Shown piece by piece: positions 1-52,166 of a stretch of DNA of 52,166 nucleotides. Position 1 is the stretch's first letter; every line of letters starts with the position of its first letter. The position numbers were made by a program, and so were the translations under genes. The DNA comes from a virus (Duplodnaviria; Caudoviricetes). The notes beneath the pieces were generated by a model, which had not been told where the DNA came from, ran no database searches, and worked only from the letters and a program-made list of their open reading frames with translations. The stretch is taken from positions 1-52,166 of IMG/VR virus record IMGVR_UViG_3300018019_000014, one strand, 5' to 3'.

Positions 1-123
1 CCTTGCGATGTTTCAAACGCGAAGCTACTGCCTTTGAGTGTCTGCCACGCTTTCACCGCAGCACGGATCACTTCGGCGGGCGCCTCAGTGTACCACGATC
101 CAGTTTCGTTGAGAGGGCAAGCG
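1..123. repeat. Terminal direct repeat (left copy), assembly overlap of a circular genome
   Basis: 1-123 identical to 52044-52166 (CCTTGCGATG...GAGGGCAAGCG). Confidence 0.97.
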
Positions 124-554
124 ACGCACACCGCCGCCCGTTTCTCGGCAAGTTCCCGGCTGACCGGGTTGCCGCCGGCCCCGAGCCAGTCTAGCACGAC
201 CGCCGTGCCCTGCGCCGCCCGTTTGATGCCCCACATCGCGCCGCGGCTATCACCCGCCGCCGCAACAACCCCCATAGCGGACGGGAACGCGCTGAGGGCC
301 AACGGAAAAGGGCTAGGGGGGTCCTCCCGAATCCCCAGTCGCTTGCGGGTGAAGGCCTCAAGCTCGAATGCAATCTGTGCCGGGTCCGTTGCCAGGTGCG
401 CCTTGGCGGTGATCGCCGGGTTCGCCTTCCGATGGCTGCGAATGAGGTTGACGGTTTGGTCGAAAGTTGATCCGAGCGGGGTCGGCGCCGTCCAGCCGGT
501 CTCGGGCTGCCTGAACTGCCACCCTCCCGCTGGGAATTCATGTCGATTAAGCAT
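1..554 (-). CDS. N-terminal part of a ~232-aa Cys-motif protein spanning the circular junction (continues at 52043->51899)
   Basis: ATG at 554 overlaps the terminase stop; MLNRHEFPAGGWQFRQPETGW...CVACPLN is in frame with ORF 51899..52114 (CAVCKC...HCW). Confidence 0.8.
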   Translation of the reverse strand, partial: MLNRHEFPAGGWQFRQPETGWTAPTPLGSTFDQTVNLIRSHRKANPAITAKAHLATDPAQIAFELEAFTRKRLGIREDPPSPFPLALSAFPSAMGVVAAAGDSRGAMWGIKRAAQGTAVVLDWLGAGGNPVSRELAEKRAAVCVACPLNETGSWYTEAPAEVIRAAVKAWQTLKGSSFAFETSQ

Positions 555-2367
555 AAGAAATCTCAGTTTTTCGCATAATTTCTCGATGTCTGGCAATCTC
601 TTTCTCGAGCCAGTCCTCATCGGCGGTGGTCTTGGGCGCATCCCCTGGGTGCGCACTCTCGATGACGAAGCCCAAACGGCGCGCGCCCTCCACGGCGATC
701 ATCACGCTGTCCGAGTGGTTAGGGGACTGATTCTGGTTGCGCTGCTTGTACTCCGCCTTGGTTTCCAACTCATGCCGGTCCCCATAGACGAACCGGGTTT
801 CCCTCTTTTGGAACTCCTCGGCTGCCAGGAGCGGGAAGCCCCGCGCCTGCCCCGCCTCCACAAGCGCCCGCACCATGAACGCGAGTTCCGAAACGAATTT
901 GGAGTAGTGCTCATAGCAGGTTTTCAACCGTCGCGCCTTGGTTTTCTCGTCAAACACGAACAGGTCATTCGACACAGGACGCTGAGTTGCTGGCCCGCCG
1001 AAGTTGATGGCGTTGACAGCCGGGCTCATAATCCGGGAGAACGCGACGGCCAACGTCGCCCGCATCCCGCATTCCACGAACACATTCGCATCGGGAACGC
1101 CGAGCATGTTACAATCCGCCTTGGCGAATGTGGCGATCTGGTCCTCTGCCGTCACGCCGACGCCGACGCGCACCGGGATAATTTTCTGCTCCCGAAACAG
1201 GATCACTTCCTGACCCCCGACTTCCCCGCCGCATTCAATGAACGTGGACACGCACGGGTCGCCGCCGAAGCCTGCATCGATCCCGTACACCTTGAGCGAG
1301 GGCGTCTGGCTCCAAATGCAGGACTTGAACCCGCCGCACAATTCGACCATTTCCACGGTCAGCACGCGATCGCTGATGACGCCCGCTTTACGCACGCCCA
1401 TGATCAACGACCACCATTCCACGGAGTCTTTGCCTCCCGGCCGCGCCGCAACGCTGTCCACATCCTTCTGGTCAATCAGGTAGGGGTAGTGGTTGCGCGT
1501 CGCCTCGTCAAAATTGGGGGAGTCGATCCCCACTAGGTTGATCGTGACGCCGTTGTACTTGTTCCGCCACGTCGTTGTCTTGGTGATCTCGCCCTGGCTG
1601 CCCCACCCTTCTTTCGGTTCGGACACAGCATCGAGGGCCTTGCCGTTCATCGCAATCGGATTACCTAGGAGGGCGCAACGAAAGTCCCCTTTGTCCATCG
1701 CATCAATCACTTTCAGAAAGTCCACAGAGACAAACTGAGTTTCGTCGGCAAAAAGCCGCCGGCGTGTTTGCTTGATGCCCGCCCAGTTTTTTAGGGCCAT
1801 TCCCTGATATTCATTTTGGCTATTGAGGAGAGGGATGCCAATGATCCCCTTGTTCATCACGCGAATGTCGTCGTCCTCTCGGTCTTTGCTGAGTTCATCA
1901 GTGAATAGACCGTGTTTGGCATCCACCACGTTTCCAGGCAAATCAGGCCATCGGTCCCGCGCTCGCCGAAACAGATTCTTAATATCGCCCCACACCCGCA
2001 TTTCCAAACCCTGAATCGTGGTGGATGTCATCAAGATCAAAGTTTGCTCAGGGAAAGCCCAGTAATCAAGGAGGCCGATTTTGCTGATGGTTCTCGTTTT
2101 TCCAGAGTCGCGGGGGCCGGTGATAATGGAGATTCGTTCGGCGAGATAAGTCTGGAGAATCAGATCCGACCATCGGTGTCGGTCGTCCTCTGGCCAAGCG
2201 AGGGCCATGGCGGTCGTGAAGTGATAAAAAAGCCCCTTACCGAATTCGCTGAATACGTCGGGGCTGGTAGTCGCCATCGCAATCATTTGCAGTTCCACAT
2301 CCATCGGTGGAATGTCATCAGGCCAGATTAGTCCATAAATCAGTTGGCTCATTGTCTTCGTCGGCAT
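547..2367 (-). CDS. terL: Terminase large subunit
   Basis: Walker A GPRDSGKT, Walker B LFADE, coupling motif LGNP, RNase H-like GIDAGFGGD and SPNHSDS; start moved to MPTKTMSQ. Confidence 0.9.
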   Translation of the reverse strand: MPTKTMSQLIYGLIWPDDIPPMDVELQMIAMATTSPDVFSEFGKGLFYHFTTAMALAWPEDDRHRWSDLILQTYLAERISIITGPRDSGKTRTISKIGLLDYWAFPEQTLILMTSTTIQGLEMRVWGDIKNLFRRARDRWPDLPGNVVDAKHGLFTDELSKDREDDDIRVMNKGIIGIPLLNSQNEYQGMALKNWAGIKQTRRRLFADETQFVSVDFLKVIDAMDKGDFRCALLGNPIAMNGKALDAVSEPKEGWGSQGEITKTTTWRNKYNGVTINLVGIDSPNFDEATRNHYPYLIDQKDVDSVAARPGGKDSVEWWSLIMGVRKAGVISDRVLTVEMVELCGGFKSCIWSQTPSLKVYGIDAGFGGDPCVSTFIECGGEVGGQEVILFREQKIIPVRVGVGVTAEDQIATFAKADCNMLGVPDANVFVECGMRATLAVAFSRIMSPAVNAINFGGPATQRPVSNDLFVFDEKTKARRLKTCYEHYSKFVSELAFMVRALVEAGQARGFPLLAAEEFQKRETRFVYGDRHELETKAEYKQRNQNQSPNHSDSVMIAVEGARRLGFVIESAHPGDAPKTTADEDWLEKEIARHREIMRKTEISYA

Positions 2368-2473
2368 CGCGCTTCGGGTCGGGTGCGGAATTTTCGAGGG
2401 CCTTGCCCTTGTTGGCAATGGGATTGCCGCTTCAATGGGGCCGCATCCTTCCCGAAGCGCAAAATCTTGAACA

Positions 2474-3043
2474 TCATTTTCGTTGCCAGGGTTCGAGGTA
2501 GGGCACGCCGCAGATTTCAAAAAACTCCCGCTCGCTGTTGCAGGGAATGGCGTCGCCTGTCGCCGCGTTCTCAAGGGCCGGCTCGCGGTACGCGTGGACC
2601 AGAATGCCCCGCCCTTTGGCCGACTGGATGAGTCGGATGTTGAGTTCCTTTGGCCCGGTCCGAATCACGAGGGATCTCCACCAGCCGCTCGCCGTCGTTG
2701 CGAACAGATCCACAGGTATTCCGCTGGCGACGTGGATGGCCAGTTTATTTTGAGATCCCCAGGTAAACAGGCCGGTCTTGCTCGGACGCTGGGCGAGCAC
2801 ATTCACAAAAGCCAGATGCTCTACTGCATCATCGACTTGGCTGTGCTCGTCGGGAAAGAGAAAAGCCGACCCCTGGGTTCCCATCTTCGGCACGAACAGA
2901 ATCTCAATGTCGCCCACCATCGGCTTGCGGCGCCGGATGCTCCCGGCGATCTCAATGCGCTCGCAGTGCGACGCGAGCGCCTGACGAAGCTCCTGGGCGA
3001 CGTTAAGCGCCTTTGCCAGCGGGAATTTGGGCCGGTTACTCAT
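2474..3043 (-). CDS. Minimal DNA polymerase X-family nucleotidyltransferase
   Basis: IAGSIRRRK...GDIEIL, PVDLF, RTGP, SEREFF..G.PY.EPWQR match PolX palm/thumb motifs; no lyase or PHP domain. Confidence 0.8.
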   Translation of the reverse strand: MSNRPKFPLAKALNVAQELRQALASHCERIEIAGSIRRRKPMVGDIEILFVPKMGTQGSAFLFPDEHSQVDDAVEHLAFVNVLAQRPSKTGLFTWGSQNKLAIHVASGIPVDLFATTASGWWRSLVIRTGPKELNIRLIQSAKGRGILVHAYREPALENAATGDAIPCNSEREFFEICGVPYLEPWQRK

Positions 3044-3047
3044 GGCG

Positions 3048-3347
3048 CTATGCGTCGTCGTCCTCTTCCTCGGCAGTCGTGGCGTGCTTCACCTTCACCT
3101 TGTCCTGGCCGGGCTTAAGGATCACGATCTCGTCGTCGTAGGTGTAGATGCGGTCGCCGTCGCCGTTGGCTGACAGATCCTTGGCGTGCTTCTGCATAAC
3201 GGTGAGGAGAGCGGTCTTGGCTGTCGTCAGTTGCTCGCCGAGTTTTTGCCAGCGCTCGCGCAACTTGACGTACGCTTCCGCCGCGTCTTCGATGTCGCTG
3301 ATTGTGGGTTTTTCAGTCCCGGGAATTTCAAGTTGGGTTCTTGGCAT
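3048..3347 (-). CDS. Hypothetical protein (coiled coil, acidic tail)
   Basis: 99-aa ORF downstream of a leftward TTGACA promoter, abutting PolX. Confidence 0.7.
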   Translation of the reverse strand: MPRTQLEIPGTEKPTISDIEDAAEAYVKLRERWQKLGEQLTTAKTALLTVMQKHAKDLSANGDGDRIYTYDDEIVILKPGQDKVKVKHATTAEEEDDDA

Positions 3348-3394
3348 AAATATTGGGGATTTCAGTCGTTATTGGTGTTTGCAGTTTCGGTCAC

Positions 3395-3482
3395 TGGGAG
3401 AGTTTCGCAAATCGAGCGGCGGTTGTCAATATCTTTTTTTTGATTTTTCTTGTTGACAAATTATCCGATTTGTGAAAATCTT
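3395..3482. promoter_or_regulatory. Back-to-back sigma70-like promoters
   Basis: TTGACA on both strands (TGTCAA ~3424, TTGACA ~3453) flanking a T-tract, each with a GAAAAT/GAAACT-like -10; lies between divergent genes. Confidence 0.6.
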
Positions 3483-3487
3483 GCGTC

Positions 3488-3664
3488 ATGCCGAAGAAAA
3501 GAGCAACCCAAACGGTGAGATTGGACGCCAAACTTCACCAGTCCCTCAAGAGCGTGGCTTCCGGCTTGGGGATTAAACTGGAACAAGCCATCGAGGAGTC
3601 CGTGGTGTGGTGGATTGGACAGAACAAACTCAGGGCCCTCAAGGCGCTGAAAGGAGCGCGATAA
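3488..3664 (+). CDS. Ribbon-helix-helix (Arc/CopG-like) DNA-binding protein, 58 aa
   Basis: Not in ORF track; MPKKRATQTVRLDAKLHQSLKSVASGLGIKLEQAIEESVVWW has the RHH pattern; TAATG coupling to next gene. Confidence 0.7.
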   Translation: MPKKRATQTVRLDAKLHQSLKSVASGLGIKLEQAIEESVVWWIGQNKLRALKALKGAR

Positions 3665-3912
3665 TGTTCGCCATCGTCAACAGAATCGCGACTGAGGACG
3701 GGCAGGTGTTTGAGAGCATCGATGCCGCACGGCAACATGAACTGCTGGCAATCGCCAAAGACAGCGGCGCCAGCATTCCAGAATTCATCGTTCGCAACTG
3801 GCCGAAGATTCTTGAGATCATGACGGCCGAGCCTGGGAAGGCGAAGCCCAAGCCCCGGAAGCGGCGCTCGGACTTCGGGACCAAGCGCGCGCCAAAGACA
3901 CAACCATGCTAA
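3664..3912 (+). CDS. Hypothetical protein with basic C-terminus
   Basis: GAAAGGAG RBS; MFAIVNRIATEDGQVF...RKRRSDFGTKR. Confidence 0.65.
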   Translation: MFAIVNRIATEDGQVFESIDAARQHELLAIAKDSGASIPEFIVRNWPKILEIMTAEPGKAKPKPRKRRSDFGTKRAPKTQPC

Positions 3913-4265
3913 CCGCCAATGATCTCACGTTCGACGATTTGAGAATCGTCAACGTGACTCGATGCGAGAGGTTCTTTCACCCTCTGAACGATTGGACTCC
4001 TGCGGAGTGGGCCTGTGCCGTGGCTGGTGAGGCGGGCGAGGTTTGCAACGCCGTCAAGAAGCTGCGGCGGGTCAGGGACGGAACGAACACCTCCAAAGAC
4101 CCGCAAAGCGAAGCGGAGGCTGTGGCCGCCATCGCTGATGAACTCGCCGACACGATCATCTACTGCGATCTGTTAGCCGCGCGTCTTGGCATCCACCTCA
4201 ACGATGCCGTTCGGAAGAAGTTCAATGAGGTTTCTGACCGGATGCGGTGTCACATCAAATTATGA
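3906..4265 (+). CDS. MazG-like nucleotide pyrophosphohydrolase
   Basis: GEAGEVCNAVKK and DELAD motifs, KKFN C-terminus. Confidence 0.85.
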   Translation: MLTANDLTFDDLRIVNVTRCERFFHPLNDWTPAEWACAVAGEAGEVCNAVKKLRRVRDGTNTSKDPQSEAEAVAAIADELADTIIYCDLLAARLGIHLNDAVRKKFNEVSDRMRCHIKL

Positions 4266-5449
4266 GCGTGCGCATCATCAACTCCGACTGGATCTCCGGC
4301 CTCAAAACTCTGCCTGACCAAAGCGTTCACTGCGTCGTGACGTCACCGCCTTACTGGAGACTCCGGGATTATTCGGCGTGTTCCTGCATCCAGATTCGGC
4401 CCCGGGAGCAGAGCGGCATTGCCCTGGTGCCGCGTGGCGAACATCTGCCAACAACTCGGGAGCCGTCCGAAGTCCATGCCAAGCCCGAGCCGAACCCAAA
4501 CTGTCCCAAGTGCCACGGCATGGGCAAGAATGAGGCGGTTAACAGGGCACAGTTGGGTCAGGAAAAAACGCTGGCGGATTATATCGAAAAGCTCGTCGCC
4601 GGTTTCAGGGAGGTCCGCCGTGTTTTGCGCGATGATGGCCTGTGCATCATCAACCTGGGGGATGGCCACGCCAGCGCCGCGAAGAAGTGGGGAGGCAGCC
4701 AGGGCAATCTGCCCTGCAAGCAAAACACCAATCGGGGCAGTCGCCACGCCGCAAAGGTCGAAATGCCGGAAGAGATCGGCTACAAAGACCTGCTCTTGAT
4801 TCCATTCCGACTCGCGCTTGCCCTCCAAAGCGACAGGTGGGTTCTTCGTAGCGTCATTCCGTGGATCGCGCCCAACAAAATGCCCGAGTCAGTCGAGGAC
4901 CGGCCAACCTGCCAGATTGAGTATTTCTTGATGTTGACGAAATCGGAGCGGTACTACTGGGACCGCTGCGCCGTGATGAAGGAATGCGCCGCCGCAACCT
5001 TACCCGAGATCGAACCTGATTACCTGGGCGCGGGTGTTAAAGACTACGCGGGGGCGGGCGCACAAGACCCGAGCGACAGCAAACGCCGCATGGTCGAGGC
5101 TCTACGGCGCAATGGCGGACAGGCCAATCGCCGGACAACGGACTGGCTAATTGAATCATGGCGGGGCCTGATTCACGATGGCACCGGCAACCCATTGGCC
5201 ATCTTGGTCAACACCGCTGGCAGCAAGACGAAGCACACAGCCACCTTTCCGCCGAAACTCATTGAGCCGTTTATCCGGGCCGGCTGTCCATCGGGCGGCA
5301 CCGTCCTCGACCCCTTCGCCGGCAGCTTTACTACCTGCCAAGTCGCCGTGGAAAACGGCCGGGACGCCATCGGGATCGAACTCTCTCCTGAATACTGCCA
5401 ACTCGGCCGAGAACGCCTTGGACTATTCGCGCCCCAACCCGTTGCTTGA
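4262..5449 (+). CDS. DNA N4-cytosine/N6-adenine methyltransferase (beta class)
   Basis: VTSPPYW catalytic motif, HTATFP, VLDPFAGSFTT SAM motif, GIEL. Confidence 0.9.
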   Translation: MSVRIINSDWISGLKTLPDQSVHCVVTSPPYWRLRDYSACSCIQIRPREQSGIALVPRGEHLPTTREPSEVHAKPEPNPNCPKCHGMGKNEAVNRAQLGQEKTLADYIEKLVAGFREVRRVLRDDGLCIINLGDGHASAAKKWGGSQGNLPCKQNTNRGSRHAAKVEMPEEIGYKDLLLIPFRLALALQSDRWVLRSVIPWIAPNKMPESVEDRPTCQIEYFLMLTKSERYYWDRCAVMKECAAATLPEIEPDYLGAGVKDYAGAGAQDPSDSKRRMVEALRRNGGQANRRTTDWLIESWRGLIHDGTGNPLAILVNTAGSKTKHTATFPPKLIEPFIRAGCPSGGTVLDPFAGSFTTCQVAVENGRDAIGIELSPEYCQLGRERLGLFAPQPVA

Positions 5450-5480
5450 CGCCCATCGTGATACTTAACGCAAACCCGAC

Positions 5481-5807
5481 ATGCCCCTCCTCACCTTCGC
5501 TCACTACCACAACGGATTGCCCGGCTACTGGCGCGATGAGAAATCCGGCCTGCCTGCCGAAGTCGAGGCGTTTATCTCTCACCGCGCCGCTCAGGGGCCA
5601 GAACCGTCGCCTGACCAGCTTCGCCGCCTTTGCAGCTATATCCAGTACTTTGTGAACGCTCCGCGTTGGGAAGAAAACTGCTCCCAAGACGAGGGAATGC
5701 TGGCCGAGCTTCACCAACTCAAGGCGCGTGCCCAGACCCTCGCCAGCGCCGAATCGATCCACCGTTGGCTCGAGGAAGCGATGGACCTGGGCCTGGACCC
5801 GATCTGA
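5481..5807 (+). CDS. Hypothetical protein
   Basis: 108-aa ORF within the operon, natural composition. Confidence 0.65.
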   Translation: MPLLTFAHYHNGLPGYWRDEKSGLPAEVEAFISHRAAQGPEPSPDQLRRLCSYIQYFVNAPRWEENCSQDEGMLAELHQLKARAQTLASAESIHRWLEEAMDLGLDPI

Positions 5808-5810
5808 ACC

Positions 5811-6413
5811 ATGAGCACCCTGCGATCCGTCGCCATCCTCTTCGCCGACCGCAACTCGATCTACAAGACCCTACCCGGTTGCGACGTCTACGACATCGAC
5901 CGCGACGCCCGCACGTTCCCCGGAGGAATGCCGGTCGTGGCGTATCCACCATGCCGGACCTGGGGAAAGTTGGCCTGCCGCGCTAAGGCCCCGCTTGATG
6001 AACACGGATTGGCCTTGTGGGCGATTGAGACAACGCGCCGCAACGGAGGCGTGGTTGAACATCCGGCGACAAGCCGGTTGTGGTGTGAGTCTGGAATTCC
6101 CTGGCTTGGCGAACGTGATAAATGGGGGGGTTATGCTTTCCCCCTGTTGCAGTGGTGGTTTGGACACCTGGCCGAAAAGGCGACTCGTGTATATGTGGTT
6201 GGGGTTGAGCCGAAGGATCTTCCGCGCTTCCAACTGCGCATCGGCGAACCCAGTCACGTCGTATCATCGGGCTATTCGCATGGGGGAAGCCGGGGCCATG
6301 GACATCGTAGCGACAAGCCCGAAGTGAATAAGCGCGAGCGTAGTGCCACCCCGCCCGCCTTCGCCGAATGGCTGGTAGAAGTTGCCCGCCGCTGCCACGT
6401 CACTGCCCCGTAG
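5811..6413 (+). CDS. Short C5-cytosine methyltransferase-like protein
   Basis: YPPCRTW (motif IV), VVEHP (motif VI), QWWFGH.AEKAT (motif VIII), RSATP; SAM motif I degenerate. Confidence 0.65.
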   Translation: MSTLRSVAILFADRNSIYKTLPGCDVYDIDRDARTFPGGMPVVAYPPCRTWGKLACRAKAPLDEHGLALWAIETTRRNGGVVEHPATSRLWCESGIPWLGERDKWGGYAFPLLQWWFGHLAEKATRVYVVGVEPKDLPRFQLRIGEPSHVVSSGYSHGGSRGHGHRSDKPEVNKRERSATPPAFAEWLVEVARRCHVTAP

Positions 6414-6792
6414 GCGGACCAAGGGACCTTGCCTCCTCGGGCCCAACCGCAATGTCCCCGCGTGCTGCGTGCGCTGCCGCCACTTCCGGTTCCACGGCCG
6501 CCGCCACTGCGCGGGTGACCGGGACAGCCGCCGCGGGCGCCCTCACCCCAACGTCCAGATGCACCCGACGCGCCTTGGGCGCCGCTTCTACCGCCAACGC
6601 CGCAGTCAGCGCCGCTGCCGCCGCTCCCGTTCTCAACGCATCCTCCCTTTGCAACGTCTCTACCCCAACCCGCAGCGCCATGTCGCCCATCGCGGTCAGG
6701 CTCAGCGCCGAGTATCTTCCGACCCGCAGCTTGTCCAACGACTCCCGATTCTCATCGGAAATCCGAAATTGTCCCATCTCTTTTTCTGCCAT
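6400..6792 (-). CDS. Putative repressor (RHH-like N-terminus, Ala-rich tail)
   Basis: MAEKEMGQFRISDENRESLDKL...; divergent from the promoter at 6851. Confidence 0.5.
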   Translation of the reverse strand: MAEKEMGQFRISDENRESLDKLRVGRYSALSLTAMGDMALRVGVETLQREDALRTGAAAAALTAALAVEAAPKARRVHLDVGVRAPAAAVPVTRAVAAAVEPEVAAAHAARGDIAVGPEEARSLGPPTGQ

Positions 6793-6850
6793 ATCCAGAA
6801 TGATTACAATTCGCACCAAATCCCGGCAAGAAAAAAATTCAGTTTTCCTG

Positions 6851-6879
6851 TTGACATCCCGGCCAAGTCATCGTAAAAA
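6851..6879 (+). promoter_or_regulatory. sigma70-like promoter with TCCCGGC(C)AAG repeats as possible operators
   Basis: TTGACA-17 bp-TAAAAA; TCCCGGCAAG at 6821 and TCCCGGCCAAG at 6857. Confidence 0.6.
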
Positions 6880-6885
6880 CCGATT

Positions 6886-7300
6886 ATGGACCGGCAGTCC
6901 TCTGCAACATCGGCTTTGACGATTTCGGCCCCCAGCGGGCCGGAAGCTTGGATGTTGCAATCCATCTCGCCCCTCGGTTCTGCCGGACCGGGGGGCAACT
7001 CTTTCCCCGTCCCTCTTCGGCGTCTGAGACTTAATCCGGGCAGGACCGATAACGGGGAATCCTTTTCGCGGGCAGGCCAGCACCAGCCGTGGCGGCCGGA
7101 ACGCGGTGAACGCCGAAAGGCAATGGAGACCTTATCAACGCCCCAATGCAGTAACGGAACGAGCCAGAGCAGGCCATCTCCTGCGCGGCCCGTGAAGATA
7201 ACGGTAAGTGCGGGGCAATATCGAAACCCGGCCGCGCGGGACGGCCTGACCGGGAAGCCCCGGCAATGGGCCAGATCAGCCCAATCCCGCATCCCCTTCC
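6886..7300 (+). ncRNA. Candidate large structured non-coding RNA
   Basis: Several nested complementary segments, a GNRA hairpin, its own promoter, no convincing ORF. Confidence 0.45.
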
Positions 7301-7366
7301 CATGAGCCGCGCCCAGAACAATCGCAACCGCCGCTCTCCAAAACGCATCCGACCGACGTTTCGAGA

Positions 7367-7864
7367 TCATCCCGCCGGCCTCTCCAAATCTCGCTGCAAC
7401 ACGTTTAGCGCCTGCACAGATTGCTTGACCGCCTCGTGTGCCCCCTCCAATTCCACTGCCTCCGCTGGCGTGGGCTCTCGTAGTGCCACGCGCTTCTTCT
7501 CCCGTTCCCGCCTCTTTGCCTCTCGATTCTGTCGCCGCCGTTCATCCTCATCCCGAATCCCCCGATACTTCGCCCCGTTCACCACCTGGTATCCAAACCG
7601 ACTCACCGAAATCAGTCGCTTCCCCTGATGCCCTGGCGTCGTCGTGTCAGGGTCCGGCTCGCATAGCACTTTTATCGCCTCCTCAATCCTCTGCTCCTCT
7701 TCACCGATAATTGCAGCCAATAATCTCGGGTTCAACTCCACGTAGCTCCCAAGTTCCCGGTCTGGCTTCTGGTTCGCTATGACATAGGACATCACCGCAA
7801 ATACATGCGCCCCTGCCCCAACCAGACTCCCGGTGAATAATGACTCGAAAATCTTGCCGTACAT
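7367..7864 (-). CDS. Phage replication-initiator N-terminal (winged-helix-like) domain protein
   Basis: MYGKIFESLFTGSLVG...L..PDPDT..G.RL....YQVVN..KYR.IR...RRRQNRE.KRR.R, the pattern of phage O-like initiator N-termini. Confidence 0.7.
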   Translation of the reverse strand: MYGKIFESLFTGSLVGAGAHVFAVMSYVIANQKPDRELGSYVELNPRLLAAIIGEEEQRIEEAIKVLCEPDPDTTTPGHQGKRLISVSRFGYQVVNGAKYRGIRDEDERRRQNREAKRREREKKRVALREPTPAEAVELEGAHEAVKQSVQALNVLQRDLERPAG

Positions 7865-7920
7865 GCCCCACTTTCTTAACCCTTCCCCACCCTGTCAAGA
7901 AAAATGATGACGTATTCCCA

Positions 7921-7950
7921 TGTCAGCCGAAGTCAGCCCAAGTCAGCCCA
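7921..7950 (+). repeat. Iteron-like 10-bp tandem repeat x3
   Basis: TGTCAGCCGA AGTCAGCCCA AGTCAGCCCA. Confidence 0.65.
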
Positions 7951-8173
7951 TACAGATACAGAAGCAGTACTCTGACGCAAGCGCATCCCGGCCTCCTGCA
8001 AAAATCCCCGAAAATAGCCTCTGTGTAAAGCGGGAGATACGCCCCTGGGCATCCTCCCGGCTCCCCCTCCCCCCCCCGGCCCCGTCCCCACCCCTCTGCA
8101 AAATGAGAGCTTCCTTTGTGGGAAAACGCAGCGAAACCAGGCTGAGGCACACCCCTACATCTTGGGGCATCCA

Positions 8174-8201
8174 ACTGAATATAACATCTGTTGTCGGACG
8201 C
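8174..8201 (-). other. dif-like XerC/XerD recombination site
   Basis: GCGTCCGACAA-CAGATG-TTATATTCAGT: 11-6-11 layout; right arm matches the E. coli XerD arm TTATGTTAAAT at 8/11. Confidence 0.55.
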
Positions 8202-8216
8202 TTTCCGACGACACCA

Positions 8217-8804
8217 CTACGGCTTGTGGTCCGCAGCCGAAGGCGGTTGTGTAGCAGGTGAAGCTGTTGCTGGACGTTGCGCCGGTGCCGGCTTGCTCCA
8301 CGCCGCAGCGCCAGTCGGCCCGCGCTCCCGGCCGCGGCTTCCCTTCCCATTGCGGCCTTCCCCGGTCACAAGCTGGTATGTCTCCCGCAGGTTGCGCAGG
8401 GCTTGTGACAGCGAGGCGCGGTCCTTTGCTTGACGCGCGCTCAGCAACTTATCAAGAGTCTCTTCTTGTGCGAGTGCGAGTCTGGCAGCGAAAGGGTCAA
8501 GGAGTTCTTGCGCAGGCGGAGGCAGGGAGGCGGCGAGGAGTTGGGCGCGGTGTTGGGCGGCGCGGATGTTGGCGCGACGGGCTTCGGTGGCTCGTTGCTG
8601 CATTGCACGGGCGTTTTCTCGGGTGAAAGGCGGGGCACCAGGCACAGGAGGAGTATGGCGCGGGGCGGGGCGAGAGTCAAGACTGACTATTGGCCAAGCG
8701 GTTACCGGGGGCGCTGAGAACGGCGCACCCCGGCGGGGAACACAAACTGTTGGGGATGATAGCGGGGAGAGCGCAAGATGTCGTGTCACCAGTACTGGGG
8801 ACAT
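8217..8804 (-). CDS. Probable terminase small subunit (start uncertain)
   Basis: PFTRENARAMQQRATEARR N-terminal motif, helical core, disordered tail, followed by a G-tract. Confidence 0.45.
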   Translation of the reverse strand: MSPVLVTRHLALSPLSSPTVCVPRRGAPFSAPPVTAWPIVSLDSRPAPRHTPPVPGAPPFTRENARAMQQRATEARRANIRAAQHRAQLLAASLPPPAQELLDPFAARLALAQEETLDKLLSARQAKDRASLSQALRNLRETYQLVTGEGRNGKGSRGRERGPTGAAAWSKPAPAQRPATASPATQPPSAADHKP

Positions 8805-8898
8805 GACAGGGAACGCTGGTTGTGCGAATATCGCCGCGTGAGACAGACCAGAACATCAACTTTCCCCGCGGTGGGCTTTGGCCTGCGGTCTGTCTCAC
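8779..8898. promoter_or_regulatory. Palindrome plus inverted repeat at a divergent junction
   Basis: 30-bp imperfect palindrome TGTCGTGTCACCAGTACTGGGGACATGACA (8779-8808); GTGAGACAGACC (8838-8849) / GGTCTGTCTCAC (8887-8898). Confidence 0.6.
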
Positions 8899-8941
8899 AG
8901 CTTTCCCGGGTCGGGCTCGCTGCGGGGTTTTTGGAGGACAA

Positions 8942-9403
8942 ATGGAAATGAAAGAGGAAGCTCAACCTGGCAGGGGGCCAGCCGCGCCGGCGGGACCGGC
9001 AACGAGCATGAGCGCGGAGCATCCAGAGCCGGCTTGGCTCAGCAACCAACCATCAGCATCCGGCATCACGCCGGGGCGCTGGCAGCCGTATGAGACGTTT
9101 GGGAGCACAAATCGCGGCAAATACGATGCGGTGAAATCCAATCCCGGGGGTGCGGCGGATCTGGTGAAGGTTTGCACGGGTTGCAGCGATGCAGACGCGC
9201 GGGCAATCTCGCTGGTGCCGGAGTTAATCGCGGCGCTGACAGTTTCTGCCGACGCAATCAATCTGAGCTCTCGCGTCGATGACGAGCGGTTGGCATTGCT
9301 CGTGATGCTCGGCGGCGAAGGGCGAACGCTCGCGAAACAGGTCCAAATGCTGCGCGAGGCGGAACGGCGCGCCAGGTCGGTCCTGGCGCGGCTGGACAGG
9401 TGA
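8942..9403 (+). CDS. Hypothetical early protein
   Basis: GGAGG RBS; TPGRW...ADARAISLVPELIAAL resembles the common phage TPGPW/NARLIAAAPEL family. Confidence 0.65.
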   Translation: MEMKEEAQPGRGPAAPAGPATSMSAEHPEPAWLSNQPSASGITPGRWQPYETFGSTNRGKYDAVKSNPGGAADLVKVCTGCSDADARAISLVPELIAALTVSADAINLSSRVDDERLALLVMLGGEGRTLAKQVQMLREAERRARSVLARLDR

Positions 9404-9460
9404 CTTTTCCCGCTTCTGCCCCCGGCGGCTCGGGGGTGCGCGCCGGCGAAGAACCCGAAA
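9400..9460 (+). repeat. Intergenic stem-loop repeat, copy 1
   Basis: GTGACTT....CGCTTC-[hairpin]-GCG..GGCGAAGA(A)CCCGAAA shared with 9744-9800. Confidence 0.6.
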
Positions 9461-9465
9461 CACAG

Positions 9466-9747
9466 ATGAATATGAAAAACTTACGGCAACTTCATGCAGC
9501 GGCGCTGGCCGACCCGGCGCTCTACTGCGAATACGAGGGCTGGCCAGCAAGAACCGGCAAGCTCCTGATATGGGACCGTGGCATGACGCGCGCCTTCCCA
9601 AGCCTGGCCGCCCTCAAAGAGCGCGAAGGCCCCCCGGAATTGGAACACCGAGAGCCTGGCCCATGCGAAATCGCGGCCTGGCGACAAAACCGGGCACGCA
9701 CCGAGCGACATGACGGAGAAGAGTTCCGCGGATGGGCTAGTAAGTGA
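9466..9747 (+). CDS. Hypothetical early protein
   Basis: MNMKNLRQL... after an A-rich leader. Confidence 0.6.
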   Translation: MNMKNLRQLHAAALADPALYCEYEGWPARTGKLLIWDRGMTRAFPSLAALKEREGPPELEHREPGPCEIAAWRQNRARTERHDGEEFRGWASK

Positions 9748-9800
9748 CTTCCTCCGCTTCGCCTGGCCGTGGGCCGGGCGACGCGGGCGAAGACCCGAAA
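9744..9800 (+). repeat. Intergenic stem-loop repeat, copy 2
   Basis: Same flanks as 9400-9460 with a different inner stem. Confidence 0.6.
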
Positions 9801-9843
9801 AAGCGCGGCCCCACAACCGGGCCGCAAAACAGAACGACAAAAT

Positions 9844-10137
9844 ATGAACCTTGACCTCGGAATCATTTGCCCCGGGGCGGACGCTCCGCACGGCTTCCTG
9901 ACTAACGAAAGCCCCCAGTCACATTACGGATTCCCCGTCCTGCGCATTGCCGGAGTGGATTACGGCCCGGCCGATCCGCTCCCTTATCCCCGCCCGGCGG
10001 TCCTGCGCGGGCACAATCTCGCCTGGACCGGCGCGGCCCCGGTCTGGCTCGTGTGCCGCTTCGCTGGGCCGGAGAACGAATATCACCGGGCCGGAGCAGC
10101 GTTTCTGGCGCAATGGCCGGGAGGGCCGCAGCTCTGA
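9844..10137 (+). CDS. Hypothetical early protein
   Basis: MNLDLG...LTNESPQSHYGFPVL....DYGPAD. Confidence 0.65.
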   Translation: MNLDLGIICPGADAPHGFLTNESPQSHYGFPVLRIAGVDYGPADPLPYPRPAVLRGHNLAWTGAAPVWLVCRFAGPENEYHRAGAAFLAQWPGGPQL

Positions 10138-10145
10138 ATACTAGT

Positions 10146-10358
10146 ATGAGCGCCGTGCGAACGCACCACGCGCTGAGGTGTCCCCACTGCGGAGGGACGC
10201 TTTCAGTCTGCGTGCGCAAGCCGCGGTGGAAAGCCCGGGACTGGTCTAAGGTAGACTGGTCGAGGAGCAACGCGCAGATCGCGCGTGAGATGGACGCGAC
10301 GATCCAAAACGTCTGCGTCACGCGCAAGAGAAAAAACAGAAAGACACCAAAGGAATGA
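10146..10358 (+). CDS. Small Zn-ribbon/HTH DNA-binding protein
   Basis: CPHCG followed by DWSKVDWSRSNAQIAREMDATIQNV (HTH-like). Confidence 0.6.
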   Translation: MSAVRTHHALRCPHCGGTLSVCVRKPRWKARDWSKVDWSRSNAQIAREMDATIQNVCVTRKRKNRKTPKE

Positions 10359-10399
10359 AAAAACAAACAAAGGCCGAAAGGCCAGAAAGGCAAAAAAAT

Positions 10400-11158
10400 A
10401 TGAAAATTCCCGCTCGGAATCCCTACACGAAGGGGATCATGTGCTGGATCGCAGAAACTGACGCTCGCAGGATCTTGGCCAACGGGCCAGGCATGTTGGA
10501 GCGGCACAATAGACGACGTGCGGATCTGGCTGCGGATAGGCTTAGCGTGATTGCGGACATGGCCCGTATGCGGGCCCTGGAGCGCCAAGCCCGGGCCGTG
10601 CCGGGCCTGGCCAGAGCGATAAAATATATGGACCACAACGATTGCGACATCATTGGCCGACCCACCATGCCAAATGCGCTGGCAAGGTCGGAAGACCTGT
10701 ATGCTGAGGCTCACCGTATCGCCGATAGACACGTCGATCAGGGTGATGCAGCATATTATTCGTCGCCCGCAGAGCATTTAGAATATATTGACGCTTGCCT
10801 CGCCGCCACTCCGACGGGGGATGCCTATTCGGCGACGCTCCTGGCCAGTTGGCCACCCACCCTCGGCATTCCCGCTGGCACCGGCTTCATGACCGAGGAT
10901 GGGCAGGTATTTACCACGGCCTCTGATGCCGAGGCCGCAGATGTCCGCGCCTCCCGTGAGGCGAAGTTGCGCGAGGCCAACGTGGCCGTGGTGGGATGCG
11001 ACGCCGACACAATCACAGTGAGCGTCATGGGCCAGCAAAAAAAGATCACGCGGCGAGAGTGCGCCGAGGCGGCCGCGCAATGGAACGGCGGCGACCAAGA
11101 GGCGCGGCAACTCGCTGCAATTTACGAGGCAATCCAAGGTCTGGCGCAAGTTGTCTAG
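10400..11158 (+). CDS. Hypothetical early protein
   Basis: GAAAGG RBS then ATG; ~252 aa. Confidence 0.7.
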   Translation: MKIPARNPYTKGIMCWIAETDARRILANGPGMLERHNRRRADLAADRLSVIADMARMRALERQARAVPGLARAIKYMDHNDCDIIGRPTMPNALARSEDLYAEAHRIADRHVDQGDAAYYSSPAEHLEYIDACLAATPTGDAYSATLLASWPPTLGIPAGTGFMTEDGQVFTTASDAEAADVRASREAKLREANVAVVGCDADTITVSVMGQQKKITRRECAEAAAQWNGGDQEARQLAAIYEAIQGLAQVV

Positions 11159-11200
11159 CACAGGTTTCCCCGGCCCGCGAGGGCCAACGAAAGGCAAAAT

Positions 11201-11470
11201 ATGGATTATCCGAAAACAGACATTCGCTTGCGGAGTGCCGTAGAAAGTTGGCAGGCGCATCTGGCGGACAAGGAGCTCGGGGTGGCGGATCAGGTCGTGA
11301 GCCGCATCTGGAATGGGTGCGACGATGTAGCCGTGCTGGCCATTGGGCCGGGCCATTACGCCGAGCGGAGGTCATCGGTGTCGCGAGCAACAACCTGTGA
11401 GCCCATTAGCTTGGCCCGGGCCAGGGAACTTTACGACGCGGCCACGAACAAGTTTTTGCCGCGGCCGTGA
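11201..11470 (+). CDS. Hypothetical early protein
   Basis: Hairpin plus GAAAGGCAAAAT-ATG leader. Confidence 0.65.
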   Translation: MDYPKTDIRLRSAVESWQAHLADKELGVADQVVSRIWNGCDDVAVLAIGPGHYAERRSSVSRATTCEPISLARARELYDAATNKFLPRP

Positions 11471-11563
11471 CAATCGCAGCCCCGGCAAACCCGGGTCCGC
11501 TGCCACGCGGCGGCGGAGCCAGCCCCTCGGCAAGACGTCGAGGGGCAAAACGAAAGGCAAGAA

Positions 11564-11815
11564 ATGAAAAGAGAGAATTACAACGGTTGGTACAACCGCG
11601 CGACCTGGAACGTTGCGCTGTGGATCGGCAACGATGAGGGGCTTTATCGGGCAGCAGTCAGGGCGGCAAAAGCCGTGCGCGGTCGGTTGACCAGTCTGGC
11701 GGCACGTGAAATCTGCCAGGAGCTTTTTCCGTCTGGCCAAACCCCCGACGGCGACAAGCTTGCGGATTGCCACTGGCCGGAGATTGCGGCAGACCTCCGG
11801 GAGATGGCGGCATGA
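11564..11815 (+). CDS. Conserved phage protein (YNGWxNxxTWxVxLWxxND family)
   Basis: YNGWYNRATWNVALWIGNDEGLY...TPDG...W.EI. Confidence 0.75.
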   Translation: MKRENYNGWYNRATWNVALWIGNDEGLYRAAVRAAKAVRGRLTSLAAREICQELFPSGQTPDGDKLADCHWPEIAADLREMAA

Positions 11816-12064
11816 CCCCAGTCCACCGGAGCTCCGGTCCAGGAAACCGCGCCAAACGCCCCAGGACGCGCCGGCCCAGGTTCCCGCTGGCTCGGGGCGG
11901 GCGGGCGCTCAGACGGCCTTGCGCCCGGCAAAGCGGCGCAGGAAAGGGGCAATCTGTGACTTTGGCCAGGGCAACGGGCATTCGTTCCCGGCGGCCTTTT
12001 GCGGGAGCGAGGATACCCGCTTTTCAGCCGTGCCCTGGCCCTCAAAGATTTTTGAAGAAAGTTG

Positions 12065-12093
12065 TTGACGAACGAACGAACAAACAGTAAATT
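12065..12093 (+). promoter_or_regulatory. sigma70-like promoter with (GAAC)n spacer
   Basis: TTGACG-AACGAACGAACAAACAG-TAAATT. Confidence 0.65.
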
Positions 12094-12123
12094 GACCGCG
12101 TGAACAACGGAAAACCAAAAACA

Positions 12124-12273
12124 ATGAGGGTCCGATTGCCTGTACCAGACGCCGAGCGCAAGATGATGTCCGAGCTTGGGAAGAAGTCGGCGGCGGCGCG
12201 CCGGCTCCGTCTGATGGCGCAAGAAACCCGCGAAGTCGGCAAGGAACCGGAAGGGAAAGCCGACAAGCCATGA
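12124..12273 (+). CDS. Small basic protein, 49 aa
   Basis: Not in ORF track; MRVRLPVPDAERKMMSELGKKSAAARR...; ATGA overlap with next gene. Confidence 0.55.
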   Translation: MRVRLPVPDAERKMMSELGKKSAAARRLRLMAQETREVGKEPEGKADKP

Positions 12274-12596
12274 GACTGAGCGACCTGATAGAGGCGATAG
12301 TTGACCCGGAGACGGGAGAATTGCTCAAAGCTGAACACCCAAGACCGATGAACGAGACACAGTTGAACGACGAAGCTCGGCCCGAGCGCGAGAGGGTGAT
12401 TGCCGCCACTGCGGCGCGGTTGATTCCCGGCACAATCAAGCCGGTCGACTGCGATTGTGACCTATGCCACCCCCGGCCGCTAATGGACTTGCAAACCCGG
12501 CTTGAGTTGCAACGGCAGGCGCTTGTCGAAGCTCTCTACTGGCTCGGCCAGGGTGCGCCCGGGCGGGCGCGAGAGGCGATGGAGAGAGTGTTGTGA
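12270..12596 (+). CDS. Hypothetical protein (CDCDLC motif)
   Basis: Translationally coupled at both ends. Confidence 0.6.
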   Translation: MRLSDLIEAIVDPETGELLKAEHPRPMNETQLNDEARPERERVIAATAARLIPGTIKPVDCDCDLCHPRPLMDLQTRLELQRQALVEALYWLGQGAPGRAREAMERVL

Positions 12597-14197
12597 GCGC
12601 CCCGATTGACATCGAGGCCGCGCCAGCCCCCGCACAGGGCCAGGCCGCCCCCAACGACACCCTGGCGCTACAGCGCGTCGAGTTTGGCGCGATTGGCCGG
12701 GCCATGTCCCTTGAGGAGCTTCACGAGAACCTGGAGTTTATCCGCAACGTGATGCACAAGGAAATGCGCGAGGGGCAGGACTTCGGCAAAATCCCCGGCA
12801 CGGGCGACAAACCGACACTCCTCCAACCTGGTGCCCAAAAGCTGCTGATGACCTTCAATTTGACCGAGGCCGTCAAGCGCGAGGTCCTACGCGAGTACCC
12901 TGGCTGGCATCGGGAGTACGAGTTCACGGTTGTTGTCCGGGCGCCCAACGGCAAGGAATGGGATGGCGTGGGCACCTGTTCGACGCTGGAAAGCAAGTAT
13001 CGCTGGCGGAAACAGGAGCGGCGCTGCCCGACATGTGGCAAACATACCATCATCGCAGGGAAAGAGGAATACGGCGGCGGCTGGCTCTGTTGGGCGAAGA
13101 AAGGCGGATGCGGGGCGAAATTCGCTTTCAACGACACGGCGATCACCAGCCAACCATCTGGCCGCACTGAGAACCCGGACATCGCAGATCAGTGGAATAC
13201 TTGTAGAAAGATGGCATTCAAGCGGGCTCTGGTGGCGGCGGCGATCAACGCGACGAACACGAGCGAATTATGGACACAAGATCTCGAAGAAAACGCGCCC
13301 GATGGTGGGGACTCGGAGCCGGCCCCGGCGCCGGCCAAGCCAGTTTCAAGCCCGCCGCGCGCGCCAAAACCGCGCCAAGGCGCAAGCGCCCCGGCGCCGA
13401 CCCCGGCCGCAAAGCCCTCCCGGCCAACCTGCGCAACGGAGGCAACGCGGGCCTGGGCGCTGGATGAAGTCGAGAAGGCAGGACTTCTCGAGTACCTGCC
13501 GGAATACCTGGAAGCCCTCGACAACCCCGCCCAACTGCTGCCAGGGGAGAACCTGCAAGACTGGCCGCTTCCGTTCATCCCGATCAACCGCGGCGAACTG
13601 AACCTGCTCTTGGCGAAGCTACGCGCTTTCAGCAACGGCGAGCAGGCAGAGACGGCGTTCCCGCAACACCCCGAGCGGTTGGACCCCAAGGCAGAAATGG
13701 CGGCGCGCGCCCACGACGCGCAACACGGCGAGTTGGGCTCTGCCCCACTGCCGGCAAAACACATTTGCGGCGGCGCTGAAAAGCAGGCTCAGCCTGTGGG
13801 CGTCACTCCCGGCGCAGTGGCTTCCGGCAGCCCCGCGCCCGCCGCCGCCGGAATCAACGTCCCCCGTGACCCGCCCGGCCCGCCGCCGCTCGCCGCTGAT
13901 GCCGAGTGGTTTATGCGCGTCATCGTCCCTGTGCCCCACGCGGGCGAAAAACGGGACGAGTATTTGAAACACCCCGATACCATTGGCAGCTTATACGAGA
14001 TGCGGCATGGCAATGACGAGGAAAGCCAAGCGGCGCGGCAACGGCTGTGGGGCTTTTGCGCGAATTTCGAGGCGAAGCCTTGGGTCGGGCGCGACGGCGC
14101 CCAAAGGCCCCCGAGCCAGAGTGACATCAAGTTTCGGCAGGCGTTGGATGCGTTCGCGGAATGGTTTCAGCGCGAGCACCCGGGAGAAAAGCTGTGA
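12593..14197 (+). CDS. Putative single-strand annealing/recombination protein with Zn ribbon
   Basis: DFGKIPG..KPTL..PGAQKL, G.GTCS..E.KYR, NT..KMAFKRALVAA...S..WTQDLEE; adjacent to an exonuclease gene. Confidence 0.7.
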   Translation: MSAPIDIEAAPAPAQGQAAPNDTLALQRVEFGAIGRAMSLEELHENLEFIRNVMHKEMREGQDFGKIPGTGDKPTLLQPGAQKLLMTFNLTEAVKREVLREYPGWHREYEFTVVVRAPNGKEWDGVGTCSTLESKYRWRKQERRCPTCGKHTIIAGKEEYGGGWLCWAKKGGCGAKFAFNDTAITSQPSGRTENPDIADQWNTCRKMAFKRALVAAAINATNTSELWTQDLEENAPDGGDSEPAPAPAKPVSSPPRAPKPRQGASAPAPTPAAKPSRPTCATEATRAWALDEVEKAGLLEYLPEYLEALDNPAQLLPGENLQDWPLPFIPINRGELNLLLAKLRAFSNGEQAETAFPQHPERLDPKAEMAARAHDAQHGELGSAPLPAKHICGGAEKQAQPVGVTPGAVASGSPAPAAAGINVPRDPPGPPPLAADAEWFMRVIVPVPHAGEKRDEYLKHPDTIGSLYEMRHGNDEESQAARQRLWGFCANFEAKPWVGRDGAQRPPSQSDIKFRQALDAFAEWFQREHPGEKL

Positions 14198-14258
14198 GCG
14201 ATTCCGTCGACTCTGCGCTGCGGCGCATCGAGCACGATCTGTAAACACCAAACACCAA

Positions 14259-15119
14259 ATGAAGATTACAAACAACCTCGGACTGCCAACCCCGCTCGTG
14301 CGGGCCGTCACCTTTAGCGAGTACGATCGCAAAGGCTGTGACTACACCATAACCCAACTGCTGCGCCCCCCGCGCATTGCGGCGTTGGAGCGCCAGCACC
14401 GCGAGGAACTGACCGAAGACGCCAGCGACCGGCTTTGGTTGCTTCTGGGCAGCGCCGGCCATGAAGTTTTGCGGCGCTCTGCCGACGCCCAGGGGATCGT
14501 CGAGGAGCGGGCGATTGTCGAGATTGACGGCCACAAGGTCGGAGGACAACTGGACTACGCCATCAGTGACGGATCAATGTGGGATTACAAATTCACGAGC
14601 TTTTGGGCGGTGAAGGACGGCCCTCGGCCCGATTGGGTGCAGCAACTCAACTGCTACCACTATCTGTGCGCTCAGTACGGCGTAGAGATTGCCAAGCTCC
14701 AAATCGTGGCCATCTTCCGGGACTGGTCAAAGCGCGAAGCGGAGCGCAACAAGGACTATCCTCAGCAGCAGGTGAAACTGTTCGACCTGCCACTATGGAT
14801 ACCGGAAGTCACCCTGTCATTCCTGCGCAGGCGTATCGCGGTTCACGAGGCGGCAAAGACCACGCTGCCTCAATGCACGGATGAAGAGGTCTGGGCAAAG
14901 CCGAACACCTGGGCGGTGAAGAAGCGCGGGAACGTCAAGGCCCTCCGCGTGTACAACAACGAACTGGAAGCAACGCAGCATTTGGCAAATTTGGCAACGG
15001 AGCCGAACAAGCTGGAAATGGAGTTCCGGCCCGGCGAGCGTCCCCGTTGCGAGTCGTACTGCTCGGTTGCCCAATGGTGTCAACAATTTCAGCAATGGAA
15101 GGCGGCGCATGGGCGTTGA
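14259..15119 (+). CDS. PD-(D/E)XK exonuclease (Cas4-like/recombination)
   Basis: GSAGH, E, GQLD, DYK, QLNCY and C-terminal C..RCESYC.....C. Confidence 0.8.
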   Translation: MKITNNLGLPTPLVRAVTFSEYDRKGCDYTITQLLRPPRIAALERQHREELTEDASDRLWLLLGSAGHEVLRRSADAQGIVEERAIVEIDGHKVGGQLDYAISDGSMWDYKFTSFWAVKDGPRPDWVQQLNCYHYLCAQYGVEIAKLQIVAIFRDWSKREAERNKDYPQQQVKLFDLPLWIPEVTLSFLRRRIAVHEAAKTTLPQCTDEEVWAKPNTWAVKKRGNVKALRVYNNELEATQHLANLATEPNKLEMEFRPGERPRCESYCSVAQWCQQFQQWKAAHGR

Positions 15120-15573
15120 TCTGAGCAACCTGCCGCCAGCCTTCCGGGAGAACATCCTGCGCAACAACCCCGCTGAGATGGCCCGGTTGGGCATCCAAAA
15201 GGCGGGCATCCCGGCGGCGTTACGTCAGATCGCGAGCGAGGAGGCCCTAAACAAAACCGAGCGGGCTTACTTGCTGTGGCTGCGCACACTCAAAGATACC
15301 CGGATCTGGGTGCAGTGCTTCGGCTTGCGACTGTCGGGCATTGGCGGGGACCGGGTATTTTTTTACCCCGACTTTGCGGCACTGGATAAGGACGGGCTGC
15401 GCTTCATCGACACAAAAGCGGTGTGGAGCGACGGCAAAGTTCATGTCAGCGATGATGCGCGCGTCAAGATGGCTTGGGCAGCGCAGGTTTACGCACCGCT
15501 ACCGTTCCTCGTCGCTTGGCAGGCGGGCGGCATCTGGCACCACAAGCGCGTTTCTCCGGGGAGCAAGTTATGA
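15109..15573 (+). CDS. PD-(D/E)XK endonuclease (resolvase-like)
   Basis: LNKTE..Y, YPDF, IDTK, DDARVK. Confidence 0.7.
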   Translation: MGVDLSNLPPAFRENILRNNPAEMARLGIQKAGIPAALRQIASEEALNKTERAYLLWLRTLKDTRIWVQCFGLRLSGIGGDRVFFYPDFAALDKDGLRFIDTKAVWSDGKVHVSDDARVKMAWAAQVYAPLPFLVAWQAGGIWHHKRVSPGSKL

Positions 15574-15878
15574 AGCCCGATTACTGTGGTCGTATGGGTG
15601 ATGCGCTGCTCTACACGATTGGCGAGTGTAAAGTGATGCTCTCGGGGCCAGCAGAGCATAAGATTGTCGGTTGGCATTTCAGCATCTCGCATCCAACTCG
15701 AAATCCGACTTGGGAAGAACAACGCGATTTCCGCTATGCCGAAATTCCCGATGACGTTTACATGGTGTCAATCATGCCGCCCAGAAAAGAGTACGTGAAT
15801 CGCCACCCATTCTGTTTTCACTGGTACGAAGCGGGGCCGAAGTTTTTCGATTTGAAAACCGGACGACCAACTTCATGA
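15570..15878 (+). CDS. Conserved phage protein (WHxSISHxxRxPTWEE family)
   Basis: WHFSISHPTRNPTWEE...PP.KEYVN.HPFCFHW. Confidence 0.7.
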   Translation: MKPDYCGRMGDALLYTIGECKVMLSGPAEHKIVGWHFSISHPTRNPTWEEQRDFRYAEIPDDVYMVSIMPPRKEYVNRHPFCFHWYEAGPKFFDLKTGRPTS

Positions 15879-15882
15879 ACTC

Positions 15883-16554
15883 ATGTCCCCCGAAACCTTC
15901 CTTCCATGCAAAGCGTGCGCTGCTCCTGTGGCTGTCTCTCCCATTGTCGCTGCTCTGGCGCAGGCTCATGGCGTGCTTTGCCCGGCGTGTGTTTTGGCGT
16001 CAACGGAGCAAGACTACCAACGACGCGCAGCGACAAACCGCCATGCCCGCTTCCTACGCCTTTGCCCACCCTGCTTTTCGGACACCGAAGCGGCCAAGTT
16101 GCCGCAACCGAACCGGAGCGCAACGGCGCTCAAATGGCACTACGGAATCTCAGGGCTGGTCCTTTGGGGCGTAAAGGCAAGCGGCAAAAGTCGGACCGCC
16201 AGCCTGATAATCGAACGTGAGGTCAACGCGGGCCGGCGCGTGGTGGCCCTGGGGTCCGGGGGCTTCAAGGCGGGGTGCGAAGAGCGGGAATGGAAGCGCG
16301 GGCGCTGGCTCAAAGCCCTGGGGCGCGTGGACATCCTTTTCGTGGACGACATCGACAAGATGAGTCTGACCAACAACCAGGAAGCTGATTTCTTTGCGGT
16401 CCTTAACGACCGCATGGGGCGACTGCCGACGCTCGTAACGGGGAACACGCGGGGCGCTGAGTTGGAGACGCGCTTCCGCCTGGGCGGCGTCCTGGTGGAC
16501 CGAATAAGACGTTATTGTTACTCGGTACATTTTGGAGAGTTGGACAGCAAGTGA
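15883..16554 (+). CDS. DnaC/IstB-like AAA+ ATPase (helicase loader)
   Basis: N-terminal CxxC pair, Walker A GVKASGKS, Walker B LFVDD, TGN sensor, DRI arginine finger. Confidence 0.85.
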   Translation: MSPETFLPCKACAAPVAVSPIVAALAQAHGVLCPACVLASTEQDYQRRAATNRHARFLRLCPPCFSDTEAAKLPQPNRSATALKWHYGISGLVLWGVKASGKSRTASLIIEREVNAGRRVVALGSGGFKAGCEEREWKRGRWLKALGRVDILFVDDIDKMSLTNNQEADFFAVLNDRMGRLPTLVTGNTRGAELETRFRLGGVLVDRIRRYCYSVHFGELDSK

Positions 16555-16557
16555 TTT

Positions 16558-16815
16558 ATGAAGAAATACCTTGGCCGAAAGAAGAGGACTAGTCACGGTT
16601 TCTACCGCATGGAGTTCAAAGACATTTACGGCGCCGAGTGCAGCGTCCAAGAATCGAGCCTCGCCAGCAAGAATGCTTTATGGATCGGTTGCGACCACGA
16701 AACGATTCACGAAAAGACTGGCGAGAAGTGCGGTGCCCGGATGCACATTGACTTAGTTCTTGCCAAGCGCATCGTTGCCACTTTGCGGCGATGGATAGAG
16801 ACGGGCCGATTGTGA
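16558..16815 (+). CDS. Conserved hypothetical phage protein
   Basis: GF...EFKDIYGAECSVQESSLA....LWIG...RMH. Confidence 0.7.
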   Translation: MKKYLGRKKRTSHGFYRMEFKDIYGAECSVQESSLASKNALWIGCDHETIHEKTGEKCGARMHIDLVLAKRIVATLRRWIETGRL

Positions 16816-16883
16816 GTGTGCTGATAGCCCGGATTCGGCGCTACTGCTACAGCGTCCACTTCGGGGAGCAGGACGCTCAGTAA
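16812..16883 (+). pseudogene. Displaced duplicate of the DnaC-like C-terminus (or a 23-aa coupled peptide)
   Basis: Reads (M)SVLIARIRRYCYSVHFGEQDAQ* versus GVLVDRIRRYCYSVHFGELDSK* at the end of 15883..16554. Confidence 0.75.
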
Positions 16884-17080
16884 TAGCCCCGGCTGTCCCT
16901 TCTCGGCATGAGGTGGCTGGTGCCACCAAGCTTCCGGCGGCGTTTCTTCTCGCGCGTCCATGGATTCGGATTGCCGGGATGCTGTTTATTCCAAGTTGCG
17001 GCGGCAATGCGCTTTGCCGTTTTCAACGAAGCGCCGCGACGCAATTCGGACTTTTTGATTTCTTCATACTGCTTTGGCAT
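16877..17080 (-). CDS. Small basic protein
   Basis: MPKQYEEIK...G.S.KTAKRIAAATWN; last gene of the late operon. Confidence 0.7.
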   Translation of the reverse strand: MPKQYEEIKKSELRRGASLKTAKRIAAATWNKQHPGNPNPWTREKKRRRKLGGTSHLMPRRDSRGYY

Positions 17081-17098
17081 AAGATTACTGGGTCTTGC

Positions 17099-20000
17099 TC
17101 ATCGTATTTCTGCGGGTGGCGGTCTAAGGTGAATGCCGGCTGTTCCCGCCGCCGCCCCGGCCAACAACGCGCGCAAGTAGCGGTCCGCTTCGTCCCCGGT
17201 CAAACCCTGAGCGGCGAACGCTTCTCGCACGGCGTCTGACACTGGGATCGGCGCGAACTGTTCCCCGGCAAATTCCCCGTATCCAAGCTGGTGTTTGCCT
17301 TCGCGCCGTTTGTAGCCGGGAAGTACGTCTGCGGACCAAGGCATCGTGTTGCCCAAGACATCTTCCTGAGTCAGCACGTCGGCGCCAACCTGAGCAAACG
17401 GGCTCAGTTTCCCGCGTGCGTAACGCATCGCCACCTTGCCGACCCGCTCTGTGCGCGAACTGAGTTTCTCCTCGATGCCCCGTGGTTGGCCAAAGCCAGC
17501 GTGAAGCAGATTGGCGAACAGGCGCACAATGCCCAACATCGGCGTGCCGATTCCCACGGAGTACCCGTGGATCTTGAACGCTAGAAAGTCCAGGCGGCGC
17601 GGGTCATCAAAGTTGATCTTCTCCTTGCTGTCGGAACTGGCGAGAATCGCCTGGTTGAGTTGCAGCAATCCGTAATACACGGCCGCGATGGACGCCTTTT
17701 GCCCTACATCAGCCAAGGCGATGCGGCGTGCTTCGGGCGTCGAGTTTTTCCAGTCAGCGAGGGTTTTCGCGCTGGTCGCAGTATCCTTAATGAGCCACTT
17801 CCAGCGCGAGACTTCCAAGTGTGGCGCAAAGAACGTGGTTCGCAACGGCCCTTCCAGTTGACCAAATCGAGCGGTGGAAGCCCCGGAAGCCGCGTTGATA
17901 CTCTCTGCCAACATTTTCGCGTAGTCAACATTCTGCAACTGCGGCGGGGCCGCTCGCCAGCGTCGGTTGAATTCGCCCTGGCGCGCAACCTTGAGCCAAT
18001 CCCAGGCCATGTTGCCCGCCAGTCCGAATTTTCTGAACAGCGGTCCGGTTTGTCCCTTCTGATATTCATCCATCTGCTGGTGCGGATCATTAAGCAAACC
18101 ATTGCGCCGCGCCAGAGGATAAAGCGGGTCTGCGCGCAAGTCCTGCATCGCGTTCTCGTGGAAAGAAATCGCCTGCTGGCGGTCTTTCAGGAACAACCCC
18201 ATTTGCTTGAGTGAATCCCCCCAGGCTGGAAACAGCGTTCTCCACGCCATCGGGTTGAAAACCTGGGTTGGAGTGTGCGTGCCGATCCAGGTTGTGCCGT
18301 GCCCGAAAACAGACAACTTGAAAAGGGCGTCGGGAATGGAACGAAGAAAGCGTTGCCAGCCTGGAAACTGCTGGTCTTTGAGCCAGTTCTTCGCTTCGGA
18401 TTTCAGCCGGCGCGCCTCCGACCGCGCCACGGCGACATCATCAGAGAGCGCCTTGACGGTCTTGGTCTGCGCGAGGCCCCGCGCCACGTCCTCCTTAGTC
18501 AGGCCCAGGTCCGTCGCCACGCCCTGCCGAGTCACGCCAAGATCGGTATCCACCTTGCCCAGGTAATGCACTTTCACGTAGTTCCAGAGTGCTTTGACCT
18601 GGACCGACGTCATGGGTGAGCCGGGCTTGTAATCGGCAAAAAGCTTGCGTGTCGCCTCAACGTCCGTGCCATCTGGGGCCTTTCCCGGCAACTGGTCAAC
18701 GGCGACTTTGGCTTTCGCTGTGGTCGTCTCAAGCTTTTTGCCGGCATCCAAGTTTTCGTCGGCGATCTTGTGTGCCGTCCGAGTTTGTTGCGGAGTGAAA
18801 TCTTTTCCCGTCTGTTTGAAAAACTCGGTTTGCAGCGCAACAAAATCGCCCGTGTCAATGTCGCGTTGCCCCTGTTGCGCCCGGCCAAGTTCGGCCCATT
18901 TGGAGGACTGCGGCTTGAGACGCTTTGCCCAGTCGTTGTTGGCATCCAGTGCCGTCTCGGCTTGAGGTGAGATTGGGCCGTGATCGCGCACGGCGTCATA
19001 GACAGCTTTTTCGAGGCGGTCACTGTGGGCGGACAAAGCGGCGAACTCGGCGGCGCTCGGCGGGCGCGTCGTGCCTGCCAGTTCCTTGAGCAGATTTTCC
19101 GAGTAGCCCGGCTGCGCGTCGAGGGTCTGGCCGATCCGGCTCCATTCTTCGGGCGTGTGAACCTCGCCGGGATCGGGGGTGCGAATTAGGCCAAGCTGAC
19201 CACGCTCTTCGAGGGAACGAACATTCGTGCCGGTAAGGCGCGGGCCTGGCGGCAGACCAGTGGGCGGAAGCTCGCCCGCGGCGGCGCCGCCCATGCCTAC
19301 CATGCCGGGGCCTTGCTCGGGCCGGGACAACTGCGACATCTTGACTGAAATCTGGCTGCCGCGTTTCGTGGCTACAACCGCCATATCGTCGGGCAGGGGA
19401 CCTCGATAGTTGACTTCCTCTGTGCCGCCTGGGCCTTTCAAAACCAAGGTGTCGCCCGGCTCGAATTTGGCAGGCGCAGGCTTTGGAGCAAGTCCGAGCA
19501 ATTCCTGTTCGGCCTGCTTCATCTCCGCAGAAAGCTGAGATGCGGCCTGCTTATTGGCCCAGACTGCTTTTTCTCGTGCTTTAGTTACTCGTATGCCTGC
19601 CGCTTTTAATTGCCTGTTCGCCTTGTCCTGAGCAGAAAGATTGTTGAGGAGCGTCCGCTGCTGCCTCAGCTTGCTGATGTAACTGTCTCGGAATCTCTGC
19701 CAGCCCATGTCCTCTTGGGTTGCGGCGGCGGACTTACCGAACAGGTCCGGCAGTTCCTCTTTCTTGCCCAACGTCGGCAGTTCTCCCTGGGCCCTCTCCG
19801 CGTTGAGCTTTGCCTGATATTTCTCGTGCAGGCCGAGGAGTCGGTCAAGATCGATTGGGTTAATCCGGCCTTGCTGCTTTCGGAGCGAAAGATAATCCCC
19901 AAGGATGCGTTCCTGGCCAATGATACCGCGGTCGAGAGCGCGGCCCATTGACAGCGCTGTATCCTCAGACTGCGGTGGCCTCGCCCCGGCCCGCTTGCCT

Positions 20001-22741
20001 TGTGGCTTGAAGTCCGATTTGATCTCCTCTGGGAATTGGTCGAAGGCAGCGAACGCCCCGACATCGCCGCTGCTGATGCGGCGGAGCTTGGCGATCTCCT
20101 CATCGACAATGCCTTGCTGTCGGGCCTTGCGGACGGCGGAAGCTGTGTCCACCAGGTTCTCAGGCACCGAAACGGTATTGTTGGCGATGGCCTCCGCAAA
20201 GGCATCCTCTTTGCTTTTGGCATCGCTGAACAGCACGTCAACCGTGTCAGGCACAGGTTGCCCTCCTTCGCGCAGCCGGCGCAGGCCCTCAGCACGGCTC
20301 GAACCGCCAGCCCGGTAAAGTTTCCCGGTCGCCGGATCGCGCCAAACAAGCGGCGGGGATTTCGCGGACTCCTGGGGCCGAAATCCTTCTTCGGCGACTT
20401 TCGAGGCGGTCGTTTCAGAGAATTTATCAGCGCGGGGTTGAAGCGGCTCGGCATTGATGAAGTCGTTGACGGAGAGCGGCTGCGTCGAAACGGCGGGTCT
20501 TGCGCCTTCTTTCGGCGGGGCTTGGCGGGAGAGGATTTCCTGGCGCACCTGGGCAATGGCTTCGTCTAGCGCCTGACGGTCCTCGATCTTCGTCCGCACA
20601 TAGGCAATGGCATCGTCCAACTCGCGTTGCCAGTCAGGCGGCAGACGTTCTTCCCCCGTCCCTGCTTTCGCTGGCTCGGCCTTTGGCTCGGGACTGGTAG
20701 GCTTGAATTTCACCTGTTCCGGTCGGAATGCAATCACTTCGTCCCCTTCCGCAAAGATCACGCCGTCAAATCCTGCCGCCTCAATGTTCTTTCGCGCTGT
20801 ATCGCCATCTGTGCCCCATTGATCAACATCCGCGTATTTCTTGAGGCGAAGCGGATTTTTGAGAGTCACCGTGACGTCTCTCCGACGAAACTTGTCCTCC
20901 ATGCCTTCTGGGATGTTGCCCCTGTATCGCTTATTGGTCGTCAGATAAAACCCCCGCACAGGATCGGTGTGGCCGGCGCTTGAACCAATTTTGGATTCAT
21001 TGAATGCTTCAAAATCTGGCTCGGTTGTGAAGTGATATGCTTGAATTACGATTGGAGCACCCTTTCCCGCTGTTGGCGCTGCGGGCATTTCTCGCTCTCC
21101 CATTTCAACGCCGTGAATATCGTCTGCGGAGTAGCCCTTTCTCAGAAGCTTTTTCCTGAGTTCCTTCTGGCGCTCAATGATTTCAGTCTTGCGCGCCTTA
21201 CTGACTCGCTTCTGGTTGAACTCACGAGTATTGGCAACCAATTCTGAAAACAGCCCAATGTCAGGATGCGGGGCCTTTCCCGTTGTCGGCTCTGCGGGGG
21301 ACGGGGCGACGGGTTCATCGGGCGTGAAGCCGATGTCCAGCGGCACGGCGGGCGCTTCCGGGGGCATCCCGCCGTATTTATTCTTGAGCGCTTCGCGTCG
21401 TGCCCAAACACCCTCTGCCATGAGCGGCTTTGAGGTAAGGTCCTGCCACTCGACCCAGTCGGCGGGCGTGGCATGGTAAGTCGTGCCAATGGGGTCCCCA
21501 AGGCCATTCATCTTGTCGCCGGTGGCGAGCTTGGCTACTTCTGGCGCTGCGGGTGCTGGCGCTGGCGCGGCCGCTTCGCCTGGTGGTCGTCCCAGGACTT
21601 CCGCCGTGGTCACCGGGCCTTTGGGCGGCGGCGAGGGCTTCGGAATAGGCTCACCGCCCGGTGGCGCTTCTGGTGGCGCTTCTGGCGGCGCCGGAGGCGG
21701 GCCGGGCTTCCGCTTTAGAGCTTCTTCGAGAGCGGCTAGGACTTCGGGGGATAACGGTTGGCTTGCGGCACTTTTGAGCGTTTCACCTGCCGGGAGCGAC
21801 TTCTGGATGATGTTGAGCACTGCACAAGCGGTCGGCGGGGCTGGCGGAGGCGTCGGACCGGGGGGCGCCTGCTCCATGCCCGGCGGCGGCCACTGACCCC
21901 AGGCCGCGCGCCCAAACTCCCGCGCGCGCTCATTGGACATGGTTGGCTCACCCAGGGCGGCCTTGACTTGCTTGATCGTACGGGCATCGGCGGCGCGGAT
22001 AACCTGAGAAGCGGTTTGCCGCTCTTCTGGCGGCGTGCCAGGCACTTCGGCACGGGCGGCGCGGGGCGGTTCATAGGCCGCAGTAGCCCGGCGCTGCATC
22101 ACCCGGGCTGCCATTGCTTCTTGTTCAGGAGTGACAACCTCCGACACCGCGGGTTCGCTCGGGGGCGGCATCGCGCCGCGCGGGATTGGCAGCAACCGGC
22201 CTGGAATCCCCGGCTGTTGGATTGTACGGGCACGCGAAGGCAATACGCCCGGCACAGCGATACCTGCGGTCAAGCCCGCGCCCAAAGCCGCCTCGGCAAT
22301 CTGCTGCGGGTCAGCCGTTACTGACGCTTCGCCCGCTGCTGTGCCGGCCGCCTTCGCGGCCAGGATTGAATAGAGCGTCCTGAGCGCAGGCGCGCCCAGG
22401 CGCGTTGCGCTTAAGGGCAGGCTCGCCAACCCGGCTGGCGAGAGTGTTCCCTGTACAAGCCCGGCTGCCACATTCACCGGCGCCGCGGCGAGTTTGTCGG
22501 CTAATGTCGTGCCTTCCAAGCGGGGAATCGGCGGGATGAAGGACTCAAACATTTTCCCTGGCATTTCGCGGATCGCCTTGCCCCAGTCCACGGTTGGCAG
22601 GGGCCCGGGCGGCTCGAAAATGTCCCCGGCCTCGAACTGCGGCAACGGCTCGCGCTTCGGACGCATGACATCCGCGTCGGGCTGGAAGCCCAAGTCGACG
22701 GCGGTGGTCTCCTCGTCCGCAATGAAGTCAAGTTCGGGCAC
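17099..22741 (-). CDS. Large polyvalent (probably ejected) protein with ADP-ribosyltransferase-like and ParB-like domains
   Basis: YHFT..F..F...GFYLT...LKNPL...GFDGVI....E.IAF.PEQVK (~21050-20705); PPLVWRD...GGSSR..G...AIANN plus HTH (~20480-20020). Confidence 0.75.
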   Translation of the reverse strand: MPELDFIADEETTAVDLGFQPDADVMRPKREPLPQFEAGDIFEPPGPLPTVDWGKAIREMPGKMFESFIPPIPRLEGTTLADKLAAAPVNVAAGLVQGTLSPAGLASLPLSATRLGAPALRTLYSILAAKAAGTAAGEASVTADPQQIAEAALGAGLTAGIAVPGVLPSRARTIQQPGIPGRLLPIPRGAMPPPSEPAVSEVVTPEQEAMAARVMQRRATAAYEPPRAARAEVPGTPPEERQTASQVIRAADARTIKQVKAALGEPTMSNERAREFGRAAWGQWPPPGMEQAPPGPTPPPAPPTACAVLNIIQKSLPAGETLKSAASQPLSPEVLAALEEALKRKPGPPPAPPEAPPEAPPGGEPIPKPSPPPKGPVTTAEVLGRPPGEAAAPAPAPAAPEVAKLATGDKMNGLGDPIGTTYHATPADWVEWQDLTSKPLMAEGVWARREALKNKYGGMPPEAPAVPLDIGFTPDEPVAPSPAEPTTGKAPHPDIGLFSELVANTREFNQKRVSKARKTEIIERQKELRKKLLRKGYSADDIHGVEMGEREMPAAPTAGKGAPIVIQAYHFTTEPDFEAFNESKIGSSAGHTDPVRGFYLTTNKRYRGNIPEGMEDKFRRRDVTVTLKNPLRLKKYADVDQWGTDGDTARKNIEAAGFDGVIFAEGDEVIAFRPEQVKFKPTSPEPKAEPAKAGTGEERLPPDWQRELDDAIAYVRTKIEDRQALDEAIAQVRQEILSRQAPPKEGARPAVSTQPLSVNDFINAEPLQPRADKFSETTASKVAEEGFRPQESAKSPPLVWRDPATGKLYRAGGSSRAEGLRRLREGGQPVPDTVDVLFSDAKSKEDAFAEAIANNTVSVPENLVDTASAVRKARQQGIVDEEIAKLRRISSGDVGAFAAFDQFPEEIKSDFKPQGKRAGARPPQSEDTALSMGRALDRGIIGQERILGDYLSLRKQQGRINPIDLDRLLGLHEKYQAKLNAERAQGELPTLGKKEELPDLFGKSAAATQEDMGWQRFRDSYISKLRQQRTLLNNLSAQDKANRQLKAAGIRVTKAREKAVWANKQAASQLSAEMKQAEQELLGLAPKPAPAKFEPGDTLVLKGPGGTEEVNYRGPLPDDMAVVATKRGSQISVKMSQLSRPEQGPGMVGMGGAAAGELPPTGLPPGPRLTGTNVRSLEERGQLGLIRTPDPGEVHTPEEWSRIGQTLDAQPGYSENLLKELAGTTRPPSAAEFAALSAHSDRLEKAVYDAVRDHGPISPQAETALDANNDWAKRLKPQSSKWAELGRAQQGQRDIDTGDFVALQTEFFKQTGKDFTPQQTRTAHKIADENLDAGKKLETTTAKAKVAVDQLPGKAPDGTDVEATRKLFADYKPGSPMTSVQVKALWNYVKVHYLGKVDTDLGVTRQGVATDLGLTKEDVARGLAQTKTVKALSDDVAVARSEARRLKSEAKNWLKDQQFPGWQRFLRSIPDALFKLSVFGHGTTWIGTHTPTQVFNPMAWRTLFPAWGDSLKQMGLFLKDRQQAISFHENAMQDLRADPLYPLARRNGLLNDPHQQMDEYQKGQTGPLFRKFGLAGNMAWDWLKVARQGEFNRRWRAAPPQLQNVDYAKMLAESINAASGASTARFGQLEGPLRTTFFAPHLEVSRWKWLIKDTATSAKTLADWKNSTPEARRIALADVGQKASIAAVYYGLLQLNQAILASSDSKEKINFDDPRRLDFLAFKIHGYSVGIGTPMLGIVRLFANLLHAGFGQPRGIEEKLSSRTERVGKVAMRYARGKLSPFAQVGADVLTQEDVLGNTMPWSADVLPGYKRREGKHQLGYGEFAGEQFAPIPVSDAVREAFAAQGLTGDEADRYLRALLAGAAAGTAGIHLRPPPAEIR

Positions 22742-22743
22742 GG

Positions 22744-23643
22744 TTATTCCTCGCTGGGGCCTGCAGCTTCCTCGATGACGGTGTAGCCAGCCTTCTTGGC
22801 AGCCTCAAGTTTGTCTGCCGGGATCGAGCCGGTCTTGCCCTCGGGCGACTTGACCCGGATGCGTGCCGCCGGCCCGGCGGCAGGCGCCGCGCCACCGGCG
22901 AGCGCACGCGGCATCGGCGCGCCGGGTGGCGACAATCGCCGAATGCGCATCATGTCTTTGCGGGCACTATCGGCTTCCCTTAAAAGGTCCTGCTTCCGGG
23001 CCAACTTGTCCTGTGGATTTGGAACATTACTGTCAGTGTCCACTTTGGCGAGGGCAGTCCGAGCGGCTGAGTAACGCTGCGCCGCATGTGAGAACTCGAC
23101 CTGTTCCAACGCAGCCTGCCGTTTTTGCTCGGGTGTCTCTTTCGCTGCGGCGGCGGCTGTGGCGGCGGCCTGACGCGCTGCAATTCCCGCCTGTTGGCGC
23201 TGCGCAATCGCTGCCTGCGTCGCTTGTTGCCGCGCCGCAATCGCCGCCTGCGGGCTTTGTTGCCCCATCGCGGCACTGGTCATTGGGCCGGCAGTGCCCG
23301 GAGACTGATAGAACATCATCGGGGCGTTACGAGCGAGGGCTTGATCGTGCGCCATCCCAGTTGCGAGATCAGCTTGGTACATCCGAACGCCTTGAAATCG
23401 AATCGCGGCGGCAACCGCCTTTTCGGCGCTCTGAATATCCGGTGCGTCTTGCTGCGCGGCTGATAGTGTTGACAAACCTTGGCTCTCCCAAGGCTGCATC
23501 GGCATTGTCCCTCGTGTCGCTGAGGCCAAACGCAATTGAAGGGCTGTTTGTGCTTCTGGTGAAAGCCCTGGCGAGGGGGCAAATGCCGGTGAAGGCATCG
23601 CCGTGGCAGGAGCCGTAAGTGTGTCGGTGTCACCATTTGGCAT
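22744..23643 (-). CDS. Putative internal virion/ejection protein
   Basis: Ala/Gln-rich coils; C-terminal IRVKSPEGKTGSIPADKLEAAKKAGY; position before the large protein. Confidence 0.6.
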   Translation of the reverse strand: MPNGDTDTLTAPATAMPSPAFAPSPGLSPEAQTALQLRLASATRGTMPMQPWESQGLSTLSAAQQDAPDIQSAEKAVAAAIRFQGVRMYQADLATGMAHDQALARNAPMMFYQSPGTAGPMTSAAMGQQSPQAAIAARQQATQAAIAQRQQAGIAARQAAATAAAAAKETPEQKRQAALEQVEFSHAAQRYSAARTALAKVDTDSNVPNPQDKLARKQDLLREADSARKDMMRIRRLSPPGAPMPRALAGGAAPAAGPAARIRVKSPEGKTGSIPADKLEAAKKAGYTVIEEAAGPSEE

Positions 23644-23644
23644 A

Positions 23645-24988
23645 TCAACCTCCGTATCCGTATCCGTATCCCGCATAACTGTCACCGCCAACTGGCACAT
23701 TGCCCGAGTACCCAAGGCCGGCATTGCCCGGTGTTGTCGCTGATGGCAGAGTTGTCGAGGCTGTCCAGTTCGTTGCCGGGTCAAGCCCCATGTCGAGATA
23801 ATCCTGCGGCGTCAACCCATACGAATCTTCCAGGTCCATCGGAACGCTTTGGCCGCTGGTGGTTGTGATCCTGTCTGTGCCGGGTGACTCGCTGGCGCGG
23901 CCGTAAAGGTTGGGGTCCATGCCGAGCGCCTGGTAATCGGCTGGGGTCAAGCCGTACTGGTCGGGCGTCTGGCCGACATCGTAGGTCGTGCTTAGTCCGG
24001 GAGGAAGTCCAGAGGCCCCGGCGTCCAGAATGTTTTGGCCGTTTGGTCCGACTATCACGCCCTGGCTGTTGATGTAGCTGCCTACGGGAAACGCACCGCT
24101 TTGGATTCCCGTATTCAGCGCCGTTTGCAACTGACCAAGTTGTTGCGAGGAAAGACCCGCCACGTTTCCCGTGCCAGGATCAATCAACCCTGGCCCTAAC
24201 GTTGCCTGTCCAGTTGCCGGGTCAATGGGGCCAGTTGTCGGCGTCGTTGTCGGCGTTGTTGTCGGCGTCGTTGTCGGCGTTGTTGTCGGCGTCGTTGTCG
24301 GCGTTGTTGTGGGAATAGTAATTACAGGGCTGCTCGTGCCAGTGCCAGGCAACGTAGTTGTGGTTGTTCCCGCCCCGCCGCCACCACCGCCAGCGCCAGC
24401 TTGTGCTGCCCGCTGTGCCAGCGCCGCATACTCATACGCCAACTGTTGCTGTTGCGCGTTCAGGCTACCCATCTGAGCAGGATTGAGAAGTTGTGTCGTT
24501 GGGTCCATCAATTGCGCGACGGGATTGCGCGCCGTCGCCGCGCTGAGTTCTTGCTGGCCGAGGCCCTGCAACTGCTCCGAAGTCAGTCCGAGCGAACGCA
24601 GATAATCGGCTTGGGTGCCCGCGCCCGCGGGCGAGCCGGTTGCAACGCCCCGCTCCGCAGCCTGTTGCCCAAGCAGATTGATCGTGGATTGCGAGACATT
24701 CCCCGCCAGCAAGTCTGCGATGTTCGCGCTGCTCTGAGCTTCCAGTCCCGCCTCGCCGGGGATACGGGCCGCGTTCGCCGCTTGTTGCGACGCGATATTG
24801 AGCTGGTTTATCTGGTTGACCAGTTGCTCAATGGAAGGGAGTCCGGCCAGGTTGCCTTGAGCCGCCGTGCTCGTCAATTGCGTCGGCGAGATGTTCGCCG
24901 GGATACCTGCAGCCGTTAGGGATGTACTTGTCGTGGTGGTTCCCCCAGGGGTGCCTATTGCGGTTCCGGTTGGTGTAAATATGGCCAT
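23645..24988 (-). CDS. Putative ejection/pilot protein with mucin-like Thr-Pro linker
   Basis: Gln/Ala helical N-terminus, (TTPT)n, YGLTP.DY..LG.DP repeat x2, GYGYGYGG end. Confidence 0.6.
   Translation of the reverse strand: MAIFTPTGTAIGTPGGTTTTSTSLTAAGIPANISPTQLTSTAAQGNLAGLPSIEQLVNQINQLNIASQQAANAARIPGEAGLEAQSSANIADLLAGNVSQSTINLLGQQAAERGVATGSPAGAGTQADYLRSLGLTSEQLQGLGQQELSAATARNPVAQLMDPTTQLLNPAQMGSLNAQQQQLAYEYAALAQRAAQAGAGGGGGGAGTTTTTLPGTGTSSPVITIPTTTPTTTPTTTPTTTPTTTPTTTPTTGPIDPATGQATLGPGLIDPGTGNVAGLSSQQLGQLQTALNTGIQSGAFPVGSYINSQGVIVGPNGQNILDAGASGLPPGLSTTYDVGQTPDQYGLTPADYQALGMDPNLYGRASESPGTDRITTTSGQSVPMDLEDSYGLTPQDYLDMGLDPATNWTASTTLPSATTPGNAGLGYSGNVPVGGDSYAGYGYGYGG
24234..24310. repeat. 12-bp tandem repeat encoding (TTPT)n
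   Basis: GTTGTCGGCGT(C/T) about six times. Confidence 0.9.
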
Positions 24989-24995
24989 AAATGCC

Positions 24996-26117
24996 TTATG
25001 AAAAAAGTTGACTCCAATTCGTTGCGAGCGGCGCGGGCGTCAAATTGGGAATCGGCGGCATTCCCTGAAAGCCCAAATTCGAGCCGGTCGTGCCGAGTGT
25101 AGGTGACGTGCTCGATGTCAGACCCAAGAGGTTAGGAATGGTGTTTGCGGTTGCCGCTGTCGTGCTGGCGGGGGTCGCTGTCTGACTGGGGAACAAGGAA
25201 GACAGAGTGTTCCCGAGCGACTGTGATGACAACAGGTTTTGCAGCGCCGTCGTAAGATCTTCTAACGACGTGTCCTCTGCAGTCGTTGCGGGAGCAGTCG
25301 TGGCTGTGGTTGTCGTTGAAGTGGACGTGTCGGGCGTCGTCGTTGTTGCGGGAGTGGGCGTGCCCAGTCCAGGGGATGCTGTCTCTGGCTGATAAAGGGG
25401 CGTAACTTTGCCCCCACGAATAGAGGAAACGCTTCCTGCTGCTGGCGGCAAAACTGGTGTTGCGGTGCCGGGTGTATAGGGGATCGGTGGCAAATTGACA
25501 ACCGGTTGCGTACTTTCTCGCATTAGCGAACTTTTTGTTGGCGGCGCGCCCCGGATGGAACTCATCGAACCCGTACCAGGTGCTGTCGCTGGAGTGCCCG
25601 GTATCGGGACCAAGCCGGTGCCAGTTGCCGTCGCCGGATTGCTGTAGGGCAACCCGAGATTCTGAGCCGCTTGAGCATAATTCGGATTGACCGGAGTAAC
25701 CGTGCCGTTCTCGCTTACCATCGTTCCAGGAAAGATTGTCGGATTCTGAACTCTGCTGTAAGTGCTCGGGACCGAGTATGGCGCTGTCGCCCCTTCCCCT
25801 TGCAGGTTCGACATTTCCTGTTGTCCAGCGATTGATGCAGGGGAGAGGCCCGCAATGGGCTGTCCTGACGTACTTGGCGCGGGGAGACCCAAAATTGCAG
25901 CCATCTCTGGACTGTAAAGATTGGCGTTTTGCTGCGCGGTCATCGGTCCGAGCGGTGCTTGCAAACTCTGTTGTAGAGCCTGCTGTGCAGCTATCCATGC
26001 CGGAGTGCCAACTTGCGACGGATCATCGACATACGCCTCCGGTCCTGGGATTGGCCGGTTGGCGCTAGTCGGCCCCGCGCCGCGAACCGAACTGTATGAA
26101 TCTCCAATGGTCGGCAT
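24996..26117 (-). CDS. Low-complexity Thr/Pro/Ser-rich virion-module protein
   Basis: 373-aa ORF; SS(V/I)RG motif repeated three times. Confidence 0.6.
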   Translation of the reverse strand: MPTIGDSYSSVRGAGPTSANRPIPGPEAYVDDPSQVGTPAWIAAQQALQQSLQAPLGPMTAQQNANLYSPEMAAILGLPAPSTSGQPIAGLSPASIAGQQEMSNLQGEGATAPYSVPSTYSRVQNPTIFPGTMVSENGTVTPVNPNYAQAAQNLGLPYSNPATATGTGLVPIPGTPATAPGTGSMSSIRGAPPTKSSLMRESTQPVVNLPPIPYTPGTATPVLPPAAGSVSSIRGGKVTPLYQPETASPGLGTPTPATTTTPDTSTSTTTTATTAPATTAEDTSLEDLTTALQNLLSSQSLGNTLSSLFPSQTATPASTTAATANTIPNLLGLTSSTSPTLGTTGSNLGFQGMPPIPNLTPAPLATNWSQLFS

Positions 26118-26121
26118 AGGC

Positions 26122-27162
26122 TCACACGGGCTGCGGAATTAAAGGCTGGCTGCCGAAAATCGAGCGCCGAATCGCGGGGCGCTCTTTGCCGAGGAAGTTG
26201 TCAAGCTGGCCAAAGAGCAACCGCAAGGCGCTCTGATGTTTTACGGCGCTGAGTTGCTGCGCGCCGGGCGTGTCCATCCGCCCGTAACGGACCGACATGC
26301 ACTCGTCTATCAGGGCCGGCACACTCTGGATCATGAGATAGTCGGTATCGGCAGCAACCGGGATGAAGTCGAGCTTGCACTGCGCGAGAACTTGGATCAC
26401 CCCGCCGGGCGTGTTGCAGCATTGCTTGGGCAGGCCATTCACGAAATACTTCCGATACTGGGCAACCTGCTCCCCCGGTCCCATCACGACCAAAGGCGAT
26501 TCAACGCCGGTCGCCGGGTCAACCTGGAACACCTGAACCTCGCCGAAGGTTTTGTCTTTCTGCAATCCGTACAAGCTGGAGTACAGATTCACCGAGTCGG
26601 CGAAGGGCGAGGCGAGCGCGATGCTCTCGCCGAACCCGCTCTGTCCGCTGATGGCGTCAACGTAGAGGACCTCCTTGCCGTTCTGGTCTTTGCCTTGGAT
26701 GAGCACAACTAGGCCGGCATCGGCTGAGTTGGCGGCATAGACCCGGATGGTCTGCGGAGTGCCCGCCAGAGGAAACGCTGTCACGACTGTCTCCCGCTCA
26801 TAGGCGGCGAGGGCTTGGCACGGGGCCGGCGGGGTGCAGCAACCCGAAGGTTGAAAGCCGCGCCCAAACTCAAGGAACTCGTAAAACTCGTTGTGGATGC
26901 GGACAGGGTGTTTGCACACGTCGAGGAGGATCACGCGGGCAACCTCGCGGGGCGTGATGAAGTAGGGGTTGCTCGCGGTCAAGTTGAACGCCATGCGGAC
27001 CCAGGACCCCCAAAAACCTTCATCAGGCGCGAGCGGGTCATTCATCAGGCGCTCCTGGGCTTCGTTTACGGCCGCCGCAACCGAAAGCGTGTCGGTGTTG
27101 CAGAGGCCGATTGCCTCGGGCAAACCACTGATTCTGGCGTCGTAAAGTCTCGGCCTATTCAT
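26122..27162 (-). CDS. Putative head-tail adaptor / tail tubular protein A-like
   Basis: VNEAQERL N-terminal helix pattern, size and synteny. Confidence 0.55.
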   Translation of the reverse strand: MNRPRLYDARISGLPEAIGLCNTDTLSVAAAVNEAQERLMNDPLAPDEGFWGSWVRMAFNLTASNPYFITPREVARVILLDVCKHPVRIHNEFYEFLEFGRGFQPSGCCTPPAPCQALAAYERETVVTAFPLAGTPQTIRVYAANSADAGLVVLIQGKDQNGKEVLYVDAISGQSGFGESIALASPFADSVNLYSSLYGLQKDKTFGEVQVFQVDPATGVESPLVVMGPGEQVAQYRKYFVNGLPKQCCNTPGGVIQVLAQCKLDFIPVAADTDYLMIQSVPALIDECMSVRYGRMDTPGAQQLSAVKHQSALRLLFGQLDNFLGKERPAIRRSIFGSQPLIPQPV

Positions 27163-27209
27163 GGTCTATCTCCGTTTCTACGCTTCGCCGGGCGATTTGC
27201 AAGGGAATT

Positions 27210-28904
27210 TCATGGCGCATTCTTGAGTTGAAAGGTGACACTAATAGACCCCCCGCTAAAAGTCGGGTTAATGAACTCCAGCCCGGCTCCCGCAAAGAGG
27301 AACATCTGGTCAAACCCGCCATAATTGCCCTGGACTTCGATCAGCGAATTAACGCCAGCTATCAACGAAAAAGGAATCAGAGCTGGCAACGAACCGGGAA
27401 CAATGTTTTGGTTCCAATAAACCGAGTTTCCATCCTGCAATATTTGGAGGGTAAAATAACTCGCCGCCCAGCCGCTCGCTAAAAAGGCCGTTACGTTTAT
27501 CAGGCAATTTACCGCGCCTCCCGTGTAACTTAGTGATCCGTGCAGATTGGCAACTCCCGAAAAAGCGCCGTTATCATCGCCCGCCGTGTTGCCGCTTACT
27601 GTGTCCCCAACTGCGGTAATTGATCCGGGCGCTGGCGGCAGGATGACTGCCACATCCCAGACCATTGTTGTCCAGTCCGGCCCAACCACGGGCGCCGGGG
27701 CAATCCCTATCGGGAAGGTTTGTTCGCACGAAAAGCCCGTCGCGTCAGTCACCTTTACCGTGATGGCAGTTGCCTGTGCCAAGGACGGCGTGCCACTAAT
27801 AGCGCCATTCGTGAAGCCCAATCCGAAAGGCAACACGCCGCCTGTGAGCTGATACATGTAAGGTGCGACACCCCCGGCTGCTGCGAACAGGAAGCCATAC
27901 GCCGTTCCAACTGTGCCCCCAGGCGGCGCGTCTGTGAAACCCATGACCGAGAGCGTGAATGATTTCACGGTGTCCCTCACGAGGCCGTCAGTCGCGTCCA
28001 CCTGAAAAGTGAACGTGCCCGGGGTTGTGGGCGTGCCCGCCAGGGTGAAGCTCTTTCCATCAGACGTGAAAGTCAGTCCATCAGGTACGGCGCCAGCCGT
28101 CACCTGAATCAGCAAACCGCTGCCGCCGGCTATTGGCACCTTGAGCGATGCTGGCATGTTGGAACAGAGCTTGCTTGCCGGCAGGTTGCCAATGCAAATC
28201 CTCTGGTAACGCCCGAAAAGGCACGCATAGGCAAGGGCCAGCGTGTTCGCTTGCAGTTGTGTCTGTGCTCGTACCAGTCCAGCCCGAAAATAGAACCGGG
28301 TCGCCGTGCCATCAGGACAGGCAAGATCACACGGCGTTGCCTGATTGAAAAAGGTTTGGCCGTTTCCCTGGTTTGGAATCGGAAGCGGCGCTGGATTTCC
28401 ATCGGGGCCAATGGGAGCCGGCGGTGCTGTGCCTCCCGGCGGACATTGGGCAAACGCGAAGAAAGAAGCGTAGTAATTTGCCACTGTGTCTGCCCACTCC
28501 TGGCTGATGGCTGACAAAAATCCAGCGGGCAGGGTGTACGATGACACGCTGCCATCGGCACAGATCCAGTCAGCCGTCTGGGCATTATTCGTGAATGAGG
28601 GGCTGCCCGGTGCGGGTGCGGGGCCAACGGCAATCGGGGTCGGATTAGGGATAGCGCCTGACGAGGAAACCGATACTGGCGTGCCCGGCGGCGGCGTCTG
28701 CTGGTTGGTCAGGGCACTGCCATTCGCATCGCCCTGCGAAATGGTTGATGCGCCGAATGCCACCGGGTCGCCGTAGTCATAGGGGTAACGCCTGAAAACC
28801 AGACTAACAAACTCAGGCGGATCGGGCGGTTTCTCCGCAGAATAGTTTGTGACCGGGTTCTCGGTACTCGGGCACGTAATCGACTGTGGGCAAGGCCGTG
28901 TCAT
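27210..28904 (-). CDS. Ig-domain tail/fibre protein
   Basis: Two putative Ig (He_PIG-like) repeats (G.VPDGLTF....LAGTPTTPGTFTF.V.ATD; G.LPFGL....GAISGTP....ITVKVTD); Cys-containing SQxxAN repeats. Confidence 0.7.
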   Translation of the reverse strand: MTRPCPQSITCPSTENPVTNYSAEKPPDPPEFVSLVFRRYPYDYGDPVAFGASTISQGDANGSALTNQQTPPPGTPVSVSSSGAIPNPTPIAVGPAPAPGSPSFTNNAQTADWICADGSVSSYTLPAGFLSAISQEWADTVANYYASFFAFAQCPPGGTAPPAPIGPDGNPAPLPIPNQGNGQTFFNQATPCDLACPDGTATRFYFRAGLVRAQTQLQANTLALAYACLFGRYQRICIGNLPASKLCSNMPASLKVPIAGGSGLLIQVTAGAVPDGLTFTSDGKSFTLAGTPTTPGTFTFQVDATDGLVRDTVKSFTLSVMGFTDAPPGGTVGTAYGFLFAAAGGVAPYMYQLTGGVLPFGLGFTNGAISGTPSLAQATAITVKVTDATGFSCEQTFPIGIAPAPVVGPDWTTMVWDVAVILPPAPGSITAVGDTVSGNTAGDDNGAFSGVANLHGSLSYTGGAVNCLINVTAFLASGWAASYFTLQILQDGNSVYWNQNIVPGSLPALIPFSLIAGVNSLIEVQGNYGGFDQMFLFAGAGLEFINPTFSGGSISVTFQLKNAP

Positions 28905-30715
28905 GGTATTCTCGCTGGCAGCCCAGCAGGCAGACTTTGGAGTCCCCCAAACGGCGTCTTCATGGTTGGCACAGCATAGACGACGAGGCCCCGTATCCGA
29001 CACCAGCCCTTGACGGCGATCTTAACCTGGAACTGGTGTCCGATGTTCATCGGGCGCGAGTCGGCCATCGAACAAAGCGCCTTGGGCGGCTGAGGCAAGA
29101 TGATTGGGAATTTGCCGCTCGCGCTGTCTATCTGCAACGGATAGCAGATCGGATTATTCACGTCCTCGCATGAAGATCGGGCGCTGCACAATTTTGCCGC
29201 GTGCCAGAGTTGCCAGCAGGGGTTCGCGTCCACGCGATAAAAAACCTGAATCAGCACGTCCCCAAAGAGCTTGTCGATCCAAATCTCGCCGCCATCCAGC
29301 CGCTTCAAATCAAACTCTTGGCCCCACGTGAAAGCAGGATGCTCGGTGTACCACTCGACCAAGTGATCCACATTGTCAGTCTGTTGGTCTGGCGTGATTT
29401 CCCAAAGCTGGATGCTGCCGTCCGCGTCGGACACGACCGCGGCAAAGGCCCGTTCCCGGCCGCCAAAGTCGCCAGTGAAAAGTTGCAGCACATTGAGGCC
29501 CTCATGCATCCCTTCCCAACAAGGCGGCGTGTCCTGTTGGAAGCTGCCTAGCGGCTCAAAGTCCATAACCGCGATCCCTTTGTGGATGACACCCTGGAGC
29601 GTCTGTTGCGGCAGAATGGCCTGATACATGCGCTCGCCGAATTCGATCCCGGTCGAGAACCGCATCAGACTCCGGTCATTGAATTGCAACGCACGCAAGA
29701 GATTGTTGCTGATGGGTTTGTTCCCCCATTGATTGAAGTAACGCAGGGCGGTGAATAGAGAGCGAATGCTCGGCTCGAGCGATTGATAGAACAAGTCGCC
29801 GTTCACAGCCACGACGGAGCGGTCAGAGACAGCCCCGTTCTGGCGCTGCACGACGCGCTGCAAAGGCGCGTTGCTTGCCGTGGCGTTGATCCAATCGGTG
29901 CGCGAGATCGGGACATCGAGCGCGTACACCTGCTTTTTGGTGAACACGAATAAGGTGCCCTGCCCGAGCGCCGTATCGAGGTTGGCTGAGAAATCCATGG
30001 CCGTTATATCGCCAGCCTGAGAAGGCACGGCGAACCCATCGCCGCCGATGGCCAGGGGGTTCTCTGTCACTTTGAGAATGGAGTCCCGGAGCTCAAACGG
30101 CGCGGTGCCCGCCGTCCCGCCTACGATGTCGCCCGCGGTGTAGGCCCGGCCGTAGGCGTACCAGAGACGGCCCTGGTAATAGACCATCGCGCCGGCTGGT
30201 GGAAGTTCGTTGGTCAAAAGCACGTTGTACGCGAGGCCGTTGCTCTGCCGAAACACCGCGCCCGCATCACCAAAAAACGCCGGTTTCGTCACGAGGTCGC
30301 CCGCCTGCACCACGACAAACTCCTCGCCCTGAACGAAGTGGAACAGCGGTTCCATGGCCGGCATTACCGCGGTGCCCGTGATGTCGTTGACGGAGAGGTC
30401 ACTATCCAGACGGCAGTTGTAGAGGCGTCCAGACATGGCAAAAATCAGATAGGGGTACGCCCCGCCGCCTGGGTCGTACATGATGCCCCCCTGCCAGAGC
30501 CCAGTTGGAGGCGCAAGGGTCTGAACAGGAACATTGCCAGTGCGTTGCCCGACTCCGCCGCCGCGCGTCGTGATATTGTTCCCCCAGGCAAGCGCGTTGC
30601 GCGGGAGCCCGTTGGGGTTGGCCTGGCTCGCAATCGTCGTGACTCGGGACGAGTCCACCCCATAAGACCAATCAAGTTGGCCATCTGCGAGTCGGATTTC
30701 CTGTCCCGTGGCCAT
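28901..30715 (-). CDS. Tail nozzle / tubular protein B-like (beta-rich)
   Basis: ~604 aa, beta-rich, YYQGRLW, ends FQVKI..KGWCRIRG; podovirus synteny. Confidence 0.6.
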   Translation of the reverse strand: MATGQEIRLADGQLDWSYGVDSSRVTTIASQANPNGLPRNALAWGNNITTRGGGVGQRTGNVPVQTLAPPTGLWQGGIMYDPGGGAYPYLIFAMSGRLYNCRLDSDLSVNDITGTAVMPAMEPLFHFVQGEEFVVVQAGDLVTKPAFFGDAGAVFRQSNGLAYNVLLTNELPPAGAMVYYQGRLWYAYGRAYTAGDIVGGTAGTAPFELRDSILKVTENPLAIGGDGFAVPSQAGDITAMDFSANLDTALGQGTLFVFTKKQVYALDVPISRTDWINATASNAPLQRVVQRQNGAVSDRSVVAVNGDLFYQSLEPSIRSLFTALRYFNQWGNKPISNNLLRALQFNDRSLMRFSTGIEFGERMYQAILPQQTLQGVIHKGIAVMDFEPLGSFQQDTPPCWEGMHEGLNVLQLFTGDFGGRERAFAAVVSDADGSIQLWEITPDQQTDNVDHLVEWYTEHPAFTWGQEFDLKRLDGGEIWIDKLFGDVLIQVFYRVDANPCWQLWHAAKLCSARSSCEDVNNPICYPLQIDSASGKFPIILPQPPKALCSMADSRPMNIGHQFQVKIAVKGWCRIRGLVVYAVPTMKTPFGGLQSLPAGLPARIP

Positions 30716-30746
30716 AAATTGAGGGTAGTAGTTTTGACGGTTGTTG

Positions 30747-31343
30747 TCAACGCTGCCGGACTCTGGACTGAATGCCCGACACGCGCCGCTGCCAAAATTT
30801 CCCACCTGCGAAATCTTGCCGGGCCGTTATGGGTTGCCAGGGCGAAACCCGGTGGTAAATGGTCATTGCGGGAGGCGCTGTTGAACTGAGTGCGGCGCTA
30901 GAACTGGACAGGGAGATCGATTCGCCTGCCATTGTCCCGACCGAGAGATAGGCGATTGTGGCCGCCGCTGAACTCAACCCGCCTGTGGAGCCCGTGCCCG
31001 ATGCAGTGCCCCTGGTCTGTGCGCTCGCGCCACTATTGGACAAGCCAGACCCAAGCAAAGAGCCCGTCCCTTTGGAGCCCCCGCTGCTTATCGAAACGCT
31101 GATAATGGAACCGCCCGATTCGCTGATGCCAAGTACGGCACCTGATCCACTCGAATAGCTGAGGCTCTTGCCTGCAAAGACAACACCTGAGCCATCCCCG
31201 CCGAGGCTGTTTTCCATGCCACCGGCGCCGACGGTCAATTCACTATCTGGGATGGAATTCTCAACCGACACGCCACCACCCAGCCAACCGCCGCTGCCGC
31301 TTCCGCCTAAACTATCGTCGCCGATTGCGCCAAGATCGGGCAT
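30747..31343 (-). CDS. Gly/Ser-rich tail-associated protein
   Basis: Low-complexity ORF abutting the upstream gene. Confidence 0.55.
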   Translation of the reverse strand: MPDLGAIGDDSLGGSGSGGWLGGGVSVENSIPDSELTVGAGGMENSLGGDGSGVVFAGKSLSYSSGSGAVLGISESGGSIISVSISSGGSKGTGSLLGSGLSNSGASAQTRGTASGTGSTGGLSSAAATIAYLSVGTMAGESISLSSSSAALSSTAPPAMTIYHRVSPWQPITARQDFAGGKFWQRRVSGIQSRVRQR

Positions 31344-31345
31344 GA

Positions 31346-32281
31346 TTATGGGGTGGTCAGCGTGGCCGAGGTCTCGACAACGAACAAGCCTCCGTTGCCA
31401 CTGGGTTTCACGATGCGGAATGTCCTGCCAGTCAGAGTGCCAGTCCCGGAAAACGTATCGCCGTCATTAAAACTGGCCACCGGGTGATTGGAGGCCCAAA
31501 GCCCGCGCATTGTCCCGCGATATATGTAGCTCGTCTCAAAAAGGCGGATCTGCGAGACATAGATTCTACCATCTGGGTTGTTTGGATAAGGAATGGCACC
31601 GATGCCGAGATACCTACGCGCCGACCAGTCGTACATGGCCGTGTCCACCTGCTTGCGCAGAATGATTGACATCCCGCCTGGCGCCCCGGTGTACGTTCTG
31701 TCGGCAACGCCCATTGTCGAGTCATAAGTGTTCACGTTAATCGTGGCGTCGATTACGTCGAGCGAGTCGTACTGACCCGACGACTGGTTCTCTGTATACC
31801 TCGCCGCGATGAACTGGCGCCATGTATCACTGGAAGATTTGCTGTCGAACTCGCCGAACAGGAAGCCTGTGTAAAACGTGCCGTCGCTTTGAACGAAAAA
31901 GTAGATGGTGCCAGCATCCGCAAAGGCGATGTACGACCGCGCCGTCCCCGCCGCCGAACTTTTGCGAACACAATAAGCAGCAACCCCACCAACGCCCTGC
32001 GCGGCAGTCGGGAAGGCGTTGGTGCCGGTCCCCGGCGCGCTCATGGTTTCGTAGCCGGTAATCCGCGCCTCCAGACCACTCGCGGCGCCCGGGCCATTAT
32101 CGTTGACGTTGAGATAAATGGGGCACGTACCGGCGCTCAGATAGGCCGCCTGATTGGTCCCGATCAAACCCGCCGGTTTTGACCAGCCCGCTCCGGTGAC
32201 AAGAACCGCGTCCAGCACAGTCAACAAAGATCCGACCGCTCCGTTCATTGTCCCGGTGTAGATTCCGAATTGGCCAGCCAT
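31346..32281 (-). CDS. Tail-associated structural protein
   Basis: GSLLTVLDAVLVTG.GW.K N-terminus and RG.MRGLW motif seen in phage tail proteins. Confidence 0.6.
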   Translation of the reverse strand: MAGQFGIYTGTMNGAVGSLLTVLDAVLVTGAGWSKPAGLIGTNQAAYLSAGTCPIYLNVNDNGPGAASGLEARITGYETMSAPGTGTNAFPTAAQGVGGVAAYCVRKSSAAGTARSYIAFADAGTIYFFVQSDGTFYTGFLFGEFDSKSSSDTWRQFIAARYTENQSSGQYDSLDVIDATINVNTYDSTMGVADRTYTGAPGGMSIILRKQVDTAMYDWSARRYLGIGAIPYPNNPDGRIYVSQIRLFETSYIYRGTMRGLWASNHPVASFNDGDTFSGTGTLTGRTFRIVKPSGNGGLFVVETSATLTTP

Positions 32282-32284
32282 ACG

Positions 32285-32971
32285 CTAATACTCAATCGCC
32301 GCGATTAGTGCCCCGACGCCGAATTGCGGCGTAATGAGATTCGACACCGCTAGGGTATTGATTTTTCCGATGGCACCGACACCGTCTGTTGTTAGGCCCA
32401 AAGTTCCGCCCCCGAGGGTCGCCGAGAGCGTGAAAGTATCACTGGATACGGTCTTGACGTAATAGACCGTGCCCGCGCTCAGACCGCTGCAAAGCGTTTC
32501 GTTGGGCATAGAGATGACTTCGACTGGATCGTTTACGACCAGTGTATGCCCCGGCGCCGTGATGACGTTCGTTGCCGACACCCCAACGAAATCGAAATAT
32601 GTCGTGATGAGCGGTCCCGAGTAGAGCAGGATGCCGGCGCCGCTCGAAGCTGTCCCCACGCCAAAATGCGTGATCGTGTTGCTGCCGCCGGTGCATTGAG
32701 CGAAAGTCACCAGCGCCGTGTTGCTCACCTGATTGGCTGCCACGGTCCAGCCACCCGCCGCGCGTGCCACGGCAACGCGGTTATGGCCCGTGTAACTCGC
32801 CTCATTGGTGGTCTGGTCGCCCCCGGGCCCGGGGTCGCTAGTATGTAAACTACAGTACAAGTTGCCGGCGCTGGCGCTCGGTTGGAGGCCCCCGGCGTCG
32901 CCGATGTTGGCAATCGCGCTGTTATTGAAAATCAGCAACAGCAGATCATTGGAAAAAGTTGAACCTTTCAT
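32285..32971 (-). CDS. Tail fibre-associated structural protein
   Basis: FSNDLL.LIFN...LY.SLHTSDPG...NEASYTG..RVAV.R...ITHFGVG. Confidence 0.65.
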   Translation of the reverse strand: MKGSTFSNDLLLLIFNNSAIANIGDAGGLQPSASAGNLYCSLHTSDPGPGGDQTTNEASYTGHNRVAVARAAGGWTVAANQVSNTALVTFAQCTGGSNTITHFGVGTASSGAGILLYSGPLITTYFDFVGVSATNVITAPGHTLVVNDPVEVISMPNETLCSGLSAGTVYYVKTVSSDTFTLSATLGGGTLGLTTDGVGAIGKINTLAVSNLITPQFGVGALIAAIEY

Positions 32972-33306
32972 GATTCAAGTCCTGACACCATAACGTTGAT
33001 TGCGTTGGGGGCGCTCGCCAGGCCGTTGAAGCTCCATCCATCCAGCAAAATGCCCCCCTCGAAAAGCTCGATGAAATCGTTAGCCGGAACGCTGAACCCG
33101 TACAGGATGGCGTACTGTGGAGCAGGCGCGGTCGCCGCGGGCAGCACGTACAGCGTAACCGTGACAGCGCCGCCCGTCAGATTGGCAATGTGGATGAGCG
33201 AGACAACCAGCCGCCGCTGGATGCCGACGATGTAGATGCCGGTAGGGGCCACGCCAAGCTGAACAAGACTGCTAATCCGCAGAACGCTGCTGCCCGGCAT
33301 TGCCAT
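32968..33306 (-). CDS. Small beta-sandwich structural protein
   Basis: IHIANLTGGAVTVTLY...VPAND...VSG.E. Confidence 0.6.
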   Translation of the reverse strand: MAMPGSSVLRISSLVQLGVAPTGIYIVGIQRRLVVSLIHIANLTGGAVTVTLYVLPAATAPAPQYAILYGFSVPANDFIELFEGGILLDGWSFNGLASAPNAINVMVSGLES

Positions 33307-33333
33307 AAAGAATTGGAATCAAGGCAAAGCGGG

Positions 33334-33531
33334 TTAGGACTTCGGAAGGCCGGAGTCCGGCACATAGCTCGAATAATCGTTGGCCAGCACGGCGGCGTGT
33401 AGGGCTTCCCAGTCCGCAGGCGTCGGGTTGGCCTTCGTGAAGATGCTGGTAAGCGCGGCCTGCACGGAGGGCTCGACTTTGATGGCTTCTTCCACCAGCG
33501 AAATGATCAGGGAGAGAGTGGCGGGATTCAT
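33334..33531 (-). CDS. Hypothetical protein
   Basis: 65-aa ORF following the lipoprotein. Confidence 0.6.
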   Translation of the reverse strand: MNPATLSLIISLVEEAIKVEPSVQAALTSIFTKANPTPADWEALHAAVLANDYSSYVPDSGLPKS

Positions 33532-33535
33532 GGCG

Positions 33536-33961
33536 TTATTGGAGTTTGACCCCGAAGGACGCAATCAGCGCCGTCAGGTCGGTTATCGTTTGGTTGGCAT
33601 TGACTACGGCCTGAGCAAAGGCATTGGCCGGCCCGGTGATACTGTTGTTCGTCACTGAGGATGCGGACCACACAGCGCCAGCGTCACAGGCAACGACCAT
33701 CGCGGCCTGAAACTTCTGGTAAGCGGCCTTGACCGCTTGCTCTTGGGCAACGGGGACGGGCGTACCCGCCACCTTCTGGGCGGTGACGTAGGCACCCCAA
33801 AGGTGCATGGCGGTGTCCACCGTCACTTGGGTTGTGGCGGCAGTTTTGTAGGCCGCGCTTTGAGGCGTATTGCAGCCGGTAAGGACCGACAAACCGAATC
33901 CCGCCAAGAGCGGGAGGAGGGTGAATGAGAGAATGACCAAAAGGAGTTTGAACTTTTTCAT
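33536..33961 (-). CDS. Lipoprotein (spanin-like candidate)
   Basis: MKKFK plus hydrophobic stretch plus lipobox LTGC, helical body. Confidence 0.7.
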   Translation of the reverse strand: MKKFKLLLVILSFTLLPLLAGFGLSVLTGCNTPQSAAYKTAATTQVTVDTAMHLWGAYVTAQKVAGTPVPVAQEQAVKAAYQKFQAAMVVACDAGAVWSASSVTNNSITGPANAFAQAVVNANQTITDLTALIASFGVKLQ

Positions 33962-33971
33962 AGCGTTGTTT

Positions 33972-34008
33972 GTTTCAATCCGCGCCCCAGTCCAAACCGG
34001 GGCGAAAG
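33972..34008 (-). CRISPR. Solitary type I-C-like CRISPR repeat, copy 1
   Basis: CTTTCGCCCCGGTTTGGACTGGGGCGCGGATTGAAAC: hairpin plus GGATTGAAAC 3' end; no array, no cas operon. Confidence 0.65.
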
Positions 34009-34043
34009 TGTTGTTTGACGGACAGTTTTCGGACTTTGGTTGA

Positions 34044-34352
34044 TCACTTTTGGACTGGAGTGTTTGGCGGCAGACTCGGCGTGTTTGGCCAGGTGGCAAG
34101 CGTAGGGCCGGACTGCTGCATCGGCGCAGCAGCAGGCGGTGGCGCTGAAACCAACGGCGGCGCTTGCGTTGCCGAATGGCTCCCCGCGAAGATGCTCAGA
34201 AGCCCAGAGAACCAGGAAGCCCCGATGTGGTTGGCGTAGAGGATTCGGCCCACGGCCATCAAACAAAGCATCACGATGGGCGCCCACCTTTGCCAGGCGG
34301 GCGGCAGGGCATTGATGATGTCTTGGGCTGCTGGAGGGATCGAATTTGTCAT
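34044..34352 (-). CDS. Holin-like membrane protein
   Basis: One or two hydrophobic helices, Pro-rich tail, next to the lipoprotein. Confidence 0.5.
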   Translation of the reverse strand: MTNSIPPAAQDIINALPPAWQRWAPIVMLCLMAVGRILYANHIGASWFSGLLSIFAGSHSATQAPPLVSAPPPAAAPMQQSGPTLATWPNTPSLPPNTPVQK

Positions 34353-34385
34353 AGTGGCCGACTTTAGCCCCTGGCCGGGCCGGCG

Positions 34386-34688
34386 TCAACGCTTTTCCGG
34401 GCATTTCGGGTGGCAGGGCAAGCCGTCGAGCTTCTTTGCAAGATCCGAATGTCTCTCAATTTCCCGCGCTTCCAGCAATGACAAGTGCTCTTTCACCGCC
34501 GCATCGCGGTCCGCAATATGCTGGAACTCCTTTCCGAGCCAATACGCCCAACCGGCGACCAGAAGGCCGGCCGCAACAGCGCCGCCCAGGGTTATGTGGG
34601 TGCTTTCGCTGATAGCATCGCCCACCAGCGCGAGGGCGCTTGTGCCAGCGCCGACCAGCGAAGCTCGGATTGAATTCAAGATCATCAA
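34386..34688 (-). CDS. Membrane protein (holin-like)
   Basis: TM segment ITLGGAVAAGLLVAGWAYWLG followed by coiled coil and LPC. Confidence 0.55.
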   Translation of the reverse strand: MMILNSIRASLVGAGTSALALVGDAISESTHITLGGAVAAGLLVAGWAYWLGKEFQHIADRDAAVKEHLSLLEAREIERHSDLAKKLDGLPCHPKCPEKR

Positions 34689-35050
34689 TTTGTCCGGGTT
34701 AAAGTTGGGTTAGTCGGCATCGAGGGCATAGCCGGCGTGCTGATGATGTTGCTCGGGACGCTCTCCCAAAAGCTGTTCGAGGCGGTCATAAAGAAAAACA
34801 TCTGGCCGGGCTGGATCTGGATCGTCAGATTGGTCGTGATCCAAGAGACCGCGCCGTTCGTTGTCCAGCCGGGCACGTTGGTCAGGCAGGTCCAGTTCGT
34901 TATCGGCGCGGCCAGGTTGGTCGAGCCGTAAAGATTGAAGCTCTGGACAGTGGGGTCGGTGTACGACCAGCTCAAAGTGACGCGGCCCGATGGCGGCGCG
35001 TAGGTGAACGCGCTGCCCAGGAGACAGGCGAGAATCAGGAGTCGTTTCAT
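34685..35050 (-). CDS. Secreted fibronectin type III-like protein
   Basis: MKRLLILACLLGSA signal; VTLSW...FNLYGSTNL...FFFMTASN...ES.PSN. Confidence 0.7.
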   Translation of the reverse strand: MKRLLILACLLGSAFTYAPPSGRVTLSWSYTDPTVQSFNLYGSTNLAAPITNWTCLTNVPGWTTNGAVSWITTNLTIQIQPGQMFFFMTASNSFWESVPSNIISTPAMPSMPTNPTLTRTN

Positions 35051-35057
35051 GGCGCGG

Positions 35058-36323
35058 CTAATAAGGGTAAACTGGAATGGCCCAGGCCCATCGGGTGTTT
35101 CCAGGCAACGCGACATTAGGATAGATGCTGAGTGCCCACGTAGAACCATTGGTAAGTTGAAATTGATAACCAACGGGAAAGGTCCAATTCGTCGCCACGC
35201 CAGTTACAAAGGTATAGACAGTCGTATTGACCTCAACTCCGTTTGTCCAGATTCCAATCGTGACATTGGTGCCAGCGTTGCCCATGCCCCTGACCCCATT
35301 CGTACAAATGACTCCGATCCAGACATTTGAAACCCAGCCACCATTTAGGGGAGTAACAAAATATGTCTCGGCAAAGATTTCAGCACTGGCAACCGCTCCA
35401 ATAGCCATGCCACTGTCGGGAGGCAGAAAATAGGTTGTGGAGGCCGTGCTCACCGCAGTGTTGACCACCGAGCCTCGAACCGTAAATGGCACAGATCCAG
35501 ACACACTATTCGTAAGAGTAACGAGTGTGAGATTCGACTGGACCAATGTACCCCAGTAATTCGTAGAGTTGACGGCATTCGTTGCGCTCCCAACGGCTCC
35601 TTGTACTTGGCTTCCTTGAATCGTAACAGCGCTCAACGGTTGCGTGAAATTCGCGTGTGCGTCGTAAGCCGTGCCCGTTACTGGGTCAGCGCCGTTGATG
35701 AAATGTAGCACGACTGCGCCCGTGCCAATCGAGTCCAATTTGACCGAGACAACAATTTTGGTCGCGTTGGAAGCGATAAAGGTCAAGGGTGATGACATGC
35801 TGAAATCAAGCGTGTTCACTGAACCGGCAACCACCGTTTGAGGACTCGACGAGGCGAGTTGGATTAGTAAGTGCGCCACGGTATCCCAGACATAAACTTC
35901 GTAATGAATTGAGGCGGTCCCTCCGCCGCCCGTCCGGTACACATAACTGCGGCAGGACATCGGCCCCGAAGGAATCACAGAAACCGTTTGCGTGCTTACC
36001 ACCTGACGCACGTAAGCCCCAACCACGGTTACTGGATAGGATTGCGTTGTGATCGTGGAGGGAACGGCAGTCCAACCCTGATAGTTATTAGTGCGAGTGA
36101 AGTTCGGGTCATTATTAGTTGTCGAGCTAAAAAACATGAACTGCGGCACGCCAGCCAAGGCGTTGTTCACGTAATTGGTCGAAGCAACTCCAAAACCATC
36201 ATTAGCCAAAAGGTTAGTTTCTCCTGAGCCGTCGCCGAAGAAGTCTCCTACCCAATGGATCTGCGCTTGAGCGGACAGGCAGAAAGTAAAAAGGATCGCT
36301 GCGAACCAACGCAAGGTTTTCAT
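35058..36323 (-). CDS. Signal-peptide-bearing, fibre-like beta-rich protein
   Basis: MKTLRWFAAILFTFCLSAQA-Q signal; FFGDGSGETNL resembles the fibre FxGDGSGLTNL motif; Thr-Asn rich. Confidence 0.65.
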   Translation of the reverse strand: MKTLRWFAAILFTFCLSAQAQIHWVGDFFGDGSGETNLLANDGFGVASTNYVNNALAGVPQFMFFSSTTNNDPNFTRTNNYQGWTAVPSTITTQSYPVTVVGAYVRQVVSTQTVSVIPSGPMSCRSYVYRTGGGGTASIHYEVYVWDTVAHLLIQLASSSPQTVVAGSVNTLDFSMSSPLTFIASNATKIVVSVKLDSIGTGAVVLHFINGADPVTGTAYDAHANFTQPLSAVTIQGSQVQGAVGSATNAVNSTNYWGTLVQSNLTLVTLTNSVSGSVPFTVRGSVVNTAVSTASTTYFLPPDSGMAIGAVASAEIFAETYFVTPLNGGWVSNVWIGVICTNGVRGMGNAGTNVTIGIWTNGVEVNTTVYTFVTGVATNWTFPVGYQFQLTNGSTWALSIYPNVALPGNTRWAWAIPVYPY

Positions 36324-36325
36324 GG

Positions 36326-36697
36326 TCAATGCCAAGCCCCATTGTAGTAGTACCACGGGCGCTGTCCATCGATATCGAAAGCCGCGCCGGTCCCCGAGGC
36401 AGGCGTGAAGTTGGGTGCGTTGCTGCCGTAGTGGCCGAAAGTGATGCCGCCGGCAACGACAAGGCCCCCGCCGCCAGCAACCAGAATTTGATACGCGAGC
36501 GAGATCAAAACAGGCAACTGCATCGCGGGCGGGATGCAGTTGAGACACGCCGCGTTTTTCACCAAGGTTGAAGCGTTTGCACTCATACCGGCAATTTGGG
36601 AAAAGATGTAGATAAGGACGGGCAACTGCATGTTCTTTGGGATGCAGTCAAGGCAGCCCGCCTGGGCTACCAGCGTCGAGGCAGTTGAACTGGCCAT
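36326..36697 (-). CDS. Cys-repeat structural protein
   Basis: Tandem ~36-aa repeat ASTLV..A.CL.CIP..MQLPVLI. Confidence 0.7.
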   Translation of the reverse strand: MASSTASTLVAQAGCLDCIPKNMQLPVLIYIFSQIAGMSANASTLVKNAACLNCIPPAMQLPVLISLAYQILVAGGGGLVVAGGITFGHYGSNAPNFTPASGTGAAFDIDGQRPWYYYNGAWH

Positions 36698-36738
36698 AGC
36701 GTTGAGAAGGGCGACGTGCTGGGCCGGCGCCCTGGCGG

Positions 36739-37128
36739 TTAATCAATCTGGTTTACCAAGTCGGTTGCCCGGCACAAAAGCCAAAGCGTCATCGCCTTGA
36801 TCTCTTTGAGGTCCACGCCGCACGCGCACTTGATGTCGCTGCGCAGCGCGGTGGCTGTTGGCACGCTCGAAAACGCGCCCGACGCAACCGCAAGGTTTCC
36901 CGCCACGCGCACAAACATCGATGTCAACACTGAGTTCGGCTCGCAGGTGAAGCAGGCAACAGCTTGGCGCAGTTGGGCGAAAGTCACGGTGTTTCTCGGG
37001 TTCCCGGCGTTGTACGCCTGGCGCAGCAGATATTCGATGGCCTGCCACTTCTCGCGCTCCGAAAGACAGTTGAAACACGCGCTCTCGTTGGAGAGCGAGG
37101 TAATATCACAAAGGGTGGCTACAGACAT
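36739..37128 (-). CDS. Cys-repeat structural protein
   Basis: ACFNC, ACFTC and KCAC repeats; similar to its neighbour. Confidence 0.7.
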   Translation of the reverse strand: MSVATLCDITSLSNESACFNCLSEREKWQAIEYLLRQAYNAGNPRNTVTFAQLRQAVACFTCEPNSVLTSMFVRVAGNLAVASGAFSSVPTATALRSDIKCACGVDLKEIKAMTLWLLCRATDLVNQID

Positions 37129-37131
37129 AGG

Positions 37132-37461
37132 TTATTCTCCGGTGCCCATCCCCGCCAACTCATCGTCGGACGGGATTGGGGGTCTTGTGGAGCCGCCCGC
37201 GCCAGGCTCGCGTTCTTTCTCGGGTTCGGTTGTGCTGGCGACTTCGATCTCGTCGCCGTAGTCTTTGACCACGCGGAGCGTGATGTGGTCCCCCTCTCGG
37301 AGGACCTGCCCACCCAAGAGGCGCTTGGGAATCAGGGTCGTCTCGGGATTCTGCTCTTGTTCGTCCACCGTCTTGGCGCCATCACCGCGGTCGGGCGAGT
37401 GGTAAAAGGCATCATCATCTGCCGCCGGAGGCGGCCGGCTTGTCTCGGTCGTGTAGGCCAT
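37132..37461 (-). CDS. Acidic hypothetical protein
   Basis: EGDHITLRVVKDYGDEIEV core; follows the capsid gene. Confidence 0.65.
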   Translation of the reverse strand: MAYTTETSRPPPAADDDAFYHSPDRGDGAKTVDEQEQNPETTLIPKRLLGGQVLREGDHITLRVVKDYGDEIEVASTTEPEKEREPGAGGSTRPPIPSDDELAGMGTGE

Positions 37462-37476
37462 AAAAGTTCGGGTTTT

Positions 37477-37515
37477 CGCCGGGGCCGGCCAGACTCGAAC
37501 CAACCGACCCCGGCG
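37477..37515 (-). terminator. Strong hairpin downstream of the capsid gene
   Basis: CGCCGGGGTCGGTTGG-TTCGAGT-CTGGCCGGCCCCGGCG; no clear U-tract, so possibly a stabilising or processing stem. Confidence 0.5.
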
Positions 37516-37541
37516 CTATGCATTCCTCAACTCCACCAAGG

Positions 37542-39107
37542 TTAAGTGACACTCCACGGCAACGCTACCGTCGTGCAGGACGACGTAACGAGCGTGATGT
37601 TGTTCCCTGAGACAGCCCAGGTGCCCAACGCCCCAACCAGTGAGTTCAGTTGAGCCACCAGGTTGGCCAGGGTACTGGTGCCTGTGATTGGCAGATGCAC
37701 GATTGGGATTTCGTTGCACTGGATCGAGTCCCGCAGAATCTCGTACGTCCCCGTCAGTGAATCCAGGATCGGCGTGAAGGTCAGCGTGACGGGCGCAGTC
37801 GCGCACGGCACGTTCGCGCTGCTGTAATTCTGGGCGTCCGGGTACGGCGCCGAAGCACAGACCGGCAGGTCCACGATGCAGGCCGGCTCGCGCAAGGTCA
37901 GGAACATCTCGGCGAACTCGGGATACTCGCTTTTGGTGCTCAGCGAAAAGTCGCTGATGAACTTGCCCTTGTTCCGCCGGCTGTTGTCCACCGCAATCGG
38001 AATGACAACCCCGTTCACGTCGGTTGCCGTCCCGCAGGTGATGTTGTCCATGACGAACTGCCACTTGCCCGCGAAGTCCCGCGCGGCGAAGGGCATCTCG
38101 GGATTGATGCTGGTCGCGTCCCGCACCAGGCTCATCATGGCCATGCGATGCCAGATGAAGTTCACCTGGATCTGCGCGTTCTCGAAGTCGTTGTTCAGCG
38201 CCTCCTTGATACCCTCGGTGGCCGCGACGTTGGAGTACGGGAACACGAGGTTCAACTGCCAAGTCCCGTCCGCGTTTTGGATGTTGGGATTCAGGAACCG
38301 CAACGGCATCGAGTCGGCTCGGATGCCGTAGTTCCCGCAGCGCCCAGTCCAGCCGTACTTGTGGTACTTTTCGGCTTGGTCGAAGTCCTCAAACCGCCAG
38401 TGATCCGTCAACTCCCCCGAGCCTTCAATCAGGTCCCAGAGGCTTTCCATGTCATTGACGAACTCGAGCATCGGCGCCCCGCCGTGGTTGATGTCCTCGC
38501 CCAGGGCTCCCAGGAGGATCTGCGGATGCACCCGCCGTTGCAGGTGCCGCGCCGTCATCTTGCTGGTCGGCAACATGGACACGTTCAGAATTGTCCCCGT
38601 GGTGTCCCAATACGCCGTGATCGCCTGCAGCCCATTTGCGGCCGTCGCCCACTTCTGGCCCGCGATGCGGACGCCCTCATGCCGAAATCGGTCGCTGGTG
38701 ACGATGCTCGAACAGCGCCGCAGCGTCCGCACGACGTGCGCAAACTGCTGCTTCGCCCGGTCGGCACTCAAAATGAGATCCCAACAGAACAGGTCCGTCT
38801 CGAACGCCTTGCGCTGGAGCCGGTAGCTGTCCCGGGTGAACCCCATCCCGATCTTCTTGCTCGCCGGATCGCACGGCTGCCCAATGCACGGCGCAGCCTG
38901 CACATCTTCCCACGGCCCCGTTAGGTCGGGAAAGACGTTCTCGAATCGGTCGAAGGTGTGTTCAACACCGGCCTGGGCCGGGAAGGAACCTGTGGATACG
39001 TGCCCCACCCAGGTATCCATTGGGTGCAAGCTCCGGATAATTTCGTCATCCAGATGCTCACTTCGGCGGCTTAAAAAGTCTCCGAAGGCAGTGCATGGGA
39101 TCGCCAT
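37542..39107 (-). CDS. Major capsid protein with C-terminal extension
   Basis: 521 aa; follows scaffold/GroES; own promoter and downstream hairpin; strongly GC3-biased codons. Confidence 0.75.
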   Translation of the reverse strand: MAIPCTAFGDFLSRRSEHLDDEIIRSLHPMDTWVGHVSTGSFPAQAGVEHTFDRFENVFPDLTGPWEDVQAAPCIGQPCDPASKKIGMGFTRDSYRLQRKAFETDLFCWDLILSADRAKQQFAHVVRTLRRCSSIVTSDRFRHEGVRIAGQKWATAANGLQAITAYWDTTGTILNVSMLPTSKMTARHLQRRVHPQILLGALGEDINHGGAPMLEFVNDMESLWDLIEGSGELTDHWRFEDFDQAEKYHKYGWTGRCGNYGIRADSMPLRFLNPNIQNADGTWQLNLVFPYSNVAATEGIKEALNNDFENAQIQVNFIWHRMAMMSLVRDATSINPEMPFAARDFAGKWQFVMDNITCGTATDVNGVVIPIAVDNSRRNKGKFISDFSLSTKSEYPEFAEMFLTLREPACIVDLPVCASAPYPDAQNYSSANVPCATAPVTLTFTPILDSLTGTYEILRDSIQCNEIPIVHLPITGTSTLANLVAQLNSLVGALGTWAVSGNNITLVTSSCTTVALPWSVT

Positions 39108-39367
39108 ATATTCTAAAATCTTACTGAATTGTACTTCAAAGAGCTAATGTCCGCACCGATTGCGCGACAAGCACGTTGAGGGGATTTTAGAAGCCGCTCT
39201 TCTCTTCAGGGCTCTCCATGAACCCTTTTGCGGGGATCGTTTAAGCCCAATCCGGGGCCTTTGGATGCCGGCTGGCACATCCGATTTAACAGCCAGTGCT
39301 CGACGGTGAGGCGAGCATTACCGACGCCGTTGTCCGTTCTATACGTCTGACTGTCCGTTCTTGTCAA
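39108..39367 (-). promoter_or_regulatory. Capsid promoter and ~220-nt structured leader
   Basis: TTGACA-18-TATAGA, AGAACGGACA direct repeat x2, multiple hairpins. Confidence 0.6.
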
Positions 39368-39708
39368 CAGATATTTTCGTGGACCGCTTCTCGCCGGAGT
39401 TGTTTTCCGTGGTAGTTCAAGTGGTGTCTTTTGCAAAACCAGCGGACTGCAAGGGGTCTGGAATAGTCATCGTGGTGCGGCTGCGTATCGGGCGAGCCGC
39501 AGATTTCGCAGGGGCCGCGCTTAATTTTGCCGCGCTTCAAATAAACGTGGACATACGCCCGCGCGTTCATTTTGAGGCGTTCCTGGGGTGTTAGCGGATG
39601 GAGGGCGCGGCATATTTGCTGGCTTTTAGCGTGGCAGTCCCAACAGTCTCCTTGGCCAGGGCGTTTGGGATTACCGCATTGGCAAGGCGTGTTTGCTCTT
39701 CGTTTCAC
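39364..39708 (-). CDS. HNH endonuclease-like protein
   Basis: ARAYV...KRGKI.RGPCEICG....PHHDDYSRPL.VRWFCKRHH; GTG start with GGAG. Confidence 0.8.
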   Translation of the reverse strand: MKRRANTPCQCGNPKRPGQGDCWDCHAKSQQICRALHPLTPQERLKMNARAYVHVYLKRGKIKRGPCEICGSPDTQPHHDDYSRPLAVRWFCKRHHLNYHGKQLRREAVHENIC

Positions 39709-39844
39709 GGCTCCGATGTTAATGTGGAAAACCACGTGGAACAACGGCAAAGAAAAGCGCCGGGTTCCACGCCCGGCGCCTGGTAAGCACAAGGGCCATC
39801 TATTGAGTCGCCAGAGTAGCGCAGGGGAAGGGGCCGGTCAAGAG

Positions 39845-39879
39845 GAAAAGAAAGGCGCCGGAGAACAACCACCGGCGCC
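39845..39879 (-). terminator. Intrinsic terminator
   Basis: GGCGCCGG-10 nt-CCGGCGCC followed by TTTCTTTT. Confidence 0.7.
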
Positions 39880-39911
39880 CCACCAGTTGACTCGAATCAA
39901 GAGGACACTAC

Positions 39912-39941
39912 GTTTCAATCCGCGCCCCGTCAAGGGGCGAT
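39912..39941 (-). CRISPR. Solitary type I-C-like CRISPR repeat, copy 2, followed by a 32-nt spacer-like segment
   Basis: ATCGCCCCTTGACGGGGCGCGGATTGAAAC; last 17 nt identical to copy 1. Confidence 0.7.
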
Positions 39942-40250
39942 ATTTGACAATACCGCAAGGAGCAGGCGTTCGTCAATGATCTTGAAGTATTTTTCCTCGC
40001 CGTTGGCCCAGGGGTCGAGCCAGCGCCCCGCCCGGGGGCTGATGAGCACCAGCGCCCCGGGATCGCACGGGTGGGCGATCAGCGTCCCGTTTCTGGCTTG
40101 GCGCCAGATACCAAATCTCACAACGCGGCCACGTTGGGAAACTTCCTGAGCGGCATCAGGGATGGTGATTCCGCCGGGGGAGAGGGCCTCCGGTAAGTCC
40201 ATCGCCAGGAGAACGTAGCCCTGACGGGGCCGGATGCGGTTGCCGCTCAT
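39930..40250 (-). CDS. groES: Co-chaperonin GroES
   Basis: IRP...YVL...SPGGITIPDAAQE....GRVV..G...II.E..LLAVL. Confidence 0.85.
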   Translation of the reverse strand: MSGNRIRPRQGYVLLAMDLPEALSPGGITIPDAAQEVSQRGRVVRFGIWRQARNGTLIAHPCDPGALVLISPRAGRWLDPWANGEEKYFKIIDERLLLAVLSNIAP

Positions 40251-41602
40251 GCGGGATGTGCTCTATCAATGGCGTCGAGTTCCGCTGCCGCTTCGCCCAT
40301 ATAGTCTTTGCCGGACGCCGGCACACGGCTGCGCGGGCGTCCGCCGTCAGGACCGCTTTCCTCGTATTCTTTAAGGCTGGTTTCCAACTCTTCGATGCGG
40401 CTCTGAGCGGCGTGCAACTGGTGCGCGAGGCGGTCATGATTCGCCGCCTTGTTGCGGATGATGCTGTGCATCCGCACAAGCTGCTCCTGGGTGAACGTCT
40501 TGCCGGCGCGAATCGTCTCGGCGAACGACTTGGGGAGCAGGTCCAGAGATTCCTTGGTCAAGTCCTGGGGCGAAAACACCAGGTCAGCCAGCGCGCGTCC
40601 GCGGTCGAACAGGGTATTACCCTCCGCGTCATTCTCTGCGGGCGCGAACCAAGCGGGGTACTTCGCCGCCAATCCCTCATTGGTCTGCTTCCAAAGCGAT
40701 GCGCGGTTGGCCTGGGCCTGTCGCTGGCCCTCCGTGGCATTCTTGGCGGCGCCATCAGCCTGCTGGCGTGCCTGTTGCAACGCAGCTTGGCTGGCATCGT
40801 ACAGGCGCGAGATTTCGTTGATGTGGCGCTTCACTTCTTCCTTATCCTCCGGGAAGAGGCGATTGATTTCGGTCCGGCGCGAGGCCGGGTCGAGGCTGGC
40901 AAAGTACTGCAAGTCGGTTTCGGTGACTTCGCGCACGGTTTCTTTGCCGTCCGCGTCGGCGACCTTCATTGTGAGACCCTTCAACTCCCGCGCGGCATCG
41001 GCCCAGGCTTTGACGTAGGGCTGCCAAAACTTCGTCTGGTATTCCTGGCTCTTGGAGAAATCCACAAAGCGAATATGCTGCTCAAGTTGCGCGTTGCGTT
41101 GCTCAGCGGTCGTCAAGCGGTCCTGGACCTCCTTGGGGACCGCGCCGCCCTTCTCAAGCTCTTGGACGCGCGAGCGCAGGCGGGTTACTTCGGGCTCAAG
41201 CTCGGTTTTGACGCGGGCTTTGATGGCCTCGTAGGCTTCGCGCAGTTCCTTGGCCTTGACGGGCTTGGCAGGCTCTCCTGCAGGCGGTTTGCCATCCCCG
41301 GGGGCCGGCTCTCCGGGCTCGCCCGGTTCACCTGGTTCGCCCGGCGATTTGTCGTCGGGGACCTTGTCGCCCGGACGCTTGGCGGGCTTGTCCTCCGGCG
41401 CGCCGGACTTGCCTTCGGAGGCGCTGAGGGCATCCAAGTCGGCATTGGCATCGGCCATCCAGTCCTGGGAGGCGATGGTTGTTTTGACCGGAGCGGGGGC
41501 GGCGGCAGGTTTCGGGGCCGACGCGGGCGGCGCAGCGGCGCTCTTGGGCGACGGCGCGGCCGCGGCGGGCGGCGGGGCTGAGGCGGGGGGTGCGGTTGGC
41601 AT
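40247..41602 (-). CDS. Putative scaffolding protein
   Basis: Disordered Pro/Ala N-terminus plus long coiled coils, between portal and capsid. Confidence 0.65.
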   Translation of the reverse strand: MPTAPPASAPPPAAAAPSPKSAAAPPASAPKPAAAPAPVKTTIASQDWMADANADLDALSASEGKSGAPEDKPAKRPGDKVPDDKSPGEPGEPGEPGEPAPGDGKPPAGEPAKPVKAKELREAYEAIKARVKTELEPEVTRLRSRVQELEKGGAVPKEVQDRLTTAEQRNAQLEQHIRFVDFSKSQEYQTKFWQPYVKAWADAARELKGLTMKVADADGKETVREVTETDLQYFASLDPASRRTEINRLFPEDKEEVKRHINEISRLYDASQAALQQARQQADGAAKNATEGQRQAQANRASLWKQTNEGLAAKYPAWFAPAENDAEGNTLFDRGRALADLVFSPQDLTKESLDLLPKSFAETIRAGKTFTQEQLVRMHSIIRNKAANHDRLAHQLHAAQSRIEELETSLKEYEESGPDGGRPRSRVPASGKDYMGEAAAELDAIDRAHPA

Positions 41603-41607
41603 AGGCT

Positions 41608-41973
41608 TTAATCACGTATCCATTGACGGGCAATTTCACAAAGTGCGACGAAAACTGAATCCTTGTCCCTTTCGAGTTGATCTAGATCGCTATAGGGCAC
41701 CAGATCGGGATGGGTCTTTTCCTCCCTGCTGTACTTCGTTCCATAAATCCACCCCATTGAAAAGTAATTTTGCATCCAAAAACCGTGCAATTCCTCCGGT
41801 GATTTGGACCGTTGTTCACCGCATTGACGTTCTATGACTTTCAAGAACTGCTCTCGGAAAAGCGTCTCTCGTTCATCCCATAACACAGGGATTATCGGGG
41901 CTTTTGCCGCTTCAGCGGCGAGACGGGCGGCGTCATACACAAACTTGGCTCGACGCTCTGTTAGTGCGGGCAT
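41608..41973 (-). CDS. RyR-domain protein
   Basis: SPEELH..WM......GW.YG......KTHPDLVPY..L...ERDKD. Confidence 0.8.
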   Translation of the reverse strand: MPALTERRAKFVYDAARLAAEAAKAPIIPVLWDERETLFREQFLKVIERQCGEQRSKSPEELHGFWMQNYFSMGWIYGTKYSREEKTHPDLVPYSDLDQLERDKDSVFVALCEIARQWIRD

Positions 41974-41976
41974 AGT

Positions 41977-42258
41977 CTATCCTTTCGGTTCGGGGTATTG
42001 CAGGGACGGCCAAGGCTCCCGGCGCGGCGGTTCGTCTGGCTCGTGGAGGCGGCTGAGGGTGTCCAGCACTCGACGGGCGCCAGTCACCTGGAGCCATGAA
42101 TCCCAGGACCGCGACGGATCGGGGGCGCCTGGCGGCAGAGATTCGATGAAGACAGCGAGCGCAGCTTGGCAGGCCAGCTCGAAAGCAGGACTGGCGATGA
42201 CTTTCTGCCACTCCGCCATCGCCGGGCTGGCCCTAAAGAGTTCCTTCGCTGTGCGCAT
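41977..42258 (-). CDS. Hypothetical head-module protein
   Basis: 93-aa helical ORF in the operon. Confidence 0.65.
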   Translation of the reverse strand: MRTAKELFRASPAMAEWQKVIASPAFELACQAALAVFIESLPPGAPDPSRSWDSWLQVTGARRVLDTLSRLHEPDEPPRREPWPSLQYPEPKG

Positions 42259-42261
42259 AAG

Positions 42262-42483
42262 TCAGTACCAACGGACGGCTCTTTTGTCGTGCTCGCCCAG
42301 GCGCTTCTTGCGTGGCCGGCCCCGGTTCGCGTGAGTAGCCATGGGTCGCACCCTGACACCTTGGGTCTTTCCAGCCAACGTGCAACTTTTGTTGACATCG
42401 AGATTCCTTGGCCGCTGGCAAGTCGGACATTTCATCGCGGGGTTGACGATGGGCGGCGGAGGCGTGGTGCCGGTGATGTTCAT
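42262..42483 (-). CDS. Small basic protein (CPTC)
   Basis: ATGA overlap with the upstream gene. Confidence 0.5.
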   Translation of the reverse strand: MNITGTTPPPPIVNPAMKCPTCQRPRNLDVNKSCTLAGKTQGVRVRPMATHANRGRPRKKRLGEHDKRAVRWY

Positions 42484-42653
42484 TCTGAGTAAAAATAAAG
42501 GCTTCGTTCCTCAATTTGCGAATTCGGCTCGCGGACCTCCAGGCTCTTTAGCACGCCTGGTTCCGATTCAATCCCCCAACTTGATGAACAGATCAGGTTG
42601 CCCTCGTTGGCGAGAATCTCTTGCAGTTTTAGGATAAGCTCGTCAATCCTCAT
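42480..42653 (-). CDS. Hypothetical protein, 57 aa
   Basis: Not in ORF track; MRIDELILKLQEILANEGNL...; ATGA overlaps at both ends. Confidence 0.6.
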   Translation of the reverse strand: MRIDELILKLQEILANEGNLICSSSWGIESEPGVLKSLEVREPNSQIEERSLYFYSE

Positions 42654-43939
42654 TTCGTTTCCTCCACGACGGTTTCGGGCACGGGGACCGGCTGGTCGGC
42701 GAATTCCAGGCCCTCTTTCTCCATTTCCTGCGCCTGAGCGACCGCTGATTCGAGTGCGTCCACCTTGATGTCGAACGGGTACTCTCTCAACGCCTCCGCG
42801 TTCCTATGCAAGTGCGCCGCCGCCTCTTCGATGGAATTGCCGACCCCGAGCAGCCAGCCGATTTTTTGCCCGTGCGGTGGCCGGGGAATGATCTGGTACA
42901 ACCCGTCAATCCGGCAAAACTCCATCAGCTTGACCCACCGCCGGATGTCATCGGCCAGCGGAAAGGACTTCCACAGCGCCTCGTCATGATCGTGGAAAAT
43001 TGCTGCCTGGATGCCGTACTCGAACTCGAAGTCCGGCTCGACAAGGTCGCCGTGGGCACCGTGATAAATAATCTCCCCCAGGTTGCGGATCATCTCCATC
43101 TCGACCCCGATACCGGGGTTGGGGGCGCGTGCGCAGAAATCGGTCAGGATGTCGCCCCGGTACTCGGCGCTCAAGAAGTTGCAGTAGCCCGCTTTGGCCA
43201 ACTCGGCCGCCAGGAGTGCCAAGTCGCGGTCCATCCGCGCCGGGGTCTTGCCGCGAAGCTGCGCCGAAGAGAGGATGAGCTTGCCCTTGACCTCAATGCC
43301 CTGCATTGGGGTCTTGGGGAACTGGCCGCGCACACAGTAGGTGTCAATCCCACTTTCCCAAGGGCTTTCGACAGGCCACTCCACGATGAAGGTGACGTGT
43401 TCCCGGGCCCCGCCCAGGTCCACCTTGAGCTTTTCCAGCCAGTAATAATCCTGGTCAATGCTCCAGAACTCGTGAGTCTCCATGCTGCCCCGAATTTTGC
43501 TGGTAGTCTTGACAAAGCAATGTGGAGCATCCCGCAGAAAGTCCTCAAGCGCCGAGTAGCCCTTGATGACCTTGTACTCAGGGACCGGCATCCTCAATTC
43601 CTCTTGGATCTCCCGGAACCAAAGGCGCTCGGTTTCCAGTTCATCCCCGATGAAGCTCCCCCAAACGGGCTTTTCCAGTCGGGCGACAAGCTGCTGCTCC
43701 CCGGCCCGGAAAATGTCAGGGTACACGTAGAGATCGGTCGTGTCGAAAACCTCATCTCGATAGGGGTCCTCAATCCATTCGACCTCGCCCAAGCCCCGGC
43801 CAACCCACCTATCGTTGATGGTCGGGAACTCGGCCGCCCAGGGGACATGCGAACGGACGTGCACAATCTCCCGCGCCAGCCGGACGGCAAGCTCCGTGAA
43901 AAGGCCAGAGTCCACAAGGGTTAAAGTGGCGTCGATCAT
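42650..43939 (-). CDS. ATP-grasp ligase (PurD/GAR synthetase-like)
   Basis: VWGS....ELE..R, MPVP.Y, FVK, FIVE, E.G.D, GYCNF.S.E, TDFCAR. Confidence 0.7.
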   Translation of the reverse strand: MIDATLTLVDSGLFTELAVRLAREIVHVRSHVPWAAEFPTINDRWVGRGLGEVEWIEDPYRDEVFDTTDLYVYPDIFRAGEQQLVARLEKPVWGSFIGDELETERLWFREIQEELRMPVPEYKVIKGYSALEDFLRDAPHCFVKTTSKIRGSMETHEFWSIDQDYYWLEKLKVDLGGAREHVTFIVEWPVESPWESGIDTYCVRGQFPKTPMQGIEVKGKLILSSAQLRGKTPARMDRDLALLAAELAKAGYCNFLSAEYRGDILTDFCARAPNPGIGVEMEMIRNLGEIIYHGAHGDLVEPDFEFEYGIQAAIFHDHDEALWKSFPLADDIRRWVKLMEFCRIDGLYQIIPRPPHGQKIGWLLGVGNSIEEAAAHLHRNAEALREYPFDIKVDALESAVAQAQEMEKEGLEFADQPVPVPETVVEETK

Positions 43940-44133
43940 GGCAGTACTGATTTCACGCGCTTGGTGCGCCGCTTCAAGTCGGCTTTCTGCGCAGCGCGAA
44001 CCTCTGCCAGGTTGCAGACCAGTTCCGCTGCAGGACTGATGGCCGGCAGGCTGTGCAACTTCGGATGCGTGGCAAAGAACTGCTCTTGCGCCGCCCGCAG
44101 GTCGCTTTTGTACTTGGCGTAAGGGTCAATCAT
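43936..44133 (-). CDS. Hypothetical protein
   Basis: Translationally coupled to portal and ATP-grasp genes. Confidence 0.6.
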   Translation of the reverse strand: MIDPYAKYKSDLRAAQEQFFATHPKLHSLPAISPAAELVCNLAEVRAAQKADLKRRTKRVKSVLP

Positions 44134-46505
44134 TCCTGAACACTCCTGAGCCTACTCTTGGCCATTTCGCCCGCCACGTCCATCGCGTGCCCTTGGGCGT
44201 CGCGGCGCAGTTCGGCCTGGTGCTCCTGTTGCTCCCGGCGCAAGTCAGCCCGGTGTCTGCGCTCCTCTTGCTGCTCTTTCATCTCGAAAGAAACTTGCCT
44301 CTGCGCAGTCCTTTGAGCGTGAGACTGCTGCGCAAGTTTTGCCTTGGTCTGCGCCGTGAGGACAGTCGCGGCGATTTTCGCCCTGTCCTTGGCGTCCACA
44401 CCGCCGCCTTGGCCATTCCCTGCCGCGCTCTGTTGTTGGAATCGCTGAGCGAACCCTTTCAAGAGATTGGTGATCTGCCCGAGCGCCTGTTCGTACTGTC
44501 GAACTTTCGGTGCTTCATCCTTGCTTTTCCCCATCAGTTGTAGGAATGCCCCGACGTGTTGCGCCATGTTCCCCAGGCCGAGAATCTGCTCCCGGGTGCC
44601 AACGCCCCCACTCTGCTGCACCTGCTGGACGATAGCGGTCATGTCCCGCAGCCAGACCTTGATGTAATCCTCATACACCATTTGCGGAGTCGGCGTGAGC
44701 GGCAGGCCCCGCATGAGGCGGTCGGTCGCAAGCTCCGCGTCATGCGCCGACCGGCTGATTGGCTCTTGGCCCTTCACCGGCGCGAGGTCTTCGGCTATCT
44801 GGGCGTTGCCGGTCGTGATCAGGATGCCAGTATGATCGACCTTGCGCTGCGCCTCCGGACCGAGGTTAGCTCGCACTTGGTTGAGATACTGCACGATGGC
44901 CATCTGCACGGTCTTGTTGCCAGCGCCCATCGCGGGCTCGCACTCGACATCCCATCGCTCGACATTGAGGTACTCTGGGGGCACGCCGTCATCGAGGCAG
45001 CCTTTGCGGAACTTCCGGGCTATCGGGTCCGGATTGTTCTTGATGCACAGCCGCCGGCAAATCTCCCTGGCTTTGAAATTTTCATAAGTGCCCGCCATGG
45101 ACACGACCCCGCTGACCAGAGTGTTGACCGAGTTCTCCTCAGCCATGACTTGTGTAGCGGTTTTCTCTTTCTCGCCCCGCACCTGCTGATTGCCGCGGGT
45201 GTACGCGGCCGAGTGGCGCGTTATCAAATCCCGGTTGCGCTGGATTACGAGTTCGATGAAGGCCGGGTTCGGCTCGAATCGTTGGCCGCCCTGAACGAAA
45301 TCCACGCCCGGGGGGATAACCCCCATGTGCATGAAGTTAGCCTTCTTGATGCGATTAAAGTCGTTCTGATTAGCAACGCGGAAAAACCACATGAGGTCGC
45401 TGAACGCCTGCTCAGTGAGCTTGCAATCGAGCCGGTTCTGAATGTCCACGATGCCCCAAATCATCCAGCCTAGGCTGCGCACCGAATGGTACTTGAACGG
45501 CGCCACGCAAGAACAGTCGCCGAAGTTGCAGTGAATGATCTCCTGCCACGAGTTCGCGTATTGCCGCTTGCCACTGGTGTAGAGCCACTTGCTCTCAGTC
45601 TCGTTTGCAACGCGATTGGGCGAGGCCGCCGCCCGCTTCGAGTTCAGGTCCACACTGCGCCCGCTACTCGACCAGTCGAGGAAAATCCGCCGATACCAAC
45701 CCGTGCCGTTCTCGTACTCCCTGAAATAGAAATCCCAATAGTCAACGGTCGGCACGGCGTCGCTCCCCCAGAAACCCTTGTCCTGCTTGATCAACTCCTC
45801 CACGCGCTCGGGCATGAACTGGAACGCCGTGGCATTGGGCTGCTTCTGAGTCTGCTCGGCGGCGTACTTCAACTCGCTCATCACGAGCGGCAGATTCCAG
45901 CCCGGATCGACCTTGGGGCCGTGCGTTTTCGCGTAAAGCTGCGCTGGGGTCATCTCTCGGAAGACGGCGAAGTACTCCAGGTTCTCAAAATCAATGTCCG
46001 TCTCGCTCGGGATCATCAGACTTGAAATCGGGAGCACTTTGGGAATGGGCGAACGCCTGTCCGCCCAAGCAGTCGGCCCGATGCCATGCAACAGTACGCC
46101 CGCGCCGGTTTCGCGCACCTGCGAAATCATGCAGAGACTTCGTTTCAAAGCCCGGTTCAGATGCGTCGTGATCGTCGTGCCCCACTCCTGGCGCTTCCAC
46201 GCCGGCCCCGAGTCCAGACGAACGGTGTACCAGTCGCCAGGGTGTAAAAAGGCGCCAATCCATTGAGTTCTTGCATCAGTAAGATTTCCTGTCCCTTCCA
46301 AGAAGTTCCTGTTCACTTCAATGTTATTTTCCTCCGCCGTGCGACGATCAAAAGGCGTGTCCCCGTTATACGTACGATTCAAGACAAGCCTATCCTCAGA
46401 CCGAGGTAAATCAGCTAACCTCATATCCCAGACACATTGCTCAGTTTTTTCAACTGTGTCGAATTTGAGAACCTGGTCGGTGGACTTTTTTGTCGTGGCA
46501 GCCAT
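44130..46505 (-). CDS. Portal protein
   Basis: 791 aa; EKEKTATQV motif; C-terminal Gln-rich coiled-coil barrel as in P22-like portals; synteny. Confidence 0.75.
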   Translation of the reverse strand: MAATTKKSTDQVLKFDTVEKTEQCVWDMRLADLPRSEDRLVLNRTYNGDTPFDRRTAEENNIEVNRNFLEGTGNLTDARTQWIGAFLHPGDWYTVRLDSGPAWKRQEWGTTITTHLNRALKRSLCMISQVRETGAGVLLHGIGPTAWADRRSPIPKVLPISSLMIPSETDIDFENLEYFAVFREMTPAQLYAKTHGPKVDPGWNLPLVMSELKYAAEQTQKQPNATAFQFMPERVEELIKQDKGFWGSDAVPTVDYWDFYFREYENGTGWYRRIFLDWSSSGRSVDLNSKRAAASPNRVANETESKWLYTSGKRQYANSWQEIIHCNFGDCSCVAPFKYHSVRSLGWMIWGIVDIQNRLDCKLTEQAFSDLMWFFRVANQNDFNRIKKANFMHMGVIPPGVDFVQGGQRFEPNPAFIELVIQRNRDLITRHSAAYTRGNQQVRGEKEKTATQVMAEENSVNTLVSGVVSMAGTYENFKAREICRRLCIKNNPDPIARKFRKGCLDDGVPPEYLNVERWDVECEPAMGAGNKTVQMAIVQYLNQVRANLGPEAQRKVDHTGILITTGNAQIAEDLAPVKGQEPISRSAHDAELATDRLMRGLPLTPTPQMVYEDYIKVWLRDMTAIVQQVQQSGGVGTREQILGLGNMAQHVGAFLQLMGKSKDEAPKVRQYEQALGQITNLLKGFAQRFQQQSAAGNGQGGGVDAKDRAKIAATVLTAQTKAKLAQQSHAQRTAQRQVSFEMKEQQEERRHRADLRREQQEHQAELRRDAQGHAMDVAGEMAKSRLRSVQE

Positions 46506-46644
46506 AAGACGCTTTTACGCTTGTTGCGGGGAAGAGTCAAGGTCAAACCCGTCTCACGCGGGTTGCGCGTGCCTGCCCAATGACGGAAGGCAGATGGTCG
46601 GTGGCTAGTGGCCATTGAATTTGTCTCATAATTCAGGTGAAATG

Positions 46645-47916
46645 TCAAACGATTTCCAACTCCGGGATCGGAAAGATGAACTTCACGCCCTTGGAGCGGG
46701 CGAACTGGTTTTTCTCGAGTACCTCGGCCCGGAAGTTCCAACAAAAAACCAGGACGTAGTCGGGCAACTCGCGCAGGATGGCGCCTTCGTCAACGACGGG
46801 GATGTCAGTGCCGGGCACCGTCGTGCGCTGTTTGCCCGGAGTCGAGTCGGCGACCCAAGCAATGTCTTTGCGCGTAAAACCGCAGGCGTTGATCCAGACA
46901 GTTGACTTTGCGGACGCGCCCAAGGCAGCGACGGTTTTGCCGGTGCGGCCAAACTCAAGCACGGTCTCAGTCAATTCGCGCCTGAGCAACTTGCATCGTT
47001 GGTCGAACTCAAGCCACTTGGCGAGATCGACATCTTCTTTCTGGCGGAACTCAGCCACGCTCGGATGGACAAAGTGGCCGCAATCGTTCCGTTCAATCAT
47101 GAGCACCATCGCCCCGCCGTGAATCGTGTAGTGGATCACCCGATGCAAGTGCAAGCCAGTCGTCTTCAAGACCGCCTCGATGGCTCTGATGGACAAGTAG
47201 CTCAGATGCTCGTGATAAATCTGGTCGAAGGAGTTGCTGTCGAGGATGTCCTGGACCCAGGGGTTCTCGATGCAGACAAGGGTTTGTGGGCCGCAGAGGA
47301 CTCCGATGCCGGCGAAGAAATCGTGCCAGTCGTCAACGTGGCAGAGGACGTGGCGGGCGAGGATAAGGTCAAAAGGCTCATTGTTCAAGTAACCGGGCTT
47401 CGCAAGAGCCTCTGCCAATTCCTTTCTGAAAAATCCGCTAAACGTCCGCACTCCGGCCTTGCGGCCAACATCCGCCAAATTTTGAGCCGGCTCAATCCCC
47501 CACACACGTTCGATTCCACATTCCCTCTTGATCCAATTCAGCAGCGTGCCATCGTTGCTGCCGATTTCCAGAACGGACTTGATGGCCCGGCCTTGGGAGA
47601 TGTCGGCCCAAAGCGCCGCGAAGTGCGCCTTCATCATCTGGCTCTGGCTGGTGACGTAGAAATACTGACTGTAGAGAATGTCGGGCCGAACCACGATGGA
47701 CAGTTGCGCTAACCCACACTGAGGGCAGAGTAGCACTTCGAGCGGCGCGTATCCGGCCCGCTCATCGCCGGGCTTGCGCCAGTCATTTGCGAGCGGCTGG
47801 ACGCCCAGGCTAAAGACGGGTTCGAGGCGGCTCTCTTTGGAATCAGCTTTGATGCCAGGGGCGCTGGTGGGTTTGGCGTAGTCGCACGCGCGGCAGTGGG
47901 TATGGAAGGTGTACAT
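46645..47916 (-). CDS. NDP-hexose C-methyltransferase
   Basis: CRAC...LG.QPLAN, C.QCGLAQL, EIGSNDG, FDQIYHEH, HGG, GASAK, PGTDIP, WNF..E. Confidence 0.9.
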   Translation of the reverse strand: MYTFHTHCRACDYAKPTSAPGIKADSKESRLEPVFSLGVQPLANDWRKPGDERAGYAPLEVLLCPQCGLAQLSIVVRPDILYSQYFYVTSQSQMMKAHFAALWADISQGRAIKSVLEIGSNDGTLLNWIKRECGIERVWGIEPAQNLADVGRKAGVRTFSGFFRKELAEALAKPGYLNNEPFDLILARHVLCHVDDWHDFFAGIGVLCGPQTLVCIENPWVQDILDSNSFDQIYHEHLSYLSIRAIEAVLKTTGLHLHRVIHYTIHGGAMVLMIERNDCGHFVHPSVAEFRQKEDVDLAKWLEFDQRCKLLRRELTETVLEFGRTGKTVAALGASAKSTVWINACGFTRKDIAWVADSTPGKQRTTVPGTDIPVVDEGAILRELPDYVLVFCWNFRAEVLEKNQFARSKGVKFIFPIPELEIV

Positions 47917-47919
47917 AGG

Positions 47920-49017
47920 TTATGGAGTTGGCGGAGCAACGACGTGATAATAAAGATTGAGTCGGTAACGAAGGCATTCGAGGCAAATCGGGTGTCCCCG
48001 GCGGGCGTTGCTCAACTGCTCCTGGGTGAGATCCAGGAAGCTGCCGAGCACCAGGCGCTGGTCCGACACGCAGCCACAGAGCGAGGTCTGGCCGTCGTGC
48101 CGGATGAAAGTAAAGATGTCTCCGGCCGGGCAGACCTCCTGAACCGGGAACTTTGCATATCTCCCCACCGCGTCTTGAGGGGGAACAATCAGCCGCTCGA
48201 TGTTCTTTGAGAACGCTTCGGTTGGCGGAGGCAGCAGCTTTTCCCAGTCCTCGCCATTCGGTCCGAGCACAAAAGGGGGCACTGTTCCCGTTCGCTCTTT
48301 TTCCAGCGCCCGCAGATATTGAATCGTGTTTTCCATGCTGATCGCTCGCGCGTAAGAATAGATGAACTGGAATCCCAGTTGCGCCGTGAACTCCTTCATC
48401 TGCTCAAACTCCGCGCCGATGGTATCTTTGTACATGTGGTAGTGGACCATTACATGCGGCGGCTTTGGGCACCTGGGAAGCGCGGCAGCCAGAACCTTGA
48501 GCCCGGTCTTGACCGTTTCGAGATCGCCTCCCAAATGCGATTTACCGTAGGTATCCTGAGTGAAACCCGAGACGCTGATCAGCAGGCTGTCCAGCCCGGA
48601 CGCCAGAACCTCGTCGAGGCGCTGGAGGTGGTTGAAGTTCGACGCCATCTCGCAACGCAAGCCCCGCTGTTTTATCGCGCTGATGGCTTCCGGCAGTTTA
48701 GGATGCAGGAACGGTTCTGAGTTGCCGTACGGCAGAACGACGGCGGCGGGGTTCTCAGACTTGATCTTGTCCAGGATCTTTCCCAGCAGATTCATGTCCA
48801 TGATCGCGTTTCCCCTGGTGTAGTCGTACCCCTCCTTGTTGCCTGCCGCGCAGAGGACACAACGTAGGTTGCAACCGCTGTTGATCTCGATGAAGTAGCG
48901 CCAGGCCCGAGTCTTCCAGACATCGGCGGGGATAGGCCCCCCGCACTCGGTGTACGGTCGCATCGCTTCTGCGTAAGCGGCGATCAGCGAACTTCCGTCA
49001 TCGGGTTTTTCGTTCAT
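47920..49017 (-). CDS. Radical SAM protein with twitch/SPASM-like C-terminus
   Basis: CNLRCVLC, EPFLHP, C-terminal C...IRHDG...LC.C...C..C. Confidence 0.88.
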   Translation of the reverse strand: MNEKPDDGSSLIAAYAEAMRPYTECGGPIPADVWKTRAWRYFIEINSGCNLRCVLCAAGNKEGYDYTRGNAIMDMNLLGKILDKIKSENPAAVVLPYGNSEPFLHPKLPEAISAIKQRGLRCEMASNFNHLQRLDEVLASGLDSLLISVSGFTQDTYGKSHLGGDLETVKTGLKVLAAALPRCPKPPHVMVHYHMYKDTIGAEFEQMKEFTAQLGFQFIYSYARAISMENTIQYLRALEKERTGTVPPFVLGPNGEDWEKLLPPPTEAFSKNIERLIVPPQDAVGRYAKFPVQEVCPAGDIFTFIRHDGQTSLCGCVSDQRLVLGSFLDLTQEQLSNARRGHPICLECLRYRLNLYYHVVAPPTP

Positions 49018-49709
49018 GGCGTGCAGGTTGCGATTTTGCTCGGATTCCATCCGGGATGGTAGTCCATGACCTTCGGAAGTCGAGGACCATTCCCGAGCCA
49101 GACTTCGGCTTCGTAACGGCTTTCTGGGGAATCAAGGCCGGAAGTCTTGATGCGCTCGCGCTCCATGATGGACGGCAAGCTCAGCAGATAGGAGGCCCTG
49201 GCCCACCACCAATTGCCAGCCATGATGTGCTGGCCGGGAGGCGTTGCTGGCGGCTCCATGTAGTGAACCCCGGCGACATTGAATCCCTGGTCGAGAGCAG
49301 CCACGCATTGCCGCCAGTTCTTGATGACATGCTTTGCCATACAGGCCCGCCAGCGTTCACTGAGAGAGTGGCCCGGCGGGTGCGTTGCGCCTTTGGCATG
49401 GTGGTAACAGACCAACCAGTCCTGGTGTCCCGGCAGCCATTTTTCCAGCATCAGGATCGTCCGATTTTCTGTGTGGCAGGTGAGGCCATGCAGGGTGATC
49501 TGCGCCTTGGCCGGCAGAATAAGCCGGGCGACTTGCAGGGTTTCCTCGCCGCCGTTCAACCCCACGTGAAATTCAGCCGCCGCGCCGAGTAGCCCCGAGT
49601 CCCGAAGTTGCCACATTTGGCTGATGATGATGGCGAGCGCGTTTTCCAGCAGGTTCTCGGGGCTATCGAGGAAAAAGAGGCCGTGCCAGAATATCGCTAT
49701 GGGTTTCAT
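49014..49709 (-). CDS. Glycosyltransferase-like protein (YxHxKG...GNxWWA family)
   Basis: YHHAKG, WR..M....W..C...L, GNWWWA..SY, R...E.W.G. Confidence 0.55.
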   Translation of the reverse strand: MKPIAIFWHGLFFLDSPENLLENALAIIISQMWQLRDSGLLGAAAEFHVGLNGGEETLQVARLILPAKAQITLHGLTCHTENRTILMLEKWLPGHQDWLVCYHHAKGATHPPGHSLSERWRACMAKHVIKNWRQCVAALDQGFNVAGVHYMEPPATPPGQHIMAGNWWWARASYLLSLPSIMERERIKTSGLDSPESRYEAEVWLGNGPRLPKVMDYHPGWNPSKIATCTP

Positions 49710-50386
49710 CGGCGGCGGGGATAGTAGGGATATTCGCACATTCTGTCTCCAGCCAAAAGAGCGGACTGGTTTCCACGTCCGTAACCTTGACTGTCGGAAT
49801 CCCAATCCTCCCACAGGAGATCCCGGGTCCACGTCACGACCCACGATTTGAGGCCCCGGCTTTTGACCCAACTCGTGAAGCATGTCGGTCCATGCTCAAA
49901 AGGATGCCTGTCCTCTGGCCGAGAAACGAGCCGGGGATATTCACGGAATAGCGCCGGGGGCATCCAGAAGGCCGTAGTGCGGATGTGCGGCCAGACCTTG
50001 ACACGCGGGTCGCCTCGGTTGCCCATCGCGCCATACTGCGCAAGGCCGTGTTTCTGCATCGCGGTCATCATCCGCACCAGCCAGCCCTCACCGTTGAAGT
50101 ACGTGGACGCCCCGAAAAACACGATCAGATCGGTATCACACTCACGGGCGGCGTGCTGGAACGCGCCGATGTCATACCCGCTGTTATCGTGCTCAAGGAA
50201 CCGGAGGCGGGGGAGCGAGGCGAAGAGGCACTGGGTTTCCGCGTTCTCTCGGCAACCGTTGAGGACAACAACGGTGTCGTGTTGCACCGCGGGCGGGAAG
50301 CGGTGATAGGAGTCCAGGAAGCGCAGGGCATAATGCTCGTACTGCGGGGCGCAGACCGGATAGACATAGACGACGGTGGCAGTCAT
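49706..50386 (-). CDS. RgpF-like glycosyltransferase, paralogue 2
   Basis: DNSGYDIGAF, GWL, HIRTTAF, FEHG. Confidence 0.6.
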   Translation of the reverse strand: MTATVVYVYPVCAPQYEHYALRFLDSYHRFPPAVQHDTVVVLNGCRENAETQCLFASLPRLRFLEHDNSGYDIGAFQHAARECDTDLIVFFGASTYFNGEGWLVRMMTAMQKHGLAQYGAMGNRGDPRVKVWPHIRTTAFWMPPALFREYPRLVSRPEDRHPFEHGPTCFTSWVKSRGLKSWVVTWTRDLLWEDWDSDSQGYGRGNQSALLAGDRMCEYPYYPRRR

Positions 50387-51192
50387 ACTCCGCACATCCC
50401 CTCGCACTCGGCATTGAACAGATTACCCTGCCCGCGTTCTTCCTCAGTGCGAAAATCAACCTCCGATAGCGGTTTGCCAGAGCGATGTAAAAAGGGCACG
50501 CCTCGAAAGCCGGTCGTAGATGTTATCGCCTTTTGCAGTCTGGCCTCATAGGCAACTGCCCGGCCAAATTCCTCTGGTTCTTTTATCTTGAGTCGTCGCC
50601 ATTCGGCGTTCGAGTGGTACGGGCAAAAAACACAGGCTGACCTGGGCGGCACGGGATGACCTCGTTCGCGCATCCATGCGAGGCAAGCCGCCCTGGTAAT
50701 GCCGGCGTCAATCAAAGGCCAACGGTGGACAATCCCTTTTTCTCTACTCTCCTTCATCCGCCAAACTTCATCGGCAGAAATCCCAATCCAGAATACTACC
50801 TCCCGATCCTTCCCGCGTAATTCTTTGGCTTTGCGAATGAGCGGTCTGAGTTTGGCGTCCCGAGTACATTGACGCATGAGCGGGCCTTGGCACTTTCCAT
50901 CTTTCCACATGAAAGCGGGCGGCGCGAGGCGTGTCCAAGTCTTGCCATTGGAGGATGTAAAAACGGTTGTGGATTCCTCTTCCAGGCTGCCGCGAGTCAC
51001 CCGATGCACCGGAAACGGTAGTTGCTTTTCCAGCCAGTCCAACCAGACATAAACTGACTTTGGCTCGGCTTGCGTGTCGGCGAAGATTGCCGCAGTCGGC
51101 ATCGGTATTATCTCGCCAGCAGCAGCCATGAGAGACATGGTGCTAGACTGGACACCGGCTCCGAGGCTGATGATATGGATTGGCTCATTCAT
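50383..51192 (-). CDS. PAPS-reductase-family (PP-loop) protein
   Basis: ISLGAGVQSS, FADT..EP, CT...K, GISADE, PLID, RSACVFCPY. Confidence 0.8.
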   Translation of the reverse strand: MNEPIHIISLGAGVQSSTMSLMAAAGEIIPMPTAAIFADTQAEPKSVYVWLDWLEKQLPFPVHRVTRGSLEEESTTVFTSSNGKTWTRLAPPAFMWKDGKCQGPLMRQCTRDAKLRPLIRKAKELRGKDREVVFWIGISADEVWRMKESREKGIVHRWPLIDAGITRAACLAWMRERGHPVPPRSACVFCPYHSNAEWRRLKIKEPEEFGRAVAYEARLQKAITSTTGFRGVPFLHRSGKPLSEVDFRTEEERGQGNLFNAECEGMCGV

Positions 51193-51902
51193 TGGAACGG
51201 CGCATCAGCCCACCGGCTCCACTTGCCTTTGATGTCGGGCCGGGCCTGCTCCCAGCGTTCGCAGTGGTTACAGCGAATCAAACAGTTACTCTGATTGCCT
51301 TTCCAGAGGATGTTCGGCGGCGTCCGCCAGGCTCGGGGATGCCAGTCGCCATCCCACGTCACCAGGCGCACGGCGAAACCCCGAGCCTGCACGAATCGCC
51401 AGAAGGCATTACGGCCGTGTTCCCAGGCGTACCGGGTTTTCTTGTCATGGGGACGAAAGGGGGACTGGCGCAGCAAAGCAGGCGAGCAGCAAAAGCCCGT
51501 GGTATTGATGTGCGCCCGCACGACGTTGCTGGCGAAGGCGCCGTACATCCCCGGCCCGTGCTTCTCCCACGCCTCGACAAACCGCTTGAGCCAGCCGGCC
51601 CGGTGGAAGTGGACCGACTCACCGAAGCAGAGCATCATGTCGTAGGCAGCGCAGGGGCCGGCGGCGGCGTCAATGTAGGCGCTGATGTCGTACCCAGGGT
51701 CGTTCTTTCTGACCCAAAAGCGAGCCGTGAGATCGGCAAACAGCAGGCCCACTTCGCTTTTCAGCGGCCCGCCCTGGCAAATAACCAGCGTGTCGTGCGG
51801 GACGCCCGGCGGGAAGGCATGGTACGTCGAGACAAAGCGCGCGGCGAGGTCGGCTGTCTTGGGGCCGTTGGCTAAAGCGATGTATGCCAGGACGATCCTC
51901 AT
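51189..51902 (-). CDS. RgpF-like glycosyltransferase, paralogue 1
   Basis: NDPGYDISAY, GWL, HINTTGF, WEHG, VTW, GNQS shared with 49706..50386. Confidence 0.6.
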   Translation of the reverse strand: MRIVLAYIALANGPKTADLAARFVSTYHAFPPGVPHDTLVICQGGPLKSEVGLLFADLTARFWVRKNDPGYDISAYIDAAAGPCAAYDMMLCFGESVHFHRAGWLKRFVEAWEKHGPGMYGAFASNVVRAHINTTGFCCSPALLRQSPFRPHDKKTRYAWEHGRNAFWRFVQARGFAVRLVTWDGDWHPRAWRTPPNILWKGNQSNCLIRCNHCERWEQARPDIKGKWSRWADAPFQ

Positions 51903-52166
51903 TGGTCGCGGCGAGTTATCCAGCAGTGGGAAGGCAGTTCGGCCATGACTTCCGGTTTGGTCTTTTGAACGATGTGGTCCAACCCCACGAAGACCTTCAG
52001 GGGGAGCTTGCACTTACACACGGCGCACGATTTCAGTTTGTCTCCTTGCGATGTTTCAAACGCGAAGCTACTGCCTTTGAGTGTCTGCCACGCTTTCACC
52101 GCAGCACGGATCACTTCGGCGGGCGCCTCAGTGTACCACGATCCAGTTTCGTTGAGAGGGCAAGCG
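51899..52166 (-). CDS. C-terminal part of the junction-spanning Cys-motif protein (starts at 554)
   Basis: In frame across the terminal repeat; stop overlaps the ATG at 51902. Confidence 0.8.
   Translation of the reverse strand, partial: ACPLNETGSWYTEAPAEVIRAAVKAWQTLKGSSFAFETSQGDKLKSCAVCKCKLPLKVFVGLDHIVQKTKPEVMAELPSHCWITRRDQ
52044..52166. repeat. Terminal direct repeat (right copy)
   Basis: Identical to 1-123. Confidence 0.97.

What the first reader, a model, noticed from the sequence alone, without database searches (positions are those of the whole stretch)
33961..34020. CRISPR-repeat mimic placed 10 nt upstream of a lipoprotein start codon
Seen: CTTTCGCCCCGG-TTTGG-ACTGGGGCG-CGGATTGAAAC then AAACAACGCT-ATG; 17 nt are identical to the copy at 39912, and both are preceded by GTCAAA. 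Known: type I-C repeats end in a hairpin plus GGATTGAAAC and are cut by Cas5c at the hairpin base; solitary repeat units in phages can act as RNA anti-CRISPRs (Racrs). Inference: here the 'spacer' position is the gene's own translation start, so host Cas processing could sponge Cascade subunits on abundant late mRNA, or switch translation of a lysis-cassette gene according to host CRISPR status. I do not know of such coupling being described.
Basis: partly seen in the sequence, partly recalled or inferred. Interest (0 to 1): 0.8.

Follow-up and report, generated by a model that had tools for sequence, protein, structure and literature searches.

The report
Two lone CRISPR-repeat mimics in phage
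A 52-kb phage found in peat and soil samples carries two single copies of a bacterial type I-C CRISPR repeat, most likely RNA decoys against the host's CRISPR defence, a kind of element first described in 2023.

Summary
On the minus strand, unit A (34006-33972) and unit B (39943-39912) each have a G+C-rich hairpin followed by the same 11-nt tail. The shared 17-mer is the 3' end of many genuine CRISPR repeats. Arrays of both length classes, about 32 nt and 37 nt, lie next to type I-C cas genes.

Both units are solitary and point the same way as the genes around them. A lies in an 82-nt gap, 10 nt before the ATG of a lipoprotein gene. B overlaps the stop codon of a GroES-like gene and is followed by about 30 nt and a terminator. 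The closest relative (L168) has the same layout as B, with a compensatory stem change.

Best reading: Racr-type RNA anti-CRISPR candidates, a kind described in 2023 (PMC10651486). The start-codon proximity is not special. Of 27 independent viral single-copy units with this 17-mer, 11 have an ATG-led ORF within 30 nt. No evidence supports a translation switch or a lysis cassette. The host, expression and Cas5c cutting remain untested. This scan has noted such mimics on other DNA before. Verdict: new member of a known kind, moderate interest.

The parts
33972..34006 (-). Unit A: solitary type I-C repeat mimic of the long-stem (37-nt) class. It has a 9-bp stem with one G-U pair (34004-33996 / 33991-33983), a 4-nt loop and an 11-nt tail (33982-33972). 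The predicted Cas5c cut lies between 33983 and 33982.
   Evidence: Best real repeat found: L019, 33 of 37. The cut site is inferred from PMC8524198.
33962..33971 (-). 10-nt A/C-rich leader between unit A and the ATG, with no Shine-Dalgarno motif.
   Evidence: SD-like motifs occur before only 7 of 32 crude ORF starts in this phage.
33536..33961 (-). Gene for a 141-aa predicted lipoprotein (lipobox LTGC). Its function is unknown.
   Evidence: No significant PHROG, Pfam or PDB match. GC3 is 0.71, against 0.52 for the in-frame stretch upstream of the ATG.
34044..34352 (-). Upstream gene for a 102-aa protein with a hydrophobic stretch. Its stop codon lies 37 nt before unit A.
   Evidence: Weak holin PHROG hit, E = 8.6e-4. 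GC3 is 0.69, against 0.57 for the overlapping alternative ORF.
39912..39943 (-). Unit B: solitary type I-C repeat mimic of the short (about 32-nt) class. It has a 6-bp stem, a 5-nt loop and the same 11-nt tail (39922-39912). The TGA stop of the GroES-like gene lies in the loop.
   Evidence: Best real repeat found: L054, 29 of 31.
39947..39976 (-). Promoter-like site (TTGACG, 18 nt, TATTGT) ending 5 nt before the ATCGCC of unit B. A similar motif sits at the same distance in L168, in a different reading frame.
   Evidence: 9 of 12 matched; 5 sites found in the region against 2.4 expected, so weak. Alignment.
39882..39911 (-). 30-nt spacer-like stretch between the tail of B and the terminator stem.
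   Evidence: No target found.
39846..39881 (-). Terminator-like hairpin (GGCGCCGG / CCGGCGCC core) followed by a U-rich run.
   Evidence: Fold (z = -2.68 for the 246-nt stretch).
39755..39781 (-). Second terminator-like hairpin.
39930..40250 (-). GroES-like (Cpn10) gene. Its last 14 nt overlap unit B.
   Evidence: Pfam Cpn10, 33.2 bits against a cut-off of 21.1. PHROG 3188, E = 5.3e-6.

Best explanation
Units A and B are solitary repeat units: single copies of a type I-C CRISPR repeat carried by a phage. They most likely act as RNA anti-CRISPRs of the Racr kind.

Proposed mechanism:
1. Both units are transcribed with the surrounding minus-strand genes. B may also have its own promoter.
2. In a host with a type I-C system, Cas5c recognises the base of the stem and the 11-nt tail and cuts between them.
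3. Cas5c stays on the tail, which starts the assembly of Cas7 and Cas8c on phage RNA instead of on real guide RNAs.
4. This titrates the effector complex.

B would yield a complete guide look-alike: an 11-nt handle, about 30 nt, and a 3' hairpin supplied by the terminator. A would load the proteins onto the 5' end of the lipoprotein mRNA.

Shown here: the sequence and structure mimicry, the solitary state, the co-orientation with genes, and recurrence in the phage family.

Inferred: transcription, cutting, protein capture and any effect on immunity.
For: 1. The shared 17-mer is the 3' end of genuine array repeats.

2. Arrays of both length classes lie beside type I-C genes.
- L009 (about 32 nt): Cas5d 6e-41, Csd1 5e-173, Cas7 3e-100.
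- L005 (37 nt): Cas5d, Csd1, Cas7, Cas4 and Cas1.

3. An independent model, Rfam CRISPR-DR9, gives the two best matches in the whole window exactly at A and B.

4. A and B keep the stem base and the whole 11-nt tail, and differ from real repeats in the loop, the distal stem and the 5' overhang. The first set are the features reported to matter for Cas5c. The second set are reported not to matter (PMC8524198 passages).

5. The closest relative, L168 (68% identity in the 521-aa protein), has a unit at the same place as B. It sits right after the upstream gene's stop, followed by 33 nt, a terminator, and the leader of the 521-aa gene. The tail is identical and one stem pair is changed on both sides, G-C to A-T.

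6. Two more relatives carry units with the same 17-mer elsewhere in their genomes: L164/L218 and L165/L241 are the same contigs.

7. Most relatives lack the units, as expected of accessory counter-defence. Only 1 of 75 has one within 7 kb of the 521-aa gene.

8. A type I-C Racr encoded inside an mRNA, 11 nt after acrIC5, was shown to work (PMC10651486 passages).
Against: - The host is unknown, so a match to the host's own CRISPR type is not shown. None of 1561 spacer intervals from the collected arrays matches the phage beyond 18-21 nt.
- Both Rfam scores (27.1 and 25.6 bits) are below the gathering score of 45.
- A is 33 of 37 (89%) identical to the best real repeat I found, just under the 90% rule of SRUFinder. 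My repeat set was pre-selected on the 17-mer, which inflates the identities.
- No array in the metagenome collection has A's exact hairpin.
- B overlaps an ORF by 14 nt, and a 79% partial look-alike lies 100 nt upstream. Under the published filter B might therefore not count as solitary or intergenic.
- No neighbouring gene is recognisable as an anti-CRISPR protein.
Confidence: 0.6

Rival explanations
1. CRISPR-coupled leader. Unit A exists to control the lipoprotein gene. In a type I-C host, Cas5c cuts the operon RNA, and Cas5c and Cas7 bound from the new 5' end cover the start codon. Translation or stability of the downstream message would then depend on the host's CRISPR status.
For: - Cas5c stays on the handle, that is on the downstream RNA (PMC8524198 passages).
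- The start codon lies 10 nt after the handle.
- The leader-type layout recurs: 11 of 27 viral families, against 6 of 27 on the reverse strand and 17% of random positions. It is also seen in the relatives L164 and L165.
Against: - Any element in a short gap between co-directional genes ends up near the next ATG. The units fill gaps of roughly 50-100 nt, with no clear preference for the start side.
- The downstream genes are unrelated to each other.
- The only lipoprotein homologue found (L190) has no unit upstream.
- L168 has a similar gene start that overlaps the preceding ORF, without a unit.
Confidence: 0.1
2. Guide RNA rather than decoy. B, and perhaps A, is a one-repeat CRISPR unit whose downstream sequence is used as a guide by the host's Cascade. 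The target could be the host's own cas or toxin promoter (Cracr type), or sibling phages that lack the insert.
For: - B has the full layout of a type I-C guide: handle, 30 nt, 3' hairpin. L168 has 33 nt.
- 6 of 27 other viral units have a terminator-like hairpin within 130 nt, against 3% of random positions, at offsets of 30 to 76 nt.
- Viral guide-like RNAs of type I-C are reported (preprint 10.1101/2024.10.29.618823, section 7).
- Earlier notes of this scan (e1-5701035, e1-5496882) read other lone type I-C repeats in this way.
Against: - No target was found for the three spacer-like stretches. I searched 120 bacterial loci, the phage itself, 75 relatives and 45 viral loci, and only matches of 10-17 nt appeared.
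- At the one weak match (L168:3906-3921), the three bases before the would-be target are not TTC, which is the PAM I recall for type I-C.
- There is no degenerate second repeat.
Confidence: 0.12
3. No present CRISPR-related role. The units are relics of past recombination with a host array, or simply stable hairpins that protect or end transcripts and happen to resemble repeats.
For: - Distribution in the family is patchy.
- The exact hairpin of A occurs once in the metagenome collection in an unrelated contig, without the CRISPR tail (L243).
- There are no expression data.
Against: - The single-stranded 11-nt tail has no role in a plain hairpin. Yet it is identical in A, B and L168, while stems and loops differ.
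- Hairpin plus tail is expected 0.02 times by chance and is seen twice.
Confidence: 0.15

Closest known systems
Racr RNA anti-CRISPRs / viral solitary repeat units, especially RacrIC1 (Camara-Wilpert et al. 2023, PMC10651486; I read the abstract, sections 9 and 30, and passages)
   Same: A single repeat copy in a phage, with the repeat's hairpin and tail, lying in or next to a protein-coding transcript. It is of type I-C and is not part of an array.
   Different: - Function is untested here and the host is unknown.
- No acr gene is recognisable nearby.
- There are two units in one genome, mimicking two length classes of type I-C repeat.
- B overlaps the end of an ORF.
- The likely host groups (Verrucomicrobiota, Planctomycetota, Acidobacteriota) are only inferred from where the 17-mer occurs.
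Cracr / viral crRNA-like regulatory RNAs (bioRxiv 10.1101/2024.10.29.618823; I read the abstract, section 7, and passages)
   Same: B and the L168 unit have repeat, spacer-length stretch and 3' hairpin, like a one-guide unit.
   Different: - No second (pseudo)repeat.
- No match of the spacer-like part to any cas or toxin promoter.
- The paper's candidates come from Pseudomonadota, Bacillota and Actinomycetota targets.
Genuine type I-C CRISPR repeats (Rfam CRISPR-DR9, RF01322; arrays L005, L009, L019, L054)
   Same: Identical 17-nt 3' end and a stem-loop directly before the 11-nt handle.
   Different: - Solitary, with no array and no cas genes in the phage.
- The first base, the distal stem and the loop differ.
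- Scores are below the Rfam gathering threshold.
Virus-borne mini-arrays used between competing viruses
   Same: A repeat in a viral genome followed by viral sequence that could serve as a guide.
   Different: One repeat only, and no sibling genome with a matching PAM-flanked target was found.

Membership tests
Type I-C CRISPR repeat (sequence and fold) | 3' tail that becomes the 11-nt handle, identical to that of array repeats | tested here: met
   The 17-mer containing the tail is exact in at least 120 bacterial stretches, many of them arrays. Arrays lie beside Cas5d/Csd1/Cas7 genes.
Type I-C CRISPR repeat (sequence and fold) | Stem-loop ending directly at the tail | tested here: met
   A has a 9-bp stem and B a 6-bp stem, in both the minimum-energy and centroid folds.
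Type I-C CRISPR repeat (sequence and fold) | Member of a regularly spaced array next to cas genes | tested here: not met
   Only two copies, 5.9 kb apart. No array-like repeat family was found.
Rfam CRISPR-DR9 (RF01322) | Score at or above the gathering threshold of 45 bits | tested here: not met
   27.1 bits (B) and 25.6 bits (A). No match at gathering level.
Solitary repeat unit as defined by SRUFinder (PMC10651486, section 30) | At least 90% identity and 90% coverage to a known repeat | tested here: inconclusive
   B is 29 of 31 to L054. A is 33 of 37 (89%) to L019. My repeat set has 69 arrays pre-selected on the 17-mer, and the tool's own database was not available.
Solitary repeat unit as defined by SRUFinder (PMC10651486, section 30) | Intergenic, with no partial repeat within 100 bp | tested here: inconclusive
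   A: intergenic, and its flank scores of 6 and 12 are within background. B: 14 of 32 nt lie inside the GroES-like ORF, and a 23-of-29 look-alike lies 100 nt upstream, a score reached by 0.13% of random windows.
Racr (functional RNA anti-CRISPR) | Expressed as RNA, and bound and processed by the Cas processing enzyme | not testable with these tools
   Needs RNA data or biochemistry.
Racr (functional RNA anti-CRISPR) | Inhibits interference by the matching CRISPR-Cas type | not testable with these tools
   Needs an infection or plasmid-targeting assay.
Racr (functional RNA anti-CRISPR) | Host carries the matching CRISPR-Cas subtype | tested here: inconclusive
   Host not identified. No spacer match. 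The 521-aa protein was found in 0 of 401 + 0 of 401 genomes. The DNA search gave only low-complexity hits.
Racr (functional RNA anti-CRISPR) | Frequent (not obligatory) neighbourhood of acr genes | tested here: inconclusive
   No neighbour matches a family annotated as anti-CRISPR. No dedicated Acr library was at hand.
Cracr / crRNA-like regulator | Spacer part pairs with at least 9 PAM-proximal bases of a cas or toxin promoter | tested here: inconclusive
   No such match in 120 bacterial loci. The real host's locus is unknown.

The most novel reading that the evidence does not exclude
In type I-C systems the cutting enzyme stays on the RNA downstream of the cut. A repeat mimic placed in an mRNA leader, as in unit A and in 11 of 27 other viral families, would therefore turn the phage's own message into the scaffold on which Cas5c, Cas7 and Cas8c assemble. 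That would make leader-type units a distinct class. They would soak up the effector on abundant late mRNA, and at the same time make the output of the downstream gene depend on whether the infected cell has an active type I-C system.
Probability: 0.1. Interest if true: 0.7.

Novelty: new member of a known kind. Interest (0 to 1): 0.36.

Why it matters
If functional, these units would extend RNA anti-CRISPRs to phages of peat and soil bacteria. The likely hosts are Verrucomicrobiota or their neighbours, where no anti-CRISPR has been tested.

They would also be a natural case of one phage carrying two decoys shaped like the two length classes of type I-C repeat.

The survey made here suggests two recurrent layouts for type I-C units: repeat then start codon, and repeat then about 30-50 nt then terminator. 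This gives a concrete, testable question about what the Cas5c-bound downstream RNA does. As an element class it is already known, so the finding is useful but not surprising.

Tried and rejected
Host search:
- 1561 spacer intervals from the collected arrays were compared with the phage. The best matches were 18 nt exact and 20 of 21, and none was full length.
- The 521-aa protein was found in 0 of 401 genomes of the phylum of G001 and 0 of 401 of the phylum of G003.
- 20 kb of phage DNA against 401 genomes gave 95 genomes with weak hits. These were mostly the 12-nt tandem repeat and a conserved stretch near 41.5 kb. The two spacer-length hits I fetched (L250, L251) are not in arrays.
- tblastn of 41 crude window ORFs against the 120 bacterial loci found nothing.

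Expression: no RNA holder listed. The four runs laid are contigs and show no ends.

Exact-hairpin scans:
- A's 22-mer occurs in the metagenome collection once, in an unrelated contig without the tail. One hit in a collection of that size may be chance.
- B's 24-mer is in 0 viral contigs.

Relatives of the lipoprotein and GroES-like proteins sought by peptide patterns: none confirmed.

Guide or homing reading: no targets found. The 16-nt match at L168:3906-3921 is a similar gene start and signal peptide only (BLASTP E = 0.045), and it is not preceded by TTC.

Neighbour proteins: no informative PHROG, Pfam or PDB matches beyond GroES-like, an HNH-type endonuclease, a head protein and a tail assembly protein.

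A joint covariance model of the 52 distinct repeats was abandoned. The alignment (A2) came out right-justified, which misplaces the 5' arms of the two length classes. I used a loose handle-plus-hairpin scan instead.

Literature: I found no description of a repeat mimic coupled to a start codon.
- Search: 549 papers held at least one term, and I looked at the 15 listed.
- Search: 8 papers.
- 'Start codon' and 'untranslated' occur 0 times in PMC10651486, and 'start codon' 0 times in the preprint.
- These are narrow searches.
- Supplements are closed, so I could not check whether this IMG/VR contig is already among the 2,103 viral units listed in the supplementary data of PMC10651486.

The labels 'capsid', 'scaffold', 'portal' and 'terminase' for window genes come from first-reader notes. 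I did not verify them.

Full report
WHAT THE WINDOW IS. The window is a complete virus record of 52,166 bp with direct terminal repeats. The repeat is 123 nt. From about 17 kb to the right end, the long ORFs run on the minus strand. The finding therefore has to be read on that strand.

THE OBSERVATION. On the minus strand, unit A reads as follows:
- a 9-bp stem with one G-U pair (34004-33996 / 33991-33983) and a 4-nt loop;
- the 11-nt tail CGGATTGAAAC (33982-33972);
- 10 nt, then the ATG at 33961.

The ORF from that ATG encodes a 141-aa protein with a signal peptide and the lipobox LTGC. The in-frame stretch upstream of the ATG has no third-position G+C bias (0.52 against 0.71 in the gene). 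The ATG is therefore the likely start.

The upstream gene (34044-34352) encodes a 102-aa protein with a hydrophobic stretch. Its stop leaves an 82-nt gap, of which the unit takes 35 nt.

Unit B has a 6-bp stem, a 5-nt loop and the same tail (39943-39912). Its loop contains the TGA stop of a GroES-like gene (Pfam Cpn10, 33.2 bits).

The 17-nt identity is exact, and the genome has only these two copies. The 17-mer alone is not beyond chance. Hairpin plus tail is: 2 seen against 0.02 expected. Both hairpins appear in the predicted folds.

IS IT A CRISPR REPEAT LOOK-ALIKE? Yes.
- Among 69 arrays with three or more copies there are two length classes. 21 arrays have 37-nt repeats (period 71-72) and 44 have 31-33-nt repeats (period 64-67).
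- Both classes are type I-C. L009 has Cas5d, Csd1, Cas7 and Cas1 next to a 32-nt array. L005 has Cas5d, Csd1, Cas7, Cas4 and Cas1 next to a 37-nt array, and L032 has Cas3-like, Cas4, Cas1 and Cas2.
- A resembles the long class (33 of 37 to L019, a Rariglobus MAG). B resembles the short class (29 of 31 to L054, a Planctomycetaceae MAG). These identities are inflated, because the set was chosen on the 17-mer.
- Of the 14 long-class arrays whose record titles I saw, 9 are from Verrucomicrobiota.
- Independently, Rfam's CRISPR-DR9 model gives its two best matches in the whole window at B and A (27.1 and 25.6 bits). Both are below the gathering score of 45.

WHAT CAS5C NEEDS. According to passages of PMC8524198:
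- It reads the cut site and the nucleotides downstream of it.
- It tolerates changes in the loop and the 5' overhang.
- It ends up at the handle end of the complex.

A and B keep exactly the stem base and the whole tail, and vary elsewhere. The same source implies that after a cut the enzyme stays with the RNA downstream of the unit.

SURROUNDINGS.
- Around A, PHROG and Pfam searches recognise only a head protein and a tail assembly protein further downstream, plus a weak holin hit (E = 8.6e-4) for the upstream protein. There is no endolysin, so 'lysis cassette' is not supported.
- B is followed by 30 nt and a strong terminator-like hairpin with a U-run, then a second terminator. An HNH-type endonuclease gene comes next.
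- A promoter-like site (9 of 12) ends 5 nt before B. The scan found 5 such sites against 2.4 expected, so on its own this is weak.
- Shine-Dalgarno-like motifs precede only 7 of 32 crude ORF starts. The bare leader after A is therefore normal for this phage.

RELATIVES. The 521-aa protein (37542-39107) retrieved 75 related viral loci with 30-68% identity.
- Within 7 kb of that gene, only the closest one, L168, has a unit with the full tail. A loose scan gave 1 hit in the relatives, against 3 in reversed-sequence controls.
- L172 has a hairpin followed by GGATTGAAAC on the opposite strand. I did not follow it up.
- The L168 unit sits where B sits: directly after the stop of the upstream gene, followed by 33 nt, a terminator, and then the promoter and leader of the 521-aa gene.
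- In L168 the tail is identical, and one stem pair differs on both sides (G-C in B, A-T in L168).
- A TTGAC motif lies at the same distance upstream, although the coding frames differ.
- Relatives L172 and L174 have the GroES-like gene and a terminator, but no unit.
- Two further relatives carry units with the same 17-mer elsewhere. L164/L218 and L165/L241 are the same contigs. In L165 the unit lies about 1.3 kb upstream of a homologue of the window's 28901-30805 gene.
- The lipoprotein has one detectable homologue (L190, 35% identity), with no unit upstream.

The units are thus accessory, patchy and recurrent in this family. That pattern suits counter-defence elements and argues against a core role in expressing the downstream gene.

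IS THE PLACE BEFORE A START CODON SPECIAL? The 17-mer occurs in 45 viral stretches.
- I dropped 4 array-like loci. The 41 single-copy loci form 31 families, of which 27 have a stem of at least 5 bp.
- 11 of the 27 have an ATG-led ORF of at least 50 aa starting within 30 nt downstream. The reverse-strand control gave 6 of 27, and random positions gave 17%.
- In several families the unit also lies a few bases after the preceding stop. The units simply fill short gaps between co-directional genes.
- A second layout, a terminator-like hairpin within 130 nt, occurs in 6 of 27 against 3% of random positions. It also occurs in B and L168.

So A's layout is typical for this kind of unit. The validated RacrIC1 is itself encoded 11 nt after acrIC5 on a bicistronic RNA (PMC10651486 passages).

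MOST LIKELY MECHANISM. Both units are Racr-type decoys, as described in PMC10651486 (abstract, sections 9 and 30, passages).
- B, with or without its own promoter, would give a guide look-alike: handle, about 30 nt, 3' hairpin.
- A would load Cas proteins onto the lipoprotein message.
- I put this at 0.6.

The rivals are:
- a true CRISPR-coupled leader (0.1);
- a guide RNA of the Cracr or inter-phage kind (0.12). This idea came partly from the preprint 10.1101/2024.10.29.618823 and from earlier notes of this scan. No targets were found;
- no present CRISPR role (0.15).

WHAT REMAINS UNKNOWN. The host, expression, cutting and any phenotype are all untested. The phage DNA is present, without differences at either unit, in contigs of four public runs. 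Two of them are not flagged as a possible source of the record: X19 (soil) and X20 (peat). X20 covers B only.

COMPARISON AND NOVELTY. This is a new member of a known kind. Viral solitary repeat units were catalogued in 2023 (2,103 on viral sequences, IMG/VR included). Type I-C is one of the four subtypes (I-C, I-E, I-F and V-A) whose Racr candidates were tested functionally. This scan has also noted repeat mimics many times on other DNA.

The modest additions here are:
- two units in one genome, shaped like the two length classes of type I-C repeat;
- conservation of the B layout, with a compensatory change, in the nearest relative;
- the two recurrent layouts among viral units with this tail.

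Noticed in passing
window 40015-40043 (minus strand): Inside the GroES-like gene, 100 nt upstream of unit B, lies a 23-of-29 look-alike of B (G+C-rich hairpin plus a degenerate tail). Only 0.13% of random 100-nt windows of the phage score as high. It is coding sequence (ISPRAGRWLD) and may be coincidence, or a decayed second repeat.
   Followed up: partly
L168:148-204: In the closest relative, the 33 nt after the repeat mimic are a near copy (25 of 27) of the following terminator's 5' half. A 26-27-nt stretch is thus tandemly duplicated right behind the unit.
   Followed up: partly
L243:214-236 and 848-890: An unrelated metagenome contig has the exact 23-nt hairpin of unit A without the CRISPR tail. 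The 3' half of the hairpin plus the same 22-nt leader recurs before the next gene's ATG, so it looks like a repeated intergenic leader element.
   Followed up: partly
L131, L138, L145 (viral contigs): After a 10-bp-stem type I-C unit, the last 9 nt of the tail (GATTGAAAC) occur three times in tandem, directly before an ATG.
   Followed up: no
window 34361-34389 (minus strand): A promoter-like site (TTGACG, 17 nt, TAAAGT) ends 8 nt before the ATG of the 102-aa gene. This would give a leaderless or nearly leaderless message that also carries unit A.
   Followed up: no
window 24222-24325: Seven in-frame 12-nt tandem copies (GTTGTCGGCGTC type) lie in a long minus-strand ORF. This stretch produced most of the weak DNA hits to Verrucomicrobiota genomes.
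   Followed up: no
L148 and L155 (one 74.6-kb IMG/VR contig): A record classed as viral holds type I-C arrays of 35 and 91 repeats with the same 17-mer. It is either a phage-borne array or host DNA in the record.
   Followed up: no
G004:C4:1196551, G003:C34:6195, G005:C183:27339: Single copies of the repeat tail lie far from the arrays in three bacterial genomes that also have type I-C arrays. They could be prophage units or host regulatory repeat-like RNAs.
   Followed up: no
L172 about 9283-9318 (strand opposite to the 521-aa gene): An 8-bp G+C hairpin is followed, after 3 nt, by GGATTGAAAC in a relative. It may be another repeat mimic with a different stem.
   Followed up: no
window, all crude ORF starts: Only 7 of 32 starts have a Shine-Dalgarno-like motif, so the host probably relies little on such motifs.
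   Followed up: no

What the first reader, a model, noticed from the sequence alone, without database searches (positions are those of the whole stretch)
39845..39950. crRNA-like unit: type I-C repeat, 32-nt spacer and terminator hairpin fused to the groES stop
Seen: ATCGCCCC-TTGAC-GGGGCG-CGGATTGAAAC overlaps the groES stop, followed by GTAGTGTCCTCTTGATTCGAGTCAACTGGTGG and a GC hairpin with U-tract. Known: Cas5c cleavage would leave an 11-nt 5' handle, a spacer and a 3' hairpin, i.e. mature crRNA architecture; phages carry mini-arrays and Racrs. Inference: a guide that hijacks host Cascade against a competitor or a host promoter, or a decoy (the spacer has an internal TTGA..TCAA hairpin). I saw no self-target by eye and no cas operon.
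Basis: partly seen in the sequence, partly recalled or inferred. Interest (0 to 1): 0.82.

Follow-up and report, generated by a model that had tools for sequence, protein, structure and literature searches.

The report
Phage copy of CRISPR repeat
A peat-soil phage carries a lone look-alike of a bacterial type I-C CRISPR repeat at the very end of its GroES-like gene, most likely an RNA decoy against host CRISPR immunity, which is a known kind of trick rather than a new one.

Summary
On the minus strand, 39912-39941 is a 30-nt hairpin plus 11-nt handle. Its last 17 nt are identical to repeats of genuine type I-C arrays found beside cas8c. The unit overlaps the last three codons and the TGA stop of a Cpn10/GroES-like gene. 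A 32-nt stretch and an intrinsic terminator follow.

A second unit of a different I-C repeat subfamily lies at 33972-34005; the scan had noted it separately. Lone I-C repeats have also been noted by this scan on other DNA.

The layout (one repeat, about 30 nt, 3' hairpin) matches published I-C crRNA-like RNAs. It also matches cas-regulating units I found in Verrucomicrobiota cas loci.

The "spacer" is probably the gene's old 3' UTR. The closest relative has stop, 31 nt and terminator, with no repeat. I found no target in the phage itself, phage genomes, IMG/VR, JGI metagenomes, 120 array loci or 110 cas8c-upstream stretches. No RNA data exist, and the host is unknown (probably Verrucomicrobiota or Planctomycetota).

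Best reading (0.55): a Racr-like competitor RNA for Cas5c and Cascade. A targeting guide is not excluded (about 0.17 across both guide readings). This is a new member of a known kind, of moderate interest.

The parts
39930..40250 (-). Cpn10/GroES-like gene (106 aa). Its last four codons (NIAP) and TGA stop are supplied by the repeat-like unit and the bases just before it.
   Evidence: ORF list. Pfam PF00166 33.2 bits, cut-off 21.1. PHROG 3188 co-chaperonin GroES. The relative L247 ends ...LLAILT*, without these 4 residues.
39912..39941 (-). Solitary type I-C repeat-like unit 1. It has a 6-bp stem CGCCCC/GGGGCG, loop TTGAC and an 11-nt handle CGGATTGAAAC. The predicted Cas5c cut lies between 39923 and 39922.
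   Evidence: The cut position is inferred from the I-C processing described in bioRxiv 10.1101/2024.12.27.630466, section 4.
39880..39911 (-). 32-nt spacer-like stretch. It is probably the old 3' UTR; positions 2-4 read TAG, where the relative L247 has its stop codon.
   Evidence: No target found.
39844..39879 (-). Intrinsic terminator of the scaffold/GroES operon: a GGCGCCGG...CCGGCGCC hairpin plus a T-rich tail.
   Evidence: Fold. Relatives have a terminator at the same place.
39947..39976 (-). Weak sigma-70-like promoter match (TTGACG-18-TATTGT) that ends 5 nt before the unit. A possible own promoter, not established.
   Evidence: 9 of 12 positions; 5 sites found in the region against 2.3 expected.
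33972..34005 (-). Solitary type I-C repeat-like unit 2. It has a 9-bp extended stem (CGCCCCGGT/ACTGGGGCG), loop TTGG and the same 11-nt handle. It ends 10 nt before the ATG of a lipoprotein gene.
   Evidence: The stem type matches the 37-nt repeat subfamily.
33536..33961 (-). Lipoprotein-like gene directly after unit 2 (signal peptide ending LTGC).
34044..34352 (-). Small membrane protein gene, weakly holin-like, upstream of unit 2.
   Evidence: PHROG 1356 holin, E 8.6e-4; weak.
39364..39792 (-). HNH-endonuclease-like gene inserted between the terminator and the capsid gene. It is absent from L247 and L048. A second terminator lies at 39755-39781.

Best explanation
This is a phage-borne solitary repeat unit (SRU) that mimics the type I-C CRISPR repeat of its host. 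The host is unidentified, probably a Verrucomicrobiota or Planctomycetota bacterium.

Proposed mechanism:
1. The unit sits in the 3' end of the scaffold/GroES-like operon and is transcribed with it. A weak promoter just upstream may add to this.
2. In a host with a type I-C system, Cas5c would recognise the hairpin plus the ATTGAAAC tail and cut at the hairpin base.
3. The released 3' fragment (11-nt handle, about 32 nt, terminator hairpin) has the layout of a loadable I-C crRNA-like RNA. Cas5c, Cas7 and Cas8c would assemble on it.
4. Because this RNA guides nothing that harms the phage, it competes with the host's own crRNAs for Cas proteins and so weakens immunity. That is a Racr-type RNA anti-CRISPR.

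The 32 nt is the old 3' UTR rather than a captured spacer. A second unit at 33972-34005 mimics the other I-C repeat subfamily and would widen the range of systems covered.

What is shown and what is inferred:
- Shown: the sequence, the fold, the likeness to real arrays, the synteny, and the absence of targets in what I searched.
- Inferred: transcription, Cas5c cutting, Cascade loading, and the effect on immunity.
For: 1. Likeness to genuine repeats.
70 of these hold three or more copies with array spacing.
- Both repeat subfamilies lie beside cas8c.
- Unit 1 is 93.5% identical over 31 nt to the L174 array repeat, and shares 21 exact nt with the L125 repeat.

2. Such lone units recur in viruses.
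- The 17-mer hits 45 IMG/VR stretches.
- Of 35 distinct non-array units, 24 are solitary with a hairpin, 8 have another handle nearby, and 3 have no stem.

3. Selection on hairpin and handle.
- The relative L048 (capsid 68% identical) has a unit at the same place after its GroES-like gene.
- Its stem differs in a paired way (CACCCCG/CGGGGTG) and its 11-nt handle is identical. Then follow 36 nt and a terminator.

4. The 32 nt as old UTR.
- L247 (capsid N-terminus 91% identical; GroES-like 59%) has stop, 31 nt, terminator and promoter, with no unit.
- In L048 the corresponding stretch is a 27-nt duplicate of its own terminator.

5. Precedent in papers.
- RacrIC1 lies 11 nt after a protein gene on the same transcript and inhibits type I-C. 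A non-targeting crRNA also lowers interference (PMC10651486, sections 7 and 10, passages read).
- Single-repeat I-C units give 48-50-nt RNAs with an 11-nt handle and a 3' end in a 3' hairpin loop (bioRxiv 10.1101/2024.12.27.630466, section 4).

6. Plausible hosts carry I-C.
- Cas8c is present in 81 of 401 sampled Verrucomicrobiota genomes and 35 of 381 sampled Planctomycetota genomes.

7. Stability in nature.
- Both units are identical in the contigs of four peat/wetland runs that cover them.
Against: - There is no RNA evidence at all. No listed sequencing run that holds the phage is on record as RNA (this says nothing about expression either way).
- The host is unknown. No array spacer among 1330 from the fetched loci matches the phage or its relatives at full length. 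No capsid relative was found in 401 Verrucomicrobiota genomes.
- The unit lies in what looks like a late structural operon. That is a poor time to express an inhibitor in a strictly lytic infection. The timing is itself an inference from gene content.
- No known acr gene is seen beside either unit. I did not test this against an Acr library.
- The closest relative L247 lacks the unit, and so do 11 of the 12 capsid relatives (one search set) whose region after the GroES-like gene I read. It is therefore dispensable and recent or often lost.
- Against my stand-in repeat set, the best full-length match scores 38.2 bits, below the 41.1-bit SRUFinder cut-off. The Rfam scores are below the gathering threshold.
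Confidence: 0.55

Rival explanations
1. Cracr-type regulatory guide. The handle plus 32 nt would load into host Cascade and, through a partial PAM-proximal match, repress a host promoter. The target could be the cas operon, a CRISPR-guarding toxin, or a CRISPR-supervised defence.
For: - The architecture is exactly that of the described viral Cracr and of host CreR-type units: one repeat-like unit, a spacer-like stretch and a terminator (bioRxiv 10.1101/2024.10.29.618823, section 5 passages and section 7; 10.1101/2024.12.27.630466, section 4).
- I found four such host units in Verrucomicrobiota I-C loci. Each has a TTC-flanked self-target of 13-18 nt in the same cas-upstream stretch; in L266 it abuts the cas3 start and in L259 it lies between cas3 and cas5 (L259, L266, L313, L337).
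- So this circuit exists in the likely host phylum.
Against: - In 80 cas8c-upstream stretches (630,149 nt) of Verrucomicrobiota, the best TTC-flanked run is 8.
- In 30 stretches (216,783 nt) of Planctomycetota, no run reaches 7.
- No spacer or spacer-like stretch among 1523 resembles it.
- No phage or genome carries the handle joined to the same first 9 nt in a repeat context.
- The stretch aligns in position with the plain 3' UTR of L247.
- The host genome may simply not be in the sample.
Confidence: 0.12
2. One-guide weapon against other phages. The 32 nt would target competitors, or siblings that lack the insert, through host Cascade. This would resemble viral mini-arrays, or the 'homing' reading proposed elsewhere in this scan.
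For: [quoted passage not shown]
- Earlier notes of this scan describe lone I-C repeats joined exactly at a PAM in sibling phages (e1-5701035, e1-5496882; unchecked notes on other DNA).
- The 32 nt is native phage sequence, as that model needs.
Against: - No protospacer in 50,697 phage records; the best hits have E = 3.
- None in IMG/VR by two patterns.
- None in JGI metagenomes by the pattern with a TTC PAM.
- At the inferred junction, the bases before the homologous stretch are GTC in the window parse and GAC in L247, not TTC (my parse).
- L247's UTR is too unlike the 32 nt to be a target.
Confidence: 0.05
3. DNA-level relic or recombination site. The units would be leftovers of exchange with host CRISPR arrays, or would serve as short homology for integration into arrays, with no RNA function.
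For: - Integration into CRISPR arrays is one published suggestion for SRUs (PMC10651486, Main and Discussion, read).
- The phage has no recognised integrase according to a first-reader note (e1-6337853; not checked by me).
- The units are patchily distributed among relatives.
Against: - The hairpin and the full 11-nt handle are intact in both units and in L048, despite complete divergence of the flanks.
- Both units face the same way as the genes.
- 17-21 nt of identity is short for homologous recombination (general knowledge, recalled).
Confidence: 0.13
4. The phage's own use of Cas5c/Cascade. The units would make late mRNAs substrates of host Cas5c, for example to trim the GroES message or to tune translation of the lipoprotein gene, whose start lies 10 nt after unit 2. 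Gene expression would then depend on whether the host has active I-C proteins.
For: - In my scan of the non-array units from the 45 viral loci (38 rows), 10 have an ORF of 60 aa or more starting within 30 nt downstream; one more, L006, has a truncated ORF at 15 nt.
- Unit 2 is of this kind.
Against: - Intergenic spaces in phages are short, so nearness to a start codon is expected for any intergenic element.
- No precedent that I read.
- Unit 1 is followed by a terminator, not a gene.
Confidence: 0.08

Closest known systems
RacrIC1 and viral solitary repeat units (Camara-Wilpert et al. 2023, PMC10651486)
   Same: A lone mimic of a type I-C repeat on a phage, placed right after a protein gene on the same transcript, with no cas genes nearby. 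The expected action is competition for Cas proteins.
   Different: - Here the upstream gene is a GroES-like gene of a structural operon, not an acr gene.
- The unit overlaps the stop codon, so an ORF-masking search such as SRUFinder could miss it.
- A proper 5' handle plus about 32 nt plus a hairpin follows, so a complete Cascade could form rather than the aberrant subcomplex shown for RacrIF1.
- Activity is untested.
- I could not see their supplementary lists, so I cannot say whether either unit is already catalogued.
Host type I-C single-repeat crRNA-like RNAs (Neisseria Nezha-regulating SRU; bioRxiv 10.1101/2024.12.27.630466) and the CreR-like units found here in Verrucomicrobiota (L259, L266, L313, L337)
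   Same: One repeat-like hairpin, an 11-nt handle ending ATTGAAAC, about 24-38 nt, then a 3' hairpin or terminator.
   Different: Those are encoded in cas loci and have a TTC-flanked partial target at a nearby promoter. The phage unit has no detectable target and sits in a 3' UTR.
Viral Cracr RNAs (bioRxiv 10.1101/2024.10.29.618823)
   Same: Virus-encoded units made of a repeat-like sequence, a spacer-like sequence and a terminator. The authors list type I-C among the predicted kinds.
   Different: Cracrs are defined by at least 9 PAM-proximal matches to a host CreA/CreR spacer or its target. That was not found here.
Virus-borne CRISPR mini-arrays (as described in PMC11656645)
   Same: Host-type repeats borrowed by a virus.
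   Different: Mini-arrays have two or more repeats and spacers that match related viruses. Here there is one repeat and no match.

Membership tests
Viral solitary repeat unit / Racr candidate (SRUFinder rules, PMC10651486 section 30) | At least 90% identity and at least 90% coverage to a known CRISPR repeat | tested here: met
   93.5% identity over 31 of 31 nt of the L174 array repeat. This was tested against 70 array consensus repeats that I extracted, not against the authors' 17,823-repeat library.
Viral solitary repeat unit / Racr candidate (SRUFinder rules, PMC10651486 section 30) | BLAST bit score of at least 41.1 | tested here: inconclusive
   The best full-length match scores 38.2 bits. 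A 21-nt exact partial match scores 42.1 bits but covers only 57% of that repeat. The authors' library might hold a closer repeat.
Viral solitary repeat unit / Racr candidate (SRUFinder rules, PMC10651486 section 30) | Truly solitary: no full or partial repeat (over 70% identity) within 100 bp | tested here: met
   The best local likeness in the flanks is 19 of 28 columns (68%), inside the GroES-like coding sequence, and 14 downstream. The next handle-like word is 5.9 kb away.
Viral solitary repeat unit / Racr candidate (SRUFinder rules, PMC10651486 section 30) | Intergenic position | tested here: not met
   12 of the 30 nt overlap the GroES-like ORF. Unit 2 at 33972-34005 is fully intergenic.
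Viral solitary repeat unit / Racr candidate (SRUFinder rules, PMC10651486 section 30) | Inhibits the cognate CRISPR-Cas system | not testable with these tools
   Needs an interference assay.
Viral solitary repeat unit / Racr candidate (SRUFinder rules, PMC10651486 section 30) | Host carries the same CRISPR subtype | tested here: inconclusive
   The host is unknown. The repeat family is type I-C beside cas8c. Of the 37-nt arrays with a record title, 11 of 16 are Verrucomicrobiota.
Cracr / regulatory crRNA-like RNA | Repeat-like unit, spacer-like stretch and terminator | tested here: met
Cracr / regulatory crRNA-like RNA | At least 9 PAM-proximal matches to a host CreA/CreR spacer or to a promoter in a cas locus | tested here: not met
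   The best TTC-flanked run is 8 in 80 Verrucomicrobiota stretches, and none reaches 7 in 30 Planctomycetota stretches. No similar spacer among 1523. The true host may not be in the sample.
Genuine type I-C CRISPR array repeat | Hairpin followed by an 11-nt tail ending ATTGAAAC | tested here: met
Genuine type I-C CRISPR array repeat | Regularly spaced copies with spacers, next to cas genes | tested here: not met
   There is one copy here. No Cas5d match in the genome.
Genuine type I-C CRISPR array repeat | Rfam CRISPR-DR9 gathering score (45 bits) | tested here: not met
   27.1 bits; unit 2 scores 25.6 bits.
Viral mini-array against related viruses | Spacer matches another virus | tested here: not met

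The most novel reading that the evidence does not exclude
The unit could be a working single-guide RNA gene of a phage of PVC-group bacteria (Planctomycetes-Verrucomicrobia-Chlamydiae). It would have been built by dropping one host repeat onto the stop codon of a highly expressed late gene, so that the gene's own 3' UTR and terminator become guide and 3' hairpin. The guide would steer host I-C Cascade to a promoter of the still unidentified host, as the CreR-like units I found in Verrucomicrobiota cas loci do. The second unit would cover hosts with the other repeat subfamily.
Probability: 0.12. Interest if true: 0.65.

Novelty: new member of a known kind. Interest (0 to 1): 0.4.

Why it matters
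- **New setting for a known trick.** If active, this would extend RNA anti-CRISPRs to phages of peat-soil PVC-group bacteria (Planctomycetes-Verrucomicrobia-Chlamydiae).
- **Blind spot in searches.** It shows that such mimics can hide inside the end of a protein gene, where searches that mask ORFs do not look.
- **Two mimics in one phage.** One phage can carry mimics of two repeat subfamilies of the same CRISPR type.
- **How such RNAs can arise.** A loadable crRNA-like RNA can come from a single repeat insertion in front of an existing terminator. That would be a cheap evolutionary route to decoys and, after a few mutations, to regulatory guides.
- **Limits.** None of this changes the known picture of SRUs, Racrs and Cracrs. 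It adds a case and a testable construct.

Tried and rejected
**Targets for the 32 nt**
- Own genome with a TTC PAM: best run 4.
- BLAST against phage records: only chance hits, E = 3.
- IMG/VR patterns with and without PAM: 0.
- JGI metagenome pattern with PAM: 0.
- All fetched loci.
- Five and then three array-bearing genomes with PAM plus 11 nt at 1 mismatch: chance level, with controls similar.
- 110 cas8c-upstream stretches.
- Handle plus first 9 nt in IMG/VR and in 401 Verrucomicrobiota genomes: 7 and 6 hits. None is in a solitary-repeat context. One is an ordinary array spacer.

**Host identity**
- No full-length spacer match among 1330 spacers.
- No capsid relative in 401 Verrucomicrobiota genomes.

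**Expression**
- No RNA holder is listed among 24 runs.
- Contigs of 4 DNA runs show both units unchanged. That says nothing about RNA.

**Siblings lacking unit 2**
- No match in IMG/VR for the lipoprotein start region.

**Other points**
- Other near matches to GGATTGAAAC in the window (6 with one mismatch) have no hairpin and are chance.
- I considered a covariance model built from the arrays and dropped it. The arrays were found with the unit's own 17-mer, so the test would be circular.
- The motif GTCAAA before both units (first-reader note e1-6337855) is not seen before other viral units, and I treat it as chance.
- Supplementary tables of the Racr and Cracr papers were not available. I cannot say whether these units are already listed there.
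Full report
**What the window is**

The window is a complete 52,166-bp virus record with direct terminal repeats and 59.7% G+C. Nearly identical DNA is held by about 20 peat, wetland and soil DNA runs from 2014 to 2025.

The genes around the finding all read on the minus strand:
- a 451-aa scaffold-like protein (40247-41602);
- a 106-aa Cpn10/GroES-family protein (39930-40250; Pfam 33.2 bits against a cut-off of 21.1);
- the flagged element;
- an HNH-endonuclease-like gene (39364-39792);
- the 521-aa major capsid gene (37542-39107).

**The observation**

It has a 6-bp hairpin CGCCCC-TTGAC-GGGGCG followed by CGGATTGAAAC (39941-39912). The TGA stop of the GroES-like gene lies in the loop. Then come 32 nt (39911-39880), a 26-nt G+C-rich hairpin (39879-39854) and a T-rich tail.

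The fold tool predicts both hairpins (-43.1 kcal/mol, z = -2.35). The 30-mer is unique in the window, with none in 100 shuffles at up to 3 mismatches. Rfam's CRISPR-DR9 is the best family, but its score is below the gathering score (27.1 against 45 bits).

**A second copy**

The 17-mer GGGGCGCGGATTGAAAC occurs a second time, also on the minus strand, at 33972-33988. There the stem is longer (CGCCCCGGT-TTGG-ACTGGGGCG; Rfam 25.6 bits). The unit ends 10 nt before the ATG of a lipoprotein-like gene and lies about 40 nt after a small membrane-protein gene. The scan had already noted this copy separately (e1-6337855). The six other near matches to the 10-nt handle have no hairpin.

**Are these like genuine repeats?**

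Yes. 70 of these hold three or more copies at array spacing. They fall into two subfamilies:
- repeats of 31-33 nt with a period of 64-68;
- repeats of 37 nt with an extended stem and a period of 71-72.

Both subfamilies lie a few kb from a Cas8c gene on the same strand, so both are type I-C.

Unit 1 is 93.5% identical over the whole 31-nt repeat of one array (L174). It also shares 21 exact nt with a 37-nt repeat (L125). Unit 2 has the CGCCCCGGT-type extended stem. Among loci whose titles I saw, that stem occurs only in Verrucomicrobiota (5 of 5). Of the 16 titled 37-nt arrays, 11 are Verrucomicrobiota. The phage therefore carries one mimic of each subfamily.

**Lone copies in other viruses**

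In IMG/VR the 17-mer hits 45 stretches. One contig holds a true array. Among the other 35 distinct units, 24 are solitary with a hairpin, 8 have another handle within about 110 nt (mini-arrays or tandem handles), and 3 have no stem.

Two contexts recur in my scan of these units:
- an ORF start within 30 nt downstream, as for unit 2;
- a hairpin or terminator about 30-45 nt downstream, as for unit 1 (L003, L013, L014, and L034 by eye).

**Relatives of this phage**

75 loci encode a capsid relative. Eleven have a detectable GroES-like gene before the capsid gene, and none of these has a repeat-like unit after it. Where the region is simple, it holds a terminator followed by a TTGAC-type promoter.

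L048 (capsid 68% identical) does have a unit at the same place. Its stem is CACCCCG/CGGGGTG, a paired change relative to the window. Its 11-nt handle is identical. Then come 36 nt and a terminator. Its 36 nt are largely a 27-nt duplicate of the terminator's own 5' half (24 of 27 positions, read).

The closest relative I could find is L247, from a metagenome. It shares 91% identity over the first 102 capsid residues and 59% in the GroES-like protein. It has no unit and no HNH gene. Its GroES-like gene ends ...LLAILT-TAG, followed by 31 nt, a terminator and a TTGACA promoter.

The window's protein ends ...LLAVLSNIAP, with the four extra residues encoded by the unit and the bases before it. If 34 nt (AAAT plus the 30-nt unit) are taken out, the window reads GTA TTG TCG TAG, parallel to L247's ATA TTG ACG TAG. 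This is my inference. On that reading the "spacer" begins with the displaced old stop codon and is simply the resident 3' UTR. Its 32-nt length is inherited (31 nt in L247) rather than set by spacer acquisition.

**Does the 32 nt have a target?**

I found none. What I searched:
- the phage itself;
- 50,697 phage records by BLAST, where only chance hits at E = 3 appeared;
- IMG/VR, using patterns that ignore every sixth base, with and without a TTC PAM;
- JGI metagenome contigs, with the PAM;
- all fetched loci.

To test the regulatory-guide idea I located Cas8c in 81 of 401 sampled Verrucomicrobiota and 35 of 381 sampled Planctomycetota genomes. I fetched 80 and 30 stretches of up to 8.5 kb covering cas5, cas3 and upstream DNA. 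The best TTC-flanked PAM-proximal run was 8 in the first set, and no run reached 7 in the second. No other phage or genome joins an I-C handle to the same first 9 nt in a repeat context. All of this is limited by not knowing the host.

**A useful positive control**

The same stretches show that the circuit exists in this phylum. Four Verrucomicrobiota loci (L259, L266, L313, L337) carry one degenerate repeat-like hairpin with the handle. In the two that I folded (L259, L266), 24-27 nt and a terminator follow. Each has a TTC-flanked partial match of 13-18 nt in the same stretch; in L266 it abuts the cas3 start and in L259 it lies between cas3 and cas5.

This is the CreR-type layout. It agrees with a preprint showing that a single-repeat type I-C unit gives 48-50-nt RNAs cut just 3' of the hairpin. 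Those RNAs keep an 11-nt handle, end in the loop of a 3' hairpin, and act at a TTC-flanked promoter site (bioRxiv 10.1101/2024.12.27.630466, section 4, read). The phage element therefore has a layout that type I-C proteins can process and load.

**Interpretation**

The element belongs with viral solitary repeat units. These are known to act as RNA anti-CRISPRs, including one type I-C case (RacrIC1) placed 11 nt after a protein gene on the same transcript (PMC10651486; abstract, sections 7, 9, 10 passages, 12 and 30 read).

I think the most likely action is competition. Cas5c cuts at the hairpin base, and the handle-bearing fragment takes up Cas5c, Cas7 and Cas8c without guiding them to anything that harms the phage. 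The Racr paper reports that even a non-targeting crRNA lowers interference.

Points against this reading:
- the apparent late-operon position;
- no acr neighbour identified;
- absence from the closest relative;
- no RNA data (one search lists no RNA holder, which says nothing either way).

The regulatory-guide (Cracr) reading keeps the same architecture but lacks its defining match. The anti-sibling reading lacks both a target and a TTC at the inferred junction. A DNA-level role in recombination with arrays cannot be excluded.

**Novelty**

This is a new member of a known kind. Three features are less usual:
- the overlap with a stop codon, which ORF-masking searches would miss;
- the apparent birth of a crRNA-like RNA from one repeat dropped in front of an existing terminator;
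- two subfamily mimics in one phage.

This scan has noted lone repeats of this kind on other DNA before.

**Papers**

- PMC10651486: sections and passages as listed above.
- bioRxiv 10.1101/2024.10.29.618823: abstract, section 7 and passages.
- bioRxiv 10.1101/2024.12.27.630466: section 4 and passages.
- PMC10120712 and PMC11656645: passages only.
- No supplements were seen.

Noticed in passing
window 33972-34005 (-): A second solitary I-C repeat-like unit with a 9-bp stem of the 37-nt repeat subfamily. It ends 10 nt before a lipoprotein gene's ATG. It was already noted by the scan as a separate finding.
   Followed up: partly
L259, L266, L313, L337 (Verrucomicrobiota cas8c-upstream stretches): Host CreR-like units: one degenerate I-C repeat carrying the handle (followed by 24-27 nt and a terminator where I folded it, L259 and L266). 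Each has a TTC-flanked partial self-match of 13-18 nt in the same stretch, abutting the cas3 start in L266 and between cas3 and cas5 in L259.
   Followed up: partly
L006, L015, L021, L041 (viral) and L327 (host stretch): The same solitary unit followed after 15 nt by a small acidic ORF (77 aa in L327, cut short in L006). It looks like a racr-plus-small-gene pair and may be worth testing as an anti-CRISPR locus.
   Followed up: no
L011, L018, L025: A solitary unit whose handle is followed by GATTGAAAC repeated in tandem, and then an ATG.
   Followed up: no
L052, about 0.8 kb after the capsid gene, opposite strand: A relative of this phage has an I-C-like unit (8-bp stem plus TGGATTGAAAC) that reads against the capsid gene.
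   Followed up: no
window 39755-39879 (-): Two terminators with the same GGCGCCGG stem, 70 nt apart, with a TTGACC-17-TACTCT promoter-like site between them. They lie ahead of an HNH gene that the relatives L247 and L048 lack. This suggests the HNH cassette brought or duplicated a terminator.
   Followed up: no
L028 and L035 (one IMG/VR contig of 74.6 kb): A contig filed as viral holds a type I-C array of at least 126 repeats with the same 17-mer.
   Followed up: no
whole window: The phage is near-identical in about 20 peat, wetland and soil DNA runs dated 2014-2025. Four of these runs were laid on 33500-40700 and showed no change in either unit.
   Followed up: partly
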